A stretch of DNA of 63,990 nucleotides, the filler included, from Basidiobolus ranarum (Eukaryota): NCBI GenBank assembly GCA_040143965.1. It is 5 parts of 5 records of this genome, joined end to end, with 100 filler letters (N's around TTAATTAATTAA, not from the genome) between each part and the next. Parts side by side here need not be neighbours in the genome. Positions count along the whole stretch, not along the records: positions 1 to 12,777 come from JASJQH010000521.1; 4 more parts are not named here. One strand, written 5' to 3'. The notes under the pieces were generated by a model. The model ran no database searches and was not told the DNA's origin. It saw only the letters and a list, made by a program, of their open reading frames with translations. Shown piece after piece: positions 1 through 63,990 of this stretch; within the stretch, counting starts at the first letter, position 1; every line of letters begins with the position of its first letter. Made by a program: the position numbers and the translations under genes.

Positions 1-1161
1 ACATACAGCGCTCTCATTTAAGATTAGTATCAGGAGAAATGTGAATCGTAGCGGTAAGTACAGTAGTACAGTTGATTTGAACGAGAAGTGATAATCAGAA
101 TGTGTGACGATTACAAGACGATCACCAAACTATATCTTAAGAAATATCAGTAGGCTGGTTGTGTGCCTCTCAACATCGTACTGCCCTGAAAGTGAGTGAA
201 GCCCATCCCATTATTAACACCCAAGGATATGTCGAGTGGTTAACAGTAGAGAAATGCAATATTGACACAAATATATGTTTCGAGTTAACTGTACAAATAT
301 TTCTCTTTGGAACACTGGGGCGACACATAGGATGCGACAACTCCATACTGCTTTGCTACCATTTATTGTAGTCCAGATAGGATAATCAAATAATTTAACA
401 CCTATTTAGATAGTTCGCGCTCGTTTCAGTTCTCTAAGTGGAGGATTCTTTGTGCTGATAAATATAGTAAAGGCGAACATTATTCCAAATTAATAAAAAG
501 TTCAACTATACAACCCAAGACACGGAAATATACCTGAAAGAGAAAGAAAGTTGAATTCGTTTGGATTGGGCCAAATCTACTTGGGTGAAGACAGGGTAAG
601 TTTTACTGCTCTGATTGTGAAAATGATCAGTACTTAAGTAGTAAGACTAAGGGAGAAGTATCCGGTGTAAATTTTATCATATATATTAACCTTACCTGTT
701 TACATCTAAGTAATTCATGTATTCTATGTAGGTTAACATATATTGTTGGTCATCTATCACTTAGTTGAAGATCGGAATACATAGTTAGTATATATGTGAA
801 TCATCCCAGAATTAGCAAAGTTGAACTTTGATTTTCAAAGTAGTCTAAATTACCCCTAGGATTGCTCATTTTACTCCCGCAGATGTTTTGAAAACAACCT
901 GATTGTATGTTTTCTGTATTTCCACCAAAAAGTATAAATACTTTATTTCACAACAATTTATAAATATCCCTCAATTTCATAATAACTCTATTTCTTAAAG
1001 CTACTTTCACAATATTCACAACATAATTGAGTTTATGTGCTGCATGCACCTGGTTTATAAGTTAGTATTTTGAATGTAGATAAATTACATACTCAGGATG
1101 TTTATTGTATGGACCAAGATCAAATACTAATGTTTGACTAATGCATGCATTAATACTGAAT

Positions 1162-1600
1162 TTAATTATCCATATTATTCATTAAATGCTGATTCGGTGA
1201 CTTATATTTATGCTTATTGACAAAATCTTTTACTTTGGCCTCCAAAATCTCAATTCTTCCGATAGTGTCGCCACGTTCAGAAAAGAAGTTCCGAAGATAT
1301 AATCTATGCATAAAATATAGTGGAAACAGATAGGTTGAATGTACTTAGATTCGCGCACTTCTATTTGGGTGATGATGGATTTATTAACACGGCAATAGGA
1401 GTAGTAATTCAGCTCTTGTGTAATACCAACTGCAGTTTATTGTAACACTCTATTGAAACATTTAGTCACATAAATAAATGAAAAGTTCATCAATCAGTAC
1501 AATACTTATCATGCAACTAAAAACAAGTATTGCTTTTCGATATACTCTTCCATTTCAGTTTTGTTTCTCAAGCCTTCGCAAACGAATCTTTATTCTGGGA
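1162..1600 (-). pseudogene. Decayed 4-TM family copy (end of exon 2 plus exon 3 tail)
   Basis: Reads EGLRNKTEMEEYIEKQYLFLVA, but the TGG|GTAAGT junction is mutated to TGATAAGT (~1504-1511). The tail ORF 1311-1162 ends RIEILEAKVKDFVNKHKYKSPNQHLMNNMDN*, like the intact copies. Confidence 0.75.
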
Positions 1601-1920
1601 GCTGTGCGAGAAGTGACAGTATGTTATCATTCAATATACAAGGATTGCAAGCTTTACGTGGAGCTATGTTGTAGGAAATTAAGCGCACCAAGGCAAAGCC
1701 CAAACAAAAGATAATTAAGAAATTACTCTTCTTCATAGCAATCCAGTCCAAATCATATATGCACAGACGATATCGGCAATCAACCATATTAGGCCATAAT
1801 TGAACTTACGAGCTTGGCTATTTGATACTTGCTTCAGTTCTGGAAGTGGAAGATCCTTTGTGCTGATATAAAGTAAGAGCGTACGATATGAAAAATTAAT
1901 CAAGAAGTCAATAATACAAA

Positions 1921-2597
1921 CTATGGTGTTGAAATATACCTGTAGAAAGAAGTAGGCTGAATGTACTTGGATCCTCCCAATTCTATTTGGGATTTACACA
2001 ATTCTGCTTGGATATTATTACTAACTAATTCGTAGTAGTAGTGAGTAAATTGCATCACGGTTAAAATCTATTGGAACGTTTAGTCAGCAAAATAAAAGGA
2101 AACTTAATGGATTAGTACCGTACTTACGATTACAAGCAACACGCTATTTTGGCCTTTTATATACTTTCCCATTTCAGTGTTGCTACTCAAACCTTCGCAA
2201 ACCGAATCTTCATTCCGGAAGATATAAATACTTGTCAGGGTGCAAAGAATAGTGATAGTGAGACAGCACCAGGCCGATCGTATAAAAATTTGAACACCTC
2301 TTGGATCGTCATTTCTATATCTGAAAAACAGAATACAGTAGAGGAAAATTGGTAAAACGATAACGTAAATATAAGGGAATAGTTGAGGGCGTTTGTTGCA
2401 GTACGCGAGAATTTGAAGAGTATCTGAGAGCTTTGTTACGAGAATTAATATTATACCGGTAGGTGAATATTTTAATGTGTATAGCCAGTTTTACATACCC
2501 GTTGGGAAGCATCTAAACTCGTTTGAAAACTAAGAATAAAAAATTCCAAGTTAGATGAAGTATTCATTATAATATGGAATTTAGATAAACGGCTCAA
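1921..2597 (-). CDS. 4-TM family copy 1 (3 exons; ancestral start changed to TTG at 2597, in-frame ATG at 2567)
   Basis: Exon 1 ends at 2499 (GTATGT donor). Exon 2 is 2430-2128 (303 nt, open: LSDTLQILAYCNKRPQLFPYIY...RSAWCCLTITILCTLTSIYIF...). Intron GTAAGT..CAATAG. Exon 3 is 2067-1921 and has a different, non-coiled-coil tail. Confidence 0.6.
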
Positions 2598-3399
2598 TAT
2601 AAACAGAAGGATATAGAAATAATCTTTTAACGGGGAAGAATAGATTTTATATATAATGGCAATATGAGCATCCGTATATATAAGCATCCGTATATCCTTT
2701 TTTTGAGGGGAATCATTACTGGTGAAGCAGTTCTTGCTTTCCTTCACCTTCCTTCGGCCTAGACCCAAGTTGGACGGAGAGAAAGGAGCATGTGTTGAGA
2801 AATAACCCATATTTGCTAAGGTTTGTGAGTGCATGCACCCGACTGTACCTGAATAATCAACAGAGCAATTTGCGTGGATATACTTGTCCAACTTTGTTGA
2901 TGCTAAATCCTGAACAAATCAAATCCCTCATTCTAAAATGGTTCAACGGAAGCATAAGTTTTAATAGTTCGGCTCATCCTTTCTTCGTCTTGAATTAATA
3001 TTAATTATAATGTTCTAGCATGTTGGTATTTTTTGGCGACGTCATAGATGGAACGTCTATGTTCATACTATATATAGGATTAGGGTTAGTTGAGGCGTAT
3101 CATGATTTACATAGTACAGTTGATTTGAACGAGAAGTGATAGTCAGAATGCGTGACGATTACAAGACTATCACCAAACTATATCTGAAGACAATATCAGT
3201 AAGCTGATTGTGTGCCGTACGACATCGTACTGTCCTGTAAGTGAGTAAAGCCCATATCACTATTAGCACCCAAGAATATTGCGAGTGGTTAAAAGTAAGC
3301 AATTATTTTCAATGTAGGTAAATCACATAGTTAGGATATGACAAATATATAAACTAAGATCAAACAATAATGAATGATTAATGCATGCATTAATTACTT

Positions 3400-4160
3400 C
3401 TAATTCCCCATATCAATGATTAAATGTTGATTCGGTGACCTAAGATTGAATTGACTACTTTCAATATACTCATTGATGACTTTGTATTGGGCTTTCAAAA
3501 TCTCTATTCTTCTGGTGATGTCGTTGGATTCCATTTGGGTATTGATACATTTAATAGTACGGTAAATAGTGTTATAACACGACGCTAATGAACAACCGCA
3601 TAAAATCTTTCGGAATGTTTAGTTAACAAATTGAATGAAAAATTCATAGATCAGTACAGCACTTACCCATGAAACCAAAAACACGTATTGATCTTTGATA
3701 TTCTCTTCCATTTCAGGGTTGTCACTTAAGCCTTCGCAAACCGAAGCTTCATTTGGGAAGATATAAATACTTGTCAGAGTGCAAAGAATGGTGATAATGA
3801 GGTAGCACCAAGCCGATCGTATACATATTTGAACACCTCTTAGTTTGTCATTTCTATACCTGTAAGACAGAGCACAGTAGGTGAAATACGGTAATAAGCT
3901 AATGTAAACGAAAGGGAATAATCGAGGGCGTTTGTTGCAATACGTGAGGATTTGAAGGGTGTCCCAAAGCTATGTTGCGTGAATTAATACTATAACAGTA
4001 AATGAGTTGTCTTATGTACATCTACAGTTTTACGAACCAGTCTGAGAGTAAGTGTAGCCAATCCCCAAGAATTATAAAAAGCTACCCAGTAGGTTACATC
4101 ATAAAGCCTTTGGGGAGTTAAGTAATCCAGGGATTCGAAGAATTTAGATAAACGACTCAT
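3400..4160 (-). CDS. Intact 210-aa four-transmembrane protein with C-terminal coiled-coil tail (4-TM family copy 2), function unknown
   Basis: Exons 4160-4038 (MSRLSKFFESLDYLTP...ATLTLRL), 3969-3667 (303 nt) and 3606-3400 (ILCGCSLASCYNT...DITRRIEILKAQYKV...SPNQHLIIDMGN*). Both introns are GT-AG, phase 0, and there are no internal stops. Confidence 0.85.
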
Positions 4161-5597
4161 TATAAACTCGGACGATGTAGAAAGAATCTTTTTAAGAGGA
4201 ACGATAGACGTTATATATATATGGCAATATTTTCATTCGTACCAAGATGAAGGTAATCCTTATTTCTCCTGATTTTTCTTGTGTGTTTAGAGGAATACTG
4301 GATAAAGAAAAGAAACTTAGAATGGTGGTTAAAATTGATCTGTTGAGTTACCTCGAAGAACATTCCCTTCATTAAAGGATGGAAAATATATTCTACTTCT
4401 GTTTAGAAGATTGCCACTATACGAGAGATCTGACAGCTATCAAGCCTAGATCCTGTGTGGCAATGAGAATATGCTCATCCACTGTATTTCCATCTATCCT
4501 GAGGCAAGCGATCATTCGTTTTAGATAAATAGAGGCTTATAAGGAACATCTTTTGAGAAAATAATCATCCAGTCACTACAGATATAATGGCAACTTACTG
4601 ACGTATCCCCAGTACTTTCAATCTAAATGGAAACTTTGACGGCAATATAGACAATGAGTTAGAAGTAGCGGGTTGCAACATTAACACCTATATGATCTAT
4701 TTCGAGAATCAAAAGTATGTCAGTAAGTGCTACTTTGAGTGACAATATCCAAACCAGTAATACAAATGTAAATGCAGCAGGTAATAGTTTCTGACTACAA
4801 TGGTCGGTGTTGAATTGTACCTGGAGGAAGAGATAAGTTGAAAGGTTAAAGATTTACCCGAATCCGCTCAAGCCATATTAGTAGTAGTGTAGTAATAACA
4901 AGCTCATATATAAATACACATGAAATATACAAATACATATCTCTATTACCCACATGTAGCATATAGATATACATGTCCATTTCAGTGCAGTCAATCAGTC
5001 TTATGGAAGCCATTCTCATTCAGAAAGATTTCGAATTTTCAAGACTCATAATAAACTCAAGGTATGTAGCAAATTCATTTTTGAGGGAAAATCATTTTTT
5101 TACCAATGTAATTAGTTAAATCATTATTCAGCTCCATCGAGTGAGATTGAAGTGATACTTCACGAGAGAAAGAAGAGATAACAATACCGCAATAGAGCGG
5201 TGTAGAAATTTAAACTGCAGCATAACCAGTATGTTTAGATCCGTAGAATGTTGACTAATATTCCCAATTGCCAACCTGAGGTAGTGCTGAGGATAGGTAT
5301 AGATATCCATTACCACGATGTTATTATTTAAGTAACTTGCGCGTTCCGGCTGAATACGAGATATGAAATCAAATAGTTTAACCCATGACTGAGCTCTCAA
5401 GTTTAGATGATTCGCACTCGCTCAATTCTTGAAGTGGAACATGTTGTGTTCTGATAGATATAGTAACAGCGAACAGTATCATGAACTTATAAAGAGTTCA
5501 ATAATACAATCTAAGCCGTGGAAATATACCTAAAGGAAGAGGTAGGTTGAATGTCCTTCGATTGGGCACTAATGAATGATTACTGTCTGGGTTAACA

Positions 5598-6354
5598 CTA
5601 CTTGTCATCTCCCACATTATTTATTAAATGCTGATTTGGTGACTCGAGATTACACATACGGAGGTGATCTTTCACTTTGGCTTCTAAAATCTCTAGTTGT
5701 CTGTAAGTATCATTCAGCTTCATTTGAGTAATGGTAGATTTATTAGCATGGCAAAAGGTGTTGTAGCTCAATCCTAATGCAATGCCACTTATAACCTGTC
5801 AGAAGGTTTAGTTAACAAAATAAATGAAAAATTCATAGAGAATTACAGTATTTACCCATGAAACCAAAACACGAATTGATTTTTGATATTCTCTTCCATT
5901 TCAGTGTTGCTCCTCAAGCCTTTGCAAACCGAAGCTTCATTCGGGAAGATATAAATACTTGCCAGGGTGCAAAGGATGGTAATAGTAAGGCAGCACCAAA
6001 CCGATCGTATACATATTTGAACACCTCTTAGTTTGTCATTTCTATATCTGAAAAACAGAATGCAGTAGAGGAAAATTGGTAAAAAGGCAACGTAGATATA
6101 AGGGAATAGTCGAGGGCGTTTGTTGCAATACGCGAGAATTTGAAGGGTGTCCCAAAGCTATGTTGCGAGAATTAATATTATATCAGTAAATAAGTTGTCT
6201 TATGAACATCGATAGTTTTACGGACCAGTCTGAGAGTGAGTGTAGCCAATATCCAAGAACTAGAATTAACGCTCAAATAAGCGAAATTATTAATATGGCT
6301 TTGGGAGGTCAAGTACTCAAGCGATGCGAAGAAGAGTTTAGATAAACGATTCAT
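5598..6354 (-). pseudogene. 4-TM family copy 3 with a 1-nt frameshift at the end of exon 2
   Basis: Exons 6354-6226, 6157-5856 (302 nt versus 303 in siblings; A-run at ~5866-5869 is one base short) and 5795-5598 (VISGIALGLSYNTF...RQLEILEAKVKD...SPNQHLINNVGDDK*). May be a homopolymer sequencing error. Confidence 0.75.
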
Positions 6355-7631
6355 TATAAATTCGGAGGATATAAAGAATCTTTTTCAGGGGAAGACTAGA
6401 TTTTATATAAAAATGGTTTTTATATAAACATGGCAATATATTCGTTCGTACTAAAATGCAGGTAATATTTATTTCTCAGGTAACACTTATTTCTCTTTCA
6501 CTTCCTTGCGTGTTTAGAGGAATGCTCAATCAAGGAAATAGGCTTATAATACACGTACACATAGGATATGATAGTGTAATGTTGGTCTGTTGAGCTATAG
6601 CGAGAAACACTTCCCTAATTACAAGACAGAATATATATTCTACTTCCGTTTAGAAGATTGCCACTATGTGAGGGATCTGACAGTTATCAAGCCTAGATCC
6701 TGTGTGGCAATGAGAATATGCCCATCCACTGTATTTTCATCGATCTTTAGGTAGGCGATCATTCGTTTCAGATAGATAATGGCTTATATGGAATACCATT
6801 ACATGCACATGGAGTACAATGGTGCAAAATTAGTCTATTGAGTTATATCGGGAAACACTCTCCTAATTTCAGGATAGAACAAATATTCTACTTCTATTTA
6901 GAAAATCAACACGATGGTAGTGATCTGGCAGTCACCAAGCTTAGATCCTGTGTGACGACGGGAATATGCTCGTCCACTCTATTTCATTGATCCTGAGGCA
7001 GGCAATCATTCGTTTTCAACAGATAGAGGCTTATATGGGGCATCATTAGAGAAAATAATCATCCAGTCACTCCAGGCAGTCACTCCAGGTATGGTGATAA
7101 CTAACTGACGTATTCCCAGTACTTTGAATTCAATGAAAACTATAAACAATGTGCTTAGAAATAGTAGGTTACAACATTAATACATATATAATATACTTCG
7201 AGAATTAGGGATATATCAGTAAATGTTACCCTGCGTGACGATATTCAATCCAATAATTCAAATGTAAATGCTCAAGTCCAACACCACAATAATCGCGGTT
7301 GATTTGTACTTGGCCGAGGATATAAGTTGGAAGGTTAAAGATTTGCTCGAATTAACTCGAGTCATGTTAGTGGTGGTGTGGCAATATTAAACCCCTGTAT
7401 ATATGGCATATGAAGTGTACCAATACATATCTTTATTAATCACGTGTAACATGTAGATATGCATTTCTATTTCAGAGCAGTCAATTAGACCTATGAACAG
7501 CATTCTCATTCAGGAAGACTACGAATTTTTAATGCTCATAGTAAACTCAAAGTATATAGACAATTCCATGTTGAGGAAGAATGTTTTTTATACCAATATA
7601 ATTACCTATACCAATATAATTACCTTTACCA

Positions 7632-7922
7632 TCATTCAACCTCACTTGAGTGAGATTGAAGAGAAATTTGACGAGAGTAAGAAGAGATAACAATACAGCA
7701 CAGTACAGTATTTAGGGATAAATAGAAGCTCGAGAATATGCCAAAATATACAGCTGCTTCAGTACTGCTACCCAAGTCTACAGTATCCATTTTCAGATAG
7801 ATAATGGTACTCAGAACGAAACAAAGTATAGGAAGTATGAACAACGTCCATGCGGCCTTGAGACATAACCTTGACTCTATCATCTTTATACTTATATAAT
7901 AGGGGAATATAGACGGACACAA
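7632..7922 (-). pseudogene. Diverged intron-less TM-hairpin module related to the 4-TM family
   Basis: SRLCLKAAWTLFILPILCFVLSTIIYL...DLGSSTEAAVYF...IVISSY aligns by eye to QICIRSAWCYLIITILCTLTSIYIF...GLRSNTEMEENI...LGLSY. Confidence 0.55.
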
Positions 7923-8290
7923 GATTATATTTTTGAAACAAATATGTACTTTCCGATCAGTCGCTCTTGCCTAATCAACATCCCAAGTTACGATTTAAGA
8001 TAGCAATCCAGTTGTAATGGTATGAATCATAAGGCACAAGTGGGCTTATTTGATATTTAATACCAACAAAAGTAACTATAGTTGGTTAAATTCTGCAAGT
8101 GAGTGTTGCTAAGAGTGAGTTGCTATGTATAGAAGGAGTATTGCAAGATTTTTGTTGCTGAACTAGGTTTAATCTCGGTTTACTAATCGTACCAAGAGTC
8201 CGGTAGGACTGATTAGCCGCTTTTGATGATCGGATTGGGTCATTAGATGATGCACCTAATAGTATTGGGGTGGCATTATTTATAGAAATA

Positions 8291-9032
8291 TCACTCATCG
8301 CATATAAGCATTTTTGAACTCAAAAGTTTGATAGCTTGGGCTTCCAAAATCTCTATTCTTCTATTATCGTCGCTCAATTCCGTTTGGGCAATGGTAAATT
8401 TACTAGTACGGCAAAAGCTGTTGTAACTCAATCTTAATGTATTACCGCTCATAATCTGTCAGAATGTTTAGTTAACGAAACAAATGAAAAATTCATAGAT
8501 CAATGAAATTCATAAAGCAGTGCAGTACTTACCCATGAAATCAAATACTTGTATTGGTTTTTGATATTCTCTTTCAGTTCAGTGTTGTTCCTCAAGCCTT
8601 CACAAACCGAATCTTCATTCGGGAAGATATAAATACATAGCAGGGTGCAAAGAAAGGTGATAATGAGGCAGCACCAAACCGATCGTATACATATTTGAGC
8701 ACCTCTTAGTTTGTCATTTCTATATCTGAAAAACAGAATACAGTAGGCGAAAATTGGATAAAAGGTAATGTTAATATAGGAGAATAGTTGAGGATGCTTG
8801 TTGCAATACGCGAGGATTTGAAGACTGTCCCAAAGCTATGTTGCGAGAATTAATATTATAACGGTGGCGAGGTTATTTAAAGTATATAGCCAGTTTCACG
8901 TACCTGTCTGATAGTAAATGTAGCCAATACCAAAGCATTCAAATTAACGCTCAAATAGTCGCGATCATAAGTATGTCTATCAGAGGTCAAGTATTCAAGC
9001 GGTACGAAGAAGAATTTGGATAAACGATTCAT
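8291..9032 (-). CDS. Intact 198-aa four-transmembrane protein (4-TM family copy 4)
   Basis: Exons 9032-8904 (MNRLSKFFFVPLEYLTS...FTIRQ, donor GTACGT), 8835-8533 (303 nt, donor GTAAGT) and 8455-8291 (IMSGNTLRLSYNSF...DDNRRIEILEAQAIKLLSSKMLICDE*). Confidence 0.83.
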
Positions 9033-11448
9033 TATAAACTCAGAGGATATGGAGAGAATCTTTTTCGGGGGAAGAGTAGATTTTATATACATATGGCAAT
9101 ATCTTCATTCATACGAAGATGAAGGGAACTCCTATTTCTCCTTCTCTTTCTTGTGTTGTGCTTAGAGGAATGCTCCATCAAGAAAACATGCTCAGAATGT
9201 ATATGCACATGGGATATGATCGCGTAAAATTAGTTTGTTGAGTTACATCGAGAAATACTCTCCTAATTTCAGAATAGAACTCATACTCTACTTCTGTTTA
9301 GAAGATTGCCACTATGTAGCAGGTTTGACAGATCTGACAGTCATCAAGCCTACCATTGGGAATATGCTCATCCAATGTAGTTTCATCAATCCTGAGGCAG
9401 GTGATTTGGTAAATTTTTCAGTTCATTCGCTTTAGATCGAGGCTTATATGGAGCATCCTTAGAGAAAATAAATATTCAGCCACTACAGATATGATGGCAA
9501 CTTAGTGACGTATCCCCAGTACTTTCAATATAAATGGAAACTTTGACGGCAATATAGACAATGGGTTAGAAGTAGTGGGTTATAGCATTAACACCTATAT
9601 GATATGTTTCGGGGATGGAGAGTATATCAGTAACTGCTACTCTGAGAGACGTTATGCAACTCAGTTATTCAAATGCAAATACAGCTGGCAACAAATGTTG
9701 AAGCTGAAAACTACAATAACCGGTGCTGACTTGTACGTGGCGGAAAAGCAAAGTTGAAAGGTTAAATATTGACCCAAATTTACTCGCGACATGTTAGCAG
9801 TGGTGTGGTAACTACAAGTCCATATATGTATGGCATATGAAGTATACATGGCAAAACTAGAAATTATTCGATTCACATTGATAATACCACACGCTCAGAT
9901 AGATCGAACGCCTATTTACTGTTATTATTTTTCACCTATAAGAAAGCGCACAGGAGGAGCAGAAAGTAAGAAAGTACATTTTGATTGTGCAGGAAAAGGC
10001 ATAATAATTAATCCTCTAACACCATATCAAAATATTAGTACTAGGACAAAGTCGGCGTTATCATTTCATTCCAACTCTATATCAATGTATTGATACCAGT
10101 AAAAAACCATTCCTCAAAGCACAAGAAACTGTTCATTTTCAGGTTTAACAGAAAAGTATATTTTAGCAAGCGAGGTCATAGCAGAACAATAGGTATTTGT
10201 AATAATCACTAGCAAATAATAGTATGTGAATTTTTATGATCTATAGTAAATGACTATTACGAGAAAGAGTGTATTACACTTAAAATAACAATATGACCAA
10301 CAGAAAGCCGAAAATACAAATCACCTAATACAATTGGGCTGTGCAGAAAGGGACGGTTAGGTAATATGTATTATACAAGGATTCCAAGCTTTACATCAAA
10401 TTATGTTGCAAGAAGCAGAGTACCTGTGTACTAAGACAAAGAGCAATGTAGGTATAGTAAAGACAATAATACACAGTTCACGAAGACACTACCAAGAACA
10501 ACTTTAAAATAATATTGGTTGCCTATTGCAAATATGGTGCAATACTTTTCACAACATTTCTCTTTACTTTTCCACAAAATTGAACTTGAATCCAAGACGC
10601 CAAATAAAAGTATATTCATATTATTCACCCGTAACTCATAATTGCTGGTGGCGCTCAACTACAAGTGGTGGATCTTTGAAGTTTTTGTTGAACATAGTGA
10701 CATTGTTACTGCTTTACAATGCAATCAAAATCACCAGAATATACCTGATGAAAAGTCGCTTATATTCCGATATACCCGAGTAATGCTAGAGTTATTACGT
10801 TGGAAAATAGAAATTCAGCCAGAAATATAGACTGTATTACACAATGAATGTTTATTGTAGAGTGAATAGCTAGCTTACTTGACATTATGCTTAAACTATA
10901 TGACTGACAATTCTTCTGTTAAGAAAATGACGTCATATAAGGATTCCGATAGTTCCATGCTGATTGCAAACCATTATGTCCAGCCAAGTCAAGATAGGAT
11001 AATCAATCAGTATAGACCATGGTTGAACTCACATGTTTAGATATTTGATGCTTGCTTCAGTTCTGGAAGTGGAAGATCCTTTGTGCTGATATATATAGAA
11101 AGAGCGTATGGTATGAAAAATCAACCAAGACGTCAATAATACAAACTATGGCGTTGACATCTAGTTGGTTTATGCAGGTAAGTTGCATAGTAGGATACGT
11201 TAAATCTTAAAATTGAGTGCAGACTTAAAATTCCTTCCACAAAGCCCATATATTCACACCAAATTGAGTTTATGCGTTGCATACGCCAGGTTTATATGTT
11301 GGTATTTTTAATGTGGGTAAATTACATAGTTAGGATGCGTCAAATATATAGATTAAGATCAAACAATAATGAACGACTAATGCATGCATTAATTACTTCT
11401 AATTTTCCACATCAATTATTATGACTAATGCATGCATTAATACTGCTT

Positions 11449-11796
11449 TTAATTTCCCATATCAATTATTAACTGCTGATTTGGTGACTTGAGATTATCT
11501 ATACTGACGAAATCTTTTATTTTGGCTGACAGATTTTCATTTCTTCTGTTGTTGATCTCGAGTCTTCTCTTGATGTCGCTCAATTCCGTTACGGTGATTT
11601 TCAATTCGGCGATCTTAGTTCTTCTCTCAACGTCGCTAGCACTCTGATAGGTTTGAGCTTTCAAAATTTCAATTCTTCTCTCAATGTCACTATTTTCTCT
11701 TTGGATGGCGGCCGATTCATGTTTAAAATGCTCTTCTATGACTTTGTATTGGGCTTTATAAATCTCCATTCTTCTTTCAATGTTTCCCGTTTCCAT
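11449..11796 (-). CDS. 115-aa coiled-coil-only ORF derived from the 4-TM family tail, with internally expanded repeat
   Basis: Four copies of a (S/G)(D/N)IERRxEI-like motif, ending SPNQQLIIDMGN*. Upstream, the exon 1 start (ACG at 11857) is fused directly to exon 3 sequence at ~11836. Confidence 0.65.
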   Translation of the reverse strand: METGNIERRMEIYKAQYKVIEEHFKHESAAIQRENSDIERRIEILKAQTYQSASDVERRTKIAELKITVTELSDIKRRLEINNRRNENLSAKIKDFVSIDNLKSPNQQLIIDMGN

Positions 11797-12777
11797 TTGG
11801 GTATTGATACATTTAGTAACACGGCAAAAGGTGTTGGAATTTAGATAAACGATTCGTTATAAACTCGGAGGATATGGAGAGAATCTTTTTCGGGGGAAGA
11901 CTAGATTTTACATAAACACGGTTTTTATATAAACATGGTAATAAATTCGTTCGTACTAAAATGAGGGTAACATTTATTTCTCAGGTAACACTTATTTCTC
12001 TTTTTTGAAGGTAACGCTTATTTCTCTTGAGTTTTCTGGTGTGTTTAGAGGAATGCTCAATTAAGAGCATAAGCTTAGAATGCACATACACATGGGATAT
12101 GATAGTGTAAAGTTGGTCTGTTGATTTATATCAAGAAAAATTTCCTTAATTACAAGACAGAATATATATTCTACTTCCGTTTAGAAGATTGCCACTATGT
12201 GAGGGATCTGACAGTCATCAAGCCTAGCATTGGGAATATGCTCATCCGCTGTATTTTCAACGATCGTAAGGCAGGCAATGATACCTTTTAGATAGATAGC
12301 GGCTTATATGGAGCGTCATTACATGCACATGGAATACGATAGTGTAAGATTAGTCTGTTGGGTTATATTGAGAAACACTCCTAATTTTGGGATAGAACAA
12401 ATATTCTACTTCTATTTTGAAAATCGACGTGATAGTAGAGATCTGACAGTCACCAAGCCTGGATCCTGTGTGACAATGGGAATATGCTCATCCACAGTAT
12501 TTTCATCAATCCTGAGCGTTTGCTACAATACGCGAGGATATTATGTTGGTCATTACTCGTGGCAAGAAGGTATTAACGACTCTTCTCTAAGCGAAGGCTT
12601 TATATAAAAGAAGTATATTCATATTATACACCCATAAGTGCCGGTGGCGCTCAACTACAGGTGATGAATCTTTGGAGTTCTTGCTGTATATAGTGATGCT
12701 GTTACTAATTTACAATGCAATGGGAACCACCAGAATATACCTGATGAAAAGTCGCAAGGTTAAGAATATACTCCGAT

Positions 12778-12877
12778 NNNNNNNNNNNNNNNNNNNNNNN
12801 NNNNNNNNNNNNNNNNNNNNNTTAATTAATTAANNNNNNNNNNNNNNNNNNNNNNNNNNNNNNNNNNNNNNNNNNNN
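12778..12877. other. Artificial contig linker
   Basis: N44-TTAATTAATTAA-N44, with stops in all six frames. Confidence 0.98.
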
Positions 12878-13500
12878 GTTCTGGAATATGGAGTACATCT
12901 ACTCCCACTCAACCAAAGAGACTACTCTAAGCTTGATAGATTCATCAGCTACTTCCTCAGGCTGCTGATGCCTGACTTGCCTGAGACTTCCTTTGATCAT
13001 GCTCTAAATGGAACATTTGGATTCTTTGCATATCATATCATAGTAGTGCTACAGAGGGCTACATTTTTACTCCAACTAAAGGACTGCAGAAATGTACTGG
13101 TCAAGAAGTGGCTAGCCATACCATCTTCAAATTCACTATCATGCTGGAAACTAATACAAGATGACCCTCTTGTTTTTGAACTAGCTTTATAACTGCATCA
13201 AACAAAGCAGCCCAAAATTGTTGGTATAGACTTCCAGCTGGATCTTTGGAAGCAACACATTGCCTCCATGACACCTTTTTTGATCCCCATTATTCCAGGT
13301 TTTTGTACTATTGTCCATTTGGTTTATACAAAATATCTTCCTTCCTGCTTACCACCTTTGCCCCTTAACACTGTATTTACATCCTCAGTACTGGAATATA
13401 TTGGTCAACAAGTTAAGTATGGATATGATCTAGTTTTGTCACAATATCTTATAAGATTGATATCAAGATTGTGATGTTGTTTAGATTAGTATATTAGCTA
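12878..13500 (+). mobile_element. Degenerate 3' part of a non-LTR (LINE-like) retrotransposon ORF
   Basis: Frame from 12878 reads VLEYGVHLLPLNQRDYSKLDRFISYFLRLL, resembling the LEYG...L..LE.....LR segment after LINE RT cores. It has an internal stop and no CpG over ~980 bp. Confidence 0.55.
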
Positions 13501-14799
13501 AATAAAGTCCACACCACCTGGTGCTTTTCATCACCCAAAGGTGACTGTCTTTACCCTACCCTTGAAGAACTATACCCTCTGTCTCCCCCCCCCTAATTAT
13601 CTTGCCAATTCCTAAACCTAGCTCTCCAGCTATATTTAGGTTTGTAGATACAATTCAAATTCCCAAAAAGAAATCTAAGAGCCTAACCCTAACCCACCCA
13701 GTCAAGATTCAACCTACTGAATTATTGCTCCCCTGGCATGTAGCACCAGTTAACATCATCCAGGGTTCTCTGCCAGGACCAGTGTTATTTGTCAATTGCT
13801 GATTGTCTTTTATGAGTTAAACTATGCATCCTCACAGATTATACTGGATAATTAATGCTTTACGTTTTGTTTTGTTTAGAAGAAAATGTATACTACACAA
13901 GGTTTACACTACTGGGCACTTTTCATCCTCCTTAGCGTTAGGACTAAACAAAGAACCATAATCTTGCTTTATGGTGCAAAATGTGAAACTAATATGTTAG
14001 GGTTGGTAATTGCTTAGAACTACTTGTGTACTAAGTCGAGCAAGTTTTATCAATTTCTATTGTTATGTAAACACAAGAGTTGCATGATTGCCAAAATGTA
14101 TGGTTCAGCCAGTGATGGAATTTGCAACCGCAGGCAATGATATAATAGATTGTTGGCCTATATAAGTAACTATGTAGAAGTATTCAGGTGTGTGTACAGG
14201 AATATACCAGCGTATACAAAAACATGGAAACTTTTGTACGTTGTAACCGTTCCAAAAATGTATACAAGATTCACTTCCCATGATAAACATTGATAGATGC
14301 GGCAGTAAACGATGATCAAATATATTTCTACATATTTGCCAAGAAATTTTCAACCTTACGCCAAGTGTTCACTAAATGCAATTCACCAAATGGATTAACA
14401 AGATTTTACATGACATATGGGAAAGGATCTTCATGGAGTTTCCATAATCCGATGATTCTGATATTCGTAATACTATAAATCCGGATTTATTTCGGTATCT
14501 AATTCCAACTCTACATGTATTGAATGGCACATTGAAGCATTCATGTGGTAAATTCGCTAATGACAACAATGGCATTTCAGTCTCTCTTTCCCTCAATACA
14601 CTTCATCCAAATACAGATCAATTACTCGTGGGAATACTATTGCATGCCATAATCTACCGATGACAGAGCAAGTATGAGATACACTGGTCTTCTGAAATGG
14701 AATTTGTTCCTAAGAGCTGGAATGAAGGTGCTCAAACTCACTAATCTAACAACTAAGATAAATTGAATAAAATGCATGTCGAGTATTATTGGTCTAAAG

Positions 14800-14990
14800 G
14801 AGGCTCAGTCATTAAGTCTAGAGCGGGGGATTAAGTAGATTTATTCCTTACATGATGCCGGGAGTTCAATCCCGGGCTCGTGTGAGGGTTCGTGTGAATG
14901 TTGATCCCAAAACCAAGCTCAAATGGGTAAGTAAGGAAGGTACAGTTGCCAGATGAAAACAGAGTTGCACTCTATTGAGTAACTAACACA
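14800..14990 (+). mobile_element. Possible tRNA-derived SINE head / degenerate Pol III element
   Basis: B-box-like GGGAGTTCAATCCC forming a T-arm stem-loop (~14860-14873), preceded by a weak A-box-like GGCTCAGT. No complete cloverleaf. Confidence 0.3.
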
Positions 14991-15565
14991 AAACTTGAAT
15001 TTCTTTCACATGATAAACCACGTCAAAATAGAGTTGTATTTTTCAATGGAAGATCTCAAGTCCGAATACCCAAGCCCACCTCCGTGATTTCAGATATCTT
15101 CAGAAAGCGTGAATGAGAATAGCTCTATCGTTTACTCAAGAAGTCCTATCTATAATAAACTCCGAATCTTTCACACACTTGTAAATAGAACAACAGAATA
15201 TATACATTATGAGAAATCCCAGATACACCTTGAAATGAATGAAAACAATGAACGACGAACGTGCCCAATTGATTTGGATATTTGTGGAATTTCTACATCG
15301 TTAATGAGTCAAAGAAACTATCAAAGCCAAGAATACGAAATTGTAGAATTACTCAATAAATTCTACAACGAAGGAGGTAATTTCAGGTTTTTTTGGGCTG
15401 ATAACATCTACTTTAAATTATCGTCTTACCACACAGTAATGTCATATCACATGACCGAGGGCCAAGAAAAGTTAGGATAAAAGGCCATCTGCGCGCGTAC
15501 TATTTTCTTCGAGATACTTGAAATTCACATCAAGCTAACACGCTAAAGGGAAAGACGGAGTCATA

Positions 15566-17545
15566 ATGAAAGAAATGATTTACTACACTAGCTTTGCAGC
15601 TTTACTGCTATCTACATCCTTGATCATCTCTTGCACAGCCTCGAAAGGCCCAGAAATGTCAGCAGAAAAAGTCAGCTTAGGAGGGCCACGCGATGCCAAA
15701 GAAGTTGAAGCATTTGCCGACACCATATTCACAAGTACAATGAAGAAATTCAACGTTATCGGCTCTAACTTTGTAGTTGTCCGAGATGGGAATGTAATAT
15801 TAAGCAAAGGTTATGGCTATGCAGATAAGGAGAGGCAAATACCCGTGGACAAAAACACGGTTTTTCAAATTGGCTCGGTGACAAAATCGTTTACTGCTCT
15901 AGCCGTTATGCAACTTGTTGATCGAGGTAAAATAAATCTACATCGTGATATACAAAAATACCTTGGTGGGCTAAAGGTGCCGAATAAAACAGGGAAGCCT
16001 CTAACAATGTATGACTTACTGACGTATACGAGTGGTGTGGACTCTCCAGATATCGTATCAGAGTTTTCCCCTGACTACATAGACAAATATATTCCACTTA
16101 AAGAATTCCTTATCACCCATATGCCAACTGTGATAAGGCCCCCCGGAGAAGCCTATACGTACGATAACTTTGGGTTTATGTTAGCCGGGTACGCAATACA
16201 AAAAGTCAGTGGGATTCCATACTCGCAATATATGGAAAAATATATATTCAAGCCTCTTGGTATGAATGTAACGAATGTTAAGTTTACACCAGAGTTACTT
16301 GCTAACTTGGCTGCGCACTATGGACCGAACGGAGAACTCCTAGATACAGTAGGATTGGCGCCGTCCGAGTGTCCTCAAGGAGGTATGCTTTCGACAGGTG
16401 AAGACATGGCAAAGTACTTGATCATGCATCTAAACAAAGGAGAGTACGGTAGCAAAAGAATCGTAAGCCAAAAAAGTATCCGTCAAATGCATACGTATCA
16501 GATCTTTGTTGATCCTACAATACCCATTACAACCGTAGGGTTTGAAGGTTATTTCAAGGAGTTGATGAACGATGAGCATGTAATTTTGAAAGGAGGTAAT
16601 CTTCCGGGTCATTCATCTCTGGTGGCTATCTTGCCAGAGAAAAATACGGCACTTTACATGTCTTACAACAGTGATTGTATGATGAGCGTGGATATTTACG
16701 AAGCCTTTATGAATCACTATTATCCCAAAGCTAACAAGACCCTGCCATCGGTCTATATGCCTCTAAATGAGCAACTAGCACAGGATTATCTGGGTATATA
16801 CCAAAATACTCGGATGCACGCGTTGAGAACTTTGATCTCATATCAGAACGGAACACTGCTGATGGAGACGGAGGCAACAGGCAAGCAGATACTCCAGATG
16901 AAACATCCTCTATTGTTTGAAGATGAATTAGGTAGAAAAGTAGCCTTCAAGCGTGATTCTTCTGGGAGTATCGCATATATGTACAATACGAATCCTAAGG
17001 GGCTGGATTTGGTTGCGTATGCGCAAAAGTTTAACATGAAAGCAGCGTTTTCCGATATACCTAGTGATAGTAAATACAAGACGTATATTGATCATCTAAA
17101 CGCACTAGATATTATGAAAGGCAAATCAGAGAACCTCTTTGATCCTAATGGAACTATGACACAGGGAGAGTTTGCGGAAGCGCTTTTACGGGCTCATGGA
17201 TGGGATGATGTTACTTATGCAGCCAAAAAAAATAGGAAATTGATGTTGGTAGGAGTCTCCGATTATCAGCCAACTACTCCGATCACCAGAAAAATGGCAG
17301 CTGTTATGATTCAAAACCTCAAAAATCCCGCGACTGAATCACAGATTAGATTGTCTGGTCAAACAGATACTTGGGCAGCAGAGGCCATCGCTGCGCTTGT
17401 GTTTCAGGGCATTGTGGATCCAGATACAAAGACAAGCTCCGATCATACTGTGGATTTCCGCCCAGAAGAGAATTTAAGTCGCCAAGAAGCTAGTGCGTTA
17501 CTTGATATAGGTTTCGGTTGCTATACATTACCAAATATGCCTTAA
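15566..17545 (+). CDS. Intronless serine hydrolase of the class C beta-lactamase/CubicO (peptidase S12) family with C-terminal S-layer homology (SLH) domains; bacterial-type
   Basis: Signal peptide with lipobox-like IISC; F-x-IGSVTK (SxxK); LLTYTSG; PGEAYTYDN (YxN); KGGNLPG; SLH-type FSDIP...Y..YI..L....IMKG....FDPNGTMTQGEFA and WAAEAIAAL...GIV...FRPEENLSRQEASALL. Confidence 0.93.
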   Translation: MKEMIYYTSFAALLLSTSLIISCTASKGPEMSAEKVSLGGPRDAKEVEAFADTIFTSTMKKFNVIGSNFVVVRDGNVILSKGYGYADKERQIPVDKNTVFQIGSVTKSFTALAVMQLVDRGKINLHRDIQKYLGGLKVPNKTGKPLTMYDLLTYTSGVDSPDIVSEFSPDYIDKYIPLKEFLITHMPTVIRPPGEAYTYDNFGFMLAGYAIQKVSGIPYSQYMEKYIFKPLGMNVTNVKFTPELLANLAAHYGPNGELLDTVGLAPSECPQGGMLSTGEDMAKYLIMHLNKGEYGSKRIVSQKSIRQMHTYQIFVDPTIPITTVGFEGYFKELMNDEHVILKGGNLPGHSSLVAILPEKNTALYMSYNSDCMMSVDIYEAFMNHYYPKANKTLPSVYMPLNEQLAQDYLGIYQNTRMHALRTLISYQNGTLLMETEATGKQILQMKHPLLFEDELGRKVAFKRDSSGSIAYMYNTNPKGLDLVAYAQKFNMKAAFSDIPSDSKYKTYIDHLNALDIMKGKSENLFDPNGTMTQGEFAEALLRAHGWDDVTYAAKKNRKLMLVGVSDYQPTTPITRKMAAVMIQNLKNPATESQIRLSGQTDTWAAEAIAALVFQGIVDPDTKTSSDHTVDFRPEENLSRQEASALLDIGFGCYTLPNMP

Positions 17546-19477
17546 TTTTGCTATGGAACTAAGGTTATTACAAATATCATGTATATTTGATCTGTTTATA
17601 TGGCACCCCTTGATTTCTCGATTCTTATTTATTCTCTCACCTTTTTTAATAACGACAAATTCAAAGATGGGAGAAAAGTACACCAATAGTATCATTAAAT
17701 ATATATTTATTTATTACCCACACCAGCATATTTAATTAAACATCTGCGGATCTTCACTCCAATCCAGTTACACTTGGGTTCTCGAAATAATGAAGTGGTG
17801 TAAACAACTTCTTTTAGCTGGCTTAAAACACGGTATTTTTCTTGCTTTTCTATAATCTGTAAATTATAAAGGAATATAACGAGATACGTGTGCTTATACC
17901 AATATGTTACAAAAGCAAGACTAAGTTACATCAACCTCCAAATCGTAACCTCTAAAAAGGGAGATGTCTTGGCATCCAGTAACATAACCTGCTCATCACC
18001 TCCAACTTCAAGTCTTCAAAATCGCCATCTGAATATTCTTTATAAAATAGACAATGTCTTTTTATGACTTCTAAGCCCTTAGACATTGCCTGCTGATTAA
18101 AAGACCGTGAATATAACTTCATGCTTCTTGTTCAGACGGTCATACAGCTTCTAATTCACAATCAGTGATTTTATCTGGGTCAAGTGAATAGCTATGTTCT
18201 AAACAAGGGTAGCAAATCTATTGTAATCCACATAGCAGGATTTCGTTTCTTTGTTAAAGATCTTTAGGAGTATTTCCATACCCCGGAAGAGTAAAATAAT
18301 GTGTTATATATAACCGATCTCTTTGAAAGGTTAGCAATGTGTATCTTTGCCATAGCTCAGTATTATTAGTGACTACCTTATACTACCAAATGAAATCAGT
18401 GAGCGATAGATTGGATAATTTTTGAAATTCGATCTTCCCAATAAGGGAAGCAGTTATCAAACCTTAATATTCCATAAATGATTTCCCGTCGTATCACTTG
18501 AAAACCACAAAGAATCTAACAATTAGTGCCCTTGTGAGTTTTTGAACTCAACTTGAAGTATAAATAGCGCCTACATGAAAGTGTATGTATACCATTATAT
18601 CGGCAGTATTCAAGCACATCATGGTTGCTTCCTCCTCACTCTTTGCAGTGCTCTAAGGCGAAAATCTGGTGGAGCCTGTGATGTTTTCTCGCCAGTTACA
18701 GCCTACCCCAATTTATTCCTTAATCGTGAGCGTATAAAGTCATATGTTGCCAAAGAGATTGCTAGATCTGAAAATAACTTGAGAATCAAAAATATTGACT
18801 TGATCCCCACAGAGTAATTAAGGACTAGCCTCAATTAAACTACATCGCCTCTGTTAGTGCCAATAACACAGGCACATATGTGAGTATTAGATGACCAGAG
18901 TACTCCGACACTAATCAGGGTGATTGTCATATTTATGTCCAATTTCGTCAAGTGGTACAAAAGTGCCCTAGCTATTTTATCTGGATCAAGTTTCAATAAT
19001 AAATGTATCTATTGCTCAGTTATTCCACGACCTGGCAAAGCAAAAATATCTCAGGAACATCAACTTAAATGTTGCTAAAAGACTTGCTAATGACAATGCA
19101 ATGATTCACCCATGTAAACAATTGCAAAGAAACCATAGAATCTATATTAAACACTATTTTATTGTAGTTGTATTGGTAATAATAGAGTGATCTCTATGTA
19201 TGAGTGTATATAAATATATCTGGTTATTTGGCACCATTCCCATTAGGTAAAATGTTGAAGTGTAGCACAGCATCGTGCCGCTCCAGTAGACTTTGCTCTG
19301 GTTGGGTACAAATGTAGTCAATTACAGCTTGGCAGCATATGAACATAGTAATTTTTAAAGTATATTGAGGAGCCTGTCGGAAGTGGTTTGGTGAACTAGA
19401 GAAAGCGGTGGTTTTTGCTTATTGATATATTGAGTTCAAAGTTGACATTGATAGTTTTGTCCAGATGAAGACAAACT

Positions 19478-19695
19478 AACATGTAGAATGTGTTAAGGAA
19501 GGTCCCGGGAACATGTGTCCCAAGTTTGGGGCTTCTAGCACAAGTTTGAATAAATCTATATCTGAAAACTTGTAAGTTGGTGTCAATGTTCCAAGTAAAT
19601 TCCACTTGACAATAATGGGTGATATCTTAGTTTAATATAGAATAACTAAACACTAAGCTATATATGACTATAAAGGCACTTAGCAATGCTAATTT
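19478..19695. repeat. Dispersed repeat fragment (LTR/TE debris), homologous to 25340-25525
   Basis: Shared blocks: tatatctga.aactt...gttggtgtcaat.ttc.aagtaaattcc.cttga...ctaagctat...gcaatgctaatt and tagaatgtgttaa..aaggtc. Confidence 0.7.
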
Positions 19696-21059
19696 CGACT
19701 GCAATTCCACTCGCGCTCCAAGAAAAATGAGATATTTACCTTATTGTATTATTACTCCTTTCACTGCAAGGATCCGGTGGAAATAGTTTGCCTGCATTTT
19801 GGCTGCTGTTTAAATGATGCAATATCCCTCACAAAAGCTACTCTTGTGATATCCACCTGAATTTAATTTTCTAATTACTAACTTGCAACAGATTAAGTAT
19901 TCATCCAAATGATGAGCACCTCTACTAGTATTATCTCATTATAAATCTACATGTAAAAATGTTTTTGGTTTGTTTCTAACCCAGCTGGTTTTGAAAGATA
20001 AGCTGATTTAAAAATATGAGCAGTAAATTATTGCTATCATAGCACTTTTTGGTAATTTTATGATATTAATTCTGTAACAGCCTTTGGAGTTGATAGTTCC
20101 TGCTCTAACTACAGTCATTGACAACATTAATAAAAGACTGAAGATAAAGAAACTTCATGATAAACAACAAAAAGCATGTCTTTAATGCACATATAATATC
20201 CCATATATTTAGTTATTTTCTTACCATGGTTGCACTTAGAAATACGATTATTATATATACCATAAAATGAACTGCAAACAATAATCATGAGACCTTCTCC
20301 CTGCTGGCATCTTTGATACATTACCTCAAGTAGCAAAGAATATTATAATTACAGTGGAACGATTATTGTTCGAAATGAAGTAAAGTATGATTGAAAGCTG
20401 AGGAATGGGAAATGTATTAAATATAAGGAGTACTGGGAGCAACAGGCTTGAGTAATATTACGGCAACCTATGTGACGGACACCGATCTTTGTTTGCAAGA
20501 GTATATGATTATGTGTATATTTATTAAAGTTATTGGCTTTTTCAACGCGGGAAATCTATTCTAATTGCCCATAATACTGGGACATGCTTCTATCACCCAA
20601 AATCTTTTCTTTTTCACCAATATTTCCTGTAAATATTTAGCATACTGCTATATGTCGTACCTCTATCACTTTGGCCGGGAATTATGTTACCCAGAGTTAG
20701 CTGTACAGTCTATAGTCAATTTACTTTTATCTTCGGTGTTTCATTCACTTCGACTTTGTAAGCTATTTATACCTGCAAACTTATCAGAAGATGGGGCCAT
20801 AGTGTAATCAGTACAAGTAAGAACTGCCTCTCAAGCGTACATACTACACGGTAAGTTCCAGTGAGAAGTTTATATTTATTTCAGGATTTGAGTGCTGTGT
20901 TTGCTACGATAAAGTCATATTTTATAAACAAGTTCCTATTCTTTAGTAGTGTTATGATTAGCGGGCGTCTCAAGGCCTAAGAAACCACGAATCCCCTTTG
21001 ATTTACATTTCACTGGTTCATCGCCTAAAAGTAATAAACGTTAATAGCAGTAAATAGAT

Positions 21060-22857
21060 CTAAATAATGTATTTTGACTTACCTATATTCTCCGTGAGCT
21101 TATATGGCTTAATGGATAATGAGCATATATACGTGAGTAACATCATCCCAATAGCATACCACGCCAAAACTCTGATTGTGCCGGACCATGCATCTTTGAT
21201 CCCAGCGATATACTGAGGATTCATCCCAACAAGAGAAGCGCCAGTTTTAGCCGCTGTAAATATGGCATCTGGAGTGTCTGGTGGCAAGTAAAATTTAAGC
21301 TTAGAGGCAAAGGTTGCATTGAATACTGCACCTGTAACGGAGCTGAAGAAAGAACCAAAAATTCCGGCCAAAAAGCCCAGCAACATCACTACTTGAGCAA
21401 TATCTGGAAGGATAGAATTTAGTGGTGAGAACAAGAGTGGTATAGATATGCAGGGTACCTACCTTCGATTGGATGGCAGGATTGAGTGGACAAAACTAAG
21501 GATAAATATTGCATGCCTACACCCAAACCAACAACGCCGGTGGATATAAATACAAGTGCCTTTGAAGTCTCAGTAAATGCGAAAGTTAACGAAATCCCCG
21601 TGATTGTGATCAATGGAGAAACGAGAAGGAACGGCTTGACAAGGCCATATTTGGTTAAAATAAGACCCTCTGTAATTCCAGCAAAAGTAGAGGCTACTAC
21701 GTATGGAGTTCCTATGTAACCGTACTCTCTATCAGATACATTATTCACTGCTTTCGCGTAGAGATTAAGGTACAGCATCCAACCAAACACCCCAGCACTT
21801 TGGAAAATATTGGCGGCAATTGCCCAATTCATAGGGGATTTTTTGAATAAACGCAATTGAATGACTGGTCTTTCAAGTTTGACAAGCTTGGTAACGTAAA
21901 CAACGAACGCAGCAAAGAAAAGCACTCCACAGACAAGGCAAGCGATTATAGTCACGCTGTTCCATGGATATTTAGTCCCTCCCCAATTAGCTGACAAAGT
22001 GATTAAAGTAGTGCCAGCAATAATCAGAATGAACCCAATGTAGTCTATTTGACGGACTTTTGCATGCCAGTCAGCAGCAGTCTTCTGTGGTAGCTTCATC
22101 TTCAAGATCAGCGGAAATACAAGAACACTTAGTGAAAGCCATATGTAAAAAACGTGACGCCATTTTCCACGAGTGGTAAAAGTGGCAGCAACTAATGGTG
22201 CTGTTAGTGCAGTGAGAATGTAGATCACATTTTGTACGGAAGACCAGAGACCACGCTTACGAAGTGGAAGAGCGGCTATAGCATCAAAGTCAGTTCATGA
22301 GTCTAAAGGGTACTATATAAAATATAAACTTACTTGATATGACAATAGATCCGGAGATACTAAGCCCTTGTTGACCCAAACTTCGAATGCATGCAGCAGC
22401 AATGAACATATTCCAATTTACGGATAGGCCACTGAGAGCACACCCAAGAATGAAGATAAAGAGTGACATGAGGTAAGTTTGCTTATAGCCAAAGATGTCC
22501 CCACTATTAGCTACTATTGGTGGAGTCACAGCGTGAATGACACTAGTAAAAGAGGACATCAGAGCAAGCCCACTCAAAGCTTGAAACTCTTCAATATAGG
22601 ATCTTTGTAAAGTGCCTTCTGAATACATCATATAACCAGTCATCAAGTCAGCGGAGCACAGTCTACGATGGAACAAAAAGGTGAGTTCTCTGAGAAAGCG
22701 ATTTACTGTTTTGAATGACTACCCACCCAAGATAACCAACAAGAAAGTTCCCAAAACTTTGGTTGGTCTTAACTCCCTCTTGGTTTCTTAACTCGCTATG
22801 AACTACCTCAGCATTGGAAATACTGGCTTTCTTTTCTCCAAGGTTTATTTCGGACAT
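21060..22857 (-). CDS. MFS transporter, 14-TMS DHA2/ARN (siderophore-iron transporter-like), 4 exons
   Basis: PPIVANSGDIFG (motif A region), LPLRKRGLW, GKWRHVFYIW, IDYIGFIL, GGTKYPWNSVTIIACLVCG. GT-AG introns at ~22726-22663, ~22333-22277 and ~21462-21403. Confidence 0.85.
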
Positions 22858-24884
22858 CTTCGACAAACTGAGTAGTGATATTAGTACAGGTGCTGCATAG
22901 ATTTATATAACATTTGAAGTGGTGGTTTATCAGATGATCAGATTGGAGCAAAGTATATCTGATGTTAACCTGTTATTAATTCAAGCTTATTATGACCAAA
23001 TGGGGCAATCACACCTAAAGAATATACCCTTTTCGTAACAAACACTTGAGAAAATACCCCTTTTGCTGTTAAATGATGATTGTAAGATTAAATACAGATT
23101 ATGCAACGTTATGCACTGTTGACCCAACTTTCGGTACTACCCCAACTATAACTATAATGCTTAATATGAAAAGGAATATCCAAGACAAGTACTTTAGAAC
23201 TCGAGCTGTAATGTTGTGTGCTACAACTTCTGATAAATATTCCAAGTATGCTACTGTGTGTTGAGCATCATTTTTTTTCATACTCCCGGACAAAGTCGGG
23301 TTGCATGACGAAAGAGTGTCACTCAAGTACTTTAACAAAAGATTCATGAAGGCTTACAGCATCATTTTCAGTATATCGTGCTCGAAACAGGGTTGATCAT
23401 AATCCATTACTATCAGGTAATATTTATCGCTCTTCTGTTCAACTATTCCTCTTGGACTAGATCTAATGGAAAACATAAAGGCAGTGCCTGATAGCGTCTT
23501 TAGAAACTCTACAATCGACTATATGCAAATCCTACTTGTATAAATGTCTGCAAGTAAGCTTGAGATGAATTATTCCAACGTATCACTATTCTAGCCCGGA
23601 TCTACAAAAAAAGACACCGGGTGTGACGTGATAGTGGCAAGTTCGGTAGTGCCGATTTCATGTAACATATATAACATAATAATTCATTGGTTTCTGATGA
23701 GTGGGGAAGCGTTTTTTTGGCCCCTACCAGCTTTTTGGCCCCTACCTGCGAGGTCATCCAACGATATCCCAACAAAGCTGTTGTTGTTCATGTACTACAC
23801 CAGCGACATGGGGGCTTGCCATGCTAGTACCATAGAGTTTTCTGCTAGCATTAGTACTGCCAATGAATACCGAGTTAGATGGCGCTAATACGAAGACCTG
23901 TTTTCGTGTGCAGAATCAATACCAGTATCTAGGATATAGCTATCTACACTCTCACCAGCTTATGCTGGATAGTTGTAAATAGCAGCTTCATCTAATAATC
24001 TTTAAGAAATCCTTGAGAGATCCTAACCAGGAGGTTCCGATTAAAATTTACATGGAATATTCTTGTTCAGTTTCGATGGATTCGATATCAGAATGACTAC
24101 TCGATTCAGCAACCCAAGTGCTAGCTAACGTCTCGCCATAAACTTTGAAGGAGAATAGATTGAATTTGATATGAATGGCATTTCCCCCTCTACAACCGTG
24201 ATTCCACTGATCTAACTTGGATTTGGCAAAGCGATCCATAAAATCAATCTGGGCAAGCATAATAATCATGTGCACCTTGTGTATTATCAGCGACACTCTT
24301 TAGTTTGATAATATAGTGATTTTCCGGCTTATTACTTTGAGCTTCAATAAGTGGGGTCAACCAAAGAACCAAGAGCAAACTTTCAGAAGTTAACCACGAT
24401 CTGCAAGAAAATACGAAGACGATATAGATCAGGGAAAGAAAGGATCACTTGATCAATTTCCTCGGTAAGTGATCTACATTTAGTGCGCACTCTTTTTGGA
24501 ATCTAGTTCCCAAGATATGGGTCACAATAGGTGTCAATCATAGCTATTCCGTTTTAGCCCGAATTACGATATTAGAATATTAAGGAACCTGTTCAAACCA
24601 CAACTGGAAGTTGGAGAATTTGTGTTGGTTACCTTGGTACAAACACAATGTTGTAGGACCTTCACTGCCGTCCAGATATACAATCAGATTGACTTGAACT
24701 AACCCAACACTCAAATATCCACAACTCAAGTGCTACTTAACCGTAACTACAACAAACACTTAACCACACAATGAGCACTTCATGGCCTCAAGTTGGTGAT
24801 GTATCAGGATGTTACGTGCAAACGTAAGTGAAAAATCATTGGCTTTATGTATATTTCAATTGTAAAATATAATTTATAGCTTAG

Positions 24885-25323
24885 TTGGGTCCATTTTCTA
24901 CTATTCCAGAATCTAGCAGCTAATATAGCATCTGCAAAGGCCTCACTAACTTTGGTAGTACTGGAATCTTCGCTTGTGATGTCACCTTTAAGTTCATTGA
25001 CAGTGGTATCTCTTTTTGTAGGGTATACAAGCTTTACTTATCAATTGCACACCTTCCCCTGTAGCGGCTACGGGTTTTCCATAGCGATGGGCCTCACGGA
25101 CAAATTCAATCAGCTCATCATACTGGAAAGTAGAACCTGATGAAAGAAGAGTGTCTATCGATTTCTTTCCTCCAGGAATATAGACTGCATCATATAGGAT
25201 AGATGATATAGTGGTGATTGTATTGTTCACTGTCATCATTAGATTTTTGATTGTGCCAATATAAGTTCCAACAATATCTGAGTACACACCTTTCCAATTC
25301 AAATCATTGTAAACCACCTCCAC
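24885..25323 (-). pseudogene. Fragment of the large-subunit catalase C-terminal (DJ-1/GATase-like) domain, frameshifted and 5'-truncated
   Basis: YDAVYIPGG...FVREAHRYGKPVAATGEGVQLI, then after a frameshift ...EAFADAILAARFWNSR. Repeat debris lies directly upstream (25325-25640). Confidence 0.7.
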
Positions 25324-25339
25324 TTCTGAGTTAGTAAGT

Positions 25340-25640
25340 TCAAAAATATTTATATATCTGAGAACTTCCAGGTTGGTGTCAATATTCTAAGTAAATTCCT
25401 CTTGAGAATAGTGGGTAATATCTTAGTTCAATATAGGATAGCTAGATGCTAAGCTATTATGACTACATAGGTGGTTAGGCAATGCTAATTACACATAGAA
25501 TGTGTTAAAAAAGGTCTTAGGAGCACAATTTGATATTGAGAACTTGAGTAGCAGTGTAAACCAATTGTCACAATAAGGAACTGGACAAGGACTGGAAACA
25601 ACAACAGGAGGCTAGAAGGCAGGAGAGTACTTGGGTGTAG
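25340..25640. repeat. CpG-free dispersed repeat (TE debris)
   Basis: Homologous to 19478-19695; no CpG from ~25162 to the contig end. Confidence 0.65.
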
Positions 25641-25740
25641 NNNNNNNNNNNNNNNNNNNNNNNNNNNNNNNNNNNNNNNNNNNNTTAATTAATTAANNNN
25701 NNNNNNNNNNNNNNNNNNNNNNNNNNNNNNNNNNNNNNNN
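25641..25740. other. Artificial contig linker
   Basis: N44-TTAATTAATTAA-N44. Confidence 0.98.
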
Positions 25741-26185
25741 ATTCGATTTTTTTTCTATATCAATTGAGATAATTTTTTCTTGGTTAAATGGTGAGAAATA
25801 ATAGTTGAACATCTGGTAGAAAACAGCTGTTGTATAAAAAGAGTGTACAATAGAGATAGCATTTTTAAGATTGGTTTTCTAGATAGAGAGCAAGTATAAG
25901 AACTGTTAGTAATGGACTCTTGCGGTGACGCAAGAATTCAATGTTAGTATTAGCTTCATACATCATTTTCAAACATGTTTAAACACACGAGCTCGAGTAG
26001 GTTTATCATGGTTGAAATATTAGCATGAATTATACCATTATAATATATTAATTAATCAAAATATGCAGCATGAGTTCTTTTCACTTGTTTATTTATTTTT
26101 CATCAAATTTAAATGTATATACTTGCTAGGTTATCGCACTATAATATCCTAACAGTGACACTTGGTATCTTGCTACCAGTTGAAT

Positions 26186-26722
26186 ATGAAAGTGAAAATT
26201 AAAAGTAAACCGTCATTCTACTAGTGACTTTTCTGCATATACTAATTGTCGTCTTTTGTTTAGGGTAAGTCATATATATTCATAGTAAACTTGGATTAGT
26301 TACTTGGTGATATTCAGTTGTTGAACGATTTTCTTTCAAAGTTGGAATCCAGTCGCATTTTGGCGTTGGGACGTCAATGAAGACGATGTTTGCGGTATAT
26401 GCAGAGTGGCTTTTGATGGTTGTTGTCCAAGTTGTAAAACCCCGGGAGATGATTGTCCTTTAAGTAAGTATATATATATATATATGTGTGTGCTCTATTT
26501 GGTTCAAATTTACTCATGTACTTTTATAGTTTGGGGAAAATGCTCTCACTGCTTTCATATGCACTGTTTACTGAAATGGTTGGAAACCGAGAGCTCCCAA
26601 CAACAATGTCCTATGGATAGAAGACCTTGGGGTAAGCATCTTTTATTCCAAAGCAAATACTATTCTGAATAGCCATTCATTTGATATTGATACTCATTCT
26701 TCCCGTAGAAACTGCTACGTAG
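26186..26722 (+). CDS. APC11: Anaphase-promoting complex RING-H2 subunit 11
   Basis: Exons 26186-26204, 26264 (1 nt), 26342-26463, 26530-26631 and 26709-26722 give MKVKIKSWNPVAFWRWDVNEDDVCGICRVAFDGCCPSCKTPGDDCPLIWGKCSHCFHMHCLLKWL...CPMDRRPWETAT*. Confidence 0.95.
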
Positions 26723-27168
26723 TATATATTAGCGTCTGTAAAAACAAAGGATATTATATATATTCACTCTACTATTCATTCTTGGCTCAAAATCAGTGGT
26801 TTATCTCGATGTATAGCTTCAATTATCGTGATCTGTGTGTATCACTAAACAACGACTCAATGTGTGTAACATATGTAATGATTTCAAGATAATCATTAAA
26901 CAGCTAGATATGATCGTGAATTAAATAATTGAATAAAAAAAAAGGAGGATTACCGAAGTAAAAAAAAAAGATTGAATAGCTGACGAGGCTCAACAATATA
27001 ACGATAGCTCACTGAGATTGAACCAATGAATCTCCATGATGAAAATCTCGGTTCAATTTTAACATGGTATATATGATTTTTATGGAATATTATACGGAGT
27101 AACTCAGTTATTGCCAACGCAAGGAGAAACTTTGATATTTGTTTACTCTGTTAGGTTGTGGAAACAAT

Positions 27169-28714
27169 ATGTCGGAGCAAAACGAGAACCCGCCAGTGGA
27201 ACAACGCGATCCCGCTTACTTTCAGTACTATGGAATGTTAACTCACCAAGTAATTTTCTTTTTCTACTTACTAGTTTTGCGACCTTGTTAACATGGGTTG
27301 TTTCTCTGTAGCAAAATATGCTCCAGGATGTGGTGCGTACTAGTACCTACCGAAATGCCATTCTCAATAATGGTGCTTTATTCAAGGATAGACTAGTATT
27401 GGACGTCGGAGCAGGTTCGTTGCTTTTTTCTTCACCAACTTAAATCAAGCCTAATTTTATTGTGGGGTATTAGGCTCCGGTATACTTTCATACTTCGCCG
27501 CTCAAGCTGGGGCCAAAGTTTATGCCGTTGAAGCCTCTGGAATGGCGGAGAAGATGCAAAAAGTTGTTAACGAGGCCAACAAGAAGGACGGTACAGGGAA
27601 GAACGCTTGGATGAAAGACAGAATTCAAGTTGTCCAAGGTATGTAGAGTTGAGATTGATTTTAATTATTCCAAAATTAACGAAATACCGTTCGTTCATTA
27701 AAGATAAAATCGAAAGTCCGAATTTACCTGTACCTCAGGTAGATACCTTGATCTCCGAGCCAATTGGTGTTTTGCTAGTACACGAGAGAATGTTGGAGTC
27801 TTTTGTATACGCTAGAGGTATTGGTTTTGTTAAGTGTGTGTGATTTGTTCATCGTTTCTTACAAGCCGTTGAACATAGATAAGTACTTGAAGCCGGGTGG
27901 TGCAATCCTTCCATCCCAAGGATCCATCGAATTGGCACCATTCACCGACTTTGCATTGTGGACCGAAACCATGGGTAAAGTCAGATTCTGGCAACACTCC
28001 AACTTCTATGGTGTGGATTTGAGACCTCTTCAAGAGGATGCCAGGGAAGAGATGTTTGGTATGCCAGTGGTTGGTCACTTTGATCCTAAATCTTTGATGG
28101 CTCTGCCCACCCCCGGAGGATTCAACGTGGATTTCTATACCATCACATTGCCGCAATTACGTGACTTCACAATACCCATCTATTGGCAAATCAAATATAC
28201 TGGAATTATGCATGGTGTAGCCGGGTGGTTCGATTTGTCATTTATTCCACCAGTCGGTACATTGAACCCAGTGAATATTGATATGTCCACCGGCCCTGCT
28301 GCTGAAAGAACTCACTGGCAACAGGTACGTTTCTTGTTCAAGGAGCCTCTTGCCGTCAACTCCAATCAGGTGGTAAAAGGATGGATGAGATGTGTTGTAA
28401 ATGAAATGAGAAGTTATTTCGTGGATGCTGAAATCGCAGTGTGTGATGAAAATTTCAACGTTACTCCCGAAACCATCGAAAGCCTCCCTATCTCCTCTCG
28501 AAGAAAAGGAAGATGGAACCTTCACGAGCAAACCTACAACTACAACTATGTACCAGAGTATGCAGGTAATCAGGACCTATTCAGACCAGAGAATAACTTC
28601 CTCTACGAACCGGAGAATGAGTTCGTTAAACTAGATATGGATCAGATTTCCGAGGATATGATGACCATGGTCGAGTCAGTAGCCGAAGCAGTAGCACTTC
28701 CAAACTTTAATTAA
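27169..28714 (+). CDS. CARM1: Protein arginine methyltransferase, CARM1/PRMT4 type
   Basis: [77 protein letters not shown]. Five introns. Confidence 0.9.
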
Positions 28715-29076
28715 AGTCAATCATAATCATTTGTTTAGAAACACCAACTATCTACTCAGCCCTCAACCCTAGCCATTCCACTCTACCATATCCTTCCCTT
28801 TTTATTCTTTAATGATACACAAATAGAAATTGTCTTCGTTTATTACCAACTCTGTTGTTGGGTAGATGAGTGGCGCTTATTCAAACGAACTATTCCTCGG
28901 CATAAAGAATGAAGTGATCGTTATGTAAGAGATGTGAATGTGAATCGTTTAATGGCTTGGATGGGTGAAACAACCATCTGTATGGGAGGTGGAAAGTAAA
29001 ATAAATATGGCTAATAATATAAAAGCGCTAATGGCCACGAATAGAAAATGTACATGAGAAATGCTTTTGGATGGAA

Positions 29077-30551
29077 CTACTTGGTTCTTGTGACTACTTT
29101 ATGTGCCAATTGGATCATGGCTTCTCGGGCTTGAGAGGGTGGTAACTGCTTCACGGCATTGATGGCTTTCTGGCAATAAGATTCAGCTAGCTTACGGGTC
29201 TGCTCGATGCCATTACTACGCCATACAAGATCGTATGCCTACATTCATTCCCAAATTTATTAGAGAAACAGTAAAGAAGAGTCCGTCTATCATAAAGCCC
29301 CTTACCATATCAATGTCTCCTGGGTCGGAAAATTTACGCTTAATCAATTGCCCGAGTTCTGGAAACTCTTCCCATGCAAAAAGTACAGGCGCGGTAGCTA
29401 AACCGAGCTTTAAATCAGCACCTACCGGCTTTCCAAACTCATCAGCACTGGTGGTATAATCAAGCATATCGTCCACTAACTGTGCAAATAACATGATTAC
29501 TATTGTAGAAATTATGGTTGGAATCACCATCATTTCGAGCACCTACCTGGAACGCCAAACCGAGATCTTTTCCGAACGAGTAAGCCAGTTCGGCGATGGG
29601 TGCTGTACTTCCGCCGAGGATGGCGGCGGCTTTACAGCTGTTGGCAATTAAACTGGCAGTTTTGAGATAGGTCTTTTCCATATAATGCTCGAAGGTAGAC
29701 ATCTCTGGTTTTTCATGATCACTTTGTTTAGTGTTCTTTAATTGTTTGACCTCGCCATCCACAAGATCTTCCATTACCTTCGCTAGAAGTTCTGTGACTT
29801 CGGGGTTTCTGAGACGGGCAAGGGCAATGGATGATCGTGCTAGAATGAAATCACCTGCAAGTACTGCTGACCTATTGCCGAAAGTAGCATTAGTGGAAGA
29901 CGAGCCACGACGCTTTGGAGAATCATCTACTACATCGTCATGCACTAAGGAGGAGGTATGTATCATCTCGACGATTTCGGACAATCGACGTTGGGTAGGT
30001 AAGATACCACAACCCTCAGAATTCACAATGCAACGATAAAAGTCATCATCCCTATTCTTTAGCCAGGAGCTATTGTTTGAAGTTAACTTGGTATCCATAA
30101 TCTCATATGTTTCGTGAAGTTTGAAGGAGTCGGTTTTTGGAGCCAAGCTAGTAGCTTGAGACATCAACAAAACTAACAATGGTCGAATGTATTTACCGGG
30201 CTGTTCAAAATAGTATTTACTTACTTCATAAAGTTGACTATCTTCCGTGTTCAACAAACCTCGAATGTTGGGAGTTATTTGGGTGATATTCTCTCCAAGC
30301 AAATGCTTATTATCAATTATAACTGTAGGCTCATATTGCGCTAATGGTTCAGCTTCCATCACAGCTTGTGTCCAGTTGCTTGCTCTACCAGTAAATTGAG
30401 CTTTGACTGGTCTTGGACGAGAAGGTGATTTCGATGCACTATGGTAGTTTTTAACAGATTGCAAACAAGTACTGGAACAGCGCAACGAAACACTGACTAC
30501 ACTCTGGACTCGAGCTGATGTCACCATCCTGGGTACGGAAAGAAATACCAT
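29077..30551 (-). CDS. COQ1: Mitochondrial trans-polyprenyl diphosphate synthase
   Basis: GKYIRP, EMIHTSSLVHDDVVDD, KTASL, GLAFQ|LVDDMLD, DLKLGLATAPVL, ending TRTK*. N-terminal presequence-like region. Confidence 0.92.
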
Positions 30552-30931
30552 GAGACAATAGAAATGATCAATTAGGTTATTCCTAGGTGTATATTAAACG
30601 CATAAAGCTCTTTCTTCTGGACAGCAGAACATGTTTATGAATGTGTATAAAGACTTTTGAAATTTTTTCCTTTGGTGATATAGATTACTAAGTTTAGTAA
30701 GGACATACTTCCCCACCCATATGATTGGCTAAAGCATTCACATGTGGTTAGATTTATCCTATGTAGGAATTCGAATGATTTTGTTCTAAGCATTAACGAA
30801 AGTTGGGTCGAGATAAGAGTTTTGAATGAATAATTAATTTAATAGACGAATTAATGTAATTCACGTGAAAGTCAATTGACTCCCGCCAAGTGTCCCAGTA
30901 GTATATGTTTATCTGCGGGAAAAATGACAAA

Positions 30932-32385
30932 TCATTGCGATAAGAAGTAGAGATCTCCCAATGCATTTGCGTAATAGTCTGGTTTAATCGGTTGCTCTTG
31001 ATCCATGATTTCCTGTTCCTTACTGATGCCTGTATGTCGAAATGTCATCAGAATAACAACTAAAGTGCAGTCAAACTTAAAGAGGCGCTACTAACCGGTT
31101 AATACCAGAAGAGTTTTCAACCCTCCATTGATACCAAACAGAATGTCAGTGTTGAGGCTAGAAATGTATATTAGATGGTTTTGAAAATAATGGTGGGAAT
31201 TAGCGAGTTCTTACCGATCGCCAACCATGCAGGTTCTGTTCTTATCTAAATGATACCTGGAATAGAGTTGAAGTCAACGTGCTCTCAGAATGCATCAGGA
31301 TTTCACTTACTTGTCCACAATACAATCAATCATGGGTTTTTCCGGCTTGCCCATTACTATAGGTCTGCGGCCGAGTGCGGTGAGAACCGGAGAAATGATT
31401 GCTCCAGTACCTGTGGAAGTGTTACCTTCAATGTTATAGTACTATTGCTAATGATAAGCAACTACTTACCTGGGTAAACGGTACCATGTATTGGGTAGGT
31501 GCTGTCTTCATTGGTGGCGATAAGCTTACAATCAGGATTACTGTGTACGTAGGTGAAGGCTTTGGCGTATTTGCGGTAGTTGAGTTGAATATCAAAGCCA
31601 AGGATAACTGCGCCAATCTGAAAGTGCGAATGTTAAACCATCTATATAATAGTCAATCAAAGTGTTGAATCCGCTGAGGTATTACCGAATAATCCGGTTT
31701 GATAGTGTCAAGAGTATCGAAATCAATAGGCTCGGTGTCTTCCTAAAAATATAGATTCACTTAAATACCATTGTAATCGTCTCCTCGATACATCCCTACA
31801 CCTACCCCAATACCACAAACATTAATGTTTTCAGCCTCGAGTTCTTCCTTTAGCCCCTTATCACCAAAGGCATAGACTCTCTTGTCTGAAGGGAAGTTGA
31901 GAATGTTTTTTACATAGTATGCGGTGGCATAGGCCGATCCGAAAATTTCATCCTGTTCAAAATAAAACGTCGTTAAATCATTACAATCGGATTCTTTTTA
32001 GGTAAGTAAGATAGCTACCACTGTGGCATCAATATTCATAGATTGTAGTTTTTTCAAATACATGGAGCGAGACTTTGTGCTATTATTGGTAACAAACAAA
32101 ATGCGTTTCCCTAATTAATTGGCCAGTTAGAGAGGCATTCTAGTTACTTCTTCTAGTAAACTTGTAGCTTCAATACCTTGTTGTCTAAGGAGGCTCAAAG
32201 TTTCACGCACTCCATCTAATACGCGGTTTCCCTCCCACAATACACCTAAAGTGAAAGAAACCCCTGTTACTGGGAGACCCGTGGTATAAATTTTAGCAAA
32301 GGAACATACCATCACAATCAAAAAGAAATGTGTCAAAGGTATTGAGGAAATTGTTGGCTTCTTCGGCTGTAGTGATTTTTTGCAT
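30932..32385 (-). CDS. PHO13: HAD-family p-nitrophenyl/phosphoglycolate phosphatase
   Basis: FLFDCD|GVLWEG, FVTNNSTKSR, IATNEDSTYP, GKPEKPM, MVGDR|LNTDILFG, spread over about 10 exons. Confidence 0.9.
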
Positions 32386-32602
32386 AGTAAAAACTATCAA
32401 GTCAAAGAGTGAAGTGTTCTATTTCCAGAGAATAGTCGAATATGTAGAAATGATTATAAAAATCAGAATCAATAGTGATTTTTGACGTAGGTCCCACGTG
32501 AATTGTATGACTCAAGTTTTTATTTTAGATGTATCGCTACTCGTCGTATATAAAAGGAAGGAACTGAATGGATATGTTGATAGTAACGCATATGAAGATA
32601 TA

Positions 32603-33973
32603 CTAAAAGACTCCGAAAAAACCACGTCGGCGAGATTGGCTACTATTAGCGATGTTGAATTTCTCCACAAGCTGATACAATTGTTAGGTAAGTCTACTGT
32701 TGCCTGATTAGTGAATATTAATAAGTTACCTCTTGGATTGAACTAATTCCCTTCGTCAGAGTGGCCAAGTAAGAGATCAATAATACGTCATTATATTCTG
32801 TCATGTATCTATCCCGGAATTCAGGACCATCCATGGCTGGTAGTTGATTACACAAGCTTGCGATTTCACGCAAGATTTGTGGATCTTCTGGTATGCTTCC
32901 ATTTTTTACGTTCTCGATGTATTGTTTCAAGAAGTCCACTCGAACGTGTAGCATTTTGATAGCATTCCGTTGATTCGTTAAATGAGCGATCACTGAAAAT
33001 CATTAGTATGATAGTATGGATAAGTGCTAGGCATAGTAAGAGAATTAACTACATACATGCTGAGTTACTTTCTCCACTCTCATTTACTGTGTGGGCAACG
33101 TGATCCACAGCTATACGCTCAGCCTCTCCAGTTTCTATTTTATACTGTGATTGAATAAACAGTGTTTGCGCCTGTTCATCTACAATGTCGATAAACGTTT
33201 CGTATATCGTTATAGGTAAGTTACGTGTAGCTGTCAGGTCATGAGGGTCAAGCTGTAAGAATAGTGGGCTTTCATTGTAGGCCATGAGCTTGTAACAAGT
33301 AAAATGTTATTTAGACTGGTATCTAAACAACAAAGTATTTATAGTCCTAACCTGTCTGTGAATCGTTAAGTCGGATGGTGAAGGTAGTGAACCGACCGAA
33401 TACCATCCTAGAAAGTCATATTTTGGGAACACTTGGCGAACTGAAGGATGTATTGGATTGTTTAAATTAGTAAAGGTATGAGAGAGCATCTTTTTGCATC
33501 AGCTTGTCCATTAGTAAGGGGAACATACACTGCTCTTGTTTCGTAATGAAATAGTTGCTATCTACTTCCACTTGTCCTTCCACTATGGAAAACGCTAATT
33601 CATAAGAATTAAATATTTCGATTTCACGTCCGCTTTGAACTCCTAATAGAGCTCCTAGAACTTATCATAGAATTAAAATAGGTTTGCCCATCAGTTTCAG
33701 GTCACTAGCAATAGGTAAAATTATCAAATTTACTCTGTGGTTGTGTGCATTGTTGCTGGACCTTAATGCGAGAAAAATGATCTGAAATGTTCATTAAAGT
33801 CAAAGGATGTCTGTAGTAAATAAAATTCCATTAATTAAGCTAGCCTGATGCAGGAAGGTATGTAAAATGAATATATACAACGAAACGAGGATTCCAGAAT
33901 TGTTTTCGGCGTTAGAAATAACACCATTTGTGGGCTTTGTAGCATCTTGTGGGGTGATGTCCATGCTAGTCAT
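32603..33973 (-). CDS. CSN6: COP9 signalosome subunit 6 (MPN domain)
   Basis: HPLTLMNISDH, GALLGVQSGREIEIFNSYEL, FLGWYSVG, IETGEAERIAVDHVA, NAIKMLHVRV, EYNDVLLISYL. Confidence 0.92.
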
Positions 33974-34201
33974 AGTATTACCGTTGCCTAAGGAAATTGC
34001 GAGAAGAGGTTGTGTATGTAACTCAGGCAAAAATACATATAACGGTCGTTCTTTCAATATTTAATTGGTGGGTACATAGTAATCCTAAATTTACGTCACA
34101 ATCCACATATTTAAATAAGTTTATTCATACACAAAGTAAATCTCTATAGCCTATTGATCTAATAATATGGCCAAAATAGTATATGGTGTTGATTATATAC
34201 A

Positions 34202-37685
<3,484 letters not shown>

Positions 37686-38205
37686 GTAGTTTCTAACTGT
37701 TTTTCCTGAAAGAGCTTGCTCGTTATTTCTAGTATGTTTCGGGAAATGCTTATCAAATCAATCACACAATAACTCTTCGTTTTTTTGATTTACAATATGT
37801 TTATTGAGGGATGATTTTGATTTGACTACCATCCATTAGGCTATTAGTGATTCGATTTTGTGGTGTCATGTCCTTTATTGCATTATTGAATGGAATATCC
37901 TTGACTATGGATGTCGTAGAGTAGGTGAATGCTCTGTTCTAAAGACCGAGAAATTCTTGAACTCATCAACCAGTGAACAATCGTCATAGATATTATCAGT
38001 AACTATGTACAAGAAGTCCCATTTTTCTTCTATCACCTATAACTAAAACGCTATAGTTAGTATCACTGTTAGAGAGCACAAGCACTCTGTTAGTGAACCT
38101 CAGACCAAGTAAAGGATACAAAAATACAACACATTCCATCACTATAATGATGAGTCATAAAATTAACTGACAATGCCTTTTATTGTGTACATTATTCATG
38201 AAAAC

Positions 38206-38493
38206 TTAAGCAGTGAGAACGACAACACCACCGGTTTCCTTAATCTTTTGCTCAGCACGACGAGAGACATAACGAGCCTTGACAATAACGGGCTGTTCGG
38301 GAAGACGACCTTTACCAAGGACCTTTCCGAAACCGGCACGAAGAGTATCAATAACAGGAACGACTTCCTTGTTATCAGCGTACTTGACACGAGTTTGCTC
38401 GGACACCAAAGTCCACAATTTGTCAAGGTTGACAACAGGGCGGTAGTGCTTGTTGCGAGTCAAATGGAATTGACGCATACCAACCTTACCGAA
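38206..38493 (-). CDS. RPL28: 60S ribosomal protein uL15 (L28/L27a), 3' part, cut by contig end
   Basis: [11 protein letters not shown]...[10 protein letters not shown]...[12 protein letters not shown]...GGVVVLTA*. Confidence 0.95.
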
Positions 38494-38593
38494 NNNNNNN
38501 NNNNNNNNNNNNNNNNNNNNNNNNNNNNNNNNNNNNNTTAATTAATTAANNNNNNNNNNNNNNNNNNNNNNNNNNNNNNNNNNNNNNNNNNNN
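38494..38593. other. Artificial contig linker
   Basis: N44-TTAATTAATTAA-N44. Confidence 0.98.
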
Positions 38594-38774
38594 TTGACTA
38601 GTTTGACTACCGCGAACGAACAAAGCGGTCTTGGTGTTTTCCACAACTTTAGGCTCCCGTTTCTCAAAAGCACGCTTGGAACGGGCGGTTTTAGGCTTAC
38701 TGTAAATAGGTACGGTTAGCTTTTTTCTACGCAGGGTTGGATATTGAATAGTAATCTTACATGGCTCTTAACAT
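38594..38774 (-). CDS. RPF2: Brix-domain ribosome biogenesis factor, 5' part, cut by contig end
   Basis: MLRAI|KPKTARSKRAFEKREPKVVENTKTALFVRG, with one GT-AG intron. Confidence 0.85.
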
Positions 38775-39317
38775 TCTTTTTCTTTAAATAAAATAACGAG
38801 TTCGGTGAGAAAGAGTCTAAACAAGACTAGTATGTATACACAAAAAAAAAAGAAATAATTGATTTTTCGAAACCCAGTCTTTCTATATCACTTCAGAGCT
38901 ATATATGAAAAAAAAATTAGCATTCAATCACTCATGTTAGTCTTGATTTACACTTTTTTTTCTTTCTAGAGAATTTTTTTCTTAATTCAGATCAGTATGT
39001 AATTTGATTTAAAAGTTAAGCAGAATATTTATCCACCAACACTGTGGATTTAGACTTATGATAGTAGAAATTGATCATTGGAAACATAGCATGCTCTGTC
39101 GGGTGTGATTTAATTTATGCACATGTATGAATCGTTATCTAAGTTGTTTAAAAGTTTATTTTTGTGTAGGTATTTATATAAGGTGAAAGCAGTTCGATAT
39201 ATCTAAGTATCAATGGCAAAAATCCAGAAACTCTGATTATTTTTCTATGAATATGATTGAAGTTAAAAGACATAAGATGTGATGCATAAGCGTAATTCTA
39301 AAGGAACGATTGAAGCA

Positions 39318-40435
39318 TTAGATTTGCTCCGATGTACCACGTGTTTGGTAATCGTATAATCTGATAAGATTTCTCTCTAGCATGGCCACGGTGACTTTAC
39401 CGACGGAGGGAATGTAGATAGATGCCTTATCAATAACGTCATCTTCGAAGTTTTTGAAAGTAGAGAAGTTAAGGGCGACAACACCATCTTTGAGTAAAGA
39501 GGTAGGAAGCTTATAGGATTTGACAGGAACACCAGTAATCACAACATCCGACATACCAACAACTTCTTCCAAAGTTTTATCACATTCGTAAACCTAATAG
39601 GGCATCATTACTAGAATGTACATACATATAATAACATGGTGTTGGTCATACCTCATGTTTCTTCAATTTCAAACCTTGACCACGATGAAACTCTTGAATA
39701 CCAGTCACATCCACGGAGAAGACCTTGGCACCATCGTTGGCTAAGAGAGCTGCTAGTGGTCTACCAACTACTTCACTGCGGTTGATCACGGTAATGGTTT
39801 TTCCATGGAGACGATCACCGTAGTTTAGGATTTTGTTGTACACACCAACATATTCTAGGATTTTAACAACTGCCAAAGGGGTACAAGGAATGATACATTT
39901 CTGGGACATCTCTGGGTCTAAGTAACGGATATTGTGGTACATGTTATAGCGGTATTTGTGGCCCAAACTCTCTACATCCTTAGCGGGACTGACAACATTT
40001 TGAATATATTGGTCCTGAAAATAGGTAGAAATACTTGAGTATTTAGAACGAATTAACACGGTCAAGCGATTTTACGATACCTGATTGCCACCAAAAACGG
40101 GATAGTACACCATAATACCGTGAATATCTTTGTCCTCGTTTGCCTCCACAACACACTCTTCCAAAGAATTCTTATCAACCTTACGGAGTTCAAACTCAAC
40201 ACCAGTCTCGGCACAAGTTTTTCCGGTCCAGTTGGCATACATGACAGCAGCAGGGTCATCGTTAGCCAAAAAACCAACCAATTTTGGGCGGATACCCTTC
40301 TCTTGGATGATCTGTTTTAACTCCTGTCTTTAAAAGCAAATATAATGAGTGAGAATTATAGAAATGTCAACGGCATCTCTGAACTAACCTGAAGGGAACA
40401 GCGACTTCAGAAGCTAATACTTTCTTGCAAGACAT
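39318..40435 (-). CDS. MTD1: NAD-dependent methylenetetrahydrofolate dehydrogenase
   Basis: PKLVGFLANDDPAAVMYANWT, GIMVYYPVF, IPCTPLAVVKILEY, VINRSEVVGRPLAALLANDGA, VGKVTVAMLERNL. Confidence 0.93.
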
Positions 40436-41056
40436 ACTTTAGATAGAAATAAACTGGAAGGTTTCGTGCAAGCTACTCGAGCAACTGTCGTGTACTTAAA
40501 CCTGTGTAAATTTTTTTTCGTGCCCGTGTCAGTCAAAAGCGGGCGTGTGTTACAATTGGACTTTTGATCACTGGAGTTTGATAAAGATATGTTATCTTAT
40601 CAGAGATCCGAATTGATCACTATAAATTGGGGTTACTCTAATGGGGTAGATTTAAAAAGATTTTCTTTTGGGATATGCTTGCATTCAATAAAGAGATAAT
40701 CTGTAAATTTATATCCTGGACCAAGCAAAGTTCACATTTGATAGGTATGTGGCTCCACCCATTTCCTAATGCGATGTTCAGTTGATGATTTTCTAAAACT
40801 GGTTAACAACCATTATACTTGGGGAAGGTGATGTTTGGGCAATGATTTGGTTCCTTCAGCTATGATCATAGTCAAAATCAAGCGACATATAGATACTCTG
40901 TGGTAAGCATATATTTCAATCCTATCTGGTCTCGTCTAGTATATTATCTCCGATTCACTATGTATAAATAAAATCACATTCAATTCACTTTTGGGTATTC
41001 CTAGGAGTGCTTTAATGATAATGGGGGGGGGGATTTCCTCCCTTTTCAATTTGGCT

Positions 41057-43427
41057 TTACTGTTGAGAATAGGCATCGCGCTTATTGTATATGGTTTCCT
41101 TTAATTCCGCGAAATCATCGTCTGTATAGCCATAGGTTCCTGATTGATACTCTGGCATGGATCTAAGTGAGACCTTGTCAAGGAAAGATGCATAATCCTC
41201 AACAATAGCATGGGTTTGGAAGGTATTACACCATTGAACAATATGAGGTGCTGGTGCTAATTCTATTGACGATAAAAAGGTATAGTTAGTTCACAGAATG
41301 GTGTCTAGTGTGAGGAGATACCATTACCTCCAACTCCGAATTTCCTGAACCAAATAAAAGAAAGTTTTAGCAACTGTATCAATGGCTGTTTTAGCTCACA
41401 AATGTTGTTTACCATTTAGGATATGATTTCATCGCGTTTCTTAGCGCAGATGGCACAGTATTCAGCAAAGGTACTGGTGTTTTGACCGAGAGCGATGGGA
41501 AATAAGCCATATCTTTAGATGGAAACAATGCATTCCAATCCACCAATTCTTCACTAATCAATACAGAGTATAGTTAGTATATAAGTTAAAGTCAGTGTCA
41601 AATCAAACAATAGAAACACTCACGATGAGAGCAATTGAAGACCGCGATGCACTGAGACCTGTCCAAACAAGGAAGAGTTCTATTTGCCAATTGAGTAAAA
41701 GCTTAGCATGTATACAGCTGTTATAATCCAGAGATCAAAATCAGTACATCTTGAATTTCTAATCCTGCTAAGTTTATCTGCTTAGGTGAGGAGAGGGCCA
41801 GGATGGATGAGAGTAGAGCAACATTTGAGGAGGATTCTGCTTGAAGTAGGCCAATTAGATCAGCTATTTGTTGACTGGGTCCCTTCAAACTATATACACA
41901 TTATTAACAAAGGGAGAGGGTGTGGGAAGCTGAGGGACAACAAACCGCAGAGGTAAAGTGGCAGTCTCGATAGCCATGCTTAAGATGGAACTGGTTTGAT
42001 AGGGGTTAAGTGGCTATTGATGAAGTAATTTAGACTGTGTGTTTGGTTGGAATCTTCCCAAGCAAGATAAATACCACGTTTTGATCTAGCTGGGGTGGAA
42101 CCATAGGAACGATCACACTGGAGAGCTCTGACAAATGGCCGAAGCTAAGAATGCTATTCAACTTCTGCTTAACTGTTAAATTCTAAAAATATTTTAGGGA
42201 TGTACTTGAGAATCGGTTGACGTTGCATCTCAATACCTTGTCGGCTATAGAAAAGGTCATAACCGGAGTCTTTGGATAGTCATCCTTCAAGAACTCGAGG
42301 TAACTGGCCGTGAACCCACCGAATCCATCAGAAACACTAGCCATGACATTAATGCACTCAATTGAATGAATAGTTAGTATTTGTAGGAAATACTCAGCGC
42401 AATTGTGAATGACACACCTGCAGATAGTCGCACTCTTCCGCAAATTGACGAAAGCTCGTGTCAATAGTTTCGGATTCCTTGAATTGTGGATGTTAGAGTT
42501 CATTTGTCCTCTTAGAATGCACGAATAGATCTCTTGTACCCTTTCGAACTCTTGGAATATATCGATTCCATTGTTATAGCAATCAAATTTGTTGAGTTCA
42601 CTTTGATATGAGATTTGTGATATTTCGTTGACCGTACGAGGATGATAATACATGCGATTAAAATCAGACCAACTCTTAACATCTGCGTCGTTCAGTGTCT
42701 GAATAAGGAGTAATGTAAGAGAGTGTTGGTGTTTGAAGCTGTAGATGTAAATATGACTCGTCGAATACTTTGTCAATTTTGTTGGCGCTTGAATACTCTG
42801 CTACAGGTGCGCTGGAGTTAATATGTGAATCGACATCGCCCTCCCTGTTGGTCGAGTAAAGATGTCAGAGCTGAACTAAATGAATAAACATCACTTGCAA
42901 AACCAACCATGTCATAATATCATTGTCTTCATCTTTAGTAACTCCATACAACTCGGATACCTTTGGAATGGAACCAAAACCACCTACCAGCAAAATCTGC
43001 TTAATACGTACTATCTCAAATGTCTTTACTACAACAAAAACTTCTTTGAAATTCACCTTTCATGTCATAGATAAGAAGTCTTGGGGTATATGTATCGACT
43101 CCCTATAAAGCAAAAGTAGGCTTAAATAGATGAAAATAATATTTCATGGTCATCTTTCATTGCATACTGATTGAGTTTTTCCTTCACGAAACAAGACGTC
43201 GTGATCAAATTCCGGAACGGAAGAATCTCCATAACTGAAATACGCTTCCTTATTGACGTTCCCGAAATAAAGAAAACAAAGATATCGGAAGGTTAATTGT
43301 GGGGATAAAGCTAAACAGTTCTCGTACTATATTCTTTTTATAAACTACAAAAGACCTGTGTATTCCAGAAATGTGTTCCAACAAAATTTGCATACTGGCC
43401 GAACTGTAAAGTTAATATTTCGCGCAT
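41057..43427 (-). CDS. DML1: Misato/DML1 tubulin-FtsZ-like protein, multi-exon
   Basis: MREILTLQFGQYANFVGTHFWNTQ, DHDVLFREG, YTPRLLIYDMKG, VKSWSDFNRMYYHP, FAEECDYLQ, DGFGGFTA. Confidence 0.9.
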
Positions 43428-45167
43428 ATTTGTCTATCTACGCCACCAGAAGGTAAAGCTCTGGTAATATCTTTCGTGGTATTCCTTCTGGTGGATTTTT
43501 TTTGGTTCTTATGATGGCAAAAAAATCCGGATTACATAAAGTTCGATTTTATTCCTTGGGTACTAAATTCGATCATTTTGAAATCCTATGCCTTTTCTGT
43601 GACCACTTTAATACGGCAAACATATAAAATAATCGTGACGTTCAGTAGTTGAGATCTCTAATCATTGTCAAACGTATTCTTAAACGCTAACAGAGGCAAA
43701 ATTGATATTTCATACATGCGAAGTACCGTTTAATGAAAGGAAATACACCGTAAACAGTGCTAATATAGCTTAATGGTTCAGACAATGAATTATCTTGTGA
43801 CTCGAACTTTTCTCGCTAAACAATGAGATCAAGATATTACAACTAAACTCAAAAAACGTCGCTTAATTTGGCTACAGCTATATCTAAAGCCAGCTTTGCT
43901 GTCAAATGCGTGGATGTGTTGTAAAGAGTGTAATAGCGAGCTTCATACCAACAATACATATATTTTTGGTTGAGAGGCACTAGTGCACTATTGCAGCCTA
44001 TCTGGTTGGAACAGTTTAAGAGACGTTGATGAATGTAATATCAACTCTCTTACATCATTAAATCAACCGTTGGTTAACTTGAAACATCTGAAGTAGAATT
44101 CAACTTTCACTGCACCATCTACAATTCAAGAGATAACTGCATGGCTGTCTAACCGGTTAGTTTCTATACAGATCTGGTTATAGTTGATGTTGGCATGGTT
44201 GTACTTGATTTTCATTGAGTTGAAGTCTCCGGTATATCCATCATCTGAAATCAGATGCGGAAATTAGGCTTATACTCTTAAATAAACTCATAAAGAACAG
44301 AAACATAGTATCGCCTAGGTTCGGGATATGTGAATATATATCACCAATGTATCAAATGTCGGTCTTCCATCTTAACCACATCCCATTGCCTTCTGCTAAT
44401 AGCTGTCTACTTATCGATCAGGCACACAAAACAACAGGATGTTGTATAAGTGGATATCTATAGTTTGTTAGTTGACTTTGGGTGTTGTTTGACATCAGGT
44501 GGGTTTCAATATGGAGAAGCTGTACTATTTGGTAAATTAAGAGCGAGCCAAGTATGGGATAGGCCCGTTAATTTTGAACAGGTGAATTGCTAATCAACAT
44601 TATTTGCTTGTGTAAACATAAATATCTCACACATCTATGAATCTCAGTAGCCTTAGCCTGGCTGCTCAAATGCATTCAGAAGATCAGGCCTATAGACTCC
44701 GACATATATCCCATACTGGCTCGGATGGCAGTCGTATATCTAGTGCGGGCTTTGAATGGCGTAGGTATGGAGAAAGCGTAGCTCAGGGTTACCGCAGTGA
44801 GACTCAAGTAATGAGTAGCTGGTTGAAGTCACCACGTAAGTGGTCTCATTAGTACAACAAACTCAGGTTTTCGGACTATTTATTCGATGAAAAGTTAATT
44901 ACATAAGCATAATGAGAGATTAGACGTGATTTGAAGCATTTTACTCTTTGTATCATTCAGTCTCAAATAAATCACCTTTATAAAGATAAATTATGAGATC
45001 GATGGGACAAAACATTGACTATTTACATTGAAGGTCAGTACCGAAACTTCGAAGAATGTTTGTTCATGACATGACAGATGTTCCGAAGAAATGGAAAACT
45101 CCCGAAGTGGGCGCTTCGTCAGGAGACATTCGCAAACGACCAATATTTCATGATCTAGCAACATCTC

Positions 45168-46348
45168 TCACTGGCCATATTTACGTCTCAAATCCTCAAT
45201 TTGGGTCTCTTTTTCTAGCTCAAACCGTCTTCTAGCCGATTCAAGCTCCCACTCTATTTTACGCTTTTCCAATTGAAGGCATTGCTCCTCCCAATCAATC
45301 TTACGCTTATCTAGTTTCAATCGGTCCTCTTCCCAGTCGAGCTTTCGTTTCTCTAACTTTAGTCTCTCCTCTTCTAGTGCAAACTTTCGTTTTTCCGAAG
45401 CTGACCTTTCATCTGGCCGGCGTTTAAGGTTGAAGTTGTTTCCAGAGATTGGATACATATTTGCGCTGGCGGTATTCACTAGAGGTGTTGGTTCATGACT
45501 TTGTTCTCGATCTACATCTAACGACTCAGCGGTACGACGCCTTTTCGACATGTTTAAAATAAGAGGGCTTTCCCCACCCATACCAGACATTGGTGAGTTT
45601 TCAGGGTCACTGTCTAAGTCATCCATCAAAGGTGTTCCAAAGAAACTTTGTCCAAAGCCATCGTTGGATCCATTGAGTCCCACCTCATGGCCGAATAAAA
45701 TATCCAAACGATCGTAAAATTGTAGATTCGGCCTAGAGTGTACGGAAGCTGAATGCGAACCATTCAAACTAGCACTTTGTTGAGCAATTTGTGCTAGTCG
45801 ACTGTTAACATACTCTTTCTTCAAACGTTCCTAAATTCAATTAATCAAATTTAAATATACCGTCCAGTATGGATACTTTCAGATAAATAATTGGCTTGGA
45901 TAGACTTCTTTACCAGTTTATTCTTGACTTGCTGCCAAGTGAAACCCAAGGAAGCAGCAGCCTGACGGTAGAATTCATTTTTTTTGAGATTATTATAGTC
46001 CTCAAAGTGTGTCTCAAGATATTTCAACAAACGAGCTATATTTTCAGTTGTCCAAAAGGGGGAGAAGTTATTAGCACGTGCAAGTGAACTTGAGTTTGTC
46101 CCGCCATTACTTGTTTGCTGAACTCCGTCTTGTATTAAGGTGAGGTTCTCCATTTTATTGTGTCCGTTGTCTACTATATTTACATCATGGGCAATGGAGG
46201 ATAGTTGATGGGACGCGTTGGAAGTAACCCCGGAATCTCTGGTTCCAAACTCGTTATTAGGCGTGTCATTTAACTCGTTGTCACCACCACTTAATTGGGA
46301 GTTGGAAGGACGTTCATTAACACGTAAATTCAATAAAGTAGAATCCAT
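45168..46348 (-). CDS. Myb/SANT-like (trihelix) DNA-binding protein with C-terminal coiled coil
   Basis: WTTENIARLL...FYRQAA..LGFTWQQVKNKL|ERLKKEY...FYDRLDILFG. Intron at ~45912-45830. Three 14-aa repeats of the type EEERLKLEKRKLDW. Start codon uncertain. Confidence 0.75.
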
Positions 46349-46721
46349 TTCATAGTATTCTGCTGAATTTTCCTCCTTGAGATTGACGACACTTTGACTA
46401 AACCCGTACGTTGTGGTGTAGTTCAAAGTGGATATATTTAATGTATTGGTATATATGTTAATAATTCCAACTATTGAACCAACAAAATCACTTCAGTTGT
46501 GATGGTACAATGATCTTTCAATTGACAAAGCGATAATTTTGCGGATTTTCAATTGTGGTGATTAAGCTTTGCCTCCATGCATGAAAATCCACCCATTGAA
46601 TTTTCTTGGCAAAATATTGTTCTGTATTTGTATTATTTACAATGATCATCAAAATAATATATGACACATGATATACTTGTATGTATGATGAACCTCTTTG
46701 CGAAACACAACCAGTTATACA

Positions 46722-47850
46722 ATGAATCAAAAGTTGAACTTGGACCAGAGACTATTCTCACATATTAACACGATCGTAAAGGATCATTTTTCAAGGAAGG
46801 CTAGAAACTCAAAGTTGGATATTTTCACACTTGGCAAGTGATTTCATAGAAGCCATTTTTTCAACATTATTTTTAATATTTACTTTTTTATCAGATGTCC
46901 TTGCGGTTGTGTGTGGCTTAAGGTAGTTGGCTATATATACATGTGTATAGATTACTATAATTCAGCAACATTGATAATAACATTATAGTAAAAGAACTAG
47001 TCTACTAGTTGATATATTTTTTCTAGAAATTGAAGAGGTGAAAGGATTTCTAGAAGCACTGAACGTAAATACAATCAACCACTTTGTTTCCTAGAACTTA
47101 ACTCACATATACGTGTAGCAATGTGAAACAGATCTACGCCTTTTAACCTCCAAACTTCGCGGATTACAGTTTTCAGATTCGTATACGTTTATATGCCACC
47201 TTGAACTTCTGAAAGAACAGGTGGAAGTAGGACTAGGTTCGTATACAATTATAAACGCGGACGAGAAATTGAAGAAACCTCAACTTGTAAGCTTGTCTAT
47301 GTCGAATTATTTTATTGTTCGAAATGTTAATAATACTTGCTCCAGCTTGAAGTTAATGAGCATACAAGTGTTACTTCTTCCCTAAGGAACTACATAGATG
47401 AGCTTTTAGTGCCTTTTCTATCTTCCTCGCGCCTTGTACTATATGCTTCAAGTCTACCTCCCATGCTAATCACATTCACGGGTTGGCTGCTAAACTACCC
47501 AATTGCTTATTATCAACCAGGAGATACTCAGACTAACAAAAACTGTCTTTCTAATGAGCCTCTTACCTTATTTAGAGTGATGGTAAATCCTTCGTTTGAC
47601 ATCCTTTCGTAATATGATTTCTGTTAACCATTTATAATGTAATAAGACTAATAGAGATTGTTTTAGAAAATCAAGAGGCACATATGAGCATATTCTTCTG
47701 AGCTTTAGCGTTCCATCGGACTTAAATTTAAAAGAAACTATTCAAATAGAATTCTCGCAAAAATTGAAGGAAAGATTTGAAAAGCAATCATTTTGGGAGA
47801 GTTTTCAAGTAGTCATCAGTCAAGTATTACTACCAAGTATCTCTCTATGA
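46722..47850 (+). CDS. C1orf74/DUF4504-like protein, multi-exon
   Basis: DVLAVVCGL, ITFTGWLLNYPIAYY, NCLSNEPL, LLSFSVP, C-terminal VLLPSISL*. Confidence 0.65.
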
Positions 47851-47994
47851 AAACGCCATTGTACAGACAATTTGGTCAAGAATCATCATTTATTTTGGTA
47901 TCGCTATATTATTAAAAAGCATTATTGCATCGAGTGAGAATATTCTGAATGGATTTATTTATGTATGAAAGTATGCAAAGAATGCCATGAAAGC

Positions 47995-48768
47995 CTAATA
48001 CTTGAATGTTGCCTTCTTCCGATTACGGTTACGTTTACTTCTAAGGTCAGTTAATTCCCCAATGACTGTTTCAGGGAAGGGTGGAGAGGCAAGAGTGGGA
48101 GTGTAGGTAACCTCGGCAACACTATCGGGTTCAGTGTCGAAAGGACCATCTAAAAAAATGAAATACATAAACATTCCAGTAGAGGGGACAACAAAGAACC
48201 AAAAACGACCTACCTTTTCTGTTTTCTTTGTACTCAAGGTAAACAGGTTTGGGGATTTCGGTGTTGGTACCAGCAGCAAAACGACGCCATTCTAATTTAC
48301 CGCTCTCAGTGTTGGGAAGTTTTCTCATATCAATCTTGGTGGGACGTCTGTTAAACACAAAAATAAGCAGAAAATCTCAAATAAAATGAGAATATCAATA
48401 GCTAACCTAGTGTTGGGATCGAGAAGTGCGACATTTGATACATGAATGGGCATTTCTTTTTGAACTTTACCAGAAGGTGTAGAGTCACTCATAGGAACGT
48501 GTTTCCAGACCTACACAAACAATTATAAGCAACTGCAATGGAGAATAGACGTTTTATTTGAACTTACAAGGTTCTTTTCAGCAACCACAACACTATTATT
48601 TTTACGAACAACTTGAGCAATTCTTCCAGTTTCACCTTTATCTTTACCAGTGACTATCATAACCTCGTCACCTTTGACTAGGTTCCAGGTTTTAAGCAAG
48701 TCTCTGGGATTCACCCAGTGTTCCTTGGGCAGAATTCTGCTGGAAAGTCTCATAAGATTTCTAGGCAT
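47995..48768 (-). CDS. Mitochondrial ribosomal protein uL24m (KOW)
   Basis: WNLVKGDEVMIVTGKDKGETG, KEMPIHVSNVALLDP, DGPFDT; 4 exons. Confidence 0.88.
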
Positions 48769-49161
48769 GTTGGATTGAGAAGATAAGCAGAAACCTTGGA
48801 AACAATTCCAAACTTAACATTCACCAAGAAATTTTCACTCATGTGAATACCCCTCGAGAAAGATCATTCAACCCATTAAAACAGTAAGAATTTTTTAGTT
48901 GAGTAAATCAGTGAGAATTCCATTTACATTAATTGTTTATCGAGAAGTCCTAGTTTACTCAATTCTATTTGAAACTAAGTAAAAATTTCCCGAGAATTGA
49001 TTTAACCAAACATAACTTAGACTTCATCGAAAAATTTCCACTCGAAAGTCAGTCACTCATTTAAAGTAAAAATTTTGAACATTTGCTAATTCTCAGTGGT
49101 GAATGAAGCTTTTATCTCGTGTTCACATTCCTCTCCACTCAGCGGTCTGGTTCAACACGAT

Positions 49162-49854
49162 ATGCTATCGACTCTGTCTCTAAACATATACAAAAATGCC
49201 GCCAAGGCGTGCACTTCGGTCACAAAATATACTCACAGTACTTTTATGACTCCATGTATGCATTTCCTCTTGAAGTATTTATGTGCTTTGAACTATCAAT
49301 AATGACACTCTTCTTATTACAGTATTTACCCGTCAATTCCATCAAAACCATCTTTTATCCAGTAAGTCTTCGGAATTTAGAGTTTCTATCCAGTTTATAA
49401 CGAACGGAATGAGTAATATATATATCTAATCACTCACCTTACCACAGATGAACAAGGTTCCACTTTAAAGCATGGACCAGAAACCATCAAAGCTGTCAAT
49501 ACTCTTAGAGACCAACTCCGTTATTACGCCATTGCTGAAATTGCTGGACGTCCTTTTCTTGTCACTAAGAATGATGTCGTTGTAGTGGATCATATGAAAG
49601 AGGTCGAGTTAGGGGATGTTTTGAAGTTGAATAGAATTCGTGAGCTTGGTTCCAAAGATTATACTATTCAAGGAAAACCTTACGTGGCTTCAGATTTCTA
49701 CAGTGTTCGCGCTACTGTCATCGAGCAACCTAAAGGAAAGCAAATCGAGATCATTAAGAAGAAAAGAAGAAAGGGTTATCAACGTCGACTTACCCACAGA
49801 CAACCCTATACTGTTCTCAGAATCTCTGAAGTGGAGGTTAATAAACTGGAATAG
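49162..49854 (+). CDS. Mitochondrial ribosomal protein bL21m
   Basis: YYAIAEIAGRPFLVTKNDVV, GSKDYTIQGKPY, KKRRKGYQRRLTHRQPYTVLRI. Confidence 0.88.
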
Positions 49855-51340
49855 ATACCCATCATACAATTGGCAAAATTCATTATTGACTCTTCATTGG
49901 TTCACTCTTTCCCTCTCTCTTATTCACACCCATTATGTTCCACTTCACAGCACCACCCATTCTTTATTGAATAGATTTAGATTTCTTTGCAGATTGATTT
50001 AAATCTACCTTTTACTTTACAATAGACTTGGTCATCTTTGTTAAACTTACCATGTTATACATTAGCAATGATCGATTGAATGAATATTGTTAAATGGCAT
50101 ATTATTAGTAAATCTAAACTCAAATAACGTTAGTTTGCTGAGACATCTGGAGTAGAGTCTTCCTTAATAATCAGCAGCAGCCGCTTGTAAGCAATATGAA
50201 TATCATCAAGAGCTGGCGATTCAGCATGTATAGCTGAATTGTAGTCGGCACGTGAAAGGAAGGGGTAGCTTAATTAATGTTCGGCCAAGTCAAATCATGT
50301 GATATTTTCTTATATTTTCACACAATATGCATGTTGCGCATAATGCAATTGACCATTCAACTCTCTTGTAATGTTTGATTATTATTCGTAGTTCTCCGGC
50401 AGAAAGTAGCTAAAGGTGTCTACATTAATGTTACCAAAGCAGTAATAACATACCATGACCCAACTGGGATATCGACTCTCTTGAAACTGATCCAAGAGAC
50501 TATTCCAATAGCGAACAACTCATTCACTGTCTTTCACATAACGGAAGAGCCACCAGCCTTGCCAATGATGTTGCTAGATATGCGCTCAAGATCAGATTGC
50601 GTGGATTAAGCGCATTCGTACATCAATTTAATATACAACATCAGCACAGTTGTCGTTAGGATATGCGGCGAATTGCCCAGACTACGGTTGAGGCTGAATG
50701 GTGAGTCCCTATTTTAGAAACTTTGACATCTGCGCTTTCTATGACTCGCCACAAACCAACGGCAATGCGGATGAGATTATCCTTTAGTCAGGGGAGCCTA
50801 GCAAAGGGGTTTAGGCTTCTTCGGCTTGTGATTGCGACGCATGTATACTTCACGACCATGAATCATCCAGAGTCGATCCATATTACGTGTTCCCTAAAGA
50901 GGAAAAAGTCACTTGTGATTTGAAGATCCTTCGGCTCTAGGCAAAGCCAATCTCTGACTCCCCATCCACACCTCAGACTCATCCTGCCACACTGTGTTTT
51001 ACAAGCGCTAAATGGAGCCCCCAATCGAAGCGATTTCTTGGCCAGGAAGCATGCAGTGTACTCTTTCCTGTTAAGGACAATTCAACGCATTGAGCACATG
51101 AATCGCTGAATTGCTACATTGTTCTTTACAATGATCCAAGATTGTTTGTAATTCACTTCTACTTCGTAATACTGAATGACCGGTCAAATGGCACAATTTC
51201 CAAAATAGTCTGTCGTATGATGAATTGCCTTTTTATGGTTACCTAGTCAATTCGGAAACCCTTTGGATACCCATTGGACCTGAGTTTCTATTCGAATCTT
51301 GCTCTCAACTTGGATAACAGGCATTGGTTGTCTAATACAT

Positions 51341-51440
51341 NNNNNNNNNNNNNNNNNNNNNNNNNNNNNNNNNNNNNNNNNNNNTTAATTAATTAANNNN
51401 NNNNNNNNNNNNNNNNNNNNNNNNNNNNNNNNNNNNNNNN
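51341..51440. other. Artificial contig linker
   Basis: N44-TTAATTAATTAA-N44. Confidence 0.98.
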
Positions 51441-52127
<687 letters not shown>

Positions 52128-52464
52128 ATTGATTGTTTTTAGGTAGCTTTATTTATTAGCTATTCTTCACCATCCATATACTTCATGTACACCACATTGA
52201 CACCAACTCTTCTCTTCCCTTCCCTTCCCTTCCCTTATCCTCCTTTTAACTCTCACTCTTTCATTACCTGTATCCCTTCTCTCTATTTAGAATTTATCGT
52301 AATGAATGGAAGAGTAAATTTAACTTTCATATTTTTCTCTCTAAACTTCACTAATGATTGAATTATGTTCACCAATAAATGAAAGAAACTTTTCTCCAAA
52401 TCAATAGGGATGGTCAAGTTTATTGTTTAGGCCTGCTTGACTTCGAATGAAGATTAAATCAAAT

Positions 52465-53974
52465 TCAAAAGGTCTTATCTATATGCTCAATGAAGTACTT
52501 CACCATGGCAGTCACTTCCTTACCCACTGGGATGATTCTCTCAGGAGGTATAATGAAACCTGGTGAGCTACTAGATGGAGATAGCTCTATAGTCATACCA
52601 GCAGTGATAAATCCTTGCTTTTTAGTAACTTGTTCACCGAAAAACCAATCGTCTGCACCCCCAGAAGCGACATATAAAGTAGCATCCATTTGAGGTACAT
52701 AATGATTCTCAGGATTTATCTTGGTTACTGCTGCTTTCATACCTTTACCTAGAGCAGTAAAAGCACTGTCCCATGGGCTTTTTTGTTGAGTCCATCCATA
52801 TGGCCACATAATTAACTCACCATACGCATGGAAATCAATGGCACCGACAATACGTGGTTGTTGAAGGTAATATTTCATCAGACTGGCTACTTCGGGTTCA
52901 CTACCTGGACTAGCCCCGAGATATGTATCATCTTGGGGATTGTGAGAGGAGCCGCCTTGGTCCCAGTGATCAGGCCAGTTACGATTCTGAAATATTGGTT
53001 AAGATGGTTGATAACATCTAACAGTCTATGTCTTCATTACTTACCAAGTCTACTCCATACGTGTTGTTGTATATCAAACGTCGATTCTTACGCCATAAGC
53101 GATCTGTAGTCCAAGAGTAACTGTATCCTGAAAAGATAGAAGTTAAAGTTAGCTCCATTCATATTCTTGTAGTGAAGTGATGAAAGTTAAAGATGACCAA
53201 TTTCATATTTCTGCGAAAACTTACCATCGGGGTTAGTAACAGGTATGATAATGATCTCAAAGTTATCAAGTATCCATTTAATGGAAGAATCTTTCGGATA
53301 TTCGGAAACTAAGGAATCCGCAAGGTATTGCATGCTTGAACCGGAGATCCATTCTCTTGCATGTTGCAACCTGTAGCCATTCAATTAAGTATAGAATGCA
53401 ACAAATAGTTGACATGGAAGCTTACCCTTGGAACCAGAATTGCTTTTTGTTGGAACCAATGCTACTAGTTAGGTGTAGTGCTGGAATATCTCTCCCTTCG
53501 ATTGATTCCCCGATCGAAGGGACGAGTTTAACTAAAGTTGGATAAGTATTGGCAAGAGTGTCTAGCCATTCCACAATATCTTCATAAGTATGATAGCTAG
53601 AATGCCAATCCGACACCTTGAAATTATCAGTAAATAATAAGGGTATGAGTGGATACTACATTGGTACTTACTGCTCTTTTGAATAATTGTGCTCTTAGTA
53701 AAAGTGCCTCATGGTCAATTTTGCTCTGAATATCTTCGATCAGCACTTTGTACTCGAAACGTTTAAAAAGGTCTAATTCGTTGGAGATCACACGTACATG
53801 CAGCTCTTGCCCTGAATTCTTCCATATGTCGTAGCCACGTTCTTGAACAAATTTTACTGTCACTGGAGATCTTTTCAAGTCAATAAGTTTGTGACTGTCA
53901 TAACGAACTCTTGTAGGTAAACCAAAAACAATACTTGATATCAAATATGTTGCAAGTAAAAGAATGGGGTACAT
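52465..53974 (-). CDS. Secreted zinc carboxypeptidase, family M14A, with propeptide
   Basis: Signal peptide; YHTYEDIVEWL, HAREW, NPDG, LWRKNR, DFHAYG, ASGGADDW, TIEL. Confidence 0.92.
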
Positions 53975-54682
53975 AGATGCTAGGAGGGCGTATCTATTTG
54001 AGAGGGTATCTATTGGTATATAGTTGTGTTTGAGAAAGGGAATGATCTAATACCAGCATAGGTATTCTCGAAGGAAAAAGACCAGAATCTTCTACTGAGG
54101 CAATCCTTTGAAGCAATCCTTGAAAGCCATATCAAACGTTCTTAAGTACTGATTCTAATGGACTGTTCCCCTTCCTAAAATTCCATACTTTTCTCTGAAT
54201 AACGGGCCATTAAAAATCGAAAAGTTTATGCTCCCCTTTATTGTATCGTACATAACTGCAATATTTGTTAGGTTAGCTTTGCCTAACAGAAGGGGTTCAA
54301 ATCAAGATGTAGAACATATGCCAACAATGTTGGTGAGAGACACTGCTTGGAATAATCTCAGAGTTCGCGGAGAAATAATGTGTAACCATCTGTAACGATT
54401 TGTGGCATAGTGGTTATTGCTGACTCCTTAAATCAGTGTTCCATTTCAAATTGACTTATAAACATTAGCTTGTAAAATCTCCTTTGCATATAGAGAAACA
54501 ATCGACCGTCATATATGAGCCACGATAGCAAGTCGTTGTTCTTCCCTTCCAAGTCAAGCGTGATTTTCTAGGGGGGGAAATTAAGCCTAACCAAACCAAG
54601 CAACCTTTGAGCATTTCTACTCTACCTTCTCTTGAGTCGATACTATTTCGAATATTTAAAAAAAAGGAAGATATCGATCGAG

Positions 54683-55935
54683 ATGATCATACAGCTGGGA
54701 AGCTTTGTAGACATTTGCCAAAGAGTGAGCTTATCGCTGTGCCCACTAATTGGTCCAACGATCCATGGTATCGAGCCTACCTGTTATGCAAGAAATATTA
54801 GCTTTGGCGGTTGGATCATTTTTCAACCAGGTAAAGCCATGAATGCGCACCCTAAACGACTGCTGAAAGCTTATCTAACCCTTGCTCTTTATCCCCTTCT
54901 CTAGCTACTATTGCAGTTCACTTTATTGGTTTGGTTATGGCTTGTATTATGATTTATCACATAAAAACCAAATACACGGCAGTTGGTAATTCTCACTCTA
55001 ACGGATCCGGCATCGACTTTTGACTCAAACCTTTGCTGTTATTTTTATAGGAAGGAAGGAGATGGTAATCTTCTTCTACTTGTATTTGGTCACGTTGGTT
55101 GTGGATTCAGTAGTGTCTTCTGGGCTAGTCCCAAGCAACACTACAGCCTATCTGGTTAGTGGAACTCTGAATTGAGAATATTTCGTTATTTGCGTTAATA
55201 CATTTCCTCGCTTAGCACCTCACCTCAAGTCACTTTGCCTTGATATCAGCTGGTATCTGGTGCTTGCTAGGGAATGGATTTGTTGGATTTCAATTTGCAG
55301 AGGATGGTACACCAATGTCAATATGGGTATATCTAACATCTAGTCAAGCGTCTCCCAACATGCCTACTAACGATATTACCATTTGCTAGACGTTACGGCT
55401 AAGTTCCTTAGTAGTCTTTGCCAGCACATATTTCCTATGCTATGGCACTTTCACGAACTTGGTGTCCTTTTTGGATCCAGTCAAGCCTACCTTATTGTGG
55501 GTTGGGTTTTTTGGATTCAACGCTGGAGCATTGATAATATACCTAATCTTGCAAGTCATCCTAATAACCAACACACTAAGCGATCTATGGCCTCTAGGTA
55601 GGAAAGCATCCACCAGCCCAACCTAACCCAACTCAGTACTAACTGACATTTCCTTAGGCGACATCATCATCGGAAGTTTATTCTTCATTGCAGGTCAACT
55701 GGGAATGCTCTTCTCAAGTTCAATATGCACCATAATGAATCATTACCTAGATGGTCAGTTCGTAGCATCCGTCTTCACTCTATTAACAGTCATGATGATT
55801 TATAAATACTGGGATTCTATTACGAAAGAAGACCTGGAATTTCATGTTGGTGGCAAGATTCATCCATGGGAAAGACTATCCAAATCTTCCATCGCACCAC
55901 CCCATCGTATGTCCACTCGAGGCGCGATTCTTTGA
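54683..55935 (+). CDS. CHS7: Chitin synthase export chaperone
   Basis: GSFVDIC...CPLIG...[53 protein letters not shown]. Confidence 0.92.
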
Positions 55936-57623
55936 TGCTTCTGCTTTTGCATCTCTACTTGCACTTGCACATATACCTCCCACATAAATGACAGGAATAA
56001 TAGACATCTATTTAAAATAAATCCATGGTATAGAAACTCTCTTTCATCTATTGTCCACAGATACTGCCAACAGAGACAGGTGTGCATTGGGATAAAGTGT
56101 GATTGTGGCTTTTGAAATACATGCACCCATAAATACCGATGAACCCCTTGATTAATTACCGTCAAGATTGGTTAAATCCAGACCATCTTCGATACTGCAC
56201 TTTTCATCGCAGTGTGTGAACGCACGTTTTACTGCGATCACACCTAGATCTAAATTGTAGAGTGATTCCAACTTTGAATCAATCAATCCTACATAATTGT
56301 CGGATCCCAGCACAAAAGACCAGCAAGGCTGCTTTCGGAAAATGCCAATACCTTACCTGGTCAGAAAACCTATTGTCGGAAGGTGCCCGAGGATGACAGC
56401 TAATGCCCAAAAACGGCTAGAGGTCGACTTGCATGCAGAATACTCTTCATTGTTAAGAAGCAAAGATATTGTAAAACAATAGGAAGACGCGAAAAGCCTA
56501 CCTGGAAAAGAAAGCGTTCGACTCATAGATATGTCCTATAGTACTACTGGTTGCGTATTTTGTGACCATGCTTACTGAATGCTACTGATAGCATACAGTG
56601 AACTTGGGACTATAAAGCCGGCACTCGCCCCATCCTGATTGAGTCTTAACATTAAGCTATTCTATATCTTTCGAGTACAATCGTTGGAATCCAGTAAGAC
56701 GGAACATTCTTCTGGCTCGATCTTCTCTCAACATTTTTAGTTCCTTCTGTAGAACCTTTCTAGCTTGAATTTCCATTTGTTCAACACTGTCATCCTCGCT
56801 TTATCCTCAGATCTTGATATCACTTCCTTCTTATCCGTCGCGCACATAGCATTATCCCCAACATATTACCAAATGAGTTTCGCACGTACCCACAAGGGTA
56901 AAACCACTCTGTCTTCAAATAAGGTAAATGGATTTTCAATGCGAAGAGGGTATCTCGTCTTCTATTACATTGATAGTATATAATCTATCACTTAACTAGA
57001 AACCGGATTTAAAGCCAGTTGCTTACATGACCCCTTTTTTACCTTCAATTCGTGACGTTTAAAGGACGATGCTAGCTTAACCATTGGCTTAACCAGGAAT
57101 ACATCCAATTCACTATGGCTATCTAAGGTAAGAAATATCCCTCCATTTTTTAAGTCAACCTTCAAAAGAACTGTAAAGTGGAGTTGCCCCACACATGTCT
57201 ACAATCCCTTTCGAAACATGACTATCCCTGAGTTACCAGATTCACTCTAGTTTTAGATAGGCATGATTGATTTGATATTAGGTGAAATTTGGGATTTGGT
57301 GTGAGGGGTGCGGTTTAAAGTTGAATTATTATTACATTATTTCACTACATATTTAGAATAGCAACCAAGAGATTTCTCTTGAAAATTTCTTTTAAAATGG
57401 GCGCCATTCCAGTTTGTCTCTTTCCCTTTTCATTGACCCAGCCTATATCTGACTTAAGACACTGATTTATTCTCGATATCTAACCGAATAATTTCCTTAG
57501 GACGAAAGACCAAAGATATCTCGTTGCATAACTGAACCATATTCTACCTCTGAAAACACCCAATGCTTATCGGAGAAAATTCCAGTCCGTTCCAACTCTA
57601 ACCGTAGTAAACGAACTTCGCTT

Positions 57624-59594
57624 ATGAGAACAAGCAATACAGCGAAGACACAGGGGAATTTTAGCAACTCAAGTCAGTATGAGAGCCTTCAACAAGGATT
57701 CCAGTCCTCCTCACTAGGACTTTCATTGAACTATAATGAAGAAGACTCAGCAACTAGTGTTTTCCTGGATAAATTGGATATGAAACTAGAACACAAATCG
57801 AAGAAAGAACGTATCTCTGGGTTGACCAATATCAATACCACGCCTGTGGTTTCGCCTATTCCTACTTCTACTCAGAATCCATCACTGGGAGTAAAAATTG
57901 AGAAATCTATGGAAATTGAGACTTCTAGAGTCTCTTCGTTCTGGAATTTGGTGAAACCAACTGAATATGGTCTCTCTAACGACTTGGATCTACTTACTAG
58001 TATCGCCATTCAAACTTGCGAGGAAGCGGCTGAGTTTGAATTGCTAAAGATGGAAGAATTAGAGAAAGTTAAAGAGGTAAATACTACAAATGCTTACCAT
58101 GATTGTTTCATTTCCAACATATCAACTAATCCTTGACACGAAAAGACAATCCGGGAAATTCAACAAAAGATCGCTTCCCTATCGGACGAATACATCCGAG
58201 AAAAACAAATCCGAGAGGGAATGCTTTCTATGATCTCAATGTTCGCCTTCAACGCAACTGGCATGACCAATGCTACTAAGGAATTCGAATTAACGGATGC
58301 CCGATTAGAAATGACTTCTACGGAAATTCTAACCCTTACCAAGAGGTTGTCTAGATTTCAAGAGAAGCTATGGAAACACACGGCTGCAGCAATACTACTC
58401 CGTGTGAATCAACTAGAGAGTAAATTGAGTGTAAAGAAGCTAGATTCAAAAGAGAATGACCGAGAAAGTGGATCAAAATTATTATTAGACGCGCTAGAGG
58501 CACATGTTCTCTTGTTAGAAAAATCATTGGAAATATTGAAGATTGAATATCTAGAATCACAAGCTGAATTGGATCAAGCTTGGAACATGACGGAAAAAAC
58601 TGAACTCGAGAATCGAGATATGAAGTTGCAATTGAGACAAATCGAAGAAGCCTTGACAGAAATCACTCGTGAACAAGACAGAGAAAGCATCAATAGATGG
58701 TCAGATCTCCTGAAAGGGGAAAAGCTTGTCGATGACACTGACTCTGGAGTAATGATGACCTATAATGGAGAAACCTCACCTACGGAGAGTGAGTTTGACT
58801 CCATAAGCCTACCTGTAGTAGCCATGACCTTCTCTGAGCGCTTAGAGCTGTTACATACCGACCAAAAGGTATACATAAGCTATATTAGCAATTTGGAAGA
58901 TCAGATGGCAGCACTGAAAGAAGAAAAAACCTCGCCACCATTGAAATCACTAAAGAATATGGTGTTTCGCCAATGGGTCAACGACCGAAAACCCAACGAA
59001 TTAATGGAAAATGAAGAGTTCCCCGTTCACTCCATAGAGCCATCATCAAACAATGTTCCCTATTACCAAGAGCCCACGTTACGTCCACCTTCATATTATC
59101 CAGGGATTAATATAACCGACCGTGTACAGAACTCACCCAAACTTAGCATTGATTTAGCAGCGAAATCAAAGTTAAATCTGTTAATTGAAGAAAACGAATT
59201 CCTACGCACTTCAATCTCAGAATTGAAGGAGCGCGAAAACCTTTGGATACGCGAAGAGCTTTTAGACTTATCGGGAGATTTGTTGGCTTCGGTGAACTTG
59301 CTGGAGAAACAAACTGCCGAGATAGAAAAGGAGCTACTCATTGAAGCTTCATATGAGTACTTAATGGGCTCCAAGAGTGACACACAAGAAGATTTGGAGA
59401 TTGACAGTGGAATTGAAAGCGGCTGTGACAGCGGCACGTCTTCACCTAAAACTCCCATGCCTGGACCTTTACCAAATTATGAGTCCTATTTTGAAGTAAC
59501 TCCTCCCCTGGGCTTATTGAATCTTACTTTTGATGAAACGAAGCTGGTAGATTTGGACCACAATTGTACCTTGCTCTCTTCAATCTTTCCCTAG
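57624..59594 (+). CDS. Coiled-coil protein with an Up-regulated-During-Septation (Uds1)-like domain
   Basis: AEFELLKMEELEKVKE|...EKQIREG...KLWKHTAAAIL; one intron at ~58077-58145. Confidence 0.7.
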
Positions 59595-60869
59595 ATCCAG
59601 AAGGTCTGGATAGAGATGTAATAGCCCTGTCACGAACCATGGGTTCATTAGAGCTGTGCTTTAATTATGAATCCCCGCAGTACATAGTTCCCTGCTCTTT
59701 CCCTTCCCTCACCCACTCCTAGAGCCACCATTTTTTATTTTCTTTATATACCCTTTTCTTATTCCTTCTATATATCCATTTCTTATTGGTAACCTAACGA
59801 GAACATGCAAGTTTCGAAATTCGTTACTACCTTTAATTATTTTGAAATATTTCCAAAATCGGGACAAATTTCCGAGAAATTTTTGTCATCCCTTATTTTA
59901 TCTCTTCAAACTAGATGGAATATTTCAAACATTGTATAAAGAATTTTAACTCTACTAGCACCGTCCTCTACATGTTTCATTGTACAAGCACTACAGGAGG
60001 GAAATTAACAGCAGTTTACAATTATGCTTGATGATGGTGTAGAGAGAGAATACATATCATAATTACACCATCATTTTCTCGCAACAAGGGCTGTATACAC
60101 ACATCTACGTATTGACAATAGTAGGAGTGAGCGCAGTTAAAAGCTGGATTCTGAAAAAAAAGAGAGACAGGTATAGTGCAGAGACTTTCCTTTCCGATGG
60201 AATTGACGAATGCAAAGTAGTGTTATCAAATTAGAGAATGCTAAACTCACCAAGATGGATAAAGTGGTTATCACTTGCTTATAATCCCTCTATGATTATT
60301 TTAAAGAAAATTGAATTCAAGCATTCGGTGGATTTCTAACATCTTGCCAGCACAATGTTAGCAGTATATTCAGCTCTCTAATGATCACTTTAATTTGATA
60401 GCTAAGAAGCAATTAAACACTGTTACACCCAAGAGATTGGAAGGACCGATAATGTCGGACTATTATGATTTGTGAGATGATTCATCCCTAAATTCTGAGC
60501 AGGTCCAACTTTGTTGTCAAAGATAAACAAACTTCCTATTCATTACTTATCTACTCATCATGTGATTCTAGAGTTGTGATTATGTACTCGTAATATTAGA
60601 TTACTCCATGGTGATTGGTTACAATACGATATTGCCACTCACATCCAGAATCAGACTGGCCCTAATGTAGCATCACAAGCAACCCTTGCCCCCCATAGGT
60701 TCCAGACAGAGCCCTGTAAGCAGTATTCCTTGGGGAGCAATGATCAAAACAAAGCTATGATACTGTATGAAAAGAGATCTGGTTGGCCAATGGAATTTGT
60801 TTTTGGTCTCTGATTGGCTAGTTCTAAGGATCAACTTCACCCTGAGTTTTTGCCGCACCTATAAGATAG

Positions 60870-60927
60870 GTAAGACTGCCAATGTTTACCTTTGCTAACA
60901 GTTTCTCTTAACTTTTTCTGTTTCCAG
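60870..60927 (+). promoter_or_regulatory. Probable 5'UTR intron of alpha-tubulin
   Basis: GTAAGA donor, GCTAAC branch site and pyrimidine tract ending TTCCAG, 23 nt before the ATG. Confidence 0.65.
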
Positions 60928-60950
60928 CATCCCCCTTTATTCTACTCAAT

Positions 60951-62294
60951 ATGCGTGAAGTTATCTCAGTCCACGTCGGTCAAGCCGGTATCCAAATTGG
61001 TAATGCCTGTTGGGAACTCTACTGCCTTGAACACGGTATCCAACCTGATGGTCAAGTTGCCACCGAAAAGCTCACCACCGATGACTCTTTCTCCACCTTC
61101 TTCTCTGAGACTGGTGCCGGAAAGTACGTTCCTCGTACTGTCTTCGTCGATTTGGAACCTACCGTTATCGATGAAGTCCGTACCGGTACTTACCGTCAAC
61201 TCTTCCACCCTGAACAATTGATCAACGGTAAGGAAGATGCCGCTAACAATTATGCTCGTGGTCACTACACCATTGGTAAGGAGATGGTTGACTCTGTCCT
61301 TGACCGTATCCGCAAGCTTGCCGATAACTGTAACGGACTTCAAGGTTTCCTTGTCTTCCACTCCTTCGGTGGTGGAACCGGTTCCGGTTTCGGTGCTCTT
61401 CTTTTGGAACGTCTCTCCGTTGATTACGGTAAGAAGTCCAAGTTGGAGTTCTCCGTCTACCCCGCTCCCCAAGTCTCTACTGCCGTTGTTGAACCCTACA
61501 ACTCCATCTTGACTACCCATACCACTTTGGAACACACCGATTGTTCTTTCATGGTTGATAACGAAGCCATCTACGATATCTGCAAGCGTAACCTTGACAT
61601 TGAACGTCCTTCCTATGCTAACCTTAATCGTCTCATTGCCCAAGCTGTTTCCTCCATTACCGCTTCTCTTCGTTTCCAAGGTTCTTTGAACGTCGATTTG
61701 AACGAATTCCAAACCAATTTGGTTCCTTATCCTCGTATTCATTTCCCCTTGATTACTTATGCTCCTATCATCTCTGCTGCTAAGGCTTACCATGAGACCC
61801 TCTCCGTTAACGAGATTACCACCGCTTGTTTCGAACCCAACAACCAAATGGTTAAGTGCGATCCTCGTCACGGTAAGTACATGGCCTGTTGTTTGTTGTA
61901 CCGTGGTGATGTCGTTCCTAAGGATGTCAACGCCGCCATCGCTGGTATCAAAACCAAGCGTACCATCCAATTTGTTGACTGGTGCCCTACCGGTTTCAAG
62001 GTTGGTCTCAACAGCCAAGTTCCCGCCGTCGTTCCCGGTGGTGACCTCGCCAAGGTTAACCGTGCCGTGTGCATGTTGAGTAACACCACCTCCATTTCCG
62101 AGGCCTGGGCTCGTCTTGACCATAAGTTCGATCTTATGTACGCCAAGCGTGCCTTCGTTCACTGGTATGTCGGTGAAGGTATGGAAGAAGGTGAATTCTC
62201 TGAGGCTCGTGAAGATCTTGCTGCCCTCGAGAAGGATTACGAAGAAGTTGGTGCTGATTCCATCGAAGATGAGGAAGAAATTGAGGAATATTAA
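60951..62294 (+). CDS. TUB1: Alpha-tubulin (uninterrupted CDS)
   Basis: [21 protein letters not shown]-terminal EEY. Confidence 0.99.
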
Positions 62295-62741
62295 ATTTCC
62301 CGTTTTTCATTAACATCATTTGTCCCCCCCTCATAATGAATGTTACTGTACCATTTTTAATATGTAATATTTAATTCATATAAAAAACAAAAAAAAACCC
62401 CCCGAAAACTTAAAATTTCCATTTTTTCGTGTTAGTGTAATGGTGAATGTGTAAGATTAGTTGGGCAGTTTCTTTAAACATGAACGAGGTAAGAGAAATG
62501 GTTCATGAATGTTTCCAGTACAGAGGCAATGGTTGCTGTTCAATTTCTCATACCATTTTCAGTTCAATTTTCACTTAATTGAATAAATGGGAATTATAAA
62601 TAAATATTGTTTTTGATTGAGTATTTCAAAGTAGAAAGTTTCATCATTAGAATTTGTTAGTAAATTTTTCTTCCTATATTTTAGTATATTTCTATTTCCA
62701 CAGGTTTCGTTTACTTGTGAATTTAGAGTATTTTTAACACC

Positions 62742-63791
62742 ATGGAAGAACAAGGAAGAAATGATAACCAAACTCCAGAGGAAGTAGAGGAGGAATTTTC
62801 CGGTTAGCTATTCACTTTTACTTGTTTAACTCACTAAAAGAGGGTGGAGGGTTTTTTTTCGTGACAAATTTACTCAAACGTTTACACTTTAAAGAGTCTA
62901 GTTCCACTCACGACTCAGAAGAGATGTTATCTTGGATCTCGTGGTATTGCTCACTAGTTGGCAACGATTTTTTTTGTGAAATAGCCGAGGAGTTTATTGA
63001 AGACGATTTTAATCTGACTGGTATCAAGCCTTTGGTTCCTTTATATTCTGAAGCGATGGAAATGATCCTTGATATTGAACCAGGTTTATACTTTATTATT
63101 TTACATATAACCGTGTCAATCAGGTAACTGAAAACGAAAATTTTTACTTAGAATCGGAAGAATCCGATAAAGGTGAAGGCATTGTTGAGTCTTCGGCTGA
63201 GCGACTCTATGGTCTGATCCATCAAAGATTTATTCTTACGCGTCAAGGAATGAATCAAATGGTATGTTGCTTACTCTCTACACTTACTTACAACTTGTAA
63301 TAACTCTGACACCTTCATTTTTAGGTTGAAAAATATGAGAGAGCAGACTTCGGATTATGCCCTAGATATTATTGTAATGGTATGCCAGTTCTACCAGTCG
63401 GTCGTTCAGATAACTTGGGTATGGAGACGGTAAAGCTTTATTGCCCTAGTTGTGCCGATATTTATGCACCCGCTGACCCTAAATATCATCATATTGATGG
63501 TAAGTTAATTATCACTTTTTCTCTCCTTTTTCAAAGGATGTCTCATTTTTGTTATGAAATTTAGGGGCTTTCTTTGGTACAACCTTCGCTCACTTGTTCC
63601 TTCAGTTGATGTACCCTGATGTTTATCAAAGATACACTACTACCACGTATCAACCTAAGATTTTTGGCTTCAAGATTAACGAGAAGAGTAAGTCTGGCTT
63701 ACACGTGAGTTGGCTTCGTTCTCATCCCAATCAACAACGTCATGCCAATAATCAAAGCAAAGGTAATTCAAGTTTATACCGGTCATACTAA
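62742..63791 (+). CDS. CKB1: Casein kinase II regulatory beta subunit
   Basis: SWISWYC...FFCEIAEEFIEDDFNLTG, LYGLIHQRFILT, FGLCPRYYC, VKLYCPSC, IDGAFFGTTF, PKIFGFKI. Confidence 0.93.
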
Positions 63792-63990
63792 ATATGTTTA
63801 TGAGACCTAACTTAATATTCACTGTTCCACTCATCCTAACCATTTAAGTGTTATTGAAGCTGAATTTGCTATTCCATTTTTTTATCTTATTTTACCTGTT
63901 GTAGCTGTATATATATACCATTAATAGCGGCTTGAAATACGATGGGACATGTTGGAAAGATAATTTATTATTTCTTTTTGATGGTGAAAG

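Follow-up and report, generated by a model that had tools for sequence, protein, structure and literature searches.

A tandem array of orphan, intron-containing genes for small predicted membrane proteins in Basidiobolus ranarum

Do the repeated minus-strand frames at the start of this stretch of the Basidiobolus ranarum genome represent a living gene family, the remains of one, or open frames that arose by chance? The window, by which is meant the whole 63,990 nucleotides analysed, consists of five contigs joined by linkers (N44-TTAATTAATTAA-N44 at 12778-12877), and an earlier note on it had described four co-oriented, spliced paralogues as an unrecognised and rapidly diversifying family. These four paralogues (A to D) are indeed found on the minus strand, starting with ATG at 9032 (D), 6354 (C) and 4160 (B) and with TTG at 2597 (A), and the exon-1 peptides quoted for them are correct. 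The array is larger than had been supposed, however, with a fifth copy (E) at 11857 and a sixth, 5'-truncated copy (Z) at about 1601-400. It contains at least six copies in units of about 1.6-2.8 kb and occupies the whole first contig (1..12777, minus strand), all of its blastn self-hits lying at or below 12755; because it fills the entire contig, it is cut by the assembly at both ends. Further members of the family, designated P0001 (KAK9663769.1, K7432_017934) and P0009 (K7432_016058), are found on two other B. ranarum contigs.

Copies A to D follow one splice model. The intron positions are shared, with GT donors and AG acceptors at the same positions in 4/4 copies; intron 1 is 68 nt long in all four and intron 2 is 60 nt long in three and 77 nt in D, and exon 2, as had been stated, is 303 nt long except in C, where it measures 302 nt. 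The independently annotated P0001 joins exons 2-3 and 3-4 at matching points, with junctions that may be ab initio predictions and not RNA-derived. Three-exon copies do exist, as proposed before, but a fourth exon had been overlooked, lying at 1862-1733 in A and surviving as relics in C, E and Z; so had the ancestral C-terminus, STKDLPLPELKQ[VA]S[DN]I. The ancestral gene would have possessed four exons, and the best present copies, D and B, three. Elsewhere in the window, A stands at +3 of the donor in 7/7 introns judged credible (a small sample, assessed by eye); the intron-1 donors of B (GTTCGT, atypical) and C (GTCCGT) differ from these, which counts against a living gene family.

Upstream of the genes, a TATA-like box and the start context are conserved in 5/5 promoters. 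An upstream element of about 230 bp is also repeated along the array and is probably non-coding, because its copies differ by 1-, 2- and 11-nt indels. A second, divergent gene within this element, suggested by similar plus-strand peptides in several copies, was rejected on account of the same indels and the lack of a Pfam hit. Another candidate gene in the D-C spacer (7632-7970, 112 aa) was likewise rejected, its counterpart at 5128-5250 being broken and no Pfam hit exceeding the cut-off. Scans with Rfam and for tRNAs found nothing, neither 5S rDNA nor tRNA.

These features bear on the reading that no gene is present and that the array holds chance open frames in an AT-rich tandem repeat or transposon remnant. 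From base composition we estimate that about one frame of 101 codons would arise by chance in each contig, and T-rich DNA readily encodes hydrophobic peptides (PMC7005711). Yet four homologous frames remain open across a divergence of 13-21%, introns and splice sites are conserved together with the TATA-like box and start context, and an annotated relative, P0001, carries the same junctions. Transposon protein domains (transposase, RT, integrase and other) were not detected above curated cut-offs in 21 array pieces or frames, which were chosen from frames of at least 55 aa (71 such frames in window 1-15500). Chance frames are the least probable of the explanations weighed here, with only a slim prospect of being correct.

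The copies differ widely in condition (Table 1). Three of the six are clearly broken, only D is fully canonical, and the 3' end is different in each, in agreement with the birth-and-death evolution that had been suggested for the family. The 3' end of D is unique after RRIEILEAQ, and homology to the other units stops near 8335, while the tail of B consists of one repeat followed by a shared end, SPNQHLIIDMGN. In copy A a TTG has taken the place of the ancestral ATG, and no ATG in frame is reached before 2567; the copy possesses no coil repeat and no canonical stop, and its frame continues into a hydrophobic extension. A fifth helix in this extension was considered and rejected, since the frame, having lost its canonical stop, reads here through what was once 3' UTR. 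Copy C lacks one T from a T run of exon 2, and the resulting frameshift puts its coil motif out of frame and brings a stop two codons into exon 3; C is a probable pseudogene. The earlier statement that the frames stay open therefore fails for C. In copy E, exon 2 has been deleted and exon 1 is joined directly to exon 3, giving a 135-codon open frame (11856-11449) with 3 clear coil repeats, of which 11796-11449 is publicly annotated as a 115-aa protein (P0008), recorded on a contig of 12777 nt. Of exon 2, copy Z retains no more than the final part (1583-1512); its donor has changed from GT to AT, and its exon-3-like sequence and coil module lie in different frames.

Table 1. Positions of the gene copies and upstream features of the array, numbered along the window
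Feature	Position	Strand	Exons or parts	Remarks
Copy E	11037..11857	-	exon-4 relic 11085-11037	truncated; start codon ACG (11857-11855)
Copy D	8291..9032	-	9032-8904, 8835-8533, 8455-8291 (incl. stop)	only fully canonical copy; 198 aa; donors GTACGT, GTAAGT
Copy C	5598..6354	-	6354-6226, 6157-5856 (302 nt), 5795-5598; exon-4 relic from 5450	probable pseudogene
Copy B	3400..4160	-	4160-4038, 3969-3667, 3606-3400	open 210-aa frame
Copy A	1733..2597	-	2567-2499, 2430-2128, 2067-1940, 1862-1733	older four-exon form
Copy Z	406..1601	-	exon-4 relic 454-406	5'-truncated pseudogene
TATA-like box TATATAAAATCTA	9077..9089	-		45-57 nt upstream of copy D ATG
TATA-like box, other copies	6409-6397, 4217-4205, 2653-2641, 11914-11902	-		same box
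~230-bp upstream element	6577..7048	-		two copies there
~230-bp upstream element, others	4330-4553, 9200-9396, 12084-12265, 12321-12511			

The predicted products share a small number of recognisable features. The cysteine-containing loop motif, NE[DA]SVC[EK]GL..N.E[ML], is found in 4/4 copies (A-D), and the coil-like tail motif, D..R[RQ][IL]EIL.A[QK], in three (B, C and D), both as reported before. Four hydrophobic segments had also been described; two of them are strong (Kyte-Doolittle, 19-residue window, 1.4-2.6), but the other two are weak (about 1.0-1.5). An AF2 model of exon 2 is all-helical (pLDDT 66; partial and of low confidence), and that of copy B exon 3 is a single helix covering residues 2-54 (pLDDT 77). 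The tail is built from an amphipathic repeat of 15 residues, ELSDxxRRIEIL[EK]AQ, whose number varies: it occurs once in B, C, D and Z, 3 times in E and 5 times in P0009, and is absent from A and P0001. Heptad a/d sites are hydrophobic in 7/8 cases in both P0008 and P0009 (shuffle p = 0.017 and 0.003, respectively), and the corresponding signal is not significant in B and D, whose tails have one repeat each (p = 0.08 and 0.34). The possibility that the outer loop carries a conserved N-glycosylation site was rejected, as the sequon is found there in D alone.

The product of D and B would be a cysteine-rich, all-helical membrane protein of about 200 aa. Its N-terminus would lie in the cytosol, followed by a weak TM1 and by a strong TM2 and TM3 joined through a basic loop, RYRNDKLRG. 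Next would come an outer loop, acidic and bearing the conserved SVCEGL cysteine, and then a weak TM4 running unbroken into a cytosolic amphipathic helix made of 1 to 5 copies of the repeat. The heptad pattern of the expanded tails points to self-association through the tail as the likeliest molecular activity, so that the small membrane protein would most likely oligomerise in this manner.

No established family accounts for these proteins, and the earlier description of the family as unrecognised is upheld. With the exons scanned separately, none reaches a Pfam family cut-off, the best match to exon 2 being Glam1 (E = 0.0036, 17.8 bits against a cut-off of 22.3). Foldseek with the exon-2 model, partial and of low confidence, returned no match at E <= 0.001 (best E 3.5), and the best ESM atlas score was 0.87, below the lead level of 0.9. 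A profile of exon 2 matched a single one of 1,835,955,588 protein representatives, the B. ranarum hypothetical protein P0001 (E = 1e-8). Comparison of exon 2 with longer proteins gave none among 22 candidates, that of P0001 with proteins of near length gave only P0001 itself, and a metagenome scan yielded 167 pattern matches, 0 of which were confirmed. A literature search on Basidiobolus gene families and on tandem, transmembrane and lineage-specific genes found no paper on the family of the array. Annotation is equally sparse, as had been noticed: A to D are absent from the protein library, the truncated frame of E (P0008) alone is present, and 4/6 copies have no public protein model.

The two relatives on other contigs belong to the family. 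In tblastn against the window, P0001 is 60-74% identical to exon 2 over 35-40 residues and identical to exon 4 at 14/15 residues (93%), with junctions at the predicted splice sites, and P0009, an open frame, shares 59% identity with the tail frame of E. Both are fragments, on contigs of 1618 and 3502 nt, and neither shows a full gene. They carry automatic labels only and no other names; the UniRef label of P0001, 'ATP synthase F0 subunit 8', finds no support in Pfam, where P0001 matched 0 families at E up to 0.1.

Tetraspan four-helix membrane families include MARVEL, claudin-like SUR7 and tetraspanin. The array family would resemble these in its four inferred helices, its two cytosolic ends and its outer-loop cysteine, but it differs from them in that no exon has a Pfam match, the Foldseek search gave no match at the threshold above, and two of its four helices are weakly hydrophobic. 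A second likeness is to small membrane-protein genes that are taxonomically restricted or have arisen de novo (PMC7005711): these are also orphan, small, hydrophobic and weakly constrained, whereas the array family has conserved spliceosomal introns, a conserved promoter and many paralogues. Nor does its exon 2 look derived from an exceptionally T-rich stretch, as T makes up 33-34% of the exon and 33% of the strand around it.

Whether the copies are still maintained by selection was addressed by comparing coding with non-coding sequence. If rapid diversification is taken to mean positive selection, it is not supported, as dN/dS is never significantly above 1 and coding divergence equals that of the flanks: B and D are 78.6% identical in the coding core, against 78.0% upstream and 78.9% in the introns. 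The ranges of dN/dS are 0.68-1.02 for exon 1, 0.32-0.69 for exon 2 and 0.31-1.26 for exon 3. A value near 1 in exon 2 had been named beforehand as the mark of neutral decay; it is significantly below 1 in 2/6 pairs (A vs B and A vs C), but the other pairs do not reach significance.

These figures may also be read as those of a graveyard, in which a once-functional gene was amplified in tandem and all copies, B and D included, are now drifting neutrally, the open frames being survivors or having been kept similar by gene conversion. Equal coding and non-coding identity is in accord with this, as are a B-D dN/dS of 0.74 over the whole CDS, not different from 1 (p = 0.15), nonsynonymous counts near random expectation in 3/4 copies, the plainly broken copies, the lost ATG of A, the atypical donor of B and the absence of A to D from the public protein set. 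Neutral drift is less easily reconciled with the frames themselves. In 20,000 simulations of random mutation from the consensus, all four exon-2 frames were stop-free in 0.7%, so they are open more than by chance. The frames of D and B would stay open neutrally with probabilities of 0.088 and 0.050, jointly about 0.004, when half of the 21% divergence is assigned to each lineage. Both B-D indels in the coding core are of 3 nt, while 5/7 of those in flanks and introns have lengths not divisible by 3, and the low exon-2 dN/dS of two pairs and the open paralogue of the 135-codon frame of E on another contig also speak against drift of every copy. A wholly neutral array is possible but doubtful, and we infer that at least D is still functional, as B probably is too.

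The remaining question is whether the array might, like wtf, be a selfish system or one of recognition. The coding sequences of wtf genes contain variable repeats, and the tails of the array family vary between 1, 3 and 5 repeats. In such a system, the full-length and tail-only forms (E/P0008 and P0009) would act as a matched pair, for example in poison and antidote or in self-recognition, with repeat number setting specificity, and an open tail-only frame is indeed kept at two loci. Like the array family, wtf drivers are small genes with introns that encode multi-pass membrane proteins; they too occur in many copies, are restricted to one lineage, evolve fast and include many pseudogenes (PMC9562144). 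They differ in having 5-6 exons against 3-4 in the array, and in being dispersed near LTRs, 5S rDNA or wag genes, while the array is a tight tandem free of 5S rDNA. They also belong to a different fungal phylum, and exon 2 of the array family offers no second start for a poison form: its sole in-frame Met lies at codon 87 in copies A, B and C, and there is none in D. The Mei4 FLEX motif, GTAAACAAACA, described for wtf of Schizosaccharomyces (PMC9562144), is absent from the array, where the shorter core GTAAACA is found once, at 703. There is no similarity to Pfam WTF or any other family (separate exons, E up to 0.1) and no excess of nonsynonymous change. The analogy with wtf, allorecognition and poison-antidote loci offered in the earlier note is therefore not borne out, and its fission-yeast framing was wrong, the only relatives found being from B. 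ranarum. A system of the wtf type is decidedly unlikely. Very unlikely, too, is the related proposal of two interacting products, a four-helix membrane protein and a promoter-retaining, tail-only coiled-coil form (E/P0008, with P0009 as its open paralogue elsewhere), paired through tails matched in repeat number; if true, an early-diverging fungus would have arrived, independently of wtf, at a fast-evolving system for self-recognition or for killing and protection.

On balance we lean towards a protein-coding family restricted to the genus Basidiobolus, tandemly amplified by unequal recombination, with copies gained and lost in a birth-and-death manner. We take it to be real but, as fast-evolving and lineage-specific families go, fairly ordinary; its cellular role is probably dispensable, and there are many other multigene families confined to single lineages, with nothing to tie the array to drive or allorecognition. 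Basidiobolus is described in 10.1101/2025.03.31.646025 as gut-associated, occasionally pathogenic and early-diverging, with fragmented genomes and mostly ab initio annotation. If functional, the array would add to this genus an undescribed and almost unannotated membrane-protein family. It illustrates how such families escape annotation, and it shows on a small scale how tails can diversify, by expanding a 15-residue repeat and by replacing the 3' end.

The window consists of five pieces (12777, 12763, 12753, 12747 and 12550 nt); the N runs between them bear stop linkers, and the protein collection places proteins of the window on contigs of exactly 12777 (P0008), 12763 and 12550 nt. These are therefore five separate contigs placed end to end. 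Adjacency across a linker implies no physical linkage, and the array is unlinked to anything past 12777. When positions 1-15000 were compared with the whole window by blastn, the gene repeat was found to span about 59-12755 and to occur nowhere else, so that the tandem array occupies the whole first contig and is truncated on either side. Of the six copies, D alone is fully canonical; B and A are open with blemishes, and C, E and Z are broken.

Genes of fungal type with short introns occur on the other pieces of the window, among them those for alpha-tubulin, an MFS/TRI12-like transporter, a polyprenyl synthetase, a PRMT and an M14 peptidase. The second contig contains in addition an intronless 659-aa frame (15566-17545, plus strand) with a serine beta-lactamase domain (E = 8e-58) and an S-layer homology domain (E = 6e-14), a pairing that is a bacterial combination. 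The MFS/TRI12-like gene, with a candidate GTAAGT intron, lies on the same contig (21419-22294), and the cluster mate of the frame at 90% identity is B. ranarum KAK9738698.1. This frame is a candidate bacterial-to-fungal transfer; such transfers are reported for Basidiobolus (PMC7466969).

Linkers of the window and features of the array on the first contig
Feature	Position	Strand	Remarks
Linkers	12778-12877, 25641-25740, 38494-38593, 51341-51440		N44-TTAATTAATTAA-N44; N runs around six-frame stop linker
Elements of ~230 bp	4330-4553, 6577-6800, 6825-7048, 9200-9396, 12084-12265, 12321-12511		upstream of each gene, doubled in two units
Copy A, exons 1/2/3	2567-2499 / 2430-2128 / 2067-	-	splicing of minus strand
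Copy B, exons 1/2/3	4160-4038 / 3969-3667 / 3606-3400	-	210 aa; splicing of minus strand
Copy C, exons 1/2/3	6354-6226 / 6157-5856 / 5795-	-	splicing of minus strand
Copy D, exons 1/2/3	9032-8904 / 8835-8533 / 8455-8291	-	198 aa; splicing of minus strand
Copy E, start context	11863-11844	-	ACG replaces ATG; first exon-1 codons run directly into exon 3
Copy Z	~1601-400	-	last 24 codons of exon 2 only; donor GT changed to AT
Exon 4, copy A	1862-1733	-	14 of 15 residues identical to P0001
Exon-4 relic, copy C	from 5450	-
Exon-4 relic, copy E	11085-11037	-	ends ...KQASNI and stop
Exon-4 relic, copy Z	454-406	-

Reading and splicing of the minus strand reproduced the four genes described in the earlier note (A to D), with exon 2 of 303 nt in A, B and D and 302 nt in C, and with every motif that it quoted. 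All four have an intron 1 of 68 nt, and intron 2 measures 77 nt in D and 60 nt in the other three. The translated exon 2 has 55 invariant columns among 101. The description was mostly right, but it missed the extent of the array, copies E and Z, a fourth exon and the frameshift of copy C. With its 302-nt exon 2, this copy goes out of frame and meets a stop two codons into exon 3, contrary to the claim that the frames stay open; the missing base falls in a T run, so a sequencing error is possible. In copy A the conserved ATG has become TTG, with an in-frame ATG ten codons downstream. Copy E retains a 135-codon open frame after fusion of exons 1 and 3, and the later parts of copy Z lie in differing frames. 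The intron-1 donors are GTACGT in D, GTATGT in A, GTTCGT in B and GTCCGT in C. For reference, the other four contigs were searched crudely for introns, which produced 18 candidates at 12 distinct donors; five were judged genuine by eye (three GTAAGT, two GTATGT); two more (GTAAAT and GTATAT) were read by eye. Position +3 is A in all seven of this small, eye-judged sample, by which the donors of B and C appear atypical.

The ~230-bp element gives plus-strand peptides that are alike among its copies, and these copies differ by indels that are not multiples of three. The frames of the element and spacers were considered as coding sequence and rejected, as they are not conserved as such; the element could be a promoter-proximal repeat or the relic of a small mobile element. 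The spacer between D and C holds a 112-codon frame with two hydrophobic stretches (7632-7970, minus strand), for which Pfam gave no match above its cut-off; the corresponding stretch of the C-B spacer (about 5128-5250) is disrupted. A 50-nt unit occurs twice in tandem (87% match) at 11375-11471, overlapping the stop of the copy E frame.

Among 1,835,955,588 protein representatives, a profile of exon 2 matched only P0001 (KAK9663769.1; 92 aa, E = 1e-8), a B. ranarum hypothetical protein encoded on a 1618-nt contig. Its passage from exon 2 to exon 3 coincides exactly with the splice junction predicted in the window, and beyond a second junction it continues in a short exon that ends in STKDLPLPELKQVSDI. 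This exon is found in copy A and as relics in C, E and Z; a conserved intron whose donor is GTATAT lies before each of them. The ancestral gene therefore had four exons. Exon 3 of B, C, E and Z carries an insert of at least one 15-residue repeat, ELSDxxRRIEIL[EK]AQ, and a common end, SPNQHLI..MGN, followed by a stop, so that exon 4 is cut off. In the tail of D the first repeat is followed by unrelated sequence. The repeat occurs once in B, C, D and Z, three times in E and five times in P0009 (K7432_016058), a B. ranarum protein of 138 aa on a 3502-nt contig that is 59% identical to the copy E frame. The latter is publicly annotated from an internal Met as P0008, a 115-aa coiled-coil protein (11449-11796, minus strand). 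Copies A-D were absent from the protein library, so it was fair to call the genes largely invisible.

In Pfam, none of the exons, P0001 or the 21 scanned pieces and frames of the array matched a family at its cut-off; Glam1 came closest, on exon 2 (E = 0.0036), and fell below the cut-off. The UniRef label of P0001, "ATP synthase F0 subunit 8", is unsupported, having no Pfam match. Foldseek, the ESM atlas, a metagenome scan and further word-based searches gave no match for the family, which bears out its description as unrecognised. No transposon domain, tRNA or 5S rDNA was found in the array, 21 pieces and frames having been scanned for domains. All database relatives are from Basidiobolus ranarum, as is the cluster mate of the frame on the second contig, which makes the source a Basidiobolus (Zoopagomycota) and not a fission yeast. 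The genes appear to form a genuine family, restricted to Basidiobolus and unclassified until now, whose members are small helical membrane proteins with a tail built from repeats.

The family had been likened to allorecognition and poison-antidote loci such as wtf, the meiotic drivers of Schizosaccharomyces. According to PMC9562144, a wtf gene comprises 5-6 exons, a FLEX motif (the Mei4 motif) in its intron 1 drives a poison start in exon 2, and LTRs, 5S rDNA or wag genes adjoin it. Compared with that account, the array genes have 3-4 exons, the sole in-frame Met of exon 2 lies at codon 87, and FLEX motif, 5S rDNA and sequence similarity are absent. The analogy is therefore unsupported, the likeness being limited to a general description: multi-copy, fast-evolving and multi-pass, with many pseudogenes. 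That full-length and tail-only forms constitute a paired self-recognition or killer-and-protector system independent of wtf is very improbable, and is kept just alive by the variable number of tail repeats and by two open tail-only frames (copy E/P0008 and P0009).

The preferred mechanism is that the membrane protein would self-associate via its tail. The hydrophobic positions of the heptad (a/d) are occupied accordingly at 7 of 8 sites in both P0008 and P0009 (shuffle p = 0.017 and 0.003), and the single-repeat tails of B and D gave no significant result. By hydropathy, two of the four hydrophobic segments claimed earlier are strong (1.4-2.6, both in exon 2). The others are weak: about 1.0 across the exon 1/2 boundary, and at the exon 2/3 boundary 1.4-1.5 in B, A and P0001 but below 0.8 in D. 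Basic residues mark the N-terminus and the RYRNDKLRG loop, and acidic ones the PNE.SVCEGL...E.EENIK loop, a distribution consistent with four helices and both ends cytosolic; D and B each contain 10 cysteines. AlphaFold predicted exon 2 alone as all-helical with low confidence (pLDDT 66, 4-sequence alignment), and exon 3 of B as a single continuous helix (residues 2-54, pLDDT 77), which suggests that the last membrane helix extends into the tail.

Several results speak against strong constraint. Identity between B and D amounts to 78.6% for the coding core, 78.0% for upstream sequence and 78.9% for introns. Nei-Gojobori dN/dS among pairs of A-D is 0.32-0.69 for exon 2 (significantly below 1 for A-B and A-C only), 0.68-1.02 for exon 1 (significant in no pair) and 0.31-1.26 for exon 3; the whole B-D coding sequence gives 0.74 (p = 0.15). 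Rapid diversification in the sense of positive selection is not supported by these per-exon values, and the birth-and-death interpretation is right. Other results favour constraint. Under random mutation from the consensus, all four exon-2 frames stayed open in 0.7% of 20,000 trials. With half of the B-D divergence assigned to each lineage, the D frame survived in 8.8% of trials and the B frame in 5.0%, a joint probability of about 0.4%. The B-D coding core contains two indels, both of 3 nt; of the 7 in flanks and introns, 5 have lengths not divisible by three. All five promoters retain a TATA-like box 45-57 nt upstream, and the start context too is conserved among them. The array is half decayed and evolving near neutrality apart from frame maintenance; in our reading, selection would maintain, at least for B and D, the frame and a product that is broadly helical and hydrophobic, most residues being free to vary.

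Follow-up and report, generated by a model that had tools for sequence, protein, structure and literature searches.

A Paenibacillus-type S12 serine hydrolase gene with an SLH-like tail, integrated and duplicated in the genome of the fungus Basidiobolus ranarum

The genome of Basidiobolus ranarum encodes a serine hydrolase with an S-layer homology (SLH)-like tail, which is almost certainly a real, conserved and duplicated bacterial acquisition. We favour the reading that a Paenibacillus-type gene was integrated and duplicated and that its product is a secreted D-stereospecific peptidase inactivating D-amino-acid peptide antibiotics of neighbouring bacteria, and would give this reading an even chance of being correct. 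It is supported by an intact Ser-Lys-Tyr-Lys site, family ties to a protein resembling the resistance peptidase BogQ, and purifying selection. If true, a mechanism for the destruction of bacterial peptide antibiotics has crossed into a eukaryote that lives among peptide producers and is an occasional human pathogen. The gene can be assayed as a candidate for the way in which Basidiobolus deals with the bacteria around it.

Bacterial transfer, Firmicutes included, contributes 2-5% of Basidiobolus genes according to passages of PMC7466969 and PMC10964425, and Firmicutes are named as a main donor group in sections of Tabima et al. (2020, PMC7466969), a study of B. meristosporus and B. heterosporus. 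With bacterial genes this common in Basidiobolus, a transfer alone is not surprising. The terms 'lactamase', 'S-layer' and 'Paenibacillus' are absent from the main text of PMC7466969, whose supplementary lists of transferred genes may include relatives. The supplement of PMC11291939 contains one transferred beta-lactamase-domain protein (Gonapodya) and no SLH entry, and passages of PMC7928374 mention SLH solely for an associated Paenibacillus. Degradation of bacterial lipopeptides by a fungus is described in passages of PMC12915298 that leave the enzyme unnamed. Our literature search returned no report of the S12+SLH family in a fungus or other eukaryote.

Gene structure and encoded protein

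The window, that is, the whole stretch of 63,990 nucleotides analysed here, consists of five contigs joined by N spacers. The gene, hereafter copy A, lies on contig C522 (window 12878-25640, 12.8 kb) and comprises the following features.

15566..17545, plus strand: copy A, an intact intronless gene for an S12 serine hydrolase with an SLH-like tail, 659 aa
15566..15634, plus strand: N-terminal hydrophobic leader ending in a bacterial lipobox-like IISC (Cys23), from hydropathy and homologue alignment
15719..16672, plus strand: beta-lactamase-fold catalytic domain, with S104 (15875-15877), K107, Y199 (16160-16162) and K342 (16589-16591)
16721..17035, plus strand: middle domain (aa 386-490), without a Pfam match, family-conserved, dN/dS 0.12
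17036..17542, plus strand: three SLH-like repeats with the motifs TQGE, TRKM and SRQE, dN/dS 0.38

Translation of 15566-17545 on the plus strand yields 659 aa with no internal stop, and together with a motif check it bears out the preliminary description of an intact, intronless frame with SxxK, YxN and KGG. These motifs are S104-V-T-K107, Y199-D-N201 and K342-G-G, and the catalytic residues are invariant in all 64 non-fungal homologues aligned (64/64). The Pfam Beta-lactamase model PF00144 matches aa 52-369 (E 8e-58, 196.6 bits against a cut-off of 27), which together with SxxK, YxN and (K/H)xG places copy A in the S12/PF00144 family. A Cys at the lipobox position is present in 52/64 non-fungal homologues, and the hydrophobic core and Cys23 of the copy A leader suggest a putative secretion signal in the fungus. 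The SLH model PF00395 also matches (E 5e-14). Of the SLH repeats proposed earlier, one stretch (aa 495-537) passes the Pfam threshold by itself, while the two further repeats are degenerate.

Genomic integration, duplication and selection

C522 is gap-free and, as first described, shared by copy A with an MFS gene and a repeat. These serve as host anchors around a duplicated segment:

12878..13530, plus strand: repeat of high copy number opening the contig, probably a piece of a LINE
14153..18315, no strand assigned: duplicated segment, gene plus fungal flanks, ~80-82% identical to C7128 and partly to C1256 and C3595
20896..22870, minus strand: fungal MFS transporter with four short introns (Pfam MFS_1/TRI12)

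Three of the four MFS introns were verified as exact GT-AG in the window and 4/4 are skipped in contigs of other sequencing runs, which confirms the spliceosomal introns reported for this gene. The stretch 12878-13189 of the repeat has 130 matches in the B. ranarum genome, and a longer copy of the repeat carries an FADD motif, presumably that of a reverse transcriptase; a Pfam search of the frame bearing it gave no match, so the LINE label is plausible rather than proven. What holds of the LINE debris described earlier is therefore the 130-copy repeat with FADD in a longer copy. The flanks of copy A yielded no neighbouring genes of bacterial type, in line with the absence of bacterial operon neighbours remarked on at the outset.

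One exact contig of run X1, possibly the source sample, crosses the 5' edge of the gene (13814-15829) at a depth of 8.6, the flanks having depths of 8-11. Contigs bridge both gene edges of copy A at host-like depth, and the coverage break or chimeric join that the preliminary description had named as counterevidence is absent. Copy A thus combines physical linkage to host genes, host-like depth and bridged edges. The gene is also contained in runs X2-X4, which come from a second study under another organism label. A single X2 contig of 2231 nt extends over 15526-17761 and shows 111 differences, and in X3 a contig reaches 18071. The MFS introns are skipped in contigs of X2-X4 and retained in X1; the X2-X4 contigs therefore behave like RNA, although these runs are not on record as RNA, and the search of sequencing runs for the gene listed no run recorded as RNA.

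A second full-length copy (copy B) is located on C7128 and shares 89% amino acid identity with copy A. Further copies, 87-93% identical and truncated by contig ends, lie on C5968, C1256 and C3595, so that the B. ranarum genome holds at least three copies. C5968 and C3595 differ at 3/78 overlapping nucleotides, the overlap lying at contig ends, and a fourth copy is possible. Non-coding flanks are common to the copies (82% over 3.7 kb against C7128), and the eukaryotic genes near them differ, being the intron-containing MFS gene, a sugar transporter and VPS13. Three other window genes were searched for a second copy and had none above 72% identity, which points to gene-specific duplication, albeit from a small sample. 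Whole-genome duplication as the origin of the copies was rejected on the same small sample, the three control genes giving no sign of it. Copies A and B are separated by a dS of 0.33, and their dN/dS is 0.16 overall, with 0.096 for the catalytic domain (<1, p 2e-25) and 0.38 for the SLH part (<1, p 0.001); the copies evolve under purifying selection.

Bacterial origin

Proteins with E below 1e-50 numbered 294, of which the best 120 were examined. Among these best 120 of 294, the top match is the B. ranarum paralogue, followed by Paenibacillus at 70% identity; 83 of the remaining 119 are organism-named, all of them bacterial, and 36 are unnamed. No fungus besides B. ranarum occurs among the named matches listed, shorter and longer ones included, and the shorter matches with a fungal name are B. 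ranarum fragments only. The broad distribution across fungi that would speak for vertical descent is thus not seen among the named matches. Likewise, the near-identity to a contaminant genome that had been raised as a concern does not apply, as the closest bacterial locus is 72% identical at the nucleotide level and blastn matches end at the gene.

Contamination or chimeric assembly with Paenibacillus DNA would account for an intronless, bacterial-type gene in a fragmented assembly of short contigs (13,754 contigs), and the GC content matches both the host and some Paenibacillus orthologues. It is nevertheless exceedingly improbable: the copies have diverged and share flanks that are not bacterial, contigs of host-like depth bridge the gene edges, a second study also contains the gene, the nearest bacterium is 72% identical in nucleotide sequence, and bacterial neighbours are lacking.

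The fungal copies form one clade inside a Paenibacillus group in a quick tree of 61 rows and in a careful tree of 23 rows (98/100). A topology that puts the fungus outside all of the close bacterial rows survived AU testing (p 0.17 and p 0.25); the exact donor subgroup is therefore unproven, and the direction of transfer relies on the all-bacterial make-up of the family. Neither codon usage nor GC separates host from donor. Overall, horizontal acquisition from Bacillales, as originally proposed, is strongly supported by the bridged edges, the 72% nucleotide identity to the closest bacterium and the bacterial-only composition of the other named matches.

A candidate promoter remnant upstream

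Two features directly precede the gene:

15440..15451, no strand assigned: TGTCATATCACA at -126, one mismatch from the bacterial palindrome TGTCATATGACA, likely a relic of a regulator site
15446..15565, plus strand: 120 nt colinear with a Paenibacillus leader, with ATAC near -52 (~-52) and a Shine-Dalgarno-like GGAG at 15557-15560

The palindrome TGTCATATGACA occurs upstream of 34/48 bacterial orthologue loci with readable upstream sequence (28/41 after 7 loci fetched twice were dropped), most of the closest bacterial orthologues having it between -121 and -133. TGTCATATCACA is located at -126 in copies A and C, and copy B has partly lost the palindrome. The element of copy A is the sole match to the palindrome with at most one mismatch (<=1) in the 64-kb window, where 0.33 would be expected anywhere, and it is the position that makes the match notable. 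In the fungal genome the variant is not enriched (10 matches vs 18 in the control).

The last 120 nt upstream of copy A resemble the leader of locus L020 (z 4.1, 0/300 shuffles), and those of copies B and C reach z 2.9 and 3.9. Four host control leaders (60 nt) reached a z of at most 1.0, and scores are lower for more distant bacteria. The fungal leader was missed by an nhmmer profile built on 23 bacterial upstream regions. Past the stop codon, one z of 2.3 in 10 comparisons was the only sign of likeness. The promoter claim draws on pairwise scores and on the palindrome, a motif noticed after both sets had been inspected. The upstream DNA is likely a remnant of a bacterial promoter, likely rather than certain because the motif was seen post hoc and the nhmmer profile missed the leader. 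An operator-like palindrome would point to a transfer of genomic DNA that included the promoter, and reuse of bacterial promoter DNA is directly testable.

Neighbourhoods of the bacterial orthologues

A gene for a sensor kinase-receiver-LuxR hybrid adjoins the bacterial orthologues at 54/64 loci (49/57 distinct), and a PF13796 sensor gene does so at 40/64 loci (36/57 distinct). The palindrome may represent a candidate binding site of this adjoining sensor-regulator. The location of the bacterial orthologue beside a membrane sensor kinase-regulator fits an inducible response to an outside molecule. In contrast to the bacterial lipoprotein genes, which have the hybrid and PF13796 neighbours, the fungal copies have neither in their flanks, where no remnants of either gene were found, and the hybrid regulator matches the fungal genome solely through its receiver domains. 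A possible sensor kinase remnant just downstream of copy B (tblastn E 0.002) failed in hmmsearch and was discarded.

An NRPS adenylation/carrier signature was found near the close orthologues at none of the distinct loci (0/57, up to 10 kb; control L120 was positive), and a lone HHxxxDG match occurred in 2/64 orthologue loci, which are one contig fetched twice. The close orthologues are therefore not cluster-linked self-resistance genes of the kind reported for BogQ.

These neighbourhoods bear on an alternative function, in which the enzyme is a scavenging secreted D-peptidase, amidase or esterase that gains nutrients such as D-amino-acid peptides, wall fragments and esters from bacterial debris in gut and litter and has no defence role. 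The active site would be identical, the closest solved structures of copy A include D-peptidases, esterases and amidohydrolases, and the close orthologues are free of NRPS-cluster linkage. However, the YDN/KGG+SLH clade described below includes the BogQ-like protein, and a dedicated sensor-regulator accompanies the donor gene, though nutrient sensing remains compatible with this. We consider scavenging unlikely.

Enzyme family and predicted function

In Brevibacillus laterosporus, nonribosomal peptide antibiotics are destroyed by BogQ, a D-stereospecific peptidase that confers resistance, as described in parts of PMC12903863, PMC8127968, PMC6146376 and PMC9231227. Reported activities of the enzyme are cleavage after D-cationic residues and degradation of tridecaptin, bacitracin, ramoplanin and daptomycin (passages of PMC8127968, PMC6146376 and PMC9231227), and the catalytic residues given in sections of PMC12903863 are Ser106/Tyr200, or S107/K110/Y201/K344 in a model. 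Candidates came from a search of 61 genomes of the family of genome G001. The protein encoded at L119:8985-11003 has S106, Y200DN and K343GG and combines Beta-lactamase and SLH domains; its gene lies ~6 kb beyond an NRPS/PKS run, the NRPS of which terminates in a reductase domain. Its orthologue at L125:9426-11450 has S107/Y201/K344. From residue numbers and location rather than from an accession, we infer that these two are BogQ or orthologues of it. Copy A is 36-39% identical to the BogQ-like proteins over the full length (36% over 654 columns for the L119 protein).

In a motif survey of 149 representatives of the relatives, 145 were aligned at the motifs. Among those aligned through the SLH tail, Lys occupies motif III in 29/29 and YDN is present in 28/29; among the remaining 116, YSN/HxG occurs in at least 79. 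YDN and the motif III Lys thus mark, at the level of sequence, an SLH-bearing clade shared by copy A and the BogQ-like protein. Cleavage of D-amino-acid peptides appears to be the best fit of the three functions that the preliminary description had suggested. S12 enzymes also work as esterases, amidases and cyclases, and we know of no close orthologue (>55%) with assayed activity.

Of those three functions, detoxification of beta-lactams is unlikely. A true beta-lactamase, protecting the fungus or bacterial partners, would agree with the class C-like order of SxxK, YxN and KxG. Yet copy A scores a rounded 100 (99.8) bits against a cut-off of 415 for the NCBIfam class C model NF033085, has KGG instead of KTG and so falls outside class C, and fungi lack the penicillin target. 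The KGG-bearing enzymes Lip3/Lip7 furthermore showed no beta-lactamase activity (in passages of PMC12903863), and we regard this function as very improbable.

In one relative, 42% identical, the enzyme follows an NRPS module in a fusion protein, and the module's last domain has epimerisation-like motifs, which we take to be those of an epimerisation domain. The fusion counts in favour of a D-stereospecific peptidase, and would also suit an enzyme that tailors or detoxifies the fungus's own nonribosomal cyclic peptides, as a cyclase, maturation peptidase or self-resistance factor. Numerous NRPS genes of bacterial type and the production of cyclic peptides are recorded for Basidiobolus in parts of PMC7466969 and PMC10964425. 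An NRPS-sized ORF is, however, absent from C522 and from the part of C7128 listed, copy A has a predicted N-terminal export leader, and motif III contains His rather than Lys in both SurE, a cyclase, and ClbP, a maturation peptidase (passages of PMC12903863). This leaves only a slight chance for tailoring of own peptides.

Returning to a secreted peptidase directed at the antibiotics of other organisms, we hypothesize that one DNA fragment, containing the gene and ~135 bp of bacterial promoter, would have come from a Paenibacillus-like donor without the adjoining sensor-regulator genes. The lipoprotein leader would now function as a fungal secretion signal, without bacterial-style lipidation. 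Ser104 could then form an acyl-enzyme with a D-residue of a nonribosomal peptide, followed by hydrolysis, and the SLH-like tail may persist chiefly for its structural contribution to the enzyme, with constraint relaxed.

Fate of the SLH tail

According to the part of PMC6081394 that sets out the SpaA rules, an SLH binding groove needs Trp13, Gly29 and Arg43 from three repeats. The copy A tail contains Arg575, Arg639, Trp603 and Gly519. Repeat 1 has Gln for Arg and repeat 3 has Pro for Gly, each in 64/64 homologues, and repeat 2 is ~17 aa shorter than in the BogQ-like protein. Judged by these motifs, the tail could form at most one complete groove, whose Gly and aromatic residue are not donor-conserved. 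As the motifs are incomplete throughout the donor subfamily, the degeneracy predates the transfer. SLH matches in the B. ranarum genome are confined to these copies, and the domain is retained in all copies spanning that region. In ESM Atlas, the C-terminal half gave only SLH clusters, all below 0.8, a lead at most.

Evolution of the fungal SLH part is faster than that of the catalytic part (0.38 vs 0.096, Fisher p 0.0006). Bacterial dN/dS medians are 0.20 for SLH and 0.15 for the catalytic part across 73 pairs that are not independent, some involving a locus that appears frameshifted and several having SLH values of 0.3-0.5; relaxation of the SLH part is for these reasons suggested rather than proven. 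The gene offers a natural experiment on the fate of an SLH domain once its usual ligand is absent.

In another reading the tail guides an attack on bacterial walls, docking the enzyme on pyruvylated wall polymers of Bacillales so that it cuts peptidoglycan D-Ala bonds as an antibacterial weapon. Retention of SLH in every spanning copy under purifying selection (dN/dS 0.38, p 0.001 vs 1), the four residues listed above and the fact that AmpH is the best NCBIfam score of copy A, far below its cut-off, are consistent with such a role. Counting against docking are a repeat 1 lacking Arg, a repeat 3 lacking Gly, a shortened repeat 2 and hence one complete groove at most, and the faster evolution of the SLH part in the fungus. 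With the motifs incomplete in the donor subfamily, the earlier suggestion of wall targeting is weakly supported, and this reading is rather unlikely.

A more far-reaching version of the resistance peptidase reading, which we think fairly unlikely, is that B. ranarum acquired the peptidase with its promoter, amplified it and secretes it against D-amino-acid lipopeptides of Bacillales and other gut and litter bacteria, while the SLH tail may hold the enzyme on the walls of the producers and cut the peptides at source. If true, this would make it the first D-stereospecific resistance peptidase in a eukaryote, as well as the first SLH domain that works in a fungus.

Comparison with known systems

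The BogQ-like protein of L119 and copy A are of similar length class and share the Beta-lactamase+SLH architecture and SxxK/YDN/KGG, but the BogQ-like pair and copy A belong to separate, well-supported subfamilies in the tree. At 36% identity and in another subfamily, copy A is not an orthologue of BogQ itself. It differs from BogQ by its lipobox Cys, its shortened second SLH repeat and its eukaryotic host. Furthermore, BogQ is reported to be cluster-linked, whereas the close bacterial orthologues of copy A are not beside NRPS clusters.

Lip3/Lip7 of Paenibacillus sp. SZ31 are DL-peptidases that cleave D-L bonds in lipopeptides, and share the S12 fold, the Ser-Lys-Tyr-Lys tetrad and the KGG motif III with copy A (sections of PMC12903863). 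Their entry 9SN1 is the third-best PDB match of copy A (E 1.5e-27). In contrast to the YDN and SLH tail of copy A, the same sections give Lip3/Lip7 YSN and a beta-rich C-terminal domain, and the likeness is confined to the catalytic domain; as orthologues of copy A they were rejected for their other C-terminus and low score. AmpC/AmpH share the fold family and the order SxxK/YxN/KxG with copy A, which scores far below the curated cut-offs (114 bits vs 266 for AmpH, its best NCBIfam score) and has additional middle and SLH domains.

Like the transfers presented in parts of Tabima et al. (2020, PMC7466969), copy A is an intronless bacterial gene amid fungal genes. The 'serine hydrolase' lipoproteins of Paenibacillus, Brevibacillus and Bacillus (e.g. 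P0003 of Paenibacillus sp. LMG 31460) are 53-70% identical to copy A over the full length, and have the motifs, the leader and the upstream palindrome in common with it.

Contig context of the query gene

Spacers of 12 nt flanked on each side by 44 Ns (window 12778-12877, 25641-25740, 38494-38593 and 51341-51440) join five separate contigs; genes of the window that lie on different contigs are not neighbours. A short repeat of very high copy number was identified at 19337-19699 and 25334-25493 (depth of ~70,000 versus 10 in sequencing run X1), which is also present on C7128, C1256 and C3595, B. ranarum contigs that carry paralogues of the query. Contigs of the RNA-like runs X2-X4 cover 23600-24400 and 24850-25333, yet neither interval contains a 120-aa ORF, and this coverage possibly represents the signal of a decayed gene or a paralogue. 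The contig of the full-length copy B also encodes the following frame:

L012:2083-3249 (C7128), intronless ORF of 388 aa, no Pfam match

Elsewhere in the window, a tubulin ORF without introns (60951-62294) is overlain by an antisense frame of 398 aa (60966-62162).

SLH repeat 2 and bacterial homologues

Residue 576 (window 17291-17293), adjacent to an Arg that is conserved in SLH repeat 2, is Lys in every fungal copy versus Gln in 63 of the 64 non-fungal homologues. Bacterial genes (L018-L045) share a conserved upstream palindrome, TGTCATATGACA, and a second upstream element, GACGAAATG-N-ATGACA; these genes lie next to a gene for a kinase-receiver-LuxR hybrid as well as a PF13796 sensor gene. 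The arrangement resembles a so far undescribed regulon. Among the genomes covered by the Brevibacillus family search, members of the close family occur as tandem triplets at G003:C11:32912-39565, G027:C1 and G031:C12, and several of the genomes also contain 2926-aa frames with S12-like domains.

Other S12 genes and S12 fusions

In a Bacillus gaemokensis NRPS (P0319), the terminal A-T-(epimerisation-like) domains carry a fused S12 domain that shares 42% identity with the query; the fusion protein may mediate release or cyclisation of a peptide at a D-residue. The B. ranarum genome encodes three further S12 genes, on C77 (L015), C7166 (L016) and C6894 (L017), matching the query at 27-45% and possibly representing an older, separate acquisition. 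With their hydrophobic C-terminal tails and split frames, they resemble ClbP/TriF-type membrane peptidases.
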